Of a stretch of 64,000 nt of DNA, positions 1 through 64,000 are shown one piece after another. The notes under the pieces are model-generated. The model ran no database searches, was not told where the DNA came from, and saw nothing but the letters and a program-made list of their open reading frames with translations. How positions within the stretch are numbered: position 1 is the stretch's first letter; every line of letters begins with the position of its first letter. The DNA is from a virus, in the IMG/VR virus record IMGVR_UViG_3300037091_000060, positions 1 to 64,000 of that record; one strand, 5' to 3'. A program made the translations under genes and the position numbers.

Positions 1-13
1 CGACTTATTCGGT

Positions 14-37
14 GAAAAAGTCGCGTAGCGATTTTTC
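14..37. terminator. Possible intrinsic terminator-like hairpin
   Basis: GAAAAAGTCGC-GTA-GCGATTTTTC stem-loop with A/T tracts on both sides; short GC stem. Confidence 0.3.
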
Positions 38-346
38 TGACAATCAGCCACGTAATCCAGATGAGCGTCGATCGATGATAAAGCATGTGTTTTGTTGAAG
101 ATGCGTCGGAAAACTTCGGTGGTTCAATTGGGTGAGCGTTAGAACGCTGTCACCGAGAATGTCACGAGCACTGTCCTCATAGGTACGGCTAAAAAGGGTC
201 ACAATTATTAAATCCTTTGTTATCAACTCACTAACCTGATTTGAGCACAATACACAGAGCGTGTGTAGCGTGCATGTCAGCTTTAGCGTCCTCGATTGTC
301 AACTTTACGGCTGCGACACCGGGTCACCGCGCTGCGCGCCGGATGG

Positions 347-697
347 TGTCATAATTGTGTCATTCGAGCGTTTATGACACTATTTTCGCGTGCAAGTCTA
401 TTGATTTGTTTATCTTACGGCGATTGTGTCATATGAATATGCCTCCGGGACAGAGAGAGACGCGCGCAAAGTGATATCAGTTTACATAATCTTAGGTTAC
501 TCTTATATACATGAAACCTTTTTGTGTACTAATTAGTAACTAAAGCCTGACATCGCATGAGAAGTGATATCACTTGCACATAGCGTTACTCTGTCCCGGA
601 GCCTTATTCATATGACACAATCCCGCTAACCTCATCAATTCAATGGTTTTACACACAAAAATTGTGTCATAAGTGGTCGAATGACACAATTATGACA
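347..697. repeat. Large imperfect inverted repeat (~110-bp arms 347-455 and 589-697, ~133-bp centre)
   Basis: Perfect reverse-complement blocks 347-367/677-697 (21 bp), 372-380/664-672, 422-439/605-622 (18 bp), 443-455/589-601 (13 bp); extra outer IR 213-227/712-726 (15 bp). Confidence 0.95.
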
Positions 698-856
698 GCA
701 TGACAGCATTTGTTGATAACAAAGGACTTGCGCAAAGTGATATCAGTTGCGCACGTGCAAAGTGATATCAGTTGTCACACTCGTGCCCGAATGCGGCTTA
801 CGCGTTTCACGAGGATGAGCCGATAACTTTTGTGCTTGACAACTGATATCAGTTGT
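468..856. promoter_or_regulatory. Five copies of AA(G/C)TGATATCA(G/C)TT operator/iteron-like palindrome
   Basis: Copies at 468-482, 562-575, 734-749, 759-774 and 839-856 (last is the perfect 18-bp palindrome ACAACTGATATCAGTTGT). Confidence 0.85.
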
Positions 857-864
857 GTTATCGT
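836..864 (+). promoter_or_regulatory. Sigma70-type promoter with operator palindrome in the spacer
   Basis: TTGACA(836-841)-17 bp-TATCGT(859-864) with extended TG; ATG 7 nt downstream. Confidence 0.75.
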
Positions 865-870
865 CACGTC

Positions 871-1257
871 ATGCGCCAATTATGCCAACACGGTCGACGT
901 CCCTCGATGTGCAGGGTCTGTGACGGCGGCTGCTTCTGTGTGCATGACCGCCAGCGTCTCACTTGCTCAACATGTGAGCCTGCCAGCGTCTTCCAGATAT
1001 ATAGGCGTGGCGCGTCGCAGCGAGGTCTCGCGTTCGTTATATCGTTAGATCAATTCAAATCGCTGGTGTCTCGGTCTTGCTTTTATTGTGGTGAGCACAG
1101 CGAACCGCGTGGTATCGATAGATGGGACAACACCGTTGGCTATGCGCTGACTAACTGTCTGCCGTGCTGCAAGGTCTGCAATCTTATGAAGGGGTCGTCT
1201 ACCGCGTCAGAGTTCATCAACAAAGCACATCAAATCGCGGCGACACACGGGCTATGA
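871..1257 (+). CDS. HNH-type endonuclease with N-terminal CxH..CxxC zinc repeats
   Basis: CFYCG..GIDRWDNTVGY..NCLPCCKVCNLMK motif; paralog of 5147-5587. Confidence 0.8.
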   Translation: MRQLCQHGRRPSMCRVCDGGCFCVHDRQRLTCSTCEPASVFQIYRRGASQRGLAFVISLDQFKSLVSRSCFYCGEHSEPRGIDRWDNTVGYALTNCLPCCKVCNLMKGSSTASEFINKAHQIAATHGL

Positions 1258-1418
1258 AGCGATTCATCACACAACTGGATGAGGCCACGCTGGCGCGCCT
1301 GCAAGCATGCGCATCAGCCACCAGCACGAGCGTCGCGCAGGTCATCCGCTTGTGCATTGAGCGTCGGCTGCCCGTAATAGAGGCAGACATCAAGCAGCAA
1401 CAGGAGAAAAACAAATGA
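1254..1418 (+). CDS. Ribbon-helix-helix (CopG/Arc-like) DNA-binding protein
   Basis: MKRFITQLDEATLARLQACA..SVAQVIRLCIE pattern; ATGA overlap with upstream gene. Confidence 0.7.
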   Translation: MKRFITQLDEATLARLQACASATSTSVAQVIRLCIERRLPVIEADIKQQQEKNK

Positions 1419-1495
1419 CAATCGTAATCGGTCTCGCTTTGTTCTACCTAATCGTGATGGCCTGCATCTTTGTGCCCCGACGACGCAAGGACTAG
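1415..1495 (+). CDS. 26-aa single-pass membrane peptide
   Basis: MTIVIGLALFYLIVMACIFVPRRRKD; GGAG SD and ATGA overlap. Confidence 0.55.
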   Translation: MTIVIGLALFYLIVMACIFVPRRRKD

Positions 1496-1537
1496 TACCA
1501 ACGTACCATTGACTCTGCCGCGCCGTCATGAGAGGAT
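1493..1537 (+). promoter_or_regulatory. Early promoter with upstream GTACC-N3-GTACC box
   Basis: TAGTACCAACGTACCA-TTGACT-17-GAGGAT (TGn extended). Confidence 0.75.
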
Positions 1538-1543
1538 GGACAC

Positions 1544-2740
1544 ATGGAAACCACACGCACCGACATCCACCGTCCCAGCCAGATCATCCCTTCCGATTAC
1601 AACTATATCGCCATCTGCGCGATGAACATTCAAGGCATAGGCGACTGCGAATTCATTCTGCGGGAACGCGAAACCATCCGCCGCCACATGGACAAAACTG
1701 GCGGCACTTACGCGCACGTGGAAACCTCTGGTTCTTGTCAAGTTTGCGGGAACGTGCAGGCAATTTATCTCGCGCTGTTCTACCACGAGGCGAGCAATTC
1801 TTATCTGCGCGTCGGTTTCGACTGCACACAAAAACTTGAGATGTCCGGCGACTTCGCGGCGTTCAATATGTTTCGCAAGAATGTTCAGAACGCGCGTGAG
1901 GCGCAAGCGGGTAAGCGCAAGGCTATCGCGATTCTCGGGGACCTAGGCCTAGCAGAGGCGTGGGATATCTTCACCGCCGATTGGCCGCTGCACTCTGATG
2001 ACTGCGCATCGAAGTCTCACACACCAGATTGCACCATCTGTGATGGCAGTGGGCAGCACGAACGGGAATTGTGCACCTGCGACGTCGACTCTCGCCGCAA
2101 GCTGTATAACTCATTCCCAGAGTCCACCATTCGCGACATCGTCGGCAAGCTGGTGAAGTACGGCAGCGTCTCCCCCAAACAGACCGACTTTATCGGCAAG
2201 TTACTCAAGCAGATTGCAGATCGTCCGATAGTGGAAGCACAACGGCAGGCGGAAGCTGATGCCGCTGGCCCGGTTCCTACTGGCCGGGTTCAGATGACGG
2301 GCACCGTGTTATCAGTGAAGCAAGTCGAGGGTCGCGCGTTCTCTTACCATGATGACGGCGTTCGCACCAAGCTGCTCATCAAACTGGAAAATGGTTCGAA
2401 GGTGTACGGCAACCGTTTCGCGAATATCGACAAGGGCGACAACGTCACGTTCACCGCCACCGTGGAAGCATCTAAGACCGATGCGAAATTTGGGTTTTAC
2501 AAACGCGCGTCGCTACCCGCCACTGAACCGACCGAGACCGCGAAGCGCAACAAGAAGGCGATAGCAAAATTAAAACGCGTCATGAAGGCCGCTGGCATGA
2601 TAAGCGCGAAGGGCATGGCCTTCAGCGCGTGGGAGCAACAGCAGAACGGCACACCGGAACTGTACACAGCGTACGTGGAACTGAGCAATCTTCAAAACGA
2701 ATTGTACACCGAGATCGAGGACAGCAACCAATTGAGATAA
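1544..2740 (+). CDS. Hypothetical early protein with Cys/His zinc motifs and possible C-terminal OB-fold
   Basis: 398-aa ORF right after promoter; CxxC, GxDC; beta-rich C-terminus (GTVLSVK..KGDNVTFTATV). Confidence 0.75.
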   Translation: METTRTDIHRPSQIIPSDYNYIAICAMNIQGIGDCEFILRERETIRRHMDKTGGTYAHVETSGSCQVCGNVQAIYLALFYHEASNSYLRVGFDCTQKLEMSGDFAAFNMFRKNVQNAREAQAGKRKAIAILGDLGLAEAWDIFTADWPLHSDDCASKSHTPDCTICDGSGQHERELCTCDVDSRRKLYNSFPESTIRDIVGKLVKYGSVSPKQTDFIGKLLKQIADRPIVEAQRQAEADAAGPVPTGRVQMTGTVLSVKQVEGRAFSYHDDGVRTKLLIKLENGSKVYGNRFANIDKGDNVTFTATVEASKTDAKFGFYKRASLPATEPTETAKRNKKAIAKLKRVMKAAGMISAKGMAFSAWEQQQNGTPELYTAYVELSNLQNELYTEIEDSNQLR

Positions 2741-2751
2741 TCGCATACGCC

Positions 2752-2796
2752 TAGTACCAACGTACCATTGACTCAAATCAGGTGTTGTGATATCAT
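2752..2796 (+). promoter_or_regulatory. Early promoter with GTACC box
   Basis: TAGTACCAACGTACCA-TTGACT-17-TATCAT; 23 nt identical to the 1493 copy. Confidence 0.8.
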
Positions 2797-2817
2797 CTTA
2801 ACAGTGAGGAAAACAAA

Positions 2818-3033
2818 ATGCGAGTCAGAGTAAACAGCATCTACCGCTTCAACCTGGGTTTCATGGACCGTAACAGCGGCATCGAGGTGGGTGCTCTGGT
2901 TCGCGTTATTAATCTTCGCGGCTGCCCACCAGCGAACACGATGGGCCAGTGCTACGTTGTCGACGCGGACAACGCGAAGGGCGACACCAGCAATTTTGAG
3001 ATGGTCGACACAGGAAGTTTGGAGGCACGATAA
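2818..3033 (+). CDS. Hypothetical protein
   Basis: GAGG SD, follows promoter, coupled to next gene. Confidence 0.65.
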   Translation: MRVRVNSIYRFNLGFMDRNSGIEVGALVRVINLRGCPPANTMGQCYVVDADNAKGDTSNFEMVDTGSLEAR

Positions 3034-3464
3034 TGAAAACTCTTCTCATGGCAATCTTTACGACGGTCTTGATTTTGTCACTCTCAGCGGTAGGAACTAA
3101 GGCTACACCCCTTACAGGAGGAAAACTTCTCATCGACTGCAAGGTCCTTGGTGTGGCAAATGCGCCGAATGCCCCCGAGCCTAGCGCGATAGAGAGTTTT
3201 GACGGGGGCATGTGTCTCGGATACATGTTAGGTTATATGGAAGGCGTAAACGACATGATGGTGGTGATTGATAAGGTGCTAGTCACCGTCGTATTCCGCG
3301 AGGGCGTCACACCGGGACAGATGGCACGAGTGTACGTCATCTACATGGCAAAGCATCCCGAGGAAGAGACTAACAGCGCAGCGCAGACCGTCACCAATGC
3401 GATGTTCGACGCTAAACTGGTGACCGTGGTTCCAGTGAAGTCCGAGACGCCGACACTTCAGTAG
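3033..3464 (+). CDS. Exported Rap1a/Tai-like immunity-family protein
   Basis: Signal peptide, TGGKLLIDC..CLGY..G, VTPGQ..VYVIYMAKHPE..A pattern. Confidence 0.6.
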   Translation: MKTLLMAIFTTVLILSLSAVGTKATPLTGGKLLIDCKVLGVANAPNAPEPSAIESFDGGMCLGYMLGYMEGVNDMMVVIDKVLVTVVFREGVTPGQMARVYVIYMAKHPEEETNSAAQTVTNAMFDAKLVTVVPVKSETPTLQ

Positions 3465-3468
3465 GTGG

Positions 3469-3513
3469 TAGTACCGACGTACCATTGACCATAAACTCGA
3501 TTCATGAGATAGT
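3469..3513 (+). promoter_or_regulatory. Early promoter with GTACC box
   Basis: TAGTACCGACGTACCA-TTGACC-17-GATAGT. Confidence 0.75.
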
Positions 3514-3530
3514 GTTAATAGGAGAACACA

Positions 3531-3725
3531 ATGGCACACGACGCAGGCGGTGAAATCATGAGCGAAAGCAAACGACTGACCCGCGTGCTTGTATTAGAGC
3601 AATTGCAGTACAGGTATGACCACGCGGTAGCCAAGGCCGCCGAGTTGAAGAAACGTTACGACCGCGCTGTGCAGGACCGCATCGCGGTGCACGAAGCAAT
3701 TATGAAGTTCAAGGGGCAATCATGA
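3531..3725 (+). CDS. Hypothetical coiled-coil protein
   Basis: AGGAG SD after promoter. Confidence 0.6.
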   Translation: MAHDAGGEIMSESKRLTRVLVLEQLQYRYDHAVAKAAELKKRYDRAVQDRIAVHEAIMKFKGQS

Positions 3726-4018
3726 ACTGCGAAACCTGCAATGTGAAGATACCCACGCTACACACGCGACTGATGCGCGTCAATTCAGAGTTGTGGCAAG
3801 TCGGGTTGGAGTATTACACCACACTCGCATATCCACTAGGCGCAGTCGAGCGCATCCTTTCTAAACACGGGTTCGCTATCTCAGATGCGCCTGACGTAAC
3901 GGTATGCGCTGGCGTCGACGGCAGACGCCACACCGAGATCGGCGACGGCAAATGGCTGAGTCTCACGTGGCACCGTATGGAGTCCGGACGTTTCGAAATT
4001 GTAGTATATGTGAACTAA
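3722..4018 (+). CDS. Hypothetical protein
   Basis: ATGA overlap; WHRMESGRFEIVVYV C-terminus. Confidence 0.65.
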   Translation: MNCETCNVKIPTLHTRLMRVNSELWQVGLEYYTTLAYPLGAVERILSKHGFAISDAPDVTVCAGVDGRRHTEIGDGKWLSLTWHRMESGRFEIVVYVN

Positions 4019-4019
4019 A

Positions 4020-4541
4020 ATGAGACAGAATATGTTCACAGACGCGGAAGAAAAAGTTATAACAGAATTTTATTCTGAGGGCCTATCATCTCATGACGTC
4101 GCGAAAATATGTAAATGCACATTGCAGACAGTTCTTCATATCGTCCGCAGGCAAGGCGGGGCTGTCCGTGGTAAATGGGATAATCACAAGATATATTTTC
4201 GCAACAAAGACCGCGAATGCAGTTTGCGCCAGCTTTACGATTTATCGGCAGAAGATATGGATTGGATGCACAAACATCAGAGTGGTGAGTGTTTGTGGTG
4301 CACCGCCAAACTACCAACAGACTCATTGAAGTGTGTAGTAGATCATATTGGCGGGGTAGAGACGCGCGGCGACCGTACTAAAGTTCGCGGACTTGTGTGT
4401 TCAGTCAAATGTAACTATATCGCGGGCATCGTCGAGAATGACTATATCCAGAACAAAGATTTTGGATTACTAGCGTCGTTCGTAGCACGTGTGCGCCATG
4501 TGATGAAATTTAATAAAGGGAGCCTTTCATATGTCAACTAA
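4020..4541 (+). CDS. HTH + endonuclease VII-like homing endonuclease
   Basis: N-terminal HTH; YDLS..QSGECLWC..VVDH..VRGLVC..CN; AT-rich. Confidence 0.75.
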   Translation: MRQNMFTDAEEKVITEFYSEGLSSHDVAKICKCTLQTVLHIVRRQGGAVRGKWDNHKIYFRNKDRECSLRQLYDLSAEDMDWMHKHQSGECLWCTAKLPTDSLKCVVDHIGGVETRGDRTKVRGLVCSVKCNYIAGIVENDYIQNKDFGLLASFVARVRHVMKFNKGSLSYVN

Positions 4542-4826
4542 CGCCACACTCGTTTGCGCACGCTGCGCGCGACCAGCACGAGAACAACGCAAGATCGGTG
4601 CTTACACGTATTGCACCGACTGTGCCGATAAAGTTCGAGAGGCGAAGCCATGAGCATAGGCTACGAGAATGATAGATGTCACTTCTGCCATAAGAAGAAC
4701 GCGGGACACGCGCGTGCAGAGGATTCGAAACCCGGTGGCCCGTACTTCGATGCGTGCGAATCGTGCGCAAAGAAGCAATACCCAGAGCAGGGTACTGGTA
4801 CCGATGCACCATTGACTCGAAACTGA
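4531..4826 (+). CDS. Two small CxxC..CxxC zinc-ribbon ORFs (4531-4653, 4650-4826)
   Basis: MSTNATLVCARC..YCTDC and MSIGYENDRCHFC..ACESC; ATGA-coupled; below ORF-track size cutoff. Confidence 0.55.
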
Positions 4827-4840
4827 ACTTATGAGATATT
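4796..4840 (+). promoter_or_regulatory. Early promoter with degenerate GTACC box
   Basis: TGGTACCGATGCACCA-TTGACT-17-GATATT. Confidence 0.7.
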
Positions 4841-4859
4841 GTTACCAGAGGAAAACACA

Positions 4860-5150
4860 GTGCTTAGTTTAATCAGGGAGTGGCAGTGGGTAAACGAACT
4901 AAGAGTGTGGCTTTCGAAGCCTGTACCAGAAATCTTTGTGGAGCGTCATGCGGGAGAAGAGATAGCACAGTGCAATGACTGCCACCGTTTGCTAAAGATT
5001 CGTTACTTCAATAGGCTCATTATACATCTGAGGAACGACCACAAGCTGTCTACAGATGCCGCTATCGAGACTACCACATGGATTATGAATAGAGTGGACC
5101 GCGCGAATGCGGAACACGCGAGACTAGCGAATCAAATGGGAAAATTATGA
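4860..5150 (+). CDS. Hypothetical C2H2-like zinc-finger protein
   Basis: CNDC..HLRNDH; GAGG SD before GTG. Confidence 0.6.
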   Translation: MLSLIREWQWVNELRVWLSKPVPEIFVERHAGEEIAQCNDCHRLLKIRYFNRLIIHLRNDHKLSTDAAIETTTWIMNRVDRANAEHARLANQMGKL

Positions 5151-5587
5151 AGTGTAAACACAACCAATATCGTACCCGCTGTAAAGAGTGTGGCGGTGGC
5201 AGCATTTGTGAACACAAACGACGACGATATACGTGCAGAGAGTGCAAAGGCGGTCGTTTTTGTGAACACAGCCGACAATGCAACACCTGCTCGATATGCA
5301 AACCCAGCGGTGCTTTCAAGTTATATAAATATGCTGCAACCCAGAAAAATCAGGATTTTACTCTATCATTAGATGATTTCAAGTCGTTGGTAATCCAGCC
5401 GTGCGTTTACTGCGGCGAACAAGAGAAGCCACGTGGCATTGATCGGTGGGATAACTCTATTGGTTATACGTTAGAGAACAGTCGCCCCTGCTGTGAAATA
5501 TGTAATTACGCGAAACGAATGACGCGCGGTGACCTTTTCGTGGAGTGGTTGCAGCGCGCAGCAAATTATACGAAGGGGAAGCTGTGA
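5147..5587 (+). CDS. HNH-type endonuclease with three CxH..CxxC repeats
   Basis: CKH..CKECGG/CEH..CRECKG/CEH..CSIC then CVYCG..GIDRWDNSIGY..PCCEICN. Confidence 0.8.
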   Translation: MKCKHNQYRTRCKECGGGSICEHKRRRYTCRECKGGRFCEHSRQCNTCSICKPSGAFKLYKYAATQKNQDFTLSLDDFKSLVIQPCVYCGEQEKPRGIDRWDNSIGYTLENSRPCCEICNYAKRMTRGDLFVEWLQRAANYTKGKL

Positions 5588-5696
5588 ACCATATGAGTTA
5601 TGCGGCCTACCTGTTGATTCTGATTATATCAGGCGTGGGGCTGCTGGCAGTCGACATCTACATCCTAATTACGAACTGGTTTTCGAGGGAGTTAAA

Positions 5697-5963
5697 GTGA
5701 AAGATCATCTGAATCCAATGCAAGATATTCACGACTTAGCAGATTTGTTCATCGACCGATACATTGCGGGTAACCCCACCGTGCCGACTATGCACGTGTT
5801 CATCAACGCGGACTCAAAATACCTCCACGGCAAGCTGGCATCAGGCAAGGCAATCTTCCGCACCGAGATCGAGGGCGCGCAGGTATTCTTAACTGAAGAG
5901 GACCTTGGCATGGAAGGCACCTACTTACCTGCACCGTTCTTTCTGATTCAAGGGAGCAAATAA
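5697..5963 (+). CDS. Hypothetical protein (preceded by a small membrane ORF 5584-5700)
   Basis: GTGA overlap start inside track ORF 5529-5963. Confidence 0.55.
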   Translation: MKDHLNPMQDIHDLADLFIDRYIAGNPTVPTMHVFINADSKYLHGKLASGKAIFRTEIEGAQVFLTEEDLGMEGTYLPAPFFLIQGSK

Positions 5964-6444
5964 TGTTCAAAGACATTTACACTTTTCCGATAAAGGAATT
6001 AAAACTCAGCCGCTGCGAAATGATTACCACGCTGAACTACCACCGTCGGTTGGAGCGCATCGCTAACCCCGAGGTCGACAGTTCATGCGGTCCCGTTCGT
6101 TCGATGCTGCTGGTGACCTGCGCGGAGCCTTCAAAGGCACGCTACATCGGTTACACGGTAGCAGGTAAGCAGATAATCGAGGAGGTAGCACTGTGAGCGA
6201 CAACTACAGCGACATCACACCGACGGGTTTCACCACTAACGCGGCGGACACGTCTGCACCACAAGCGAAATCCACCCAGCGCGAGAACGCGCGCGAGTAC
6301 GAGGCCGCCTTACAACATCTGGACAACGAGATATTCAGGCTGCTCATTAAACGCGAGCGAGAACTGGACGCGCTGCGCGCAGCCAGCGAGGGACTCGCGA
6401 AACAGAACTTCGAATTGCTCAAAGAGACCGTACCGGAGTACTAG
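5963..6444 (+). CDS. Two hypothetical proteins (5963-6196, 6193-6444)
   Basis: Coupled starts with GGAG/GGAGG SD. Confidence 0.6.
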
Positions 6445-6450
6445 GCCAAA

Positions 6451-6495
6451 AGTACCACGAGGTACTATTGCATTCTCCTCTGGGTGTGATATACT
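6451..6495 (+). promoter_or_regulatory. Promoter with palindromic AGTACC-N4-GGTACT box
   Basis: TTGCAT-16-TATACT with TG; ATG 7 nt downstream. Confidence 0.65.
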
Positions 6496-6501
6496 TTAAA
6501 C

Positions 6502-6702
6502 ATGGAAAACATCATAGCAATTTGTAAAGACTGCGGCAACGGCACACTGAACGGAAAGACGAACCCTCAGTTCCATATGTATGAGGGCAGGTATAACGAC
6601 GTGGTCGTCTGCAACCGCTGCGACAGCAGCCACGTGGATGTAGTCTCCACCGGGGACGCGGACGATGTTGAATTCGAGAACCGCTACGGGGTAGGTGAAT
6701 AA
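6502..6702 (+). CDS. Small zinc-ribbon protein
   Basis: CKDCG..CNRC. Confidence 0.65.
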   Translation: MENIIAICKDCGNGTLNGKTNPQFHMYEGRYNDVVVCNRCDSSHVDVVSTGDADDVEFENRYGVGE

Positions 6703-6833
6703 TGGACATCCGCCGCGCAGTGATGATGGCGAAGGACTGCATGAACTACCACGGCCTGCACAACAGCGGGTGGCGGTTCGAACTGGACAACGCGAAACGC
6801 CGCATGGGCGTTTGCAAAATCTGGGTACACTGA
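6702..6833 (+). pseudogene. Possible truncated N-terminus of a SprT-like protein
   Basis: ..CMNYHGLHNSGWRFELDNAKRRMGVC then stop before any HExxH. Confidence 0.45.
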
Positions 6834-6838
6834 TTAAG

Positions 6839-6982
6839 ATGAAAGTCAGACGACAGTTTGACAAAGCTACCGAGGCCCGCCGCGCGGCACGATTGCACGC
6901 GGCGAAGCCCGGGGCTACACGCAAGATCGAAGATAAGCGACGCAAGGCACCGAAGCACGCCAAGCCGTTGCAGGAGGAATAA
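6839..6982 (+). CDS. Small very basic protein
   Basis: MKVRRQFDKATEARRAAR..KRRKAPKH, 47 aa. Confidence 0.55.
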   Translation: MKVRRQFDKATEARRAARLHAAKPGATRKIEDKRRKAPKHAKPLQEE

Positions 6983-6983
6983 A

Positions 6984-7311
6984 ATGTTCTGGCAATTTTC
7001 GAGCACGAAGTTGGGCGTTCTACTGGGTGCCGTGTTATTCATCGGATGGGTTCTGGGCGCGTACTCAGCGGTGTTGGTGATGTTGTGGTAGACCTTTTGC
7101 TATTAGGTGTTATGGTGGCCGGGGCTATCGTGCTGGTACTCTGCATCAAATCGGCGAACCGCGAATGAGGACCCGTCTGCGCGTGTACACAATCGCGACG
7201 CTGCTCACCTCTGGGCTGTTCTTGGTGGTCGCCTACTTCATTGTACATGCGCTTAATGTACTCTTCGGGCATCCTACGCCGAGTCATTACAACGTGACAA
7301 AACTTTTGTAA
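6984..7311 (+). CDS. Three tandem single-TM microproteins (6984-7091, 7085-7168, 7165-7311)
   Basis: AGGAGG SD, overlapping start/stop codons, each with a hydrophobic helix. Confidence 0.6.
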
Positions 7312-7336
7312 ATTGAAAACGAAAGAGGAAAATAAT

Positions 7337-7774
7337 ATGGCGACACAATTCAAAGTCGGAGACAGGGTTCGCATTCCTGAATCATTAAACGATTGCTGGG
7401 TAGGCGAAGGCGAGGTGTATAACCTCTATCATCCTGAAAGTCGCAGTGTCGGCGTTCGCATGACTAGTGGCGCACATACCGGAGATGAGGGTGGCTTCGA
7501 TAAGGATAAGGTCGTACTGCTCTCCTTTGGAGTCCCCGCAATGCAGATCACCAAGATCAAACGTAGCAGCCAGAAGACCGGGCTGAAGGTGTACGGCGTA
7601 GTTCGCAGTACCTCCGGCAAGGATTACAACTTCGCTTACATCCGCCGTTCGAATTTTCGCGGGTGGATTTGTTCTTGCGAGAATTTCTTTTTCACGATGT
7701 TTAAAAAGAACCGCAATTGCAAGCACATTAAGTTCGTGCGTCAAGAAGTCGGACGTTACGCGAGCAAGGCCTAA
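7337..7774 (+). CDS. SWIM zinc-finger protein
   Basis: WICSC..CKHI motif; N-terminal FKVGDRVR SH3-like segment. Confidence 0.7.
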   Translation: MATQFKVGDRVRIPESLNDCWVGEGEVYNLYHPESRSVGVRMTSGAHTGDEGGFDKDKVVLLSFGVPAMQITKIKRSSQKTGLKVYGVVRSTSGKDYNFAYIRRSNFRGWICSCENFFFTMFKKNRNCKHIKFVRQEVGRYASKA

Positions 7775-7911
7775 GGAGGATAACATGAGCAAATCATGGA
7801 AGCAACCGAAGTGGCACACAGCGACACCGCAGGCGGCGATTGACCGTCTACGCATGCAGGACGCCAAATCAGAGATTCGCGAGGCCCTAAAGCCTCGTCA
7901 GGAGGCATCAC

Positions 7912-8130
7912 GTGGACAATAGACATCGACAGAACCTAGATAACTATATCACTGGGCGCTACGGCGAGGACCAGTTCCGCAGCGATTTCTGGCCCGACTT
8001 ATCCGCGCACCAAGAATATTGGGAGCACCGCAATCTCTCGGACGTCTATGAATACGACCCGACCGACGATGGCCCCGAGGTCGGGATCATCAACCGCGTC
8101 AACATCGCAATATTTCATCAGGACTTGTGA
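7912..8130 (+). CDS. Hypothetical protein
   Basis: AGGAGG SD before GTG. Confidence 0.6.
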   Translation: MDNRHRQNLDNYITGRYGEDQFRSDFWPDLSAHQEYWEHRNLSDVYEYDPTDDGPEVGIINRVNIAIFHQDL

Positions 8131-8558
8131 ACGAGCAATCCAAAGAACGCGCGCGCGCCAAACGGCTGATGGACAGCTACAAGCTGACCATCGCGCAGTA
8201 CGATATCATCTGGAATTTTCAAGGCGGTATTTGTTACGCGTGCCGCCAACCGGAACCAGTCAAAGGCCGCCGTCTATCTGTTGACCACTGCCACACGACC
8301 GGATTGATACGCGGGCTGTTGTGCAGCCGCTGCAATCCCATCGTCGGCAAATTGGAAAACGCGTTCAAGCGTTATGGTCTGGGCAAGGTCACGGGACTGG
8401 ATGTGCAGATATTAGCCAGTCGAATCGCCACCTACTTGTGGGAGCCGCCAGCCACTAAAGCGTTGGGCTACAATCACTTCGGATACTCGGGAAAAACTGG
8501 CACCAAGGCGCATCGCAAGCGGCTACGCAAGGAACGTAAAACTAGTGACCCTAATTAG
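8127..8558 (+). CDS. Endonuclease VII-like nuclease
   Basis: YKLT..QY..QGGICYAC..RLSVDHCHTTGLIRGLLCSRCN. Confidence 0.9.
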   Translation: MNEQSKERARAKRLMDSYKLTIAQYDIIWNFQGGICYACRQPEPVKGRRLSVDHCHTTGLIRGLLCSRCNPIVGKLENAFKRYGLGKVTGLDVQILASRIATYLWEPPATKALGYNHFGYSGKTGTKAHRKRLRKERKTSDPN

Positions 8559-8578
8559 CCGTACCTATGAGGAGCTAA

Positions 8579-9271
8579 ATGACCACACCAACAGAAATAC
8601 AGAGCATCGAAACCAAGGCTGGCGTTTGGATAACCGCACACCACGCCGTGCTCTACATTCTTCTAGGCATCGCCCTGCTCGCTGGCGTTTATATCTTTGA
8701 ATCCAAGTACGCGGACATCGCGACCGCGAAGGCCAACGCGGCAGAGCAGGCCTTGGCCGTCGAGAAGGACCACAGCACACAGCTTGCGAATCTTTACGCG
8801 GCTAATCAGGCGCAGCGCGACAAGGATAACGCGGCCTTCTTGCTATCTATTTCTCAAACACAGGCACAAACAAGGGTTCAGATCATTCACGACAAGGCGT
8901 TGCCCGCTCCGGATTTAGGGCACCGCATCGAGACGATAACAGGATTCAAGCAGGGTACTATAATGCTCGATGCCTCTCAAGATTTAATCGTGCCGCTGCC
9001 GCTGGCCGTCGACATAGTCACCAGATTAGATCAGGGTATGGCGGACGCGCAAACAGTTGTGCAGCAAGCGGGTATAATTAAAAACCAAGCCGGGACAATC
9101 GCCGACCAGACCGCGATAATCGCAGAGGATAAGAAAGTTTTGACGGCGCAAATCGACACTGACGACAAGGTGTTGAAGGCAGAGAAGGCCAAGAATCGAA
9201 AGAGCAAATTCAAATGGGCAATCGGCATGTACGTTGCCGGATTCCTTACAAGGGAGTTCATCAAACCATGA
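8579..9271 (+). CDS. Membrane-anchored coiled-coil protein (spanin-like)
   Basis: N-terminal TM, long Ala/Gln coiled coil, hydrophobic C-terminus. Confidence 0.5.
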   Translation: MTTPTEIQSIETKAGVWITAHHAVLYILLGIALLAGVYIFESKYADIATAKANAAEQALAVEKDHSTQLANLYAANQAQRDKDNAAFLLSISQTQAQTRVQIIHDKALPAPDLGHRIETITGFKQGTIMLDASQDLIVPLPLAVDIVTRLDQGMADAQTVVQQAGIIKNQAGTIADQTAIIAEDKKVLTAQIDTDDKVLKAEKAKNRKSKFKWAIGMYVAGFLTREFIKP

Positions 9272-10878
9272 ACGTATCAAAGGCAGAGCGTGTCTCACCT
9301 GAACTCGTAGAAGCTGAGTACGAAGCGAACGGCGGCAACATCCGCGCGACGGCGGCAGCTTTAGGCATCGAGCGTTCGACCGTGCGCGCCAAGCTGGCCC
9401 TCTTAGGTAAGAAGGATAAGCCGTTGGCCGCTGGCTCCGAAGAGGGAACGAAGACCGTCAAATTAAAGTTGCCAGCGAAAGGTAAGGTCTCGCGCTACAT
9501 CCTGACGTCCGCGCAGAACAACACGTACGTTCACGAATCCGCGTGGGAAAATCTCATGTCACTCGCAGACCATTACGACGCGGAGGTCATTGTCGGGACC
9601 TTCACGTACAACCAGAACGCGTACGGTAAGTTGAGTGTGAAGCGCGGCAAGGACAAGAGCACGCAACAGACATTGTGGTATGACCCGAAATTGACGGACT
9701 ACATCCGCGATGAGCGCGTTGAACTCGCGAACGGTCTCGTGTGGTGCGGAGAAATGAACATCCTGCCGACCGCCGTGAATCCTTTGGCTGGGTTGGACAG
9801 CTACACACAACGCAAGTCTGCAATCTTTCCCCACGCGAAGTTGGCGGCGCGCAGCATCGCAACGATGCAAGGTGAAGGCGTCAAACTGAATTACACCACC
9901 GGAACGGTGACGCAGCGCAACTACATTCAGAAACGCGAGGGTGTGATCGCCGAGTTTCATCACGTCTACGGCGGCCTGCTCGTCGAAGTTAACAGCGATG
10001 GTAATTGGTGGGTGCGCCAGTTGAACCAAGACGGAGAACAGGGAGCGATTCAGGACCTAGGCGTCGTAGTTAAGGACGGCAAGGTCACCACTGGCAACCG
10101 CGTCGAGGCCATCACCTTCGGCGACCTGCACGGCACGTTCGCTGACCCGGTTGTCGTCAAGGCGTCGCTCGATATGCTCGACACGTTGCAGCCGAGGTAT
10201 CAATTCCTTCATGATGTGATGGAAGGTGTCAGCATCAATCCCCACGTTCGCAAGCACAACGATAACCACGCTAAGTTCTCCACATACCTGCGCGGGTACG
10301 GCACACTAAGCGCAGAACTGCGCGACACCGTTGCGCTGCTCGATTCATACACGCGTAAGTTTTCCAGCACGGTCATCGTCGACTCAAACCACGACGACGC
10401 GTGGATTCAGAAGTGGCTGCGTGAGTACGACTACCGGAAGGACCCGGCGAACGCTGAACTATTCTTGGATTTACAAGCGTTCATGTACATCGAACTCCGC
10501 AAAGGTAAGATGCCTCGCGACATCAGCGTGATCGAAGAGGCTATGAGTAAAATAGGTTATAAGAAGGCTAAGTTCCTCCGCGCCGACGAGTCGTTCCTTA
10601 TTTGTGGGCGCAAGATCGAATGCGGGATGCACGGGCACCTCGGGCCGGGTGGCCGCCGTGGCAGTCCAGACAACCTTAGCAAGATGGGCCGTAGAGCGAA
10701 CACGGCACACACGCATAGCACGGGCATCTACAACGGCCTCTACGTGGCCGGAACCAGCAGCAAACTGCGCTGGGACTACAACCGTGGACCGAGTTCGTGG
10801 ACAAACACCCACATTGTAACTTACCCGAATGGCAAAAGAACTTTGGTCACAATATATAATGGGAAATGGAGTGCTTAA
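9268..10878 (+). CDS. HTH + calcineurin-like metallophosphoesterase, T5 A1-like nuclease
   Basis: YILTSAQNNT, GDLH, LHD, SNHD, MHGH, AHTH, YN.GPSSW motifs; ~536 aa. Confidence 0.65.
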   Translation: MNVSKAERVSPELVEAEYEANGGNIRATAAALGIERSTVRAKLALLGKKDKPLAAGSEEGTKTVKLKLPAKGKVSRYILTSAQNNTYVHESAWENLMSLADHYDAEVIVGTFTYNQNAYGKLSVKRGKDKSTQQTLWYDPKLTDYIRDERVELANGLVWCGEMNILPTAVNPLAGLDSYTQRKSAIFPHAKLAARSIATMQGEGVKLNYTTGTVTQRNYIQKREGVIAEFHHVYGGLLVEVNSDGNWWVRQLNQDGEQGAIQDLGVVVKDGKVTTGNRVEAITFGDLHGTFADPVVVKASLDMLDTLQPRYQFLHDVMEGVSINPHVRKHNDNHAKFSTYLRGYGTLSAELRDTVALLDSYTRKFSSTVIVDSNHDDAWIQKWLREYDYRKDPANAELFLDLQAFMYIELRKGKMPRDISVIEEAMSKIGYKKAKFLRADESFLICGRKIECGMHGHLGPGGRRGSPDNLSKMGRRANTAHTHSTGIYNGLYVAGTSSKLRWDYNRGPSSWTNTHIVTYPNGKRTLVTIYNGKWSA

Positions 10879-11154
10879 ATGTCTACCTTTGCAATTAGTT
10901 ATGCGAATGCAACGACGGGCACGAAGAGTTACGCTACTAACAGTCTATCGTATAGCAAGATACTGAGGCCGGGAGACCACATTTTACAGGTTAACAAAGA
11001 AGGTCTTGTGGACCACGAGGCGGTCTTAGCAGAGACAAATACACATCTCTCCGGCACGCTGTTTTTGGTGTTCGAGGCGGTCTACCCGGTAGTGCCATAC
11101 CCGCCCCCTGTTCGCATGTGTTTTCCTATTAATCAGGTCGAAGAAAAGGCTTGA
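10879..11154 (+). CDS. Hypothetical protein
   Basis: GGAG SD, abuts upstream stop. Confidence 0.55.
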   Translation: MSTFAISYANATTGTKSYATNSLSYSKILRPGDHILQVNKEGLVDHEAVLAETNTHLSGTLFLVFEAVYPVVPYPPPVRMCFPINQVEEKA

Positions 11155-11179
11155 CAACCGACCGCGATTCTGGTACACT
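11151..11179 (+). promoter_or_regulatory. Sigma70-type promoter
   Basis: TTGACA-17-TACACT with TG. Confidence 0.8.
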
Positions 11180-11210
11180 AGGGTACAGTTAAAAGAAAGG
11201 TTTGGTTTCG

Positions 11211-12164
11211 ATGTCCATCAACGAACGGTACATCTGGTTAAGGCAACTGATGCCAAGGGCAGCGAGTCAGATTTTACACACATTCGCTAATCTGATTTTA
11301 CACCCCATCACAGTCGTTGTGACGACATGCTCAAAGTCAGAGGACGGGGAGATAAAACGCAGGCAATGTCGTAAAATGTATGCTACACCGTTTTTTAAGT
11401 TGGTTTTTGTTTACGCGTCCAACGACACCGTTAGCGATGTATCTGAGGCTGAGACATTACGATACCCGAGCAATCTAGCCGGGGACTTGTTCAAGATTCG
11501 TAAACACCTTGAGGAAGTCTGTTTTATACCCAGGGGGTTTTTGATAATAAGCGACGACGACCCCGGAAGCAGTTTTGGGGGCGGGGAATATAAACCAAAT
11601 CTTCCCCGAGCAGTTATACCGGACTTAGTGTCTATAAGCAAGTGCGGTGCCAAGAGGAATAAAGTCTCCGCCGAACAGTTAGCTTTACTCTGGCACATAG
11701 TTTTCTATTTAGGTGATAAGAACGGGGTCGCCTACGCGGGCTTGAACGGGAGTGAGCAACAGATAGCCGCAGAACCGGGCTATGAGACGACAGGGGGCTG
11801 TCCTAACAGGAGTCACGGGAGTCACGGCTTTCATCCGGTAAAGATAGGCGTAGCGATTACTGGGGCAGTAGGAGTTTTACAGCCGATGCGCAAATTGGTT
11901 CCTAAAGAACTTCGAAAAATGAAACAGGAACACGCGACGGCCTGCGCTGTAGCGATTTCAGAAGGGCCGGGCACGCTGATGCTGATGCCAGTATATGCAA
12001 CTTTTGCGGTGAAACCACCGAGAGACCCGCAAGCGGACATCACTACTTTGGCCCGCTTATACCCTGAGATTGTTGGCCCCGGCAACACGCACGGAGGCCT
12101 ATCTAACGATGAGAAAAAGGGATGCATCATACACTTTTTAACAGCGAAGCGTCTAGTTATATAG
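11211..12164 (+). CDS. Unknown 317-aa protein heading the TAGT cassette
   Basis: Only long ORF here; promoter and AAGG SD upstream; stop overlaps SD of next gene; no family recognised. Confidence 0.6.
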   Translation: MSINERYIWLRQLMPRAASQILHTFANLILHPITVVVTTCSKSEDGEIKRRQCRKMYATPFFKLVFVYASNDTVSDVSEAETLRYPSNLAGDLFKIRKHLEEVCFIPRGFLIISDDDPGSSFGGGEYKPNLPRAVIPDLVSISKCGAKRNKVSAEQLALLWHIVFYLGDKNGVAYAGLNGSEQQIAAEPGYETTGGCPNRSHGSHGFHPVKIGVAITGAVGVLQPMRKLVPKELRKMKQEHATACAVAISEGPGTLMLMPVYATFAVKPPRDPQADITTLARLYPEIVGPGNTHGGLSNDEKKGCIIHFLTAKRLVI

Positions 12165-12172
12165 GAGCAACA

Positions 12173-12436
12173 TTGAGTACTGAAAACAAAAGAGCGGACT
12201 CGTTTGCGGTCGCGAGCGAGCACTGGAAGAACATGCCGGAGTATGTCTCCGAGGACCTCACGCCGTATCGGACTTTACCCGTGCACTTCGCTACAGAGGC
12301 AGATATGTTGGCCTTCTCTGCTTTAGTTGGTCAAAAGATCACCAAGATAACGAAGAGCATCTGGTACCCAGAGGCAGAGATCGGTCGCACCGCTGATAAA
12401 AAGTATGTTGACGAAGATACGTCAGAGGGCTTTTAG
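12173..12436 (+). CDS. Small protein of the type found next to TAGT genes
   Basis: W..MPEY..VHF..F..LVGQKIT..TKSIWYP. Confidence 0.7.
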   Translation: MSTENKRADSFAVASEHWKNMPEYVSEDLTPYRTLPVHFATEADMLAFSALVGQKITKITKSIWYPEAEIGRTADKKYVDEDTSEGF

Positions 12437-13302
12437 TGAATCCTACGTACCCAGTGTACATCATATCGAAAGGCCGATGGAAGCAAAGGCACACGGTCAA
12501 GGCCTTAGAGAAGATGGGTGTGCCTCATAAATTAGTTATCGAACCGCAGGAGTTTGATGATTACGCAGCGGTTGTGAGCAGGGATAATATTTTAGTGTTG
12601 CCATTCAGCAACTTAGGACAAGGCTCCATCCCGGCGAGGAATTGGGTCTGGCAGCACGCCGTAGGTAGCGGGACAACGCGACACTGGATTTTAGACGACA
12701 ACATTGCAGGATTTTATCGGTTGAACCACAACTTAAAAGTGCGCACGTTAACTGGTTCTATTTTTCGAGCAGCAGAGGACTTCGTTGATCGATATGAGAA
12801 CGTAGCGTTGTCTGGGTTTCATTATAAAATGTTCGCGAAACGAAAAGATTATTTGCCTGCTTTTTATATGAACACCCGAATTTATTCATGCATCTTAATC
12901 AAAAATGATTTACCCTACCGCTGGCGCGGGCGTTACAACGAGGACACAGATTTATCGCTAAGAGCGCTTAAAGATGGTTGGTGTACAGTTTTGTTCGCCG
13001 CATTTTTAGCCGAGAAGTTGACAACGATGACAATGAGCGGCGGGAACACTGACGAGCTATATAAAGATGATGGTCGATTGAAGATGGCAGAGTCCCTCGT
13101 CGAGCAGCACCCTGACGTAGCGACTGTGTCTTGGAAGTTTAATCGGTACCAGCACCATGTAGATTACCGCCCCTTCGGAAAGAACGAGTTGAAACTTAAA
13201 CCCGGTGTTGTTGTGCCTGATGTTGTGAATAATTTCGGGATGAAGCTAGAAATAGACGGGAGTAAATTTTCCGAAAATGAGAAAATTATTATATCTCATT
13301 GA
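12436..13302 (+). CDS. TET-associated (GREB1-like) glycosyltransferase, putative DNA base glycosylation
   Basis: YIISKGR, ARNW, WILDDNI, IYSCILI, WRGRYNEDTDLSLR, GGNT, HHVDY. Confidence 0.8.
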   Translation: MNPTYPVYIISKGRWKQRHTVKALEKMGVPHKLVIEPQEFDDYAAVVSRDNILVLPFSNLGQGSIPARNWVWQHAVGSGTTRHWILDDNIAGFYRLNHNLKVRTLTGSIFRAAEDFVDRYENVALSGFHYKMFAKRKDYLPAFYMNTRIYSCILIKNDLPYRWRGRYNEDTDLSLRALKDGWCTVLFAAFLAEKLTTMTMSGGNTDELYKDDGRLKMAESLVEQHPDVATVSWKFNRYQHHVDYRPFGKNELKLKPGVVVPDVVNNFGMKLEIDGSKFSENEKIIISH

Positions 13303-13441
13303 AGGCGGCGCACTCTCGTGGAGAGTAAGACTGACAGCAAGTTGCGTTTTAGCAAAGATCATAAATATGCAAGAGCCGTGCACTGATTTGTCGCGGCGAT
13401 TAATAGAGATAAGAGAAGAATTAATCTCAGGGAGCAACTAA

Positions 13442-13869
13442 ATGACCGAACCCCGCAAACCGAAGCGCGACATGAAACCGAAGCACGTCATCTACATCAA
13501 CACCTCGCTGGCGTGCAGCCGCTGCCCGGTCGAGTGGTTCGTAGTCGACCTGAATCCCGAACTCAAGGCCGTTAAGTGCCCGCGCTGCGGCGAGTACAAC
13601 GACATCCGCGAAGCAATCAAGAGGGCCGCATGAGCGAGATGGCTAAAGCACTCCCACTGATGATTCAACTTATGAACAACCCGTCGTTCGTCAAGCACGC
13701 GAGCGAGGCCGGGTACGAGTTTGACGCGAACGCTATTTTTCGCGCGTGGGCGAACACGGTAGTGTACACGCCTGACGTTCCCATAAGGACCACCGGGATG
13801 CGCAAGCGTAAACCACGTTTGACGGCATCCGACTTCGTGATGCTTCGAGAAATGGGGATAAAATTATGA
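13442..13869 (+). CDS. Zinc-ribbon protein (13442-13633) and hypothetical protein (13630-13869)
   Basis: CSRC..CPRCG; ATGA coupling. Confidence 0.65.
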
Positions 13870-14564
13870 GCCAACTAATTCTAGGCATCGGAAACAAGGC
13901 GCGCCACGGCAAGGACTCGTTCGCGAAGGCTATCGAACTGTACTATGGCAAGATCAACGCGACCGCGCTGAAACATAGCATGAGTCTGAAGCCAATTATT
14001 GTGCAGCAACATGCGTTCGCCGACGCACTGTACAAGGAAGTCAATGCTCAGTTGAAGCACGGCGACTCCATCTGGAAGACCAGATGCGTATACGCGGGCA
14101 ATGATGATGGTTTCACGTTCAGTTATGCAGAACTTCCTGAGTGGGTGCAGCCGGACCCCAACCCTGAAGTCAGCGAGCGTTCGCCATACGGTAAGCACCC
14201 GAAGCTGTTGCAATGGTGGGGCACCGAGTTCCGCCGCGCGCGAGACCCGAACTACTGGGTGGACAAGTTTGTGGCCGGGATTAATCCGAAGGCCGACATC
14301 GTGATCGCTACCGATATGCGCTTCTTGAATGAAGCCGACATGATTAAAAAGCTAGGCGGGTACACCGTGCAAGTGAATCGGTTGAACGCGGACGGTACGC
14401 CGTTCGTCGACACCGCACGGCCAGCGAATCACGTGAGCGAGATTCAGTTGGACGGCTACAACTACGATTACAAGATCACCGTGAAAACGGGAGACCTCCC
14501 GCTGCTAGAAGAGTGGGCGATCACACTCGTGAGTTTTCTTCGAGGCTGGAAAGGAAAGCGATGA
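13866..14564 (+). CDS. Deoxynucleoside monophosphate kinase
   Basis: GIGNKARHGKDS P-loop, LLQWWGTEFRR, TDMRFLNEA, HVSE. Confidence 0.9.
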   Translation: MSQLILGIGNKARHGKDSFAKAIELYYGKINATALKHSMSLKPIIVQQHAFADALYKEVNAQLKHGDSIWKTRCVYAGNDDGFTFSYAELPEWVQPDPNPEVSERSPYGKHPKLLQWWGTEFRRARDPNYWVDKFVAGINPKADIVIATDMRFLNEADMIKKLGGYTVQVNRLNADGTPFVDTARPANHVSEIQLDGYNYDYKITVKTGDLPLLEEWAITLVSFLRGWKGKR

Positions 14565-15112
14565 GCCAAGCGACGATTGTCACCTCGACTGGATTGTGTT
14601 TCGATATCCTCGAACCCACCTTAGACATGGTGTGCATCGAAGATATCGCGCACTCGCTCAGTCAGGTCAATCGTTTCACCGGGCACGGCAAGTTCCCGTA
14701 CCCAGTGAGTCAGCACTCACGTCTCGGCAGTTACTTGGTGCCGCCGAAGTACGCGCTGCGATTCCTTTTGCACGACGGCAGCGAGGCCTACATAGGCGAC
14801 ATGAACCGACCGCTGAAGCACTTCACCACGGCGGGAGAAGAGTACCGCAAGGTCGAGGCACCGATTCAGTATTTGATTTACCGAAAGTTTGGGTTAGCAC
14901 CAGAGGACCCAGAAATAATCCACGAGATCGACAACCAGATGCTGTATGCTGAGAAGGCTCAAGTCATGCCCGCAACTGAGTGGCGAAACAAGTGGAGCGC
15001 GGACCAAAAGGCCGCTGATGTAAAGATCGTCGAGACATCCTTCCGAGTGAACAAGGCACGTTTCCTCGACAGGTTCTATTACGTTCTAGATCACGGCGGA
15101 CCACAATTATAA
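14561..15112 (+). CDS. HD-domain 5'-deoxynucleotidase-like phosphohydrolase
   Basis: EDIAHSLS..RFTGH..SQHS..LLHDGSEAYIGD. Confidence 0.9.
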   Translation: MSQATIVTSTGLCFDILEPTLDMVCIEDIAHSLSQVNRFTGHGKFPYPVSQHSRLGSYLVPPKYALRFLLHDGSEAYIGDMNRPLKHFTTAGEEYRKVEAPIQYLIYRKFGLAPEDPEIIHEIDNQMLYAEKAQVMPATEWRNKWSADQKAADVKIVETSFRVNKARFLDRFYYVLDHGGPQL

Positions 15113-15123
15113 GGGAGAAAGAA

Positions 15124-15996
15124 ATGCCAATTATAGACACCAACATCAGATCAATACAGTGTGACGGACCAGACTGTGACAAGCACGTGCTCTTCGACCG
15201 TAAGGACGAGAAGACGACGTTTGAACTTCCCGAGAACGTGTGGTTGAGAGCGACACGGGTAACGCAGACCGCTGATGGTCGTAACAAAGTTTATTGCAGC
15301 GATACATGTGAGGTCAAAGGCGTAGGCACGGGCACACACAACATTCCGGAGGCACCGAAGGTAATTCCAGCCGGAAACGCCGCGACTATCATGGCCGCCG
15401 CGCACGCCGCAGCCGCCGCGAAGAACGCCGACGCAGCCATCCGCGCAGGCGAGCCAGCCAAAGTTCAGTTGACCGACTAATGTGCGGGCCGCAGAGGGAT
15501 TTTGAGAAGTTCATGCCCGACGACGAGCCTATCTGCGATCACGACACCGAACCAACTGGTGAGCGCGACGAAGAGGGCCTCAAGATCACGAAGTGCAAAC
15601 ACTGTTCGAAAGAGTTCGTGAAGCTGTACTCCGGAAGAAAACGCGATGCAACAGATAATTAAATTCATCGGCAAAATATCATTCGAAGGGAAAATGAACG
15701 GTTTACCCTCGGAGATTTTCGGCTTCGTCACGCTCCAAGACGCGGACAACAAAACCATCAGCGACGCGATTGCAGGCCAATTCGGACGCTACCGCGAGAT
15801 GGGTGGAATGGTTTCTGAGAAGGACCAAGGCTCGCCCGTTAATCGGCAAGTCACGTGGCTCGGACACATGTACGTGCCGTTCCACTGGATTGTTAACGTT
15901 CAGGTCGCCCTCACTAATCTGACCCAAGAAATAAGTGTGCCTGATGAAGCGGGCGTCGAGCGTTTAGCTGACGGCACCGAACTGGTGAAACAATGA
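15124..15996 (+). CDS. Three hypothetical proteins (15124-15480, 15480-15662, 15646-15996)
   Basis: Coupled ORFs; first two have Cys zinc motifs. Confidence 0.6.
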
Positions 15997-16712
15997 TAGT
16001 GGTAGGCTTAGACATCGAAGCAACGGGTCTCGACAAGGTCAAGGACCGCCCAATAGAAATTGGCGTGACCTTGTGGACCACGAAATATAACCGTGGTCTA
16101 GATACCCGTGCGCTTCTTGTCCAGTCTGACGGCGTTCCTGTCACCGAAGAAATCACTGGCATCACTGGCATCACTCAGGGCATGATCGACAGTTTTGGTT
16201 ACACCCCCGAAGAGGCCTACGACGAGGCGATGTACTTCGTGGAGCGCGCCGATGCTATCGTGGCCTTCAATGGTATCCGCTACGACATCCCGATGATGCA
16301 CCAGTGGGCGAAGCGAATTCAGAAACAGTTTCCCGATAAATTAATCATCGACCCGTCTACAGATTTACCGATGCGCAGTCAAGAACTGATTACGATGTGC
16401 GCCAAGATGGGCATTTACTATGATCCGCACGAAGCGGGCGCGGACGTCGGCGCGATGCTCCGGCTGATGGGCAAGTTCGACTTCAACGGCGTGCTCGCAA
16501 GATCGAAAAGTCCTACGGTCGTGGTGCGGTCAATGCAAGGCCGCAACGAGAACGACAAGGTTAAGAAACACAAGTTTCGTTGGAACCCAGATCGCAAGAT
16601 TTGGTGGAAGGCCGTGAAAGAGATAGACCTTATTGACTTGCAACAAGCGGTCAACAACGAATTCGAGATGCAGGTCCTCGACTTGCAGCCCGAAGATTTA
16701 GAAGATCAGTAG
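15993..16712 (+). CDS. DEDDh 3'-5' exonuclease (DnaQ-like)
   Basis: LDIEATG, ITGIT, AFN..YD, HEAGADV. Confidence 0.9.
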   Translation: MIVVGLDIEATGLDKVKDRPIEIGVTLWTTKYNRGLDTRALLVQSDGVPVTEEITGITGITQGMIDSFGYTPEEAYDEAMYFVERADAIVAFNGIRYDIPMMHQWAKRIQKQFPDKLIIDPSTDLPMRSQELITMCAKMGIYYDPHEAGADVGAMLRLMGKFDFNGVLARSKSPTVVVRSMQGRNENDKVKKHKFRWNPDRKIWWKAVKEIDLIDLQQAVNNEFEMQVLDLQPEDLEDQ

Positions 16713-16758
16713 ACTCAAACTAAACTACGTGGTAACCCCACAAAAGGAAAACCAAATC

Positions 16759-17400
16759 ATGGAAATAAGAACACAAAAGCCGTTTGAAAAACCGGAAGGT
16801 GGTTCATACATTGGTACCATCATCGACGTCACGCCGAAGGAAGTAGCCGATACCGACTACCTCACCCGTTTGCAGAAGGTCGACGGCAACGGTAAGGGCT
16901 TGACGAAGGTTCAAGTCACCTTCACGTGGACGATGGGATTTGCCGACGGCAAGCCTGCCGTTGATTCAGAAGGTCGCGCGTTTCAGGTGTTTGAAACGTA
17001 CGACGCATACCAGAATCCAGCGAAGCCATCGAAGTTGGACAAAGCAATTACGCAGATTTTGAATACTGCCGCTCCACTTCTCTCGAACACCGATCAGTTG
17101 GAACCACTGTTGCTCGGAAGGTCCAATGAGTTGTTCATCACCAAGACCCCAAAGGTCAATAACCCGAACGAGATGACTGTTAAGGTTATTGGTCACTCAC
17201 CGCTGAAGCCCGGGCAGATTGCCCCGGTTGTACCAGTGGGCTTCGTACGCTTCAAGGACCGAGTCAAGACCGTAGCTGGCCCTCAAGGCCGTCCCGTGCA
17301 GACGTACGCGCAGGCTCCCCCGCAGACCCAGCAACAGCCCGCAACCAATAGCGTGTCGTTGAACGCATCCGCACCAGCGGGAACCCCAGAAGCATTCTAA
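16759..17400 (+). CDS. Putative ssDNA-binding protein
   Basis: FEKPEGGSYIGTIIDV beta-rich core, flexible tail ending in F, position in replication module. Confidence 0.5.
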   Translation: MEIRTQKPFEKPEGGSYIGTIIDVTPKEVADTDYLTRLQKVDGNGKGLTKVQVTFTWTMGFADGKPAVDSEGRAFQVFETYDAYQNPAKPSKLDKAITQILNTAAPLLSNTDQLEPLLLGRSNELFITKTPKVNNPNEMTVKVIGHSPLKPGQIAPVVPVGFVRFKDRVKTVAGPQGRPVQTYAQAPPQTQQQPATNSVSLNASAPAGTPEAF

Positions 17401-17434
17401 TCTTCCTCAAACCCGAAAGCCGGGGTAACAAGGC

Positions 17435-17463
17435 TTGACACCACGGAGAGCACGTGGTATACT
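17435..17463 (+). promoter_or_regulatory. Sigma70-type promoter with ACCACG-N7-CGTGGT palindrome in spacer
   Basis: TTGACA-17-TATACT with TG. Confidence 0.8.
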
Positions 17464-17470
17464 TTCGAGG

Positions 17471-17995
17471 ATGACAATGAAAAAGAAAACCCACATAAGA
17501 TGTGAACATGGCAAGATTAAATTTACTTGCAAAAAGTGTGCTCCCGGCTCCTTTTGTGTTCACGGCAAAGCAAATACCCGATGTGCTAAATGCGGCGGCG
17601 GCTCAGTCTGCGCCCATAAAAAGGCGCGTCAACTGTGTCGCGAGTGCAACCCCCTTGGTTGGGCGAGACAGGCGTTATTAAGATTTAGGGGAGATGCCAC
17701 TAAAAAAGGATTTGAACCACCGGACATATCCGCAGAGGGGATAGTAGAATTAGTTAATAAAACTACGACTTGTTGCGGTTGTAAGCAGCCCTTAATTTTT
17801 GATTATAGTCTCCGTCGGCATATGTGGTCTCCCAGTCTCCACCATAGCCATATAACGGGTACGGTGATAGGTTATTCTCACAGTGTCTGTAACACCATCG
17901 AAGGGCAGTTTGCGAAGTTAAGTTTAACGCAGCGCGCTGCTTTGTTAGATAGCTTTTTCCCCGAAACAGTTTCTAGAATCAAGGACCGCTCATGA
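17471..17995 (+). CDS. Zinc-repeat HNH/EndoVII-like endonuclease
   Basis: Three CxH..CxxC repeats; CCGC..LHHSHITG..HSVCN. Confidence 0.7.
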   Translation: MTMKKKTHIRCEHGKIKFTCKKCAPGSFCVHGKANTRCAKCGGGSVCAHKKARQLCRECNPLGWARQALLRFRGDATKKGFEPPDISAEGIVELVNKTTTCCGCKQPLIFDYSLRRHMWSPSLHHSHITGTVIGYSHSVCNTIEGQFAKLSLTQRAALLDSFFPETVSRIKDRS

Positions 17996-28637: not shown

Positions 28638-29854
28638 TGGCTTTTTTGTATGTGAATGTGAAGGGACAAGCGTGGCGAAAACACAGCTACAGCGCGGGCT
28701 CGACTTTCGATCATAGTCCTTATAAATACTATTTACAAAAAATAATGGGCTGGAAGGAAAAGAATCTGAAGGCGCGCTTCGAACTGGGCCGCGCGTTCGA
28801 GTCTGCGGTTCAGTATTTTCACGAGAACAGCGGAGACACCGCCGCCGCGATTAAGCATTTCCTCGCGCAGTGGGAGACGTGCCACACCACAACGGGACTG
28901 CAATATACGAAGGTCGAGAGGGACTGGGACACGTGCGCGCGCATCGGGACCGACTGGTTGAAGTTGTACGCTATCCGTCGGCCATCTTTGCCAATCCCGC
29001 TGGGTGGGCAGGTTGTGTTTCAACGTCAGTACGAGAAAGAAGTATTTCCGGGAGACCCAAACTATGGAGAAATTCTCGACATCGGTAAACTTGACATTGT
29101 GGCCTTTGTGGAACCGAACCATCCTCTATTACCCAAACTCAATTGGCTTCCAGAGTACGGAGCCTTTCGGCCTATCATTGTTGACATTAAGACAGCGGGC
29201 GCAGACTTCCCAGAACAATACGGCATCGCCGCCTTTGACCCCCAGTTGCGTCGCTACTCTTGGCTCTCTGGCATCCGAGATGTCGCGCTCTTGTGGTTTG
29301 TCAAGAAGGGATTAAAGATTCAGAAGGGCTACTCAGTAACCCTCTTGGAGGACGCCGGGTTCATGAAGGCCGGACAGGAGGCCGTGGTCGCGCAGTGCGA
29401 CGGCGAAGACATCTGGTTGCTCTCGAACGACTTCATGGTAGAAGAGATGGAGCGCGTTCAGGGCAAGAAGACAGATAAGAAGGGCGTAGTGAAGACGGAC
29501 CAGACCGACGTGGCAAAGGAACGCCGCGACGTCTGGTTGAAAGAGAACGGGACCAACGTCGACGAGGACATGATTACCAAGCAGCGTCTGCAATTCAACG
29601 CGGGCTTCGTGACCGTGGAGTCGGCGGACGACGCTGGCAAGATCGCGCAACGCCAGATCATCAACATCGTAAACTCGTGGCACTCCGGCAACTGGGAGAA
29701 CAAGTTTGGCGTGCGCTACCCGCACGACGACCGCTCGGACCCGTACTTCCGCGCCTTCGTGTTAAACGAGGTAGGCTTCAAGGACCAGAATTTCGAAAAA
29801 TCGGACGAGGACGTTGACCTTTTCGCCGACGAAGACACAGAGGGGCAGGAGTAA
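28637..29854 (+). CDS. PD-(D/E)xK exonuclease (RecB/Cas4-like)
   Basis: HSYS..P.KY, GKLD, IVDIKT, QLRRY. Confidence 0.8.
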   Translation: MAFLYVNVKGQAWRKHSYSAGSTFDHSPYKYYLQKIMGWKEKNLKARFELGRAFESAVQYFHENSGDTAAAIKHFLAQWETCHTTTGLQYTKVERDWDTCARIGTDWLKLYAIRRPSLPIPLGGQVVFQRQYEKEVFPGDPNYGEILDIGKLDIVAFVEPNHPLLPKLNWLPEYGAFRPIIVDIKTAGADFPEQYGIAAFDPQLRRYSWLSGIRDVALLWFVKKGLKIQKGYSVTLLEDAGFMKAGQEAVVAQCDGEDIWLLSNDFMVEEMERVQGKKTDKKGVVKTDQTDVAKERRDVWLKENGTNVDEDMITKQRLQFNAGFVTVESADDAGKIAQRQIINIVNSWHSGNWENKFGVRYPHDDRSDPYFRAFVLNEVGFKDQNFEKSDEDVDLFADEDTEGQE

Positions 29855-29855
29855 C

Positions 29856-30616
29856 ATGAAGTACCACGAAGACACGAATTTGAGGTGTTTGGATTGTAGA
29901 AAAGTTTTTCTTCCAAATATGAACGGACTAAGCGATAGCGGGGTAAAAAGGCCGCAGTGTCCCAAATGTTTAGAAGAGATTGATTTAGAGGGTTGGACAA
30001 ACCAGTATTTAGAGGAGAACTGATGAGCACTACACTGAGTTGCGCGGTACCTGAATGCACCACCGTACTCGTGGTAGAGGAGGCGGTTTCTCCCGTCGCT
30101 AAGTACGTGTGCAGATATCACCTGAAGTCCGAACAGAAAAAGGCTCTGCATTTTCAAGAGTTCGCCTTCGACCCGAAATTGAATCCGGGCAACGAAGACA
30201 CCTTGCCAGAAGAATATGATAAGGATTGGGGCATGGGCGGCGAACAGATGCAGCCGGGGGAGAAGTGCAGACACAGCGTCTATGACCCGACCGAAGACCA
30301 GCGATATTGCAGCATCTGCAACCCAGTAAAGATCACGACGGTGGTCAGCGAAGTTAAGAAGACCAAGATCGGTAAAATCGGAATCTTAAAAAACCCAACC
30401 GATTTGGAAGATCAGGCTATTGGTTTGTTGCTCTTTTATCACACGCTGCCGGAAGCGTCTCAACCGCCGTGGTTCAAGGACAGAGACCTACACTTCAAGT
30501 CTTCGGCCAAAGCGGCGTTCACCCAGCGTCTGAGGGGCAACGAAAGTTATTTACGAGATCAGTTCGTGGAGGACACCGAATGGGCAAAATACACGACCAG
30601 CTACGAGGGATTGTAG
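29856..30616 (+). CDS. Zinc-ribbon protein (29856-30023) and Cys-containing hypothetical protein (30023-30616)
   Basis: CLDC..CPKC; SD and coupled starts. Confidence 0.65.
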
Positions 30617-31002
30617 ACGGCAACGACAGCTTTATGACTGGTTTCCAGATCGGGAAGCCTAAGCAGTATAGAAGGAAGGTACCTGTTTGGCTCAACAACA
30701 ATAAGCAGATTCAGGTGATTCTGTTATCAGCTTTCCCGAAGCTGGGTACCGACCAGAGACAGCGCACAATGGCCGCACGTTGGGCCAACGTGGTTCATTA
30801 TTATTTTCGGCTACGCTATACGGATGCCCAGACAGCGGAAGAGTTAGGCATCAAAGTGGAAACCGTAAAAAACGTGCTGAATAGGATTAGGCGAGCGGCT
30901 GGTGGACGCAAGGCCAACGGCTCGGGTGCCCGAGGGGGGAAGTACGGTCGCCCAAAGAAAGTGGTGACCCTAAATGACCTTACCATTGGAAGGGGTTTAT
31001 GA
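30580..31002 (+). CDS. HTH (sigma region-4-like) transcription regulator
   Basis: YTDAQTAEELGIKVETVKNVLNRIR; GGAGG SD. Confidence 0.6.
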   Translation: MGKIHDQLRGIVDGNDSFMTGFQIGKPKQYRRKVPVWLNNNKQIQVILLSAFPKLGTDQRQRTMAARWANVVHYYFRLRYTDAQTAEELGIKVETVKNVLNRIRRAAGGRKANGSGARGGKYGRPKKVVTLNDLTIGRGL

Positions 31003-32412
31003 AGATACTTGTACACCACTGCATCGCTCAAGAGGTGATCGTTTACGGGCTTATGGAGCCGTCACCCAGCATTAAGTGCCGTTGCAGAAAACGCATCTCG
31101 CTAAAACGAGCTACGGAGTTAGTGCGGGTTGGCGAAGCGAGTTGGATTACTGCGAGCCGCGTGCGCGGCGAACGAGCAACGGTCTGTAGGCTCTGCAAAG
31201 CCGATAACGCGGTCGCCAAGTGCGCTTTGTGCGGCGGCAAGGGCATGACTTTAGAGCCTTACGTGGAGGACACACCGGGCAGCGATATCTTGCTGGTTTC
31301 CAGAAATCCTCAAGACGCGAAAGAGAAGAAGTCCTTCTTTTTGAAAGCCAAAACCCCGAGAGCACCCACCATTGAAGAGGGCCACATCATGAGGGCATTA
31401 GACGACAAAGAGGCCAAAGAACGCGTTGAACAGTATGGTGAATCGATTGTGTGGAATTTGCAAGGACTCGGCGCGGAGGTCACCTATAAAGGAAAAGTTA
31501 TTATGGAAGGCCGACCTGAACCAAAGAACGACGCGAAGAAGGGCGTCGGCAGAGATTACGATTGGGGGCGTTGCATATAATGACTGACGATATCAAAGAC
31601 GTAACATTTCAACCGGACCCGTTCGTAACCACGCCGGAGTTACAAGCTGCAATTGACGCGGCCTTGGCTGCGGTTCTAACTCGCACGTACGCTGGCCGCA
31701 ATCCGCAACTCGGTAAGATGATTAACTGTCAAGTGTGCCGCTCCCGTCACCGCAAGAATGAAAGGCAGTGCGAGCAGGTCTTCACACACCGGGTAGATCA
31801 CGACAACTACGAGTTGCTACGAGAGAACGACAATGGTGAACTCGTACCGGACTACCGCACCTGCACGAAGGAAGGCGAGCGTCCCACGATGAAACAGCTT
31901 ATGGGCGCGGCGGCATTCAATAAGAAACGTTTCCACCCGCACCCATCGAAGATCAAGCTGCTGCTCATTAATTACACCCGCGAATATTTCGTAGCCCTTG
32001 GCTTTCCGTTGGAGAGAACCGAAAAGGAGATCGAGAAAAACTTTCCTACTAAAGAAGAGTTCGACAAAGAATTTCAAAAGAATTTGCAACGCTCTCGTGT
32101 CTTGGCCGCTCGTCAAATCCGCAAGGAACGTCGACTGCGCACCCGCGCAACGAACCGCCAAGCGGACAAGGCGCGACGCATCAACCGGGGGCTGTTGTGA
32201 AATACATTAAGGTAGCAGAAACTGAAACGATGATCGCTCACCGGGCGAAGCCGAAGTGGTGGATTCCGATCTACAATTTCTTTTATCGAGTTCAAAGAAA
32301 AGTTCGCGGGCTGCCGCCCGGATACACTTGCCATTTAGTTATCTGGACACCGAAGAATTGGGACGGCTACATTAAGCGACACCACGTCGATAAGGTTGAC
32401 CCCGTTGCTTGA
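30999..32412 (+). CDS. Three hypothetical proteins (30999-31580, 31580-32200, 32197-32412)
   Basis: Translationally coupled ORFs. Confidence 0.65.
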
Positions 32413-33172
32413 AAATATTACAATCCTAATCCCGACCTTCCACCGACGCGGCTACCTCCGCGACTGTTTGGATGGCATCGCCGTGAACCTACCCGAGTGC
32501 GCAATTCTGGTTGCTTCGGACGATGGTCTACTACCAGAGCGCGGGATGCTTCCGCAGGCCTGCGACAGAGATAGTTGGTTCACGCTGCCGTACGATAGCG
32601 GTCTGACTGTGAAGCGCAACATTCTTGCGCAAGGAACGCTGACGCGGTACGCGCTGATGGGTTCCGACGACTTCGACTTCTCCACATCGCAGGCGCGCGA
32701 GGGCATCATTAGGATGGCTCAACTATTCAAGGCTTCAGATTTAACTTTTATGGAGGTTGACGTCGCGTGTGGACGGGTCAACAACCGACCGTACGAGGGT
32801 CATCTTGAGTACGTTCCCGGCCAATACATTAAGGAGCACCGCATCGGGCCGCGACAAGCCTCAAGGGTAACCGGAGTCGACATCGCGGCAAACTATTTTC
32901 TCGCCCGCGCCGACTTCCTCCGAAAGTTTCCTTGGGACGAGACCATCCGGCCTATCGGTGGGGAGCACGCGGACTGGTTCCTCGACTTGAAGGCAGCTAA
33001 CAGAAAGGTCGTGTTCGTCCCCGGCGTGAACATCAACGAACTTCCGAAGGACCGCAGTAAAGAGCATCCCGACTACCGCACGTTCCGCAATCGATGCTGG
33101 GAAGGCCACGCGATCTTCATGAAAAAGCGTGGCATCAAGAAGTATTACGGATTCGATGAAGACGTACAATAG
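32396..33172 (+). CDS. GT-A fold (GT2-like) glycosyltransferase
   Basis: ILIPTFHR, VASDD, DSGL..KRN, SDDFDF, GGEHADWF. Confidence 0.8.
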   Translation: MTPLLENITILIPTFHRRGYLRDCLDGIAVNLPECAILVASDDGLLPERGMLPQACDRDSWFTLPYDSGLTVKRNILAQGTLTRYALMGSDDFDFSTSQAREGIIRMAQLFKASDLTFMEVDVACGRVNNRPYEGHLEYVPGQYIKEHRIGPRQASRVTGVDIAANYFLARADFLRKFPWDETIRPIGGEHADWFLDLKAANRKVVFVPGVNINELPKDRSKEHPDYRTFRNRCWEGHAIFMKKRGIKKYYGFDEDVQ

Positions 33173-33182
33173 GAGAACTAAA

Positions 33183-33377
33183 ATGGCAAAACACAAGGTA
33201 GCAAAGGCAATTCAAATTGGTTCGGTGGTTCAGTTCAAGAGTGGCGGGCCGCTCATGACCGTAGTCAAAGGCGTATCAGGGGGCGACAGCACCATTCTAA
33301 CGGTGTTGTGGATAGCAGAAGAACGCTATCTTCAAAAGGCCGAAGTCGCCATCCAAGCGTTCAAACTGATACGCTAA
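33183..33377 (+). CDS. DUF2158/YodC-like protein
   Basis: IGSVVQFKSGGPLMTV. Confidence 0.75.
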   Translation: MAKHKVAKAIQIGSVVQFKSGGPLMTVVKGVSGGDSTILTVLWIAEERYLQKAEVAIQAFKLIR

Positions 33378-34330
33378 TGGACCTGATAATCTACCACGGA
33401 AATTGTCCCGACGGCTGGGCCGCAGCGTACATCTGCAAGCTGAAGTACCCGGAGGCCGAGTTCATGCCCCTCAATCATGGTCTGACAGACGAGGCATTGG
33501 AAGACCTATTTGCGATGGTCGACAATAAACACGTCATCATGGTCGACTATTCGCTGCGCACTCGCGAGTTGAACGACAAGTTAGCCGCACTCGCGAACAC
33601 GTTCCGTATTCTCGACCATCACAAGACAGCGCAGGCCGTGTTGGAGGGCGCACCGTACGCGATCTTCGATATGAAACGCTCAGGCGCTGGCATGACGTGG
33701 GATTATCTGTTCGGCAAGGACGCGTATTTGGAGGGCGACGGATACTTAGAACGACCATTCTGGATTTCGTACACCGAGGACCAAGATTTGTGGAACTGGG
33801 TGTTGCCGCACTCCCAAGAGATCAACGCCTATTTGATGGTGCAACCGCGCACCGTTGAAGTGTGGGATAAAATAATTGAGATGAGTGCCGCTGATGCTGA
33901 GAAAAGAGGTAAAGGCGTCCGCTCGTACATCGAATACTACACCCGCTCCGTCCTCGCAGAGGTACAAGAGGGCGTTCTATTTTTCCAGACGGGCACAATC
34001 GAGTCAGAGGACGAGACCATCACCCTTCCCGTTTATACCAGTTACCGCACCGGGGTCCTCAACATCCCGTACGTGGGAGTCAGCGAGGCTGGCGCGGCAT
34101 TAGTCGAGAGTGGATTCGACATCGGCCTCGCGTGGTTCGAGCGCGGCGACGGTCTGATTCAGTTCTCTTTGCGTAGCAAAAAGGGCGGCCCAATCGACGT
34201 CGCCGCAATCGCAAAGACCTACGGCGGCGGCGGCCACAACAACGCGGCAGGTTTTCAAGTTAGTCTCAGAGAGGGTCGCGACATCGTCGACGGCATCATA
34301 GGGAGACTCAGTTATGAAAAATCGAATTGA
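33377..34330 (+). CDS. DHH/DHHA1 phosphoesterase (NrnB-like)
   Basis: YHGNCPDG, VDYS, LDHH, SGA, DLW, FSLRS, GGGGH..AAGF. Confidence 0.9.
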   Translation: MDLIIYHGNCPDGWAAAYICKLKYPEAEFMPLNHGLTDEALEDLFAMVDNKHVIMVDYSLRTRELNDKLAALANTFRILDHHKTAQAVLEGAPYAIFDMKRSGAGMTWDYLFGKDAYLEGDGYLERPFWISYTEDQDLWNWVLPHSQEINAYLMVQPRTVEVWDKIIEMSAADAEKRGKGVRSYIEYYTRSVLAEVQEGVLFFQTGTIESEDETITLPVYTSYRTGVLNIPYVGVSEAGAALVESGFDIGLAWFERGDGLIQFSLRSKKGGPIDVAAIAKTYGGGGHNNAAGFQVSLREGRDIVDGIIGRLSYEKSN

Positions 34331-34658
34331 CATCATAGAGTTCCCTGTCTTCTCCGACTTCATCGTCCACGTTGAAGTGACAAAGAACTTACAAAAGACT
34401 ACGATGAAGTATCCAAGTGTCGCGTGTTTGGCGGACGAGATCGATAACAACACAGACGCGGTCACGTTGTACGCTAACGGAAAGGTCTGTTTCATATTCT
34501 TACAACCCGATGCTTCTGCTGGAACAGTGGCCCACGAGGCCTTTCACGCCGTCGAGAATATGATGAGCTATTTCGATATGGACTTGGGCGGGGAGACTTC
34601 GGCGTATCACATCGGGTATATAGTGAACCGTGCATTCAAATTGTTGAGGAAACGATGA
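34314..34658 (+). CDS. Small HExxH metallopeptidase-like protein
   Basis: VAHEAFH..E..AY. Confidence 0.65.
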   Translation: MKNRIDIIEFPVFSDFIVHVEVTKNLQKTTMKYPSVACLADEIDNNTDAVTLYANGKVCFIFLQPDASAGTVAHEAFHAVENMMSYFDMDLGGETSAYHIGYIVNRAFKLLRKR

Positions 34659-35368
34659 CACTACTTATCGCAGTTAAGAGTTGCCGTGCAGACCTAGATC
34701 GCGGGTGTCATGACGTGATTCGCTCGACGTGGGGGCTAGCCTTGCGCGGTAAGGCGATGGTGCGTTTCTTCGTCGGCCACACGGCCAGCGACTACTTCAT
34801 GGCCCACCCAAAGGCCGACGCGAGAACATTCTCAAACGACGAGGTTGTGGCGGACGCACCCGACGATTATCAGTCACTGCCACATAAGACTCGCGCCATC
34901 TGCGGCTGGGCGATCACTAAGAACGTCAGCCACGTGTTCCTCTGCGACAACGACACTTATGTGAACGCGGCGAAGCTACTCTCTTGCGGGTACGAGGGCT
35001 ACGACTACGTAGGCAAGATCGACAAGCCGTTGGGAGAAACCTTCCCTTACGACGCGGTTGACCGCAATGGAATAATGGAGCACATCCCCTTCTGTTACCC
35101 GTGGGCCAGCGGCGGCATCGGCTATTTTCTGTCTCGGAACGCGGCCTTCGAGGTAGCAGACAGTTATCCGAAAACGTGGGCCGAAGATTTGTGGGTTGGT
35201 CAAGTTCTGGGACGAGAGATCGCGAAGGGAAACATGAGCGCGCGCTCTCTTCCGGCAGGCAATTACTCCCTGCATTTTCCATCTGCCCAATTTAAGCAGG
35301 GTTATGACCCAAAGTTGAATTGGATGCAAGAAATGCACGCGAAGACTACGTGGGATAATTTAGTATGA
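34655..35368 (+). CDS. GT31-like (beta-1,3-galactosyltransferase family) glycosyltransferase
   Basis: IRSTWG, FFVG, DDYQSLPHKT, CDNDTYVN, DYVG, ASGG.GY.LS, EDLWVG. Confidence 0.85.
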   Translation: MTLLIAVKSCRADLDRGCHDVIRSTWGLALRGKAMVRFFVGHTASDYFMAHPKADARTFSNDEVVADAPDDYQSLPHKTRAICGWAITKNVSHVFLCDNDTYVNAAKLLSCGYEGYDYVGKIDKPLGETFPYDAVDRNGIMEHIPFCYPWASGGIGYFLSRNAAFEVADSYPKTWAEDLWVGQVLGREIAKGNMSARSLPAGNYSLHFPSAQFKQGYDPKLNWMQEMHAKTTWDNLV

Positions 35369-35793
35369 AGACAGCATTGAAAAACAGAGAGCAGCGTTTG
35401 GGGATTTATAGACGATACTATAGACGACACCGTTTGAAACTCCTCAAAGCGCGCAAAGAGTATTATGATACAAACAGAAAGGAAATAAGAAACAGAAAAC
35501 TCGCGCGTAATTTACAAATAAAGTTTGAAGTTCTCGCGCACTATGGTCCAAGAAAAGAACTGCGCTGTTCATGGCGCGGGTGCGCAATTGTGGATGTGGA
35601 CATGCTCTCATTGGACCACGTAAAAAATGATGGTTTCAAACACCGTCATCAGCATCAACACGATGGAAGTCAGGGCGGGGTCGGTCTTTATTCTCGTTTA
35701 CGAAATATGAAATATCCAAAAGGTTTTCAAACTCTCTGCTACAATCATCAAATGAAAAAAGAGCTTGTTCGTCGTTCATCGGAGGCCTTGTGA
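35365..35793 (+). CDS. HNH-like endonuclease inserted in the GT cluster
   Basis: VLAHYG..C..C..LSLDHVKNDG..FQTLCYNH; AT-rich. Confidence 0.75.
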   Translation: MKTALKNREQRLGIYRRYYRRHRLKLLKARKEYYDTNRKEIRNRKLARNLQIKFEVLAHYGPRKELRCSWRGCAIVDVDMLSLDHVKNDGFKHRHQHQHDGSQGGVGLYSRLRNMKYPKGFQTLCYNHQMKKELVRRSSEAL

Positions 35794-36473
35794 CGTCCGT
35801 AGCATTACTAGTTATCGCAACAGGGGAGAGGTACCACAAGTATGTTCAGCCTCTGCTCGCGTCAGCGAGAACCTATTTCGTTCCTCATACGGCAGTCGTC
35901 TTCTCCGACGCCAACAACATCGGCTTGGGAGAACGTCCTTACATGGTGATCGACCACGAAGCGTGGCCCGGTCCCACGCTCCACCGATATCGTACGTTCT
36001 TGAAGGCAAAAGAATATCTAGGATGTTTCGACCAGCTATTTTATATCGACGTCGACATGCTGTTCGTCGCACCAGTTGGGGACGAGATATTCTCCCACGG
36101 TCTGACCGCCGTACTCCACCCCGGCTATGTCGGCACGTGCGGCACTCCTGAAAGACGAAGAGAGTCCGCCGCGTTCACGCCCTATAATAAGGCCTATTAT
36201 TGTGGCGGCTTTCAAGGTGGGGATACAGAAACATATTTGAGGGCGATGGAGTACATGGCTTCTGGAATTAAATTTGACGAGGCGCGAGGAATAACTGCGG
36301 CGTGGCACGACGAGTCTCACTGGAACGCTCTCTTGTCGACCATCGAAAGGCCGACGAAGGTCTTTGGACCTGAGTACTGTTACCCCGAGAACGCGGGCAG
36401 CCACTACACCGACAAATGGCGCGCGGCGGGACTGGGTCACGTTGAGCCTAAGATTTTGGCACTCACGAAATGA
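35790..36473 (+). CDS. GT6 family (ABO-type alpha-1,3-Gal/GalNAc) glycosyltransferase
   Basis: LLVIATG.RY, WP..TL.R, YIDVDM, LHPGY, ERR.ES.A, YYCGGFQGG, WHDESHWN, PEYCYPE, KILALTK. Confidence 0.9.
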   Translation: MTSVALLVIATGERYHKYVQPLLASARTYFVPHTAVVFSDANNIGLGERPYMVIDHEAWPGPTLHRYRTFLKAKEYLGCFDQLFYIDVDMLFVAPVGDEIFSHGLTAVLHPGYVGTCGTPERRRESAAFTPYNKAYYCGGFQGGDTETYLRAMEYMASGIKFDEARGITAAWHDESHWNALLSTIERPTKVFGPEYCYPENAGSHYTDKWRAAGLGHVEPKILALTK

Positions 36474-37198
36474 TTACCATTAAACTGATGGGAGGATTAG
36501 GAAATCAACTTTTCCAGCGGGCCTTCGGGCTGGCGTTAGAGGGCCGAGGCTATCAAGTTCGTTACGACCCGTTCGCGTTGAAAGAGGGCACTCACCGCGA
36601 GTACTCGCTCGGCTACTTCGGGGACTTACCAATCGGTCGTCAAGAGGGGCCGATTGTCAAGGAGGAGGGCGCGGTTTTTAACGCGGCCTATCTCAATCCG
36701 CCTGACACGTGCACGATGATCGGATACTGGCAGTCGGAGAAGTATTTTCTCCCAGTCGCGTACGAGGTTAACGAGGCATTCAGGTTTCGAGGGCCGCGTC
36801 CGCTACTGCCCGACTGTATAGCGGTTCACGTGCGCCGGGGGGACTATGTCGATTTGCAACAGTTTCACGGCATGCCTGACATTAAGTATTATACAGAGGG
36901 CGTTGAGCACATCCGTCGCCGCGTGGGGGAACCTCTTAAGGTTTTAGTGCTATCGGATGACCGCCAGTGGTGTAGGGAAAATCTCCCCTCTGATTTCACA
37001 GTCGTAGAGGGTGCGAACAAGTACGAGGACATGAAGATCATAGCTGCGTGCGGGTTCGCGGTGATCGCCAACAGCAGCTTCAGTTGGTGGGGCGCGTGGC
37101 TGGGAAGACAGCGGATAATAGTTGCACCGAAGCAGTGGTTCACAGAGCCGTCAATGGATTCTAAGGATATCGTACCGGAGCGATGGAGAACACTATGA
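36470..37198 (+). CDS. GT11 family alpha-1,2-fucosyltransferase
   Basis: GGLGNQLFQ, GYWQSEKYF, VHVRRGDY, SDD..WC, IANSSFSWWGAWL. Confidence 0.95.
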   Translation: MITIKLMGGLGNQLFQRAFGLALEGRGYQVRYDPFALKEGTHREYSLGYFGDLPIGRQEGPIVKEEGAVFNAAYLNPPDTCTMIGYWQSEKYFLPVAYEVNEAFRFRGPRPLLPDCIAVHVRRGDYVDLQQFHGMPDIKYYTEGVEHIRRRVGEPLKVLVLSDDRQWCRENLPSDFTVVEGANKYEDMKIIAACGFAVIANSSFSWWGAWLGRQRIIVAPKQWFTEPSMDSKDIVPERWRTL

Positions 37199-37608
37199 GA
37201 GTATACTTAGGCGGCACCTTCGACATCATTCATCCCGGCCACATCAAGCTGTTCCGATGGGCGAAATTTACCTTCGGTGAGGTGATAGTCGCGCTCAACA
37301 CCGACGAGTTTATCCTGCGGTATAAGGGCAAGGCCCCGGCGATGACCTTCGAGCAGCGTAAGGATGTTCTCTCGGAACTTCGCTCGGTGGACCGCGTTGT
37401 CACGAACACGGGCGACGAGGACTCAAGGCCATCGATTATCGAAGCCCGCCCGCAAGTCATCGTGGTAGGCTCCGACTGGACGAGAGATCGCATTTTGAAG
37501 CAACTGAATATCACTGAGGGATTCTTACTGCAATACAGCATCAACCTTGTGATCTACGGCAACTCTGACCCGATACACTCATCAGACATCAAGAAGAGAA
37601 TGGCATGA
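37195..37608 (+). CDS. Cytidylyltransferase (TagD/glycerol-3-phosphate cytidylyltransferase-like)
   Basis: GGTFDIIHPGH, VALNTDEF, VGSDW, HSS.IK. Confidence 0.9.
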   Translation: MRVYLGGTFDIIHPGHIKLFRWAKFTFGEVIVALNTDEFILRYKGKAPAMTFEQRKDVLSELRSVDRVVTNTGDEDSRPSIIEARPQVIVVGSDWTRDRILKQLNITEGFLLQYSINLVIYGNSDPIHSSDIKKRMA

Positions 37609-38243
37609 TAATCGAGGCGTTCATTCCGGATTGGGCAAGCCCCCGGGCGCACGCGGGGGCGTTGGCCGAGGCACTTGAGCCTTTTTGCAAGACGACTATC
37701 TTGAGTTCCTTCGACGTGCCTTTTTCAGTTCAGTGGGCGGAAGCGGTTTCTAAATTCACTGGCGACATATTTTTGTGGGCGATGGCGGACATCGAATTTC
37801 GGGACCCTGTTGAAGACATCTTTGTTTCAATGTACCGCGCCTACACACGTGGCGACATCGTGATGTACGCTCCCAATTTGGACTACACCGCGATGGTGTA
37901 TGACACGAGCAAGTTACGGCAGGTCGATCTTGGGCTGTTCGAAGTCGCGGGAACGGATTTAATCTTTGTTAGCCTGCACCGGGACCTGTTGGAATTGCTG
38001 CCCCCGCTGGGCTGCAATACCCATGCGTGGGCCTATGATTATCTGATGACGCACATCGCGCGCAGCAAACTCGGCAAGAAGGTCGTACGCGACTACAATT
38101 TCATGATCGCTCACCCGTACGGGAAAGCGTATAGTGAACCAGAAGCTATAGCGCAGCAAAACGAGTGGATACACCATCTGTCTTTTGTACACCAGATGGG
38201 CATCCGAGAACAGCAAGCGATTCAAGAGAGAACCCATGCTTAA
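37605..38243 (+). CDS. Putative divergent GT-A glycosyltransferase
   Basis: FS.QW, FLWAMADI, HAWAYDY, IAHP; position within GT cluster. Confidence 0.5.
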   Translation: MIIEAFIPDWASPRAHAGALAEALEPFCKTTILSSFDVPFSVQWAEAVSKFTGDIFLWAMADIEFRDPVEDIFVSMYRAYTRGDIVMYAPNLDYTAMVYDTSKLRQVDLGLFEVAGTDLIFVSLHRDLLELLPPLGCNTHAWAYDYLMTHIARSKLGKKVVRDYNFMIAHPYGKAYSEPEAIAQQNEWIHHLSFVHQMGIREQQAIQERTHA

Positions 38244-39018
38244 GTTATTCACTTTCGTGAGTACGAACCCCGCGCTGCTCGAACTTCAGTACAACAGCTT
38301 TCTGCGACACATGAGGGAGCCGTTCGAGTTCGTCGTTATAAACAACGGCGCGCTCACGGACCACGACAAGTACATTGAGATTGCCAAAGAGTGCATGCGC
38401 CTCCACCTTCGGTTCATAAGTGTGATGTACGACCCTATCCTCGCAGACCGACTGCGCAATTTAGGCGGCCACCGAGTGCTCGTCGGTAATATGTATGCTA
38501 ACATGACTGCGGCCTGCGGATACGGGGTCGCGTGGGCGTGGGAGAACGTGATCTCGAAACAGCGCGGCACCGTCTGTCTGATGCACCACGACATGCTGAT
38601 GGTGCGCGACGCCGTTCTGTCAGATCAGATGGAGGATGCTGACTTGGTCTTTGTCCCGCAATCCCGTGAGGGCGTGCCCGTGCACTTGTGGGAGGGGTTC
38701 GTTCTCGCCAACATCGACCGCATACCTGTGATGGATGCAGCGTGTTGGTGGTACGGTGAGATCGGTGATGTCAATGTGGACGTCGGAGGGATGTCACACT
38801 ACTGGTTTCAAGCGCACCCGCACCTGCGTTGGAAGGGAATTCCTACAGTCTCAGTCGAGGATACGCCCGACGTGAGTTTTCACCCAGCGGTATTTGAGCA
38901 TCTGTATCTCGATGGCGAACCAACAATTCTACACTACCGCGCGGCATCCGACTGGATGAAGCTGGGGCCAGAGTACCACGAAAAGAAGATGCTGTGGCTA
39001 AGGGAGCAACTGCGATGA
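38236..39018 (+). CDS. Putative glycosyltransferase
   Basis: NP.LLELQ..F, FVVINN, MHHDM, DVGG, LHYRAASDW. Confidence 0.55.
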   Translation: MLKLFTFVSTNPALLELQYNSFLRHMREPFEFVVINNGALTDHDKYIEIAKECMRLHLRFISVMYDPILADRLRNLGGHRVLVGNMYANMTAACGYGVAWAWENVISKQRGTVCLMHHDMLMVRDAVLSDQMEDADLVFVPQSREGVPVHLWEGFVLANIDRIPVMDAACWWYGEIGDVNVDVGGMSHYWFQAHPHLRWKGIPTVSVEDTPDVSFHPAVFEHLYLDGEPTILHYRAASDWMKLGPEYHEKKMLWLREQLR

Positions 39019-39875
39019 TCGCAGGAAAAGTAAACATAGTTATCCCGCTCTACAATCAAGAGCAGTACATCACTCAGTGTGTCAATTCAGCCCTCGCTCA
39101 AACGTATCCGAATTTTGACGTGACCGTTATTAATGATGGCTCAACCGACTATTCGAGACAGGTGTTACAGGAAGCGATTGACGCTTATTTGAACGTAGAC
39201 AGCGTCAAGAGGGCTGAATTTTATAAGGTGGTGGAAGAGAAAGGTCTTGAGACCAAACGAACCAGCGATAACAAATATCCGGACCACGAAGAAAAGTGGG
39301 CCTTGTGGGCGAGCTACTTTCCGAACGGTGAGCGCGTCCCGCCTCTCGTAATCGACCAACCGAATAAAGGTCTTTCTGAGTCTCGAAATATAGGGATTAG
39401 AAGCGGGGACGGGGAGTTTATTTTACCGCTTGACAGCGACGACTGGATTGATGTAGACTATCTAAGTAGGACCGTGCCCAAGATGGCGGACCCGAAGGTG
39501 GGCATCGTCTCCACCGATATGCAGTACGAGGGGCTGTTGCGCAACCGCATCGCACCGCGCGGTCTAACGTTAGCGCATCAGATGAACTGCAATGACCTTC
39601 CAATCTGCTCGCTGATTAGACGAGAGGCGTGGGAGCAAACCCCCGGGTACGAGACCATTTTCATCGAGGTAGCGGGCAGCACGAAGGTTCCCGGATACGA
39701 GGACTGGAATATGTGGATTGACATTTTGAAGCGCGGCTGGACCGTGGCGGTCGTCAACGAGCCGCTGTTCCACTACCGCGTGAAACCAGTTTCGATGATA
39801 ACGCAGGCGAAATCGAAGCACAACGGACTGGTGCGCGTGATTCATCTTCTGCATCCGGATTTGTGGAGACAATAG
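39015..39875 (+). CDS. GT2 family glycosyltransferase
   Basis: IVIPLYN, INDGSTD, NKGLSESRN, LDSDD, EDW, HYR. Confidence 0.95.
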   Translation: MIAGKVNIVIPLYNQEQYITQCVNSALAQTYPNFDVTVINDGSTDYSRQVLQEAIDAYLNVDSVKRAEFYKVVEEKGLETKRTSDNKYPDHEEKWALWASYFPNGERVPPLVIDQPNKGLSESRNIGIRSGDGEFILPLDSDDWIDVDYLSRTVPKMADPKVGIVSTDMQYEGLLRNRIAPRGLTLAHQMNCNDLPICSLIRREAWEQTPGYETIFIEVAGSTKVPGYEDWNMWIDILKRGWTVAVVNEPLFHYRVKPVSMITQAKSKHNGLVRVIHLLHPDLWRQ

Positions 39876-40522
39876 TGAGGATAACTTTTATCGGCGACGT
39901 GCACGGGAAGACCGACCAGTACCAGAAGAAACTGCGCCAGAAGTTCGCGGGGAAGCGCACCTTTCAGATCGGAGACATGGGCATCGGCTTCAAGGGCGTC
40001 CCCGGCATTCACAAGGACATCCAGACGAACGGCGACCATAAATGGATTCGCGGGAACCACGATGACCCGGCGAAGTGCCGACAGCAGTTCGGATACGCGG
40101 GCGAGTACGGCTACCTGCCGGAGGACAAATTATTCTTTATGGGTGGCGCGTTCTCCATCGACCGCGCGTGGCGCACCCCCGGCGTATCGTGGTGGGGCGA
40201 CGAGGAACTCAGTTGGCCGGAACTCGCGAAGGCCGTCGACTTGTACATCGCGACGAAGCCGGAGATCGTGGCGACGCACGACTGCCCCAGCCGCATCTCA
40301 GAGTATATGCTGACCGTAGTGCTCCCCGGCTTCCGACCGGAGAAACTGGACTGCATGTCCAGCCGCACCGCAGCCGCGTTGCAGCAGATGTTGGACATTC
40401 ACCGCCCGAAATTTTGGGCGTTTGGGCACTATCATTGCGACACGTCGTTTGAGTGGCAAGGAACGAAGTTTGTTTGTTTGGCTGAACTCTCAGAGTACAC
40501 TCTGGACACCGATGAAGAATAA
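39875..40522 (+). CDS. Calcineurin-like metallophosphoesterase
   Basis: GDVHG, GDMG, GNHD, GGA.SID, THDCP, FGHYH. Confidence 0.9.
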   Translation: MRITFIGDVHGKTDQYQKKLRQKFAGKRTFQIGDMGIGFKGVPGIHKDIQTNGDHKWIRGNHDDPAKCRQQFGYAGEYGYLPEDKLFFMGGAFSIDRAWRTPGVSWWGDEELSWPELAKAVDLYIATKPEIVATHDCPSRISEYMLTVVLPGFRPEKLDCMSSRTAAALQQMLDIHRPKFWAFGHYHCDTSFEWQGTKFVCLAELSEYTLDTDEE

Positions 40523-40659
40523 AACTTACTTTGTTTACGCTTACTTTCTAGGTAAACGAGCCATTTATGTTGGGCACACCACCAATCTCAAAGAACGAAC
40601 AACGAAGGCACCAAAGTGATCGCATGAAAAAGTGGTGGACCGACCGGAGACGACAGTGA
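40512..40659 (+). pseudogene. Internally deleted GIY-YIG endonuclease remnant
   Basis: FVYAY..IYVGHT.NLKER then frame break; other frame gives EQRRHQSDRMKKWW ending in GTGA overlap with next gene. Confidence 0.6.
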
Positions 40660-41282
40660 ATTTTTATTTAATTTCGGATACGCATCTAAAACACGAGGCC
40701 ATGAAGACATACTGTCTACGCCCGCCCAACTTCACAGAACTCATACATAAGAACGTGATGAACACAGTGAAGGCAGAAGATACGCTGATACATTTAGGCG
40801 ACGTGGGCATAGGTAAACACGCGGATTGGACGTGGATGGTGCGCGCATGGCCGGGTCGTAAAATACTGATACGTGGTAATCACGATAGGGCACACTCTTG
40901 TGGATGGTGGGCAGAAACAGGCGGCTTTGATTTCGCGTGCGACTCGATGGTCTTCCGCAACGTGCTACTCACCCACGAGCCAGCGAACGCGATCATAAAA
41001 TCTGACGGCCATCGTCCGTACGGCGCGCTGGAAGAGGGTCTGCCGCAAGACTGCGAACTGAACGTGCACGGGCACCTTCACAACATCTGGGACGGATTCG
41101 CCAGCGAAGGACGTTTGGAGCGCGACAAGGAACTGCTCGGAATAGACTTCACCAAACGACTAAAGCACTCGTGGCAGCGGCTGTTCGCCGTGGAGTACAC
41201 GAACTACATGCCCGTCGAGTTCAACAAATTCATATCACAGCCTGACAAGTATCAGGCGAGGGGGCCACGTGGCCGACTTTAA
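40656..41282 (+). CDS. Calcineurin-like metallophosphoesterase
   Basis: SDTH, HLGD, GNHD, THEP, HGHLH. Confidence 0.9.
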   Translation: MNFYLISDTHLKHEAMKTYCLRPPNFTELIHKNVMNTVKAEDTLIHLGDVGIGKHADWTWMVRAWPGRKILIRGNHDRAHSCGWWAETGGFDFACDSMVFRNVLLTHEPANAIIKSDGHRPYGALEEGLPQDCELNVHGHLHNIWDGFASEGRLERDKELLGIDFTKRLKHSWQRLFAVEYTNYMPVEFNKFISQPDKYQARGPRGRL

Positions 41283-41796
41283 TCAGGCACTACAGAAAAC
41301 GCTGATTCACGAGGGCGGGTATCAGAACCGTCCGCTGGACAAAGGCAACTGGTACAACGGAATCAACTACGGCACGAAGTACGGCATCACTGCCACCGAC
41401 GTAGCGCATTACTTTCCTACGCTCATTTCGGACTTGAACTGCGTTCGTAATCTGACGACGGCACAGGCCACGATAGTCTACAAGGGCGGGTACTGGAAAG
41501 ACCTTTACTCCCAGATCAACGCGCAACTGGTCGCGGAGAAGCTGTTCGACATGGGCGTGCTGATGGGCGTGGGGACTGCGGTGAAACAATTGCAGATCAC
41601 TTTGAAGAACGCGATTGCGATTGTGCCGGACGGCGTGTTCGGCCCCCAGACCTTGGCCGACGTTAACCAGCAGGACGGTGCTCAACTTCTAAATAGTTAC
41701 CGCACCACGCTTCTCAATCACGCGGTCAACATCGTCAACGCCAACCCGAACGACGCTGGATTTATACAAGGCTGGATTAACAGAATCAACAGTTGA
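41269..41796 (+). CDS. Endolysin, glycoside hydrolase family 108
   Basis: HEGGY, TKYGIT, FDMGV..G, DGVFGPQTL, F..GWINR. Confidence 0.9.
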   Translation: MADFNQALQKTLIHEGGYQNRPLDKGNWYNGINYGTKYGITATDVAHYFPTLISDLNCVRNLTTAQATIVYKGGYWKDLYSQINAQLVAEKLFDMGVLMGVGTAVKQLQITLKNAIAIVPDGVFGPQTLADVNQQDGAQLLNSYRTTLLNHAVNIVNANPNDAGFIQGWINRINS

Positions 41797-41806
41797 AAGG
41801 GCTCCC

Positions 41807-43781
41807 ATGATAAAAAAGTGGGTGATGACAAGGTTCATAGAGTGGGCTCCGGGGGAAAAACATCCGGCGACCCCGGTTAAGGTGTTCAAGAACGTCCACG
41901 ACTGCGATAAGATTCGCCGCGTTCTGCTGGCGCGGTGCAACATCTGCAACTATGTCGTATCTCGCGACCCGATAGCGGTGAAGGAACTGCTTTATAAGTG
42001 CGACAACAAACGGTGCTGTTTGATAAGTCCCGGGCTGCACCAAGTGTGTGACGTTTGTTACTGGATGTGGCGCGCGTTGTACGCGAATCTAGGATTGAAA
42101 GACCAGAGGTACTTCAAAGAGGGAGGAGAGTTATGAGACACAAAATCAGCACGGTAGTATTTTCACAAGGTTGGCTGGACGGCCAGATTGAGAGCATGAT
42201 CGCGAATACCGCAGCCCATCAAAATGAGGACCCGACCGGGCACTTAATAGTGGCGCAGATTGCAGAACAATGGGCCATCATCACCGCTGCGCTGGACGAC
42301 CTGATTAAAGAGAACGGCGAATTGAAGCGCAAGCTGTCTGTGGTTGAGAGCGCGTTTTTATGAACATCCGCGAGTGCAGACAGTGCCACCGGATGGTCGA
42401 CTTCGACGAACCGTGGTGCGACCACGAGACGATGGAAGAGAGCGCGTGGATAGACATTCGCGAACGAGCCGCCGCCTTCGGTAGAGACGCAGCCGTGATA
42501 GACGACATCGTAGAGCAAGCGGCGAAAGACCTAATCAAGTGAACCTAAAGTGGAACGCGTCGCTCAGTCGTTTCGAAGCCGAGTTCTCGGACTTCCACGG
42601 GGACCTTGCTGCCGTGAAGGCGGCGGGTTTCAAAACGGATGGTCGCCCGGACTGGATTTGGTACACATACAAGGCCGAACCACTGAACGCGCTACGCGAT
42701 AATCGTCCGGCCAGCGGACTGACCATCACAGCGGACGCGAAGGCGCAATTTGCCGTGCTGTACGCGGTCGAAGAACGCAACGCGAAGACGAAGGCCGAAT
42801 TCGCGGAGCACACGAAGGCCTTAAAAAAGAAGATTAAAGAAGAGACCCACGAGGGGACGACCCCGGTAATCGTCCCCGCGAAGGGCTACATCGAAGCCAG
42901 CGACCTCCCCCCGTTCACCCCTATTTGTACGCAATTCAACCCCCCGAACAAGCCGTCCACTGTATGCATCATCTGCGGGGACCCCGTTTGGTTTTATGAG
43001 AGGCAGAACCCGCCAGTTTGTTTATGGTGCGAAATAAAAGTACTTGACAACAGCGATGGAATATGAGAGGATGTATTTAGGAGGTTACACATGCGATTTG
43101 ATGATGCAGACGAGTCCGCACCGACATTTGTGGAACTGTTCATTTTGTACATACTCGGGATGGCCCCTCCTGAAGTCGAGGACACGCCGCCCCAATGAGC
43201 CACAACTGCAAACTGACGGACAAGGACGGGTTCTACACCTTCACCTGCTCCCGCTGTCGAGCCTGTTACGTTTGCAAGCACAAGGCGGTTTATTTCGACG
43301 AGGCAGGTAAGTGGATGTGGAAATGTCGTGACGGTAAATTTCGGGAAGTCATCTTAGACGGGAGAATCCAATCATGAGCGACAAACAGAAGCACAAGAAT
43401 CCCCGCACCAGACAACCGCAAAAGGCATCGGCCCCGCTCACCGCAGAAGAGCAGGCCAAGATTATCGCCGCCCGGGAGCAAGCGGAGAAGGAAGCGAACG
43501 AGGAAGCCGCGCGCCTTCAACTCTACGGCAAGTCCGTCGAGAAGATGTCGCACCGTCAACTCCGTTCCGAACTCGTGAAGACAATCAAGCGTGAAAGCGC
43601 GGGCCGTCCCCCGGAGCCAATTCCGGGATTGACCGTTGCCTTCGCATCCGTCCTGCTGCTGGTGTTGGACAATACGAAGACCAGCCCCGTGTTCGACACA
43701 GACAAGAACGGCAAGCCGACCCGCGTGGCACGGCTGGACCAGATTAATAAACTCGGTAGGCTGCACCCGTACCCGCTGTAA
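41807..43781 (+). CDS. Run of small hypothetical ORFs (41807-42136, 42133-42363, 42360-42542, 42539-43066, 43091-43198, 43195-43377, 43374-43781)
   Basis: Coupled starts/stops; several CxxC motifs. Confidence 0.6.
43044..43072 (+). promoter_or_regulatory. Sigma70-type promoter
   Basis: TTGACA-17-GAGGAT with TG. Confidence 0.7.
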
Positions 43782-43856
43782 TGTGGGAGGCACTGTTTTG
43801 TCCCGTTCACGGTATCGTGCCCTTCGTGGTCCGATACCTTAGCGCGGCGGACCCGC

Positions 43857-43896
43857 AACTTTTGTGCTTGACAATCAAGTCGTATTATGAGAGGAT
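43857..43896 (+). promoter_or_regulatory. Sigma70-type promoter, likely leaderless
   Basis: AACTTTTGTGC-TTGACA-17-GAGGAT; ATG 7 nt downstream. Confidence 0.75.
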
Positions 43897-43902
43897 AACA
43901 AA

Positions 43903-45000
43903 ATGAACGGCATAAACGAAAAGAATCACCGCGATAAAAAGAACGAGACCAGCGCAGAGAACTTCCGCAAGGAAAAGAGAGCGCGCAACGACGCGCGCGG
44001 CAAACAGAAGTGGGTCCCAAGTTCGTTCACGGGAACCTTAGAAGAACTCGATAAGTTATCTGACGCAAAGGTACGGGCAATTGTCCCGGCGCACTGGGAG
44101 AGATCATGTTGATTCAACCCCCGGCCCACGTAGCGAAGGCAGCGAAAGAGTAAATGACCAACCGTTACACGGTCGACGGCATCCTCGTGGAGGCCACCAA
44201 AAGTATCGGTGGTCTCTTCTACGAGGTGACTGCTGTGAAGACGGGACAGACGATACGCGTTCTCGTCAAGGCATTTGAAAGTATAGCGAAACCAGTACCA
44301 GAGATCATGAGTTCGGCAGCAGACTCGGAGGCAGCGACATGAGCTACGTTGAATTTAATTCTTTACTCGGTAAAACCTTGAAGGCGGTCTATCAGACCGA
44401 CAACGATGTTATAACTTTTGCGACAGAAGACGGCGAAGAGTATCAATTGTATTATGAACCAGACTGCTGCGCAAGTTGTGTCGTCGAGGACGTTGTTGGC
44501 GATTACAACGACCTAGTCGGCTCGCCCATCATTCGTGCAGAAGAAAACAGCAGCAACGAAAACCCAGAGGGCGTTCCTGTGTCAGACTATCAGGAAAGTT
44601 TCACTTGGACATTTTACCGGATTGGCACCGCGAAGGGCACCGTCGTTATCCGCTGGTACGGTAGCTCTAACGGTTACTATTCCGAGTCTGTTAGTTTTAG
44701 GAAGGTATGATCGTCGCATTCCAACCCGGGGGCAACATACGTGCCGCGCGCGTGGTGCTAAAGCCGGACGAGACGGTCCCGACGCGGTACAACACGCCGG
44801 AGGCTATCGTTTACCGAGAGGGCGAGAACGGCGGCCCTTGGATTTTAGTGAAGCCGCAGTACACGGTTCTACCAGCGGATTCCCCGCTACTGTCGCAGCC
44901 AGTGCTGCCGGACATCACTCTGCCCGTAGAGCCAGAGGGTAGCGCATTTGACCATACAGACATCATCAGAATGGACGACGACTATGACCCTCCGAAATAA
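43903..45000 (+). CDS. Four hypothetical proteins (43903-44112, 44154-44342, 44339-44710, 44707-45000)
   Basis: Coupled ORFs; 44339 has DCC..ED..GD..WTFY..RWYGSSNGYYS conserved-phage-protein pattern. Confidence 0.65.
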
Positions 45001-45424
45001 GATACTGTTATCTATTCTAGCCGGGGTCCTTTGGTTTGCCGGATGCGAGGGGCTGGACCACGTCCATCCCCGCGTCTCCAATAAGTCCGACGGCTGCATC
45101 ACTGCCGTCTCTCAGGCACAACTTCAAAAGTGGTACGCGGACGCGAACAAAGATTACTTCGACGACAAGCTGCCTCATGACACCGAGATTGTCTGGGAGA
45201 GTTTGCGATACAAGAAGGCGATGGCCGACACCGTGTGCAACGAGCAAGGCTGCAAAATGCGTTTAGACCCGTACGTGAACATCGCCCCGGTCACGGCGCA
45301 GTTAAGTGAGTATCACGAAATGTGCCACGTCGCGACTCAGGGTGCAGACTTCATGCACGGCCCCGAATTTCAGAAGTGCATCCGGATGCTCTTCGACAAG
45401 GGAGCGTTGGACGGATTAATTTAG
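44984..45424 (+). CDS. Lipoprotein with SprT-like zinc metalloprotease motif
   Basis: Signal with FAGC lipobox; N..YF..LP, HEMCH, HGPEF. Confidence 0.65.
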   Translation: MTLRNKILLSILAGVLWFAGCEGLDHVHPRVSNKSDGCITAVSQAQLQKWYADANKDYFDDKLPHDTEIVWESLRYKKAMADTVCNEQGCKMRLDPYVNIAPVTAQLSEYHEMCHVATQGADFMHGPEFQKCIRMLFDKGALDGLI

Positions 45425-45823
45425 GAGAACACGTGAACTCTTACAGGAGAAAATCATGGAACTTATTGAATTAAAAGCATTAATGGCCGCGTCAGTTTTG
45501 CCGCACATCCCGAGGAAATCTGTTGATATTCGACAGACTGAGGTAGAGCAAGCGGTAATTATAGCGCAATGGATTTGGGAAGAAGCCTTAAAGCAAGGAT
45601 AGACGAAGGTAGTGTAAGAGAACAGACCGTTCTAACAACAGGAGGATTTATGCGTGGAGAAAGAAAAGTACCGACAGAGTGGCCCTCGTGGCAACGGATG
45701 GAGAGAAACGAAACATGGCTCGCTGAGACGCATAAACTTCAGCAAGCGAAAGAGAACGCGGTCGCAAAGAAAAAGCATCTGAGCGACATCGAATTTTTGA
45801 ACCAGAACGAGAGGGGAAAATAG

Positions 45824-46264
45824 ATGTTGTGTGGTGAGAAATCAGTTCGCCACACATTTCCTTGCGGCTGTTCGGGAACATTATCTATTAATCGGAGTAA
45901 ATTTATCGACGTAAGAAATCATCGAGGTGGGAGAAAGTCTGCCCATTGTCGCGTGATGGCAATATTGAGTGCCTCGCAACAAAGAGCCAAAAAGTATAAA
46001 TATACTCCAGTCAATCGAGACACGCTACATTCTCTAGTTAGGAAGTTAATGAGAGTCAAAGAGTGCTGGCGTTGCAGACAACCGCTAGAGTGGGTCTTCG
46101 GTCGCGGAAAGACGCCGCACCTCCACCACGACCACGAAACCGGAGAGGTTCATGGTTTCACACACCCAAGCTGCAATCCAAAGGCGTTGCTACACGAGAT
46201 TGATGATTTGAGAAAAGAACTCGCTATTTTAAAAATTTCACTTGACAAGACTCTCCAATCATGA
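45824..46264 (+). CDS. HNH/EndoVII-like endonuclease
   Basis: CWRC..HLHHDHETGEVHGFTHPSCN; related to 17471-17995. Confidence 0.7.
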   Translation: MLCGEKSVRHTFPCGCSGTLSINRSKFIDVRNHRGGRKSAHCRVMAILSASQQRAKKYKYTPVNRDTLHSLVRKLMRVKECWRCRQPLEWVFGRGKTPHLHHDHETGEVHGFTHPSCNPKALLHEIDDLRKELAILKISLDKTLQS

Positions 46265-46270
46265 GATGCT
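46242..46270 (+). promoter_or_regulatory. Integrase promoter
   Basis: TTGACA-17-GATGCT with TG. Confidence 0.65.
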
Positions 46271-46290
46271 TTGGATACGGAGAAACGCAT

Positions 46291-47163
46291 ATGACTTTTC
46301 GAGAACAGGCTGAGAAATATATGCTTGAGATCGCTAATCGAAAGGGTGCCCCAGCGAGAGCTACCACCCTTCACGTCTATCGCTCCGTTCTCGATGCCCG
46401 CGTACTTCCCGCTATCGGCGGGGCAGATATGGCGGCCATTAACAATAAAACCGTCAAGATGCTCGTCGGTCGTCTCGCAGAGGCCCGATTGAGTCCTGCC
46501 ACCATATCCTTGACGGTCGCACTTGTGAAACAGATCGTCGCGTCCGCCACGGATGACGAGGGTACCTACCTGTACCCGGTGAAATGGAACCCCAAGTTTA
46601 TAGACGCTCCCCGGGTCGACCCAGCCTCCCAGACCACGCCTATTGCCTCGGTTGCTGCCATTACGGCTGCATTACAGACGACATCGGGCGAAGTTGGGGT
46701 ATTGGTAGCCTTATTGGCTGGAACGGGCCTACGGGTCGGGGAAGCCCTCGCCTTGAAGGCATCTGACTGGGACCGGGACGCGGGCACCCTCCGAATTCAC
46801 TCCACGATGGTCAAGGGCCAAGTCCAGCCGGACCCGAAAACGAAGGCCGGGAACCGGGTGGTCGACCTAGACCCCTCGCTGAATCGATTCCTTAGCGCGC
46901 TGCTTCCGACCGAGGGCCGCCTGTTTTCATCCCCGGAGCGCACCCTGCACTTCCGCCTTGCGAAGCTGGGCATCCACGGGTTCCACAGTTTGCGCAGATT
47001 TCGCATCACGTATTTGCAAGGCACGGCAATCCCGCCTACGCTGGTGAAGTTCTGGGCGGGTCACGCGGCGGGAGACATCACAGAGCGTTACACAAAATTC
47101 GGAGCACAAATTCAAGAGAGGAAGGTCTGGTCGGAGAAGGCCGGATTAGGGTTCTCGTTGTGA
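46291..47163 (+). CDS. int: Tyrosine recombinase/integrase
   Basis: TGLRVGE, PKT, HSLRR, GH, ITERY catalytic set. Confidence 0.92.
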   Translation: MTFREQAEKYMLEIANRKGAPARATTLHVYRSVLDARVLPAIGGADMAAINNKTVKMLVGRLAEARLSPATISLTVALVKQIVASATDDEGTYLYPVKWNPKFIDAPRVDPASQTTPIASVAAITAALQTTSGEVGVLVALLAGTGLRVGEALALKASDWDRDAGTLRIHSTMVKGQVQPDPKTKAGNRVVDLDPSLNRFLSALLPTEGRLFSSPERTLHFRLAKLGIHGFHSLRRFRITYLQGTAIPPTLVKFWAGHAAGDITERYTKFGAQIQERKVWSEKAGLGFSL

Positions 47164-47239
47164 TGTTCCACATCTACAAATGGATTTTCGTCCTCACTGG
47201 GAACCAGTGGGCATGGGACAAGTTACAGGAGAAACGACG

Positions 47240-48085
47240 ATGACCAATTCACACATTAAGATAATTTTGTTTGGCGTGGTGCTGTTCATTATGTCCACGA
47301 TACTGACGGTCGATTTAATAAACCGCCAGTGCCACGGTCAGTGCTTTCAGAAACATGACAAGGGTTGCCAAGCGCGCTGCTTCGACCGGGGTGTGTGCCC
47401 GATGTCCGGGGGAGACCAGTAGTGCCCGGTAAGGACATCCCGGCAATCGAGTGGAAGACCCTCTTGGACGCCGACCACGTCGCGCATGTCGGCCCCGCAC
47501 TAGACGGAAGAATGATGTCGGGGCATAAACTAACTCTGGCCTGCGCTTGCTGCCCGAAGGTAGACCGGACACGCTACGCCTTAATCGTTGTACACAACGT
47601 AATTCACTGAGAGGGAATATGAGAGCAGAAGTAAAGAAGATAGGCGAGAAGGAATTCGAAGTTGTGCTGGGGAACCACGTGATCGGGACCGCGAAGTCGG
47701 ACTGCGACGCGCGCTTCCACATGCACGCTATCAACAGAGAGATTGACGCGCTAACCGAGAGGCATGATTGGAAGGGACAGGCTGACGGGTATCACGGCGG
47801 CGAATCTGAAAGTGAAAAGTTCCAAGACGAGTTAGAACCTCTCCCATGAAATGTATCACAGTGAAGGGTGAACAGTTCCGGCACCAGTTCTTATACACGG
47901 GTGTCGGCGATGAGCGTCGGTGCCACTTCTGTCAGTTGACCGTGCTGACATCGAGTGATGAAGTGATGGAAGAGACCTACCCCGGGCAGACGTACTTCCA
48001 TGAACACAACCCGAACATCAAACGCGCGGAACAGGATTATAAGGCTCAAAATCCTCGGCGTACTGATCTCGGTTCGAAGTCGTAG
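47240..48085 (+). CDS. Small hypothetical ORFs (47240-47422, 47422-47610, 47619-47849, 47846-48085)
   Basis: SD/coupled starts; first has TM plus Cys-rich tail. Confidence 0.55.
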
Positions 48086-48794
48086 CCATAATCTCCCTCG
48101 CGCGCTGTATCCTCGTTCCTAAATCCAGCCCGTAATTTTTGTAAATATCCAAACTGTCATAAGCCCGAAAACCGATGTGCGCGCAAACCGGAGCCTTCGG
48201 GTACGCGGGCAGCCAGTCGTTCTGGCGCATCACATTGCGAACGAGACCATCATCAAGTTGGGTGATTTCGTGCCATGCCCCGAACGTACGGTCTAGATAT
48301 CCACGCATGTCTTGAAAGTAGGCGTCGCAAATATGGGGAATAAGCCTGTCCAAGAGCGGACGACGCAAGAGGCTACCCGGGTTGGTGTAAAGGTGGCGGA
48401 ACTTCCAACGGCCATCGTGGTGATACCGACCGCAACTGGCGACCGCCGTCTGGCTCTCATGCCACTGAAAATAGTACGGGTAGATTAGAACATCCTCCTC
48501 GATGAGGTAGACGTTCTCCGCGCACTTCGCGGCGTTCTTAATCGCGTGCAAGATGTTCCAACTGCCGGAGGGGGCCTTCGCGTGAGGACGGGCACGAAAT
48601 AAAATAGCCTCCGGAAGGTAGAGATCGCGAACGATCTTCATCTCACGGAGGCGAGAATCTGATACCGAGTCGGCGTAGATGTGAACCGCTGGCCTACCTG
48701 CCGCGCTTGCGAGTTTTTCCAGTGTAAGCGCGAGCAGTTCCGGACGGTTTGCTGCCGGAATTGCCACCACTTGCGTTGTTAAGTTTTGGCCCAC
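48018..48794 (-). CDS. GT-A fold glycosyltransferase (start probably GTG 48794)
   Basis: VVAIPAANRPELL..L, YLIEEDV, LDDG, CAHIGF. Confidence 0.6.
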   Translation of the reverse strand: MGQNLTTQVVAIPAANRPELLALTLEKLASAAGRPAVHIYADSVSDSRLREMKIVRDLYLPEAILFRARPHAKAPSGSWNILHAIKNAAKCAENVYLIEEDVLIYPYYFQWHESQTAVASCGRYHHDGRWKFRHLYTNPGSLLRRPLLDRLIPHICDAYFQDMRGYLDRTFGAWHEITQLDDGLVRNVMRQNDWLPAYPKAPVCAHIGFRAYDSLDIYKNYGLDLGTRIQRAREIMATTSNRDQYAEDFEPYNPVPRV

Positions 48795-49085
48795 TGTCTT
48801 CTCCAAACGCCGCGTCCCACTTCTCTTGCGAAACGTTGTTGACCCCCCACGTGGCCTTGATCGCGCCTCGTGCGAGTTTGTCTCCACTTCCGATATCACC
48901 TAGTGACATTGTTATTCTCCTTTATAATCCGGATGCTGCAATTCTTTTGGAATGTCCGCCTCAAGTTCTGCGGGCAGAGGCTTATTGGGGTCCGCTCCCG
49001 GCCAATTGGTCCGGACGTAGTTCTCCCGCGTTACCGGGGTGCCCTTCTTTTTCAAGTAGTCCAGAACGTAATCCATAAGTCTCAT
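48694..49085 (-). CDS. Two small hypothetical proteins (48912-49085, 48694-48909)
   Basis: MRLMDYVLDYLKKKGTPVTRENY.. directly after promoter; second has GGAG SD. Confidence 0.55.
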
Positions 49086-49091
49086 CCTTTT

Positions 49092-49120
49092 ATCGTAGCA
49101 TTTTCTACTGGGGTTGTCAA
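49092..49120 (-). promoter_or_regulatory. Leftward sigma70-type promoter, likely leaderless
   Basis: Reverse strand TTGACA-17-TACGAT with TG; ATG 7 nt downstream. Confidence 0.75.
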
Positions 49121-49128
49121 GCCTTATT

Positions 49129-50103
49129 TTAACTGTTCGACGCGTTAATGAGCGCGGGCGTAAAGTTTATGTTGGAGAGGTTCGTGTTGGAGACGACCAC
49201 GTACGCTCTGCGGAGGTACACCCGCACGTTCGCCGGGTCCGTTGCCTCGATGATGTACTCGCCAACAGGAACTGTAAACGAGTAATTTCCGTTCGCGTCG
49301 CTGATCGTAAACAAGGTTTGAGTTTTAGAACTATCGACGCGAGTCGGCGTCATTTGAATCAAAATATTCGAGAAGCTAACGCTCCCGGACACGTTAACAG
49401 ACCCCGCCGTCAAGCTACAGATATCAACTGGCGGCTGGGTTGCGCCAGCGGGACACGGTGTAAGTAGCGACCCGTTCCCTGTATCACCGTTCGACAAAGT
49501 ATTTCCGTTTCCCGAACTATCAAGTGTAAGATTGTCCCCACAAAACTTCCACCACCCTACTAGGTTATTAGAACTTGGCGTACCGCCTAAAGCGACGGAC
49601 GCTATCTGCGAGTCAGAGAGCACGGTATTGTAGATGCGTAGGTCGGAGAGTTCACCGTCGTACTGGTTGGTGCCGCCGTCGTTACCGATATATGCAAACC
49701 CGGCTGTGTCGTTTTTCGGAGTCTGCCCCGTTGGTACCGTGGCCTCCGCAGTGTAAGTGATCTCCGCGCCGTTCCGGTAGAGTTTCAAAGGACCGCCGTC
49801 CACTATATCGAATGACATAGTGTAGTGGAACCAAGTACCCAGTGTGAGAAGGTTGGTTAAGGAATCTGATGTCGCGGGACCAGATGGGTTGTACTTTATC
49901 TTGACGCCCATTTGTCCGCTTGAACTAATCCAGCAGACATCTGTGTAGACACTGGCCGGGGCCTTCACGAACATAGCTGGCTGGGAGTTCGGATATGACA
50001 AGGGCTTGACCCACATGCAGATAGTCCCTTTACCAAGATTCCCGTATGCCGTAGACCCCGGTGCCGTCAGTCCCGATGTGGTGCCGTTCGTTCGTACGCT
50101 CAT
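49129..50103 (-). CDS. LamG/ConA-like lectin domain virion protein with C-terminal carboxypeptidase-regulatory-like domain
   Basis: TICMWVK, WFHY, LYRNG, IG..YDGELSDLRIYN..LS..I, LVGWWKF; SDANGNYSF. Confidence 0.8.
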   Translation of the reverse strand: MSVRTNGTTSGLTAPGSTAYGNLGKGTICMWVKPLSYPNSQPAMFVKAPASVYTDVCWISSSGQMGVKIKYNPSGPATSDSLTNLLTLGTWFHYTMSFDIVDGGPLKLYRNGAEITYTAEATVPTGQTPKNDTAGFAYIGNDGGTNQYDGELSDLRIYNTVLSDSQIASVALGGTPSSNNLVGWWKFCGDNLTLDSSGNGNTLSNGDTGNGSLLTPCPAGATQPPVDICSLTAGSVNVSGSVSFSNILIQMTPTRVDSSKTQTLFTISDANGNYSFTVPVGEYIIEATDPANVRVYLRRAYVVVSNTNLSNINFTPALINASNS

Positions 50104-52695
50104 TTAACTTCCGTTCCATGAGTTCACAGCCGATGGCGTGAGATTAATATCCGTGTTGGCGTTCACGCCGTCTACCACCACGAGGACTTGAAGTCTATAC
50201 ACGAAACCCGACGCCCATGCGCCGATGTAGTATCTCCCGACAGGCAGATTGGAGAAGCTATAATTGCCAGAAGAGTCTGAGAGGGTAGTGAAAATCTGAG
50301 TTTTGCTGCTGTCAAAGTGATCGCTGACACACTCGACCAGCGCGCCAGTTTTGACAACATTTCCTGAGATGGCCCCAGAAGTAGGAACAGGAATGCCCGT
50401 CACAAAGTTCACCGTTGAGCCGGGGGCTAACAAGGTTCCAGCGGCTGGATTAGAACTGATAACGAGACCGCCCGAACCAGTTATTGTACCAACTGCGAAA
50501 CCTTCACTGATTAACAGTGCTATGGCCTGCGCTTGAGTTAAACCAATCAAACTCGACGAGAGAACAAGGCCCGTATTGCCGCCCGCCCATAAACTGATCT
50601 GTGCATCAGTGAGGGCAATCGTGTTATTGATCTGAATTCCGGGGAATCCGGATGTGATCGAGGCAGCGTAATCCTGCGCTTGCAGAATCAGGAACCCGTT
50701 CTGGTAAACCGACAAGACAATGCTGCCGTCACTTCCTTGGGTGGATGCAAGCCTGATGACATCACCAACTTGCACAGTAAGGTTGTTAGGGGTTGCGTTT
50801 GGATTAGAGAGAACAGTTCCTACGTTGTTGACTGACTTTCCGATTTGGAAATCTACGCCACCTGTAATTGTGCCTGTCGGCGAAGTGAGTTGTGCGTAGT
50901 AATAAGTGTGTGTCGCGACTTGTCCCAAAACAAGCGGGAGTATGAACTGAGCCGTACGTCCACCCACCATAGCGTGTACCGTTATCTCACTGTATTGGTT
51001 TACACCAAAAGATGCTCCAGTGTATAAGCCTACGCAGCGGCTTCCGGCAGTAGTTGTTGCTTCAACAAATGGTCCGGCAACAATTTTTAAAGCACCAGCC
51101 GTAGCCTGGGTGGTCCAGTTAGCAGATAAAGGTCCCACCCCGCTTGTGAACGCATCCACCGCAACTTGGGTGGTACCGTCTTCGTTCGTTGATACAATCG
51201 CGGCCAAGGTAGAGCCTACGGGAGCAAGAGCTAGGCCGCCTTGATAAACTTGTGGCCCGGTCGAGTCACCCGGCGAACCGACATAGTACATACCGACACG
51301 GTTCAACGTTGGCATGTAAAGTACCGACGTGGCGTAAGCACCTGATTCCGTTGAATTCAAAGACTCCCATAATCCGGAACGGTGAATAGAGTGATGAACG
51401 AGCGTCCAGTTAATCAAGTCGGTGGAACTGTAAAGTACGGTCTCAAGCGGGTCGAAGTTAGGGGCTGATGGGTTTCCTTGTCCCGGTTGGTTGGCGGTTC
51501 CGTACATGTAGTAGGTCGAGCCAATTTTGAGAACGCTGCAATCCATCCCGAAGACGTTTGCTAGAACAGGATTGCCTGAGTTCTGCATCGCCCACGTAAT
51601 ACCGTCGGCTGAAGTTGCGAGGTAGGTGTTTGGCGCACTACCTGTTCCGTTCAATGCTGAGAACAAGGCATAAAATATTCCAGCGATGACATCAGCGATC
51701 ACTAGATAATAAACATTGGGATACGTCCCACCTGTAGGGAGGTTCGTTGCAGTCTGAGCCGACCAGTGTATCCCGTCCGCGCTGGTGGACATGTAAGCCG
51801 TGGCAGAACCTATAGAAGCGGCTGGTTGGCCCCAGTGATAGTAAATTCCATTGTACTTGAAGACCTGACCGTTAGCGTACGCGCTGATGACTGGATTTGA
51901 TGAATAGCGTGTCCAGCTTATACCGTCTGCCGACTCAGCGTAATTGACCCCGTTGAGATTAGTAAACCAGCCCTTGTATACGCTAGGACCAGCCAGAATC
52001 TGTGGATTGGTGTCGTAGATAACGCCCTGCATCCCCGTTACGCCAGTCCCGAAGTTACCACCCGAGGCCACTTCCGCAGCGGTGGGCGCGAAGATTACGC
52101 CCTGCTTTGTCCAGATACCATCTTGTTGAACGGAATTATAACCGCGCCACGATGCAACTTGGGAATTCACGACTGCGTTGGTTGCTGATTGGAAGAACCC
52201 CGGTGCGCCACCGGACGGAAAAGTTGCGTCTCCGATATAGAAAATTCGGGTGCCGTTCTGATAAACAGCAATGACCGCCCCGAGTGCAGAGAGTGACCAC
52301 ACGTCACCGGAAGCAATAGTTAACCCGGAAACCGTAGAACCAAGTTGGGTTGCAGACCCAGCAGTAATCTTTTGTACAATGAGAGTGGCAACGCCGCTGG
52401 CGTGAGTGATGGCAGCTTGGTATCCACTATTTCCCGACGTATAACGAACACCCAAAGTAAGCACGTTCGTTCCGGTCGTATTTAGTGATTGAATTGTAAC
52501 TTCCGAAATCTGATCGTTGCCCCAAGTCAAGGCCGTCCACAATTGTCCGCAAGAGGTATTTATAGCGGTAGGTTCGGCGTAGAAGGGAGACCCAGCGGTA
52601 ATCGCGGACTCTGCTAGGTTCGGCCACGCAGACCACCCCGCAGCGAGACTGCCGGATGCGAAATTGTCAGATGCTAGTAGGGTGTTGTTTGCCAT
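50104..52695 (-). CDS. Tail/receptor-binding protein: duplicated beta-sandwich, Asp-box beta-propeller, PASTA-like and carboxypeptidase-regulatory-like domains
   Basis: SADGISW/SADGIHW/SADGITW/STDLINW; LIGLTQAQA..VISSNPAAG; SDSSGNYSF. Confidence 0.7.
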   Translation of the reverse strand: MANNTLLASDNFASGSLAAGWSAWPNLAESAITAGSPFYAEPTAINTSCGQLWTALTWGNDQISEVTIQSLNTTGTNVLTLGVRYTSGNSGYQAAITHASGVATLIVQKITAGSATQLGSTVSGLTIASGDVWSLSALGAVIAVYQNGTRIFYIGDATFPSGGAPGFFQSATNAVVNSQVASWRGYNSVQQDGIWTKQGVIFAPTAAEVASGGNFGTGVTGMQGVIYDTNPQILAGPSVYKGWFTNLNGVNYAESADGISWTRYSSNPVISAYANGQVFKYNGIYYHWGQPAASIGSATAYMSTSADGIHWSAQTATNLPTGGTYPNVYYLVIADVIAGIFYALFSALNGTGSAPNTYLATSADGITWAMQNSGNPVLANVFGMDCSVLKIGSTYYMYGTANQPGQGNPSAPNFDPLETVLYSSTDLINWTLVHHSIHRSGLWESLNSTESGAYATSVLYMPTLNRVGMYYVGSPGDSTGPQVYQGGLALAPVGSTLAAIVSTNEDGTTQVAVDAFTSGVGPLSANWTTQATAGALKIVAGPFVEATTTAGSRCVGLYTGASFGVNQYSEITVHAMVGGRTAQFILPLVLGQVATHTYYYAQLTSPTGTITGGVDFQIGKSVNNVGTVLSNPNATPNNLTVQVGDVIRLASTQGSDGSIVLSVYQNGFLILQAQDYAASITSGFPGIQINNTIALTDAQISLWAGGNTGLVLSSSLIGLTQAQAIALLISEGFAVGTITGSGGLVISSNPAAGTLLAPGSTVNFVTGIPVPTSGAISGNVVKTGALVECVSDHFDSSKTQIFTTLSDSSGNYSFSNLPVGRYYIGAWASGFVYRLQVLVVVDGVNANTDINLTPSAVNSWNGS

Positions 52696-55600
52696 TTATT
52701 TCGCTCCGTGAAGATTCAGGTACTTGCTCTTCAAAACTGGCATATCGCCCAAATTAGCGACGCCCGACTTCTGGGTGTTGCCTCCAAAATCGAAGGTATC
52801 TGGCTCCAGTTTTGGAGTCTTAGGTTTTTCGGCGTTCTCGGATATTTGTTCACGGGCGGTCTTCGCGTACGCGCTGACTTGCTGTTGCGCCTGTGACTGA
52901 GTGATCTTGCCGTCCTTGTACTTGCCCCAGATGTCATCAATTGCCGTGCGATGGGCTGGGCTGCTCTTCAACTCCGCTGGGAAGTTCTTACGAACCTGTT
53001 CCCACGTGATCGATTGTAGTTGGCGCGGCTGTATGCCGAGTTCCGCAGCGGCTTGACGGTAGGCCTCGGCGTGGACGGCGTACGTGCCCTTCAATCCTGT
53101 GGCGGCGACGCTCAGTCTCCCGAAGTTGTCTAGTACCTCTGGGTCCTTTCCACTCAGCGGACGCTGGTGGCCCGCAGCCACGGCGTGCGTGTCGATGGTA
53201 ACATGGCCGCCCGGGTTATTCGGGTCCACGATGTTGTTGTAAAAGTTTCGAACCTTGTGCGACCCGCCTAGGTTGCGGCTGATATTCTCGCGAGAACCAT
53301 CGTCCAGTATGTTCACGCCCTTCGCGATTTCGTTCAACGCGCCCCACGCGATCTTGGAATTGGAACCGTCGTTGTTCGTCATCGTGTGAGTGTAGTCGCC
53401 TGTGCCCGGGTCTACGTACTTAAACGAGCGGTCGTTGTGCGTCTCATCCCAGATACGAATGAACGCGGCCTTCTCCAACGGCTCGGTAAGCTGGTTCAAC
53501 GTTCGGTCGCCAATCGCGTCGGCCATCCCACCCAGACCAATCTCTCCGGCCTTCTTGTGGGCCTCTGGTGCCAACGAGTCGTCCGCATGCTGGTGGTAGA
53601 TGTCGGTTGTGCGTTCGGCCAGCCCGACGTTCATGTTCCAATCTTTTTGAGGCGACATCGCAGCTAACACGCCCGCGCCCTGCTTGGTGCTCTTGCCGTA
53701 CTTGGAAGCGATGCGGTCGCCGATCTTGTTCGCGCTCTCGTACCACTTCGCTGTAGCGTCGCGAGTCTCTTTCGGAACCTGATTGTAAAGGTCCTTCAAG
53801 TTACTCTTGAACTGGTCGATATATTTGCTGATGACCTTCTGCGGGTCTTTCAGTCCGTCCGGAATTCTCATCCCGGGCATCTCGCGAATCTTGTTCGCAA
53901 TCTTCACCGCAGCCTCGGGTGTGACCGAGTGCATGCCAATGTGGACGTTCTCGGTGTGCGGGTCGGCTATCGCCTTCGTGCCAGTGGGAACCGCAGTCGA
54001 GATGATTCCCTTCTGCTGGTCTTCGGTGCCTTCCGCGTTCTTACCGAAATTAAAATCCTCGCCACCCGTGCCCTCTCCGGTGCCGCCAGTTGGGATAGTC
54101 TCACCGCTGCCTAAGTGGTAGATCGCCTTCTGGTTCGCGTCCTGACCCGCCGCAACTGCGGCGTCACGGTCTGTGTGCAGCTTGGTGATATCCAGTACCG
54201 ACTTCCCAGTGTCCGGGTCCTTCCACGTTCCCACGGCGCGGTCGCCCTGCGATAGCAGGTCCGCGTTGTCGGCCTTGAACTTCGCCAGAACTTCCGGAGT
54301 CAGCTTGTCGACTGACAGGGTACGATCTGGGTGCGCGCCGACAGAATACAAATCCTTACCAGCGAGGTTCTCGCCCTCTGGCGTGAAGGTAGAGCCACCG
54401 TTAGCCTCGTGCGCGGCCACTTGATCGGTCTTGTTGACGTTCGACTGTTCCAACGCCTGAATCTTTTGCAGCATCGGCTTCACGTCGCTGGCACTTGGAA
54501 ATTCCTTTTCGGTTGAAAGGGTGTTGCGGGTTTCTGGAGAGATATCCGCGCGCTCCATGCGCAAGATGCCGTTACGGTCTCCGTTCGCGCCGAATGAACG
54601 GGCCATTGCGTCAGCCTGCTCCGCACTAACTCCATCTTTTGGTACCGAGAATGCGAGCGTATTACCGCCGCGCTCCCGAGACTTATGCACGCGAATTGCC
54701 TTTGACTCGTTTATAAAATCTTGACGGTTATCCTTATAAACGGTCCCATCGCCAAAACCGTTGGCCCCGCCGCCGTGCTCTTCAATGGCTTCGGTATGAT
54801 CTACAGGTAAATCGATGTAACGGCCATCTGGTGTAATGAAACCAGCGGCACGAGAAATCTTCGGGTCATCGTGGACACCGTACGCACGCTTGATGTTGGC
54901 GAGAACCTCATCGTGATCGATGTTCGACTGCTCCGTCTTCGGTTTATCCGCAGCCGCGTACTGAGCACGAGACGCGCGCAACTTCTCTGCGGTGGCCTCC
55001 GGTGTAACGGTTTCCTTCGGAGAGAATCCTAACGTGGTCCCAGACTCGGGGTCGTGGAACATGCGGACGTGGTTGTCCTTGTCGAACTCCATGCGCCCGC
55101 CCGGGACACCGCCGCCTTCCTTGATGGCCGCGTCATCCGCAGCATCTCCCGTGGAACGCTCCGGTGGGACACTCGGCGTCTTCTTTATTTCGCTTTTCTC
55201 GACCCTATCGGCTGTTTCACCCTCTCCATCGCTTCCGCGAACGACTTGTCCGCGTCCGCTTTCACTTCCTCCTGTGTCCTTCTCTTCCGCCCCGTCGCCT
55301 GCTGGGCGTGCATCTTTCTCGCCGCCTTCCCCAGTTCCCCCAGAATCTGGTCCAGAGTCAGTTCCTTCGTGCTCATTGTGTGCCTCCAATATATCTCGTT
55401 GAAACTGCATCATTCTACCACGGCTCATGTGCAGACTCTCGTGCAAACCGTCTTCACGAACTGCGGCATTAGCTTTAATTCTATCCGCAATATGTGGTTG
55501 TGTCAAGAACTTTCTTGTGGCCTCATACTGCGCGTCTATGTAATCCTCGACCTGCGAGGGGGTCCAATCTGGGTAAGCTGTGCGTACAGCGGTGCGCGCG

Positions 55601-58443
55601 CCACTCACATCAGTCCTAGTTGCTGGATGGCTCATCGCTTCGTCTTTCGTCATCCCGCCGAATACCTCGTGGCTCACTGGACCAGCTAATTTCTGATTAA
55701 CCCTCTTATCAATCTGAGACAACAATTTTTCCGGGTCAACGATTCCGTTTTTATCTACAATGCTAGACGTATCATATACATACGCAGCCCCTGAACCCTT
55801 CGGCATGCTGGGGTGTTTATCACTGCGAATTTCAATTCCGGTTGGCTCGTCTACCGCGTCCATAGCAGCGTGTGCCACCTCGTGAATGTGCGCGTCATTT
55901 GATGATACTTTCGTTCCAGTAATTTCTGTTGCAGGAGAGTGAGCCTTCATTGCAACTGAGTGCGACACTAGCGCAGACTCATCGCTACGTCCTAGTGAAA
56001 CTAAGGTCGGATTTAGTTTGGTCGGCTCGCCGTCCGTCGCTCTCTGGTCGGCTTCGCTGATGATGTCGCTCTCGCTCTTGGGGCCTTCCGCTGCCGGGAG
56101 CGAGGTCTTCGCTGCCGCCGCGTGAATTTTACGATCTGCTGCATCCGCTTTCTCGATTTGAAGATTGATTCTCTTCATATCGCCTTCTAACTTTCCACCA
56201 TTCTTCTTGATTGCAGCCACGTCTTTCTTGAAGTCGTCTTCCAACTCCTGATAGCTCAAGGTCGCAGCATCTGGGTCGGAGGAGTTCGCTATCAGTTCTG
56301 CGTGCAAATCCTCGTTCTCGCGTGGAGTTAGATCGATTGGCTCTGGTGCCGCGACTGGCGTGGGCGTTGGTGGTTTCGGAATTGCAGGGCTGCCCTCTCC
56401 GGTGATCTTAGTTGGCTTACGGTCGGTGCCCTTGTACTTCATCGCCTTCTCGATGAGTTGATTACGAGTCTTGGCGCGAGGAGAGAAGAAATCAGCGAGC
56501 GGGTCTGCCGCAGCTTCGCCTATACCTGCGCCAACCATCGCGCCGTGGACGCCGCCAGCTTCCCCACCGACGACTGCGCCTGCTACTGCTCCACCCTTGC
56601 GGGTCAACTTCGCTACCAAGCTGCCTAACTTGCTTTGGCCACCAGTGCCACGAACGGCTACATCGCCACGATTGGCTCTGATTTGCGCTCCCACGGCATC
56701 GCGCACGCGAGCCAGTGACGCAGTCTCGCTTCTAGCCTCTCTAGAGTTTTCGATTCCGTGACCTTCTAAATTGTTGTGAAGCGCATCACGCGCGGCTTCT
56801 AACATGAAAAAGCGGGCCGCAAACTCTGGGTTCGTTTCAATCATGTTGTTGATGTCCCAGTTGTTCGCACCCTTCATCGCACCGCGCTGGTAGTTGTTCA
56901 ACTTCGTGATTAGCTCTATGGTCTCCCCCACAGTCGGGTTGGCAGCGGTTGGGAACTTGTCCAACGTTTTCGCAGCATTGTCAAAGTTGCTGTCTACCTT
57001 CGCCATCTCCATTAACTTTTGGACAGCGATGTTCTTCGGAGACAAAGAATCTTCCGGCTTTGTACCCGCAGGTTCACTGACAACTGGTTCGTCTTTGTAC
57101 GGCTCGGCCTTTTCAAATAGGTTATTCTCGATGCCATCGCGGCCCTCTTCGATTGCGCTATACATCGCCGGAAGGTCCGTAATCTTGGTACCGCCCGCCT
57201 TCGCGGCCTCTGTGTGAGCTAGTGCGCGGTCCAAATCCTCATCCGAATATCGGTTCGTTCCCTTGTTTTTCGGCACGACCTGCTCAATCAAATCTTTTGC
57301 TTTCTTAGAGTCGCTGGCGGTACGTTCGTACTCCGCAGCCTTCGCCTTTTCGTCGGCTGATGTAATACGACGGTGTAGTTTCTCCAACTCGATTTTCGCG
57401 TCGGCGCGGGACTCAGATGCTTGGTCGAATGCCTTTTGAGCATCACCCACGTTCTTTGCAGCCTCATTTGCAAGCTGGCGTGCTGCATCTGTTTGTTGTG
57501 GAGTTCCTTTACCATCGGCCTCCGCTTGTGCCGCATCGAGTGCACGCTGGTGAACTTCCGCCGCCTGTCCGCGTGATGTTTCTAGATTACGTGAACGGTT
57601 GGTGTACTCTGTCTCCGCTGCGGTGTTTTTGTTTACCGCAACTCCGAAGCGTTCGATGACCGGGTTAAGTGCCTCGTGAACCTGACGTCCGGCGACGATG
57701 GCGGCAACGTTGCCGACCATCTCCTGTGTATCCGGGTCTGCGCCCATCGCGGCGGCGGCTTTCACAGCCATCTGTTGGGCAGCCATCGCGGGAGTAATAA
57801 CTGCGAGTGCCTCCGGCTGAAGCATGGCCGCAGGACCTAGTGCCTCAAACGTTCCGGCTACCGTTTTGTTGGCTGCGATTTCTAATTTCTTCGCATCTTC
57901 ACCGTGAGCAGCGGCTGCTGATACTGGGTTCACGCCGTGAGCGATGTCTGTTAGTGTTGGTGCAACTGCACGCTTGACATCGATGGCACCTTCGAGTGCT
58001 GCAGGCGCGCCTGTTAAAGCACTGACACCCGGCATCATCTTCGCCGCGCCCGGTGCCACGCCGTACTCGGTGCCCTTCGCACCGAACTTGCTCAACATCG
58101 AACCAACCCAAGTTGAGTGGGTTCCGTTCTTAACGTCACCTTGAACATCCTGCAACCAAGAATGGAAGTCGTTTGGACGCGCACTCATTGATGTCGGACC
58201 TGCGCCAGCGAACGCTTTATCAGCAACGTCGCGAGACGTGGTTGGTACGACACCACTTGGCGTAGCAATCGGAGTTGACTTGCTCATGTCAACCTTTATC
58301 GGTGCAGCTTGCTGTTGCTGTCCAATCGGAGTTGACTTGCTCATGTCAACCTTTATCGGTGCAGCTTGTTCTTGCGGAGCAGCGTCCTGCGGCGGTGCGT
58401 CAGGAGTCTGCTCGGGAGCCTGCTGTAGTTCTTCGTTACTCAT
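52696..58443 (-). CDS. Large multi-domain ejection (internal virion, polyvalent-type) protein
   Basis: 1915 aa; Ala-rich coiled coil, glycine-zipper, HEVAH zincin motif, C-terminal SPQ..KVRNFY..TIDTH..QSITW domain. Confidence 0.75.
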   Translation of the reverse strand: MSNEELQQAPEQTPDAPPQDAAPQEQAAPIKVDMSKSTPIGQQQQAAPIKVDMSKSTPIATPSGVVPTTSRDVADKAFAGAGPTSMSARPNDFHSWLQDVQGDVKNGTHSTWVGSMLSKFGAKGTEYGVAPGAAKMMPGVSALTGAPAALEGAIDVKRAVAPTLTDIAHGVNPVSAAAAHGEDAKKLEIAANKTVAGTFEALGPAAMLQPEALAVITPAMAAQQMAVKAAAAMGADPDTQEMVGNVAAIVAGRQVHEALNPVIERFGVAVNKNTAAETEYTNRSRNLETSRGQAAEVHQRALDAAQAEADGKGTPQQTDAARQLANEAAKNVGDAQKAFDQASESRADAKIELEKLHRRITSADEKAKAAEYERTASDSKKAKDLIEQVVPKNKGTNRYSDEDLDRALAHTEAAKAGGTKITDLPAMYSAIEEGRDGIENNLFEKAEPYKDEPVVSEPAGTKPEDSLSPKNIAVQKLMEMAKVDSNFDNAAKTLDKFPTAANPTVGETIELITKLNNYQRGAMKGANNWDINNMIETNPEFAARFFMLEAARDALHNNLEGHGIENSREARSETASLARVRDAVGAQIRANRGDVAVRGTGGQSKLGSLVAKLTRKGGAVAGAVVGGEAGGVHGAMVGAGIGEAAADPLADFFSPRAKTRNQLIEKAMKYKGTDRKPTKITGEGSPAIPKPPTPTPVAAPEPIDLTPRENEDLHAELIANSSDPDAATLSYQELEDDFKKDVAAIKKNGGKLEGDMKRINLQIEKADAADRKIHAAAAKTSLPAAEGPKSESDIISEADQRATDGEPTKLNPTLVSLGRSDESALVSHSVAMKAHSPATEITGTKVSSNDAHIHEVAHAAMDAVDEPTGIEIRSDKHPSMPKGSGAAYVYDTSSIVDKNGIVDPEKLLSQIDKRVNQKLAGPVSHEVFGGMTKDEAMSHPATRTDVSGARTAVRTAYPDWTPSQVEDYIDAQYEATRKFLTQPHIADRIKANAAVREDGLHESLHMSRGRMMQFQRDILEAHNEHEGTDSGPDSGGTGEGGEKDARPAGDGAEEKDTGGSESGRGQVVRGSDGEGETADRVEKSEIKKTPSVPPERSTGDAADDAAIKEGGGVPGGRMEFDKDNHVRMFHDPESGTTLGFSPKETVTPEATAEKLRASRAQYAAADKPKTEQSNIDHDEVLANIKRAYGVHDDPKISRAAGFITPDGRYIDLPVDHTEAIEEHGGGANGFGDGTVYKDNRQDFINESKAIRVHKSRERGGNTLAFSVPKDGVSAEQADAMARSFGANGDRNGILRMERADISPETRNTLSTEKEFPSASDVKPMLQKIQALEQSNVNKTDQVAAHEANGGSTFTPEGENLAGKDLYSVGAHPDRTLSVDKLTPEVLAKFKADNADLLSQGDRAVGTWKDPDTGKSVLDITKLHTDRDAAVAAGQDANQKAIYHLGSGETIPTGGTGEGTGGEDFNFGKNAEGTEDQQKGIISTAVPTGTKAIADPHTENVHIGMHSVTPEAAVKIANKIREMPGMRIPDGLKDPQKVISKYIDQFKSNLKDLYNQVPKETRDATAKWYESANKIGDRIASKYGKSTKQGAGVLAAMSPQKDWNMNVGLAERTTDIYHQHADDSLAPEAHKKAGEIGLGGMADAIGDRTLNQLTEPLEKAAFIRIWDETHNDRSFKYVDPGTGDYTHTMTNNDGSNSKIAWGALNEIAKGVNILDDGSRENISRNLGGSHKVRNFYNNIVDPNNPGGHVTIDTHAVAAGHQRPLSGKDPEVLDNFGRLSVAATGLKGTYAVHAEAYRQAAAELGIQPRQLQSITWEQVRKNFPAELKSSPAHRTAIDDIWGKYKDGKITQSQAQQQVSAYAKTAREQISENAEKPKTPKLEPDTFDFGGNTQKSGVANLGDMPVLKSKYLNLHGAK
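58266..58368. repeat. Perfect 46-bp in-frame direct repeat (58266-58311 / 58323-58368)
   Basis: Encodes QAAPIKVDMSKSTPI twice. Confidence 0.9.
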
Positions 58444-60763
58444 CTGGTGTCTCACCCGGATTTACTTTACGTAAACCGTTGCCCGCTGCGTCGTGCCAAT
58501 ACAGCGTCTTACCATCTGGTCCCGGTCCAAAGCCTGTTGCTTTCGGTAGATCGGATGGACGCTGTATCGCGCCCTTGGGAGCGTTAGCTGGTAGACCCGC
58601 TGACTTCGTTGGCTGTTGCTTTTGTTCCTGCGGCTGCGGGAAATCCTTAAGCAGGTAACGGTTGTCGCCTATCATCTCTTTCTTACGATTACCTAATAGG
58701 TTGCGCAAGGTTTCAGAGACACCCTTGACTTGGTCCTTGGTAAACTTCTGGTTGAAGAGTGCTTGTGCTTGAACCAATTTTGCGTCGCTGGTGCCGCTGC
58801 CGGAGCCGCCACCTTGCAAAATCTTAGCAACTTGGTCGGCAACTTCCGTGACGGTTGCATAATACGCAGCCATCTGTGAGTCACCTGTGTTGATCTTAGC
58901 CCATGCCTCTGCGTTGTTGATGGGTGGGAATTCTGTACGGTTTATTTTGTCAGACTGTGACACCAACTCACCCAAGTTACCGCTCTTGTTATCTTGTCCG
59001 GTCAAAGAATTTAGGTACTTTAGTGTGTTCTGAGTTGCTGGGTTGTTAGCAAACTTGAAGTCGGTCTGCGCCTTCGCAATATCAAAGTGCTTACCCGTTG
59101 CTGCCATCTCTTGCTTGTCAGCCTCGTTTAAGGTTGCTTGATATGACTTGGCACGCTTCGACAACTGGCTCGGGTCCATATTCCCCGTACGCAGCAGGTC
59201 AGCAGCTTGGGAAACATCGCCCGACTCGTCCGCCTTCTTAAGAGCTTCCTTAGTTGCCGCCTCGCGATCTTCCTTCCGAATCTGACGGTCTTCATCAGCC
59301 TTTGCTACCGCGAGATTCTGTGTAACAAGGTCCCCCAATTGCTTTTTCTGCGTGGCTGTGTAATCATTAGTCGGGTCATCTAGCATTGCTTTAGCTGATG
59401 CCGCTAGTCCTGTAGCCTGTTCGCCAGACGCGCCGATTGACTTCTTTTGCAGTTCGCTATACGTTGTACCGAAATCACTGCTCTTCTTTTCGAAGGCATT
59501 AACTTGCTTTTCAGTGAACGCGTCTGCCGCGAATTGCTTCAACTTCTCATGCTCTTCCTGCACGTCCGCAAGCTGGCTCTTTGCCCAATCATACGCGGGC
59601 TGATTCTTCTGCGCTTGCGCATCAGCCATCTGCTTCTGGTAATCATCGATCTGCGCGTTGCCATTCGCAATCTGTTCTTGGACCCCGCCGTACGGGTCGC
59701 CCGGTTTGTGTGAGATGGCAGCTTGGATGGTCGGGTCCGTCAAGGCTGGTCTCAGCGTTTTAATTTCATCGGCTGACAACGGCTTCTCCCTACCGTTATT
59801 CAAATGGTTGACGGCCATTCTGTCCGCCTGCATGGTCGTGTCCATCGCAACGAACTGCCCCGTGGTCAATTTCGTGCCCACAGGCATCTTGGTGCCGTAA
59901 AAATTCTCCATGTGAGCAGACATAGCTGCGTCGACCGCGTGGTCATCTGGCGCGCCGTCCTTAGTTGCTTTATCAATGATGGTGTAGCGCGGCGTGGTAA
60001 CAGGGTCTCCGTACTTGTCTTTCTGCGGTTTACCGTCTGCGTTTGAAACAGGCTCGCTGCCGATCTCGCGAACGTAGTGATTGAGCGCGAATTTCGGGTC
60101 CTTCATTTTCTTTTGTACTTCGTCAAAACTAGCCTCGACGTTGTTGTGGTTCAAATCCATGATGTCATTGAAGTGCTGGTTGCCCTTGTGAAACTCCGCA
60201 GCATCCTCCGCACTTTGTTTGAACGCGTTACGGTGCAGCGCGATGGTCTCGGCCTGAGTCTTCGCCATCAAGATATCGTCTTTCTTCGCTTGCGCGAGAC
60301 GCTGGTTGCGAGCGTTCAAGGTGTTCGCAACGCCTGATAACCATCCGCCCTTTGTGTCGCTAGCGTGGGCCGCGTCACCGAATCCGGCTGCAACTTCACC
60401 GACCGCACTCGACAACTTACCGCCGAAGGAACCGGGACGCGGCTGGTCGCCGCCCGCTGGTGCTGGTGTTGGCGCATCCGGGTCTGCCGCTGGCTTCGTT
60501 GTATCTACCGGGGCCGCATCCTTCGCAGCCTTAGCGTCCCGAATGGCTTTGGTCTGTTGACCTAAGGGTGAATTCGCCTGCACCTCTGTGATGTGCTGCA
60601 AATAGCCCGCTACGATACCGTCTAAACCCGAACCAGCGAGGATGCCGCCGCCCACAGCGGCTGGTGAGGCCGGAGGCGCGGTCCCTTGGGTATCCGCAGC
60701 TTGAGTCGGGGCCTGCTGTACGCCAGCGAGTGCGCTCGGAATCTGGTTGTCGTTTTCAGTCAT
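58436..60763 (-). CDS. Internal virion/ejection protein
   Basis: 775 aa, Ala/Gln/Asp-rich helical, no Cys, position in ejection module. Confidence 0.65.
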   Translation of the reverse strand: MTENDNQIPSALAGVQQAPTQAADTQGTAPPASPAAVGGGILAGSGLDGIVAGYLQHITEVQANSPLGQQTKAIRDAKAAKDAAPVDTTKPAADPDAPTPAPAGGDQPRPGSFGGKLSSAVGEVAAGFGDAAHASDTKGGWLSGVANTLNARNQRLAQAKKDDILMAKTQAETIALHRNAFKQSAEDAAEFHKGNQHFNDIMDLNHNNVEASFDEVQKKMKDPKFALNHYVREIGSEPVSNADGKPQKDKYGDPVTTPRYTIIDKATKDGAPDDHAVDAAMSAHMENFYGTKMPVGTKLTTGQFVAMDTTMQADRMAVNHLNNGREKPLSADEIKTLRPALTDPTIQAAISHKPGDPYGGVQEQIANGNAQIDDYQKQMADAQAQKNQPAYDWAKSQLADVQEEHEKLKQFAADAFTEKQVNAFEKKSSDFGTTYSELQKKSIGASGEQATGLAASAKAMLDDPTNDYTATQKKQLGDLVTQNLAVAKADEDRQIRKEDREAATKEALKKADESGDVSQAADLLRTGNMDPSQLSKRAKSYQATLNEADKQEMAATGKHFDIAKAQTDFKFANNPATQNTLKYLNSLTGQDNKSGNLGELVSQSDKINRTEFPPINNAEAWAKINTGDSQMAAYYATVTEVADQVAKILQGGGSGSGTSDAKLVQAQALFNQKFTKDQVKGVSETLRNLLGNRKKEMIGDNRYLLKDFPQPQEQKQQPTKSAGLPANAPKGAIQRPSDLPKATGFGPGPDGKTLYWHDAAGNGLRKVNPGETPDE

Positions 60764-60775
60764 TTTATTAGTCCT

Positions 60776-61393
60776 TTATTTATGCGCCCCGTATATGCTT
60801 GCAGCAGAACCCGCGAGCGCGGTAATGCCGCCTGCGATGTCTTGACCCATCTGGTTGTTTTCCTGCGTGATCTGAGATGCTTGACCGAAGGCGTTTTGGT
60901 TCTCGCCGATTGCACCACTCTGCGCACCGTTTGGGTTGTAGTCTTGAGCCAACGCCTGCATGCCGCCCAACGCGGTATTGTAGTTTCGGTTGCCTTGCTC
61001 TTCGTCCGCGAGAGCGATGTTGCCCTCTTGACCAGCCAAAGCGTTCGCCGCGCCGGAGCCGATCTGAGACTGAATCTGTTTCTGGATGCCAGAAGTTAGA
61101 CCGCTGGTTCCGCCGCCGCCCTGTCCCGCGCCGTACGTGCGGGCCGCCTGCTGCGCTGCGGTGTTTGCACCGCCAGCGGCGTTAATCGCCTTCGTTTCTA
61201 AGGCCGATCTCTCTGCGCCACTGAAGCCGTTCTGGCTCGGACCAGCAGCGAGAGTCGGAGACAGCGTTTTGTTGAGCACGTCCAGCACGCCTCCTTGTCC
61301 AGCGAACAGTTTGGCGTAATTCCCTTGCAGTTGATTTGCAAACGCTTGGCTCGATGCTTGGAGCGACTTTTCGTCTGATGATGGTCCGCACAT
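60776..61393 (-). CDS. Internal virion (pilot-like) protein
   Basis: MCG start, Gly/Ala/Gln-rich, C-terminal amphipathic segment. Confidence 0.65.
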   Translation of the reverse strand: MCGPSSDEKSLQASSQAFANQLQGNYAKLFAGQGGVLDVLNKTLSPTLAAGPSQNGFSGAERSALETKAINAAGGANTAAQQAARTYGAGQGGGGTSGLTSGIQKQIQSQIGSGAANALAGQEGNIALADEEQGNRNYNTALGGMQALAQDYNPNGAQSGAIGENQNAFGQASQITQENNQMGQDIAGGITALAGSAASIYGAHK

Positions 61394-61821
61394 TATTTTT
61401 GTACCTCAAAATCCAGTTGGTAATCGTCGTCTTCCACTGGTTTAAAACCTAAACGTTTACACATGAACGCCACTAAAGTCGGGCTGACTGAGTTGAATAT
61501 CATGCCCTTTTTGTCTGGTAACTCTTTGAAATACCCAATCAACGATTCCATGCACTTCAACATCCCGACAACCAGTCTGCGCTTCGAGACGACGGACTCG
61601 GGCGCGAACTGGGTGTGGATGCGAACATACCCGCCTTCCTCATCAAGTCGAACGTAGGTCAGGGGACCACGCTCGTCCATCAGACAGAAGGCGAGTAAGC
61701 TACCTTTGACACCAGTTAACCACCACTCAGGATGTCCGAGGTGGAAGTGGTAAGGGTCGTGTTGAATCCACTCACTGATTTGTTCCAAATCATCGGTGGT
61801 GGACGAGGTGAAATTAATCAT
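61393..61821 (-). CDS. GNAT-like protein of podovirus virion module
   Basis: IHTQF..F..RLGF; lies between tail and ejection genes. Confidence 0.5.
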   Translation of the reverse strand: MINFTSSTTDDLEQISEWIQHDPYHFHLGHPEWWLTGVKGSLLAFCLMDERGPLTYVRLDEEGGYVRIHTQFAPESVVSKRRLVVGMLKCMESLIGYFKELPDKKGMIFNSVSPTLVAFMCKRLGFKPVEDDDYQLDFEVQK

Positions 61822-63557
61822 TACATGGCCTCTAACTTCATATGCACTTCGTAGATCATTGTTCCCGGCACGTTCGAGGCATAGCCGACGGCCCACTGGA
61901 AGGAAGTTCCCGCCGCCACCCACACAATCATGCTGCCAGTGAGTACGGAAACCGTTGTGTTTATAGAGTTCGACGTGACCGCCGCGCCCGTCTCATCAGC
62001 CATCAACATGATATTGCTCTGAGCGACTGAATCGGTTCCGTCCGTGTATGCTATCGTGACTGGCCCCAACGTAGAAGATGTAGCGTCTACTGTCGTGACT
62101 TTCAAATAGGCCGAGATACGATACAACCTAGTCAAAGGTGGGTTAAGGAAGGTTGTCGGCGCGATTGCAGCGGACTGCGCTGTCAGGTCGACAGTGGCTT
62201 TCTCGATAGCAACTCCGGCACCAGCTAAGTCCGCAGCCGAAATCGTGCCAACTGTGAACGCACCGCCGACGGTGGTCTGCTTTACAAAGTCCCCAGTTCC
62301 GCCCGTCGCACCGAGGTTCGCCCCGGTTCCGCCAGAGAACGTCGATAGAACTCCCTGACTGTTACTAAGATTTATAGGCGCGGGAGTGCGAAATCTTGGG
62401 ATGCCAGCGACCAAAGTTGTAGTTGAAATTTCCAACACTTCAACATTCGCGAGAACCGACGCTAGACCATAAATTCCGCCGTCTTGAAGGTAGACCTGAA
62501 TTGTGAGGGTCTCCGCTCCCGCTAGCGTGTTTGGCAACAACCAAACAGTGCTTTGAGCGTTCGACAAAAACGATTGTTCGAATCCGGTGTACGAGTCCGC
62601 GATGAAAATCGGAGTAAGACCCTGAGTGTCTGATATGCTATACCCGGTTTTGGCGATGCCGTTAGGATTGGAAGCAGTTACAACCGCGCGAAAAATTAAC
62701 AGCAACGCGTGTCCGGCCCCGGTAGGAGCCAGCGTCACAGTAATCTGTGATGTACCGCCGTTACTTCCGCTAGCACTTTGATAAACCGTCGGAAGTGGTC
62801 CCGCAAAGATAGCGATGTTGGTTGCCCAGCTTGCGTTGTTTGCTGTGACAGCACCCTCGGTTGCGACGGCACCAACCCCGGCGACCATCGCCTGTTCCAT
62901 GATCGGATTAGTTGTGGTATGTCCCGGTAGCGCAGTCCAGCCTACGGGGTCCGATGCGAAAGACCCAGCAGTTATGGTGCCGACGTACAATGCCCACGAA
63001 GGAATTACAGAGGCCACGCCGCTCGTTGTTGTAACAATGGTGCCGAGAGACGTCGCACTTCCACCATTGGTCCCGAAGGACGCGTCGAAACCGCCCGCGT
63101 TTGCAGGAGGCCCGGAGAATACAGTCAGAGCGGGTTCTGCCGCCCATCCGAGAACCAACGGCCCCGGGAGAGTGACTGTCTGCGTTGGGGGAGTAAGTTC
63201 CGGTGGGACGTTCAGTGTGATTTGATCTGAGTCGCTACCACCGCCTGAACCGGACCCGCCAGAGCTAGTACCGCCGCCAGCCTTGGTAACCACGGAGGCA
63301 CTCTTCGTTGCCGCGTTCACTGACGCGATAGCCGCAGGGGCGGGCGGCATCAACGAGAAATTCGGAACACGAGGCGAACCAGTTGCGGTACTTACAAAAC
63401 TAGTATCGTGTTGCAACCCCGGGGCGATTGAGCCTGCAAAAAGTGGCGGCGAATCGTGGGGAGCAGGCGCAGTCGGACCAGCGGTAGGGTTCGGAGACTC
63501 CGCTGGCTCCCAGTTGTCCGGAACCTCTCCCTCTTTAATCAGGTTGTTGTTTGCCAT
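61821..63557 (-). CDS. Tail fibre-like protein, Ser/Thr/Gly-rich
   Basis: 578 aa; GGTGA..G..GDFVKQ fibre-type motif; beta-rich. Confidence 0.6.
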   Translation of the reverse strand: MANNNLIKEGEVPDNWEPAESPNPTAGPTAPAPHDSPPLFAGSIAPGLQHDTSFVSTATGSPRVPNFSLMPPAPAAIASVNAATKSASVVTKAGGGTSSGGSGSGGGSDSDQITLNVPPELTPPTQTVTLPGPLVLGWAAEPALTVFSGPPANAGGFDASFGTNGGSATSLGTIVTTTSGVASVIPSWALYVGTITAGSFASDPVGWTALPGHTTTNPIMEQAMVAGVGAVATEGAVTANNASWATNIAIFAGPLPTVYQSASGSNGGTSQITVTLAPTGAGHALLLIFRAVVTASNPNGIAKTGYSISDTQGLTPIFIADSYTGFEQSFLSNAQSTVWLLPNTLAGAETLTIQVYLQDGGIYGLASVLANVEVLEISTTTLVAGIPRFRTPAPINLSNSQGVLSTFSGGTGANLGATGGTGDFVKQTTVGGAFTVGTISAADLAGAGVAIEKATVDLTAQSAAIAPTTFLNPPLTRLYRISAYLKVTTVDATSSTLGPVTIAYTDGTDSVAQSNIMLMADETGAAVTSNSINTTVSVLTGSMIVWVAAGTSFQWAVGYASNVPGTMIYEVHMKLEAM

Positions 63558-64000
63558 TAGATTTCAATTACTAGTCGCCCGAATATTGTCAGGTTGAAAA
63601 GTTCATCGGGGTTAGCCGTCACGCCCATATCCACTCTTAGCTGCAAGTGTCTGCAACGCGCCAATGAACCTGTGGTATCAAAGTAGTAGCGATTCGGACT
63701 GTAACTGGTCGGTGAGATCGTGTCGCCGTACAACGACGGCGGGTCAAACTGCGGCACGCCTAGCGCACCGTTTACGAACGACGTGAAGGTGCCGTTTAAT
63801 TCGTTCAACAGATAGCTCACAGTCGGCTGATAACTGATGCCTGAGAAATCCATCTCGAAGAATCTTAGCAACGCAATCGCTCCCGGCTTCGCCAACATTA
63901 TACTGCCCATCGTAAAGTTTGCATCATACGGAGTGCCGTTGTCAGTGAAGACCGTCAAATCACGAGTGGATAGAACTGCGGGCGACGTTGGGCCACCGAT
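63557..64000 (-). CDS. C-terminus of tail tubular/DNA-stabilisation protein (partial)
   Basis: FTDNGTPY..CRHLQLRV C-terminal pattern; runs off window edge. Confidence 0.55.
   Translation of the reverse strand: MGGPTSPAVLSTRDLTVFTDNGTPYDANFTMGSIMLAKPGAIALLRFFEMDFSGISYQPTVSYLLNELNGTFTSFVNGALGVPQFDPPSLYGDTISPTSYSPNRYYFDTTGSLARCRHLQLRVDMGVTANPDELFNLTIFGRLVIEI

Follow-up and report, generated by a model that had tools for sequence, protein, structure and literature searches.

Phage gene sets resembling the one described here are already known. The Prochlorococcus phage P-SSM2 carries a GT11 and a GT6 gene within a group of 24 'LPS' genes (Sullivan et al. 2005, PMC1079782), and the cyanophage S-SCSM2R encodes 13 glycosyltransferases (GTs) plus TagD (PMC12801897). 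In the GT6 family, the DxD motif marks a phage/Parachlamydia clade, of which PaGT6 of Parachlamydia acanthamoebae transfers GalNAc to the H antigen and to 2'-fucosyllactose with Mn/Mg (Thiyagarajan et al. 2012, PMC3516806). In Escherichia coli O86 (WbnH/J/K/I) and Bacteroides ovatus (BoGT6a), a GT11, a GT6 and a beta-galactosyltransferase give an H-like and then an A/B-like epitope. Glycosyltransferases also modify phage capsids and tail tubes, as given in the part of PMC10877033 that cites Freeman et al. 2023.

The window (the whole stretch of 64,000 nucleotides that was analysed) comes from an uncultured peat-soil phage with a genome of about 100 kb. An island at 32396-39875 holds seven GTs and one nucleotidyltransferase in a single plus-strand operon, its genes packed close together or overlapping (Table 1). 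Every gene named by an earlier sequence-only reading was recovered where that reading had placed it, and the Pfam family calls for GT31, GT6, GT11, CTP_transf_like and GT2 all exceeded the curated cut-offs. A line of seven GTs had also been called unusual, which does not hold, given P-SSM2 and S-SCSM2R; phage modules of this sort also turned up in five or more further genomes in the present analysis. Like P-SSM2, the window phage has a co-directional island of many soluble GTs, including GT11, GT6 and GT2, with no export genes; the P-SSM2 GT6 belongs to the same minimal DxD clade and is about 33% identical to that of the window, and a TagD-type cytidylyltransferase is shared with S-SCSM2R. P-SSM2 differs in having its own GDP-mannose dehydratase, epimerases, GT1 and GT25, whereas the window phage, from an unrelated soil/peat lineage, has no sugar-nucleotide enzyme and carries instead a GT31, a B4GALNT1-like enzyme and a cytidylyltransferase-C pair, with a GT6/GT11/GT2 part that some close relatives have and others lack.

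Table 1. Features of the island and two glycosyltransferase genes outside it.
Feature	Position	Strand	Evidence
TAGT (TET-associated glycosyltransferase), not an island member	12436..13302	+	PF20691 2.4e-44
A: GT-A glycosyltransferase, GT2/GT12-like, first island gene	32396..33172	+	family profile
DUF2158 small ORF	33129..33377	+	PF09926 4.6e-7
DHH/DHHA1 phosphoesterase (RecJ/NrnA-like)	33308..34330	+	PF02272 1.2e-5; phrog_4771 1.5e-65
114-aa ORF, HEAFH zincin-like motif at residues 74-78	34314..34658	+	phrog_1365 7e-9
GT31 glycosyltransferase	34655..35368	+	PF01762 7.3e-11, 42.6 bits, cut-off 23
142-aa Cys/His-rich ORF between GT31 and GT6	35365..35793	+	Cys/His motifs
GT6, minimal DxD (phage/Parachlamydia) clade	35790..36473	+	PF03414 6e-25, 88.1 bits
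GT11, alpha-1,2-fucosyltransferase-type	36470..37198	+	PF01531 1.3e-25, 90.8 bits; phrog_2644 6e-44
Cytidylyltransferase, small TagD/ECT/CCT-type	37183..37608	+	PF01467 (CTP_transf_like) 1.3e-18, 67.9 bits
C: GT-A fold, phage-specific family	37605..38243	+	AF2 pLDDT 94.6
D: GT-A fold glycosyltransferase	38185..39018	+	AF2 pLDDT 93.4
GT2 glycosyltransferase	38994..39875	+	PF00535 1.4e-26, 93.8 bits, two stretches
Separate GT-A glycosyltransferase, last gene of tail operon	48018..48899	-	PF13641 4.8e-4

The GT6 protein contains DVD (87-89), YYCGG (136-140) and WHDES (172-176), as had been described. The DVD, which had been presented as a noteworthy trait, is the shared feature that defines the published clade. 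Like PaGT6, the protein is a minimal domain of about 230 aa with DxD and without a stem or BHB membrane domain, and it keeps the acceptor and catalytic residues of that enzyme; its identity to the Chlamydiota enzymes is about 36-40%, and it is known here from sequence alone. Among the key residues (D87/D89, H110, G112, T119, Y136, C138, G140, W172-E175 and V218-E-P-K221), the acceptor pocket comprises H110, G112, T119, Y136, W172, E175 and the small V218 before K221. These correspond to the fucose-requiring and not the alpha3GalT type (PMC3516806), and 19 phage GT6 sequences show no variation at the fucose-type residues. The donor-determining position 138 is Cys, where the A enzyme has Leu, the B enzyme Met and BoGT6a Ala, and so lies outside the residues tested so far. 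The protein is predicted to act on Fuc-alpha-1,2-Gal as a retaining alpha-1,3-GalNAc/Gal transferase. The neighbouring GT11 has GGLGNQLFQ (8-16) and HVRRGDY (120-126), and a GT11 gene lies within 5 kb of GT6 at 60 of 98 loci (10 of 18 viral ones and 50 of 80 from prokaryote genomes, mostly bacterial).

The best PDB match of the GT6 was BoGT6a (7e-22), with human GTA/GTB at about 1e-21 to 5e-21. Human GTA/GTB, FUT1/2, B4GALNT1 (GT12) and B3GALT4 (GT31) represent the same four CAZy-type families as the phage operon, and the window GT6 shares with GTA/GTB the DxD, WHDES, the His/Thr/Tyr/Trp acceptor residues and an x-x-P-K C-terminus. Unlike the human enzymes, those of the phage are soluble, with no stem or membrane anchor and with predicted specificities, and identity to human GT6 is low. 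The combination of GT11, GT6 and a beta-galactosyltransferase recalls O86 and BoGT6a, but only those loci have wzx, wzy, initiating transferases and an NxN GT6 that is metal-independent and bears a membrane-binding tail. Because it encodes enzymes related to those of human H and A/B synthesis, the island probably assembles a fucosylated chain resembling blood-group glycans, with GT11 and then GT6 most likely acting in sequence on a beta-galactoside. The H to A/B route proposed earlier is supported in part, by the fucose-type residues, the A-synthase activity of PaGT6, the GT11-GT6 linkage and the joint loss of these genes in relatives.

The first island gene, A, had been called GT2-like, which its family bears out: among its more than 226 homologues, many match PF00535, and its family profile matched human B4GALNT1 (GT12) at 3.7e-21 over positions 6-191, the best GT2 structure reaching 6e-6. 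B4GALNT1 is its closest solved relative, a relationship new in this analysis. A carries DDFDF (91-95) and the invariant GGEH (188-191), but K284, a GT12-specific residue, is not kept; the start in the database gene call lies three codons further downstream. A is a candidate beta-HexNAc transferase, and GT31, which has DND at 98-100 and adjoins GT6 in nearly all relatives, a candidate beta-1,3-Gal/HexNAc transferase. GT2 (DSDD at 147-150) is expected to be inverting and to form a beta-linkage. Specificity is not fixed by GT31, GT2 or a GT-A fold.

Structural matches of the cytidylyltransferase (HPGH at 17-20) were led by TagD (1coz, 4.6e-15), followed by the Fom1 CyTase domain and ECT, and none of the NCBIfam equivalog cut-offs was reached; its predicted product is a CDP-activated phospho-alcohol (glycerol, ethanolamine, choline or similar). 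It directly precedes C at 6 of 7 metagenome loci, and the two form a conserved pair, recognised in this analysis. C and D, described previously as two divergent GTs, gave no Pfam match, yet both are GT-A folds modelled with high confidence. In Foldseek, the best PDB match of C was STIV A197, then ppGalNAc-Ts and B4GALNT1, with TarP also among the matches, and uncharacterised phage proteins in BFVD reached TM 0.86-0.88. D, which more likely starts at ATG 38236, matched the LARGE1 GT8 domain (Z 13.8), UGGT (12.5) and GnT-I (12.2), and its model appears closest to retaining GT8/GT24 enzymes; its 29 homologues have no Pfam match, and its subfamily has HHD in place of the DSD motif.

The claim that all these proteins are soluble was upheld, as the maximum Kyte-Doolittle 19-residue mean is at most 1.3 in each and none has a membrane helix. 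The reported lack of flippase, polymerase and sugar-nucleotide synthesis was likewise borne out: no flippase, polymerase, initiating transferase or ligase and no PF01370 (SDR) or PF00483 (NTP-transferase) enzyme was found in the phage genome, nor any multi-pass membrane ORF there, in its relatives or at 18 viral GT6 loci. One enzyme of the island, the cytidylyltransferase, does serve to activate a donor. Since the phage has no GDP-fucose or UDP-sugar enzymes, the pathway would depend wholly on the host for donors. A, GT31, GT6, GT11 and GT2 are all kept in at least 10 relatives. In two close relatives GT6, GT11 and GT2 are missing together, a joint absence first seen in this analysis; this part of the island is dispensable.

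From the observed families, folds, catalytic and acceptor-pocket residues and gene linkage, the donors, order of action and product may be inferred as follows. The island would be a strain-variable, purely cytoplasmic assembly line of three modules. In the inner module, the probable beta-HexNAc transferase A and the probable beta-1,3-galactosyltransferase GT31 would make a Gal-beta-HexNAc base. The chain would be finished by a cap module of GT2, GT11 and GT6, in which GT11 would use host GDP-fucose to add an alpha-1,2-fucose, after which GT6 would add alpha-1,3-GalNAc (or Gal), giving a blood-group-A/B-like end that resembles a fucosylated ganglio-series chain. In the accessory module, the cytidylyltransferase would supply a CDP-activated phospho-alcohol, probably used by its partner C, and D would add one more alpha-linked sugar. 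We regard this enzymology as likely, and give the A/B-like cap an even chance.

The acceptor is the weakest step of this explanation. The phage's own virion proteins are ranked first, as a tentative choice, and the explanation as a whole is held with the same reserve. They may be primed by the GT encoded last in the tail operon, a ninth GT gene after the island's eight sugar-adding genes and new here, which is a candidate priming enzyme provided that the acceptor is a virion protein. PF13641 matched 31 of 60 members of its family, its atlas features lie at 0.95-0.98 to GNT-I/MGAT2/GT2 phage clusters, and its position is kept in all relatives seen; distant homologues in other phages lie among GT1, GT2, FkbM-methyltransferase and virion genes. 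The lysis genes, which follow the island directly and in the same direction, also count in favor of the virion. The tail-operon GT is tied to the island by position alone. Ser/Thr-rich stretches are common in tail proteins and carry no evidential weight. Mycobacteriophages (Freeman et al. 2023, in the part of PMC10877033 citing it) and chloroviruses likewise encode soluble cytoplasmic GTs, use no host secretory or export machinery and have a GT gene attached to the structural module; unlike theirs, the main island lies outside that module and has other GT families, and genes rather than a glycoprotein are seen here.

The same enzymes and glycan might instead serve a lipid-linked precursor of the host envelope (lipid A-core/LOS, an undecaprenyl-diphosphate O-unit or a capsule unit), extended on the inner side of the membrane and exported by host MsbA/Wzx/ABC, an alternative ranked only slightly below the virion. 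The cell surface would then be altered in infection or lysogeny, leading to superinfection exclusion or shielding progeny from debris. The P-SSM2 cluster has classically been read that way (PMC1079782). Bacterial GT6/GT11 surface-polysaccharide loci include multi-pass membrane proteins on 8 of 16 long contigs, which suggests that the natural acceptors of both families are lipid-linked, and core/LOS extension needs only soluble or peripheral GTs. TarP, one of the fold matches of C, is a prophage-encoded enzyme; it is a soluble GT whose substrate, as in the TarP-3RboP complexes, is wall teichoic acid. Relatives share a conserved tyrosine integrase, and the changing island content recalls O-antigen diversity. 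However, the absence of initiating transferase, flippase, ligase and polymerase tells against a lipid-linked precursor, as does a genome that looks lytic (100 kb, own polymerase, 33 tRNAs). The 80 prokaryote-genome GT6 loci included no prophage copies, the only phage sequences among them being two mis-binned contigs; the BHB tail with which bacterial GT6 bind membranes is missing from the phage GT6 clade (PMC3516806), and the tail-operon GT would be left unexplained.

It is unlikely that the island is a GT collection without a single blood-group-like glycan, with non-stereotype donors or acceptors (e.g., glucose or another 6-deoxyhexose) or short modifications on separate targets. Specificity is not fixed by family membership, the closest NCBIfam GT6 model is 'family 6 glucosyltransferase', which scored 127 bits where its cut-off is 250, and Cys138 and the HHD of D depart from the known motifs; the FnlA/PseB-like and RmlD-like genes of the complete relative G001 hint at unusual sugars, and island gene order differs between relatives. 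The full fucose-type residue set, the strong GT11-GT6 linkage across phyla, the joint loss of GT6, GT11 and GT2 and the published activity of PaGT6, from the same clade (PMC3516806), argue against such a collection. Very improbable is the earlier suggestion that the island extends the TAGT sugar on modified DNA; on this reading, hydroxymethylated bases would come to carry an oligosaccharide hypermodification that blocks restriction. A true TAGT is encoded, and every island enzyme is cytoplasmic. Di- and trisaccharide DNA modifications exist in T-even-type phages. However, among four records searched the TAGT was present in this genome only; with its two partner genes it is missing from G001, G002 and the two LFW-28 contigs, each of which has retained the island, and the link is disfavored because of this independence. 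It also lies 19 kb from the island, no hydroxymethylase or TET was recognised, and we know of only glycan acceptors for GT6, GT11, GT31 and GT12-like enzymes.

Besides the GTs, the island range includes the DHH, 114-aa and DUF2158 ORFs. The DHH phosphoesterase is probably outside the glycan pathway, its gene splitting the island in some relatives and being missing from the equivalent place in G001, and the DUF2158 ORF, whose homologue precedes A in the relative L002, has no evident glycan role. The 142-aa ORF had been labelled HNH and has Cys/His motifs, but searches of Pfam, PHROG, NCBIfam and PDB gave no match; it is weakly similar to one other ORF of the phage genome and is possibly an inserted HNH-type homing endonuclease, as GT31 and GT6 abut at the equivalent place in relatives.

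The island belongs to a viral record of 100,420 bp, about 99% complete according to IMG/VR, of which the window represents the first 64 kb. It consists of a run of overlapping plus-strand ORFs lying between a replication/recombination block (helicase, AAA ATPase, EndoVII-type nuclease, and PD-(D/E)XK nuclease) and the lysis genes (two Metallophos genes and a GH108 endolysin). Curated Pfam cut-offs were passed by five island genes, and together with the homologue family of A and the predicted folds of C and D, this bears out the seven glycosyltransferases and one cytidylyltransferase listed by the earlier, sequence-only reading. The island had no megablast match among 50,697 phage records, and tblastn with the primase/helicase-like protein of 681 aa was equally empty, so no close relative could be named. 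A scan of 27-45 kb for promoters and terminators returned the same counts as shuffled sequence, and was therefore uninformative on timing.

Glycan-gene island and other features discussed in the text (window coordinates unless stated otherwise).
Feature	Position	Strand	Observation
TAGT (DNA-sugar transferase gene)	12436-13302		
A	32396-33172	+	no own Pfam match; >226 homologues, many with PF00535
114-aa ORF	34314-34658	+	HEAFH zincin-like motif; phrog_1365; between DHH gene and GT31; also in soil relative L123
GT31	34655-35368	+	Pfam above cut-off
142-aa ORF	35365-35793		selfish-nuclease type; unassigned Cys/His ORF
GT6	35790-36473	+	Pfam above cut-off
GT11	36470-37198	+	Pfam above cut-off
Cytidylyltransferase (CTP)	37183-37608	+	Pfam above cut-off
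C	37605-38243	+	no Pfam match; predicted GT-A fold
D	38236 (likely start)-39018	+	no Pfam match; predicted GT-A fold
GT2	38994-39875	+	Pfam above cut-off
Tyrosine integrase/recombinase	46261-47163	+	kept in all relatives compared
Ninth glycosyltransferase	48018-48899	-	GT-A type; last gene of tail operon, behind lectin-like tail proteins
1437-aa tail protein	genome 63557-67870	-	mucin-like S/T/P-rich residues 878-917, 47% Ser+Thr
SDR-type genes of relative G001	L002 7143-9977		FnlA/PseB-like Polysacc_synt_2 dehydratase, RmlD-like reductase, further SDR enzyme
ORF in related locus L003	L003 9391-9906		selfish-nuclease type; GIY-YIG+NUMOD3
ORF in soil relative L123	L123 about 6100		selfish-nuclease type; EndoVII-like

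The GT6 protein matched PF03414 with 88.1 bits (cut-off 25) and the GT6 chains of the PDB at 7e-22 to 1e-17, while the NCBIfam 'family 6 glucosyltransferase' model gave 127 bits, under its cut-off of 250. It is a short catalytic domain of 227 aa without a hydrophobic segment, stem, or BHB tail, and carries D87-V-D89, Y136-Y-C-G-G140, and W172-H-D-E-S176, with D87-V-D89 and W172-H-D-E175 invariant across 19 sequences. It belongs to the published minimal DxD clade of prokaryotic GT6 enzymes, whose type members are PaGT6 of Parachlamydia and the GT6 of cyanophage P-SSM2 (PMC3516806). Its DVD motif is therefore what is usual among phage GT6, and nothing peculiar to this enzyme.

Pocket residues were identified by HMMER alignment to BoGT6a, using the residue roles described in PMC3516806. 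His110 (A1) corresponds to His122 of BoGT6a (Gln in alpha3GalT) and Gly112 (A2) to Gly124 (Trp in alpha3GalT), with Thr119, Tyr136, Trp172, and Glu175 as further pocket residues, and most acceptor-pocket positions were invariant in the 19 phage sequences. Val218, the small A7 residue three before Lys221, was placed by eye only. The Val218...Lys221 stretch presumably matches the A-V-P-K motif of human GTA. GTA/B have Ala at the A7 position, and BoGT6a has Ile228 and Lys231 (PMC3516806). The predicted pocket is of the type found in enzymes that require 2'-fucosylated galactose, and PaGT6 transfers GalNAc onto H trisaccharide and 2'-fucosyllactose, with no activity on LacNAc (PMC3516806, section 8). 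An N-acetyl group would find room at Gly140 (human position 268), and Cys138 occupies human position 266; the predicted activity is alpha-1,3-GalNAc/Gal transfer to Fuc-alpha-1,2-Gal.

The adjacent GT11 scored 90.8 bits against PF01531 (cut-off 23.9) and had no match in a sequence search of the PDB. Alpha-1,2-fucosyltransferases of family GT11 are defined by an HxRRGD motif (GDP-fucose) and an N-terminal GGLGNQ motif, and the island protein has GGLGNQLFQ at 8-16 and HVRRGDY at 120-126. A GT11 gene was found no more than 5 kb from GT6 in at least 10 of 18 viral loci and in at least 50 of 80 prokaryote-genome loci (mostly bacterial, from many phyla), these counts being lower bounds since many loci end early. 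The fucose-type pocket, the activity of PaGT6, and the linkage of the two genes all support a route in which GT11 acts first and GT6 second.

GT31 gave 42.6 bits against PF01762 (cut-off 23), spanning only positions 4-104 of the 195 in the profile, and has a DxD-type motif (DND at 98-100); it had no match in a sequence search of the PDB, and its sugar specificity is not deducible from the family match. A profile of the A family (36 members) matched human B4GALNT1 (9h6j), the GM2/GA2 synthase of family GT12, over 186 N-terminal positions with an E-value of 3.7e-21, the best GT2 structures reaching only 6e-6. The GT12-specific UDP-GalNAc residues of B4GALNT1 are K284, N437, R457, Y501, and R505 (PMC12217166). 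A aligns with B4GALNT1 at the R288 equivalent and in the DDD region, but it does not conserve K284, and the alignment does not extend to the other four residues, so A is classed as GT12-like, not as a GT12 member. Going by the stereotypes of their families, the conserved genes may mirror the animal ganglio-series, with beta-1,4-GalNAc followed by beta-1,3-Gal, alpha-1,2-Fuc, and alpha-1,3-GalNAc/Gal.

The cytidylyltransferase (PF01467) has HPGH, an HxGH motif, at 17-20, and its nearest solved relative was TagD (1coz, 4.6e-15), followed by the Fom1 CyTase domain and ethanolamine- and choline-phosphate cytidylyltransferases. Its scores against TIGR01518 (66.5, cut-off 165.4) and rfaE domain II (70.8, cut-off 181.5) were low, and no NCBIfam equivalog cut-off that would assign a substrate was reached. 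Structures were predicted for two island proteins, C and D. The GT-A domain of C (pLDDT 94.6) found its best solved match in the viral glycosyltransferase STIV A197, then in ppGalNAc-Ts, B4GALNT1, and TarP, and its best predicted-structure matches were uncharacterised phage proteins (TM 0.86-0.88); only one, distant relative was found in IMG/VR. In six of the seven metagenome loci containing C, the CTP gene is directly upstream, which marks the two as functional partners, with C probably using, or acting after, what the cytidylyltransferase activates with CDP. D is optional among these loci. Its predicted GT-A domain (pLDDT 93.4) was closest to retaining GT8/GT24 enzymes, with structural matches to the LARGE1 xylosyltransferase domain (Z 13.8), UGGT (12.5), and GnT-I (12.2); by sequence, a D-family profile produced chance-level matches only in the PDB, and these were discarded. 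The subfamily of D has a conserved M-H-H-D-M-F at the site where a sister subfamily that includes the protein of relative G001 has the canonical D-S-D metal motif.

In no island protein did the hydrophobic 19-residue mean exceed 1.3 (Kyte-Doolittle), in agreement with the earlier view that all are soluble. ORFs with four or more membrane-like segments were absent from the genome, its relatives, and 18 other viral GT6 loci, whereas 8 of the 16 bacterial GT6 loci that lie on long contigs had them. This distinguishes the island from E. coli O86-type loci, which have an initiating phosphoglycosyltransferase, Wzx, and Wzy. Matches to the PF01370 epimerase/dehydratase and PF00483 nucleotidyltransferase models were also absent from the genome, all control genomes being matched, and the claim that flippase, polymerase, and sugar-nucleotide genes are lacking was thus upheld. 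GDP-fucose and UDP-sugars must then be supplied by the host, and the small cytidylyltransferase is the only donor-making enzyme of the phage. Three PF01370 genes were found in G001.

G001 is a complete, syntenic relative of 101 kb with terminal repeats and about 70% amino-acid identity. Further relatives were recovered from IMG/VR (G002, L181, L184, and L185), from soil metagenomes (L121, L123, and L125), and as two contigs deposited as 'uncultured archaeon isolate LFW-28' (L031, CABMCB010000059.1, 99,937 bp; L032, CABMCB010000010.1, 57,674 bp). The helicase, nuclease, island, and lysis genes that they share identify these contigs as relatives of the phage, and they are clearly mis-binned phage DNA. 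A, GT31, GT6, GT11, and GT2 were carried by almost all relatives, A coming first and GT31 adjoining GT6, with GT11 and GT2 in varying order; L031 stood apart, with no A and no GT2 found there. In two close relatives with 74-76% identity in the neighbouring nuclease (L182, 98,515 bp; L183, 82,715 bp), GT6, GT11, and GT2 were missing together, while a GT31-like gene was kept, and A was present in L183. Their joint absence suggests an inner module (A and GT31) and a dispensable cap (GT2, GT11, and GT6) that is gained or lost as a unit. The G001 island lacks CTP and C and has SDR-type genes instead, which hints at a different, rarer sugar.

In a GT6 tree (FastTree) the eight lineage sequences included grouped together with a support of 89, neighbouring enzymes of Planctomycetota, Verrucomicrobiota, and Actinomycetota; to name a host from these neighbours was judged too weak. 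A survey of the 80 prokaryote-genome GT6 loci for prophage or host signals found phage genes only in the two mis-binned contigs. Despite the integrase, the genome otherwise looks lytic, with its own polymerase and many tRNAs.

As to what the island glycosylates, virion proteins were ranked first, a choice that is tentative. The ninth glycosyltransferase gene lies behind that of a ConA-like/Laminin_G_3 tail protein and keeps its position in relatives even where the adjoining fibre genes differ, so that here, as in the relatives, a glycosyltransferase gene is attached to the structural module, as would be expected of a virion glycosylation system. Its family is widespread in phages and is assigned to GT-A, with 31 of 60 members matching PF13641 and an LVEDDV motif in the consensus. 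The assignment was settled only by this 60-member scan, as a three-sequence profile had no match in the PDB, and hhalign against the A family gave only a 39-column N-terminal match (probability 6.5%). Distant homologues in other phages occur among GT1, GT2, FkbM-type methyltransferase, and virion morphogenesis genes. We take this setting to resemble the published mycobacteriophage glycosylation cassettes (Freeman et al. 2023, as cited in PMC10877033). Host lipid-linked envelope glycans were ranked second, as a possible though somewhat doubtful acceptor; in bacteria these families naturally occur in such a setting, with membrane proteins in part of the loci, the older 'LPS' hypothesis for P-SSM2 (PMC1079782) agrees with it, and the integrase conserved in relatives also speaks for it.

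The third candidate, DNA, would involve extension of the sugar added by TAGT, and a true TAGT gene is present. However, G001, G002, and the LFW-28 assembly retain the island but lack both TAGT and its partner genes. G003 keeps the island without TAGT as well, and of the four records searched only the present genome carries TAGT. DNA is unlikely as the acceptor because of these relatives. If virion proteins are indeed the acceptor, it may be imagined, as a rather improbable full scenario, that the virion is coated with a fucosylated, blood-group-A/B-like oligosaccharide of ganglio-series type. Animal-type GT12-like, GT31, GT11, and GT6 enzymes would assemble the chain wholly in the bacterial cytoplasm, the tail-operon glycosyltransferase would prime it on tail or capsid proteins, and a phospho-alcohol derived from CDP might sometimes be attached to it. 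On this view, close relatives that gain or lose the GT6/GT11/GT2 cap would be showing antigenic variation of their virions, and apart from the actinobacteriophages no earlier case of a complex, branched, ABH-like glycan on a phage particle would be known.

A blood-group-type glycosyltransferase set in a phage is a pattern already published, and such sets recur in large ocean and soil phages. In P-SSM2, a single co-directional cluster combines GDP-mannose dehydratase and epimerases with GT2, GT1, GT11, GT6, and GT25, and it falls within the 24 'LPS' genes described in 2005 (PMC1079782); S-SCSM2R has 13 glycosyltransferases and TagD (PMC12801897). Like islands of the P-SSM2 type, the present one gathers several soluble glycosyltransferases, GT11 and GT6 among them, into a single phage operon that has no export genes. 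P-SSM2-type islands have their own sugar-nucleotide genes (gmd and epimerases), whereas this one has none, although these are not a strict requirement of the kind. It also differs from known phage islands in its GT12-like gene, GT31, and CTP-C pair, its different lineage, and its clear pattern of cap presence and absence, but such differences are usual among glycan islands. For the old question of what phage glycan islands glycosylate, the lineage is a convenient and clean comparative system, with at least ten related island genomes, two close relatives without the cap, a constant cytidylyltransferase-glycosyltransferase pair, and a separate tail-operon glycosyltransferase. With these features, the acceptor could be tested for through expression of a small number of soluble proteins, and the small soluble enzymes could serve glycan synthesis. 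Should the product be a true A/B/H-like epitope, these phages would count among the environmental sources of ABH-type antigens, and would bear on the debate over the origin of the vertebrate GT6 family.

Several smaller features accompany these genes. The S/T/P-rich stretch of the 1437-aa tail protein might conceivably be O-glycosylated, but linkers of this kind are common, and the Ser/Thr richness of structural proteins was set aside as an uninformative clue to glycosylation. The GT2 protein matched its Pfam model in two parts, and the insertion of about 70 residues that divides them lies after the nucleotide-binding start and before the DSDD motif. The DHH phosphoesterase, a DUF2158 ORF, and the 114-aa ORF (HExxH) within the island range are probably passengers. 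The 142-aa ORF had been labelled HNH, which could not be confirmed, as it has Cys/His motifs but no match in Pfam, PHROGs, NCBIfam, or the PDB. ORFs of selfish-nuclease type interrupt the island at differing sites in different relatives.
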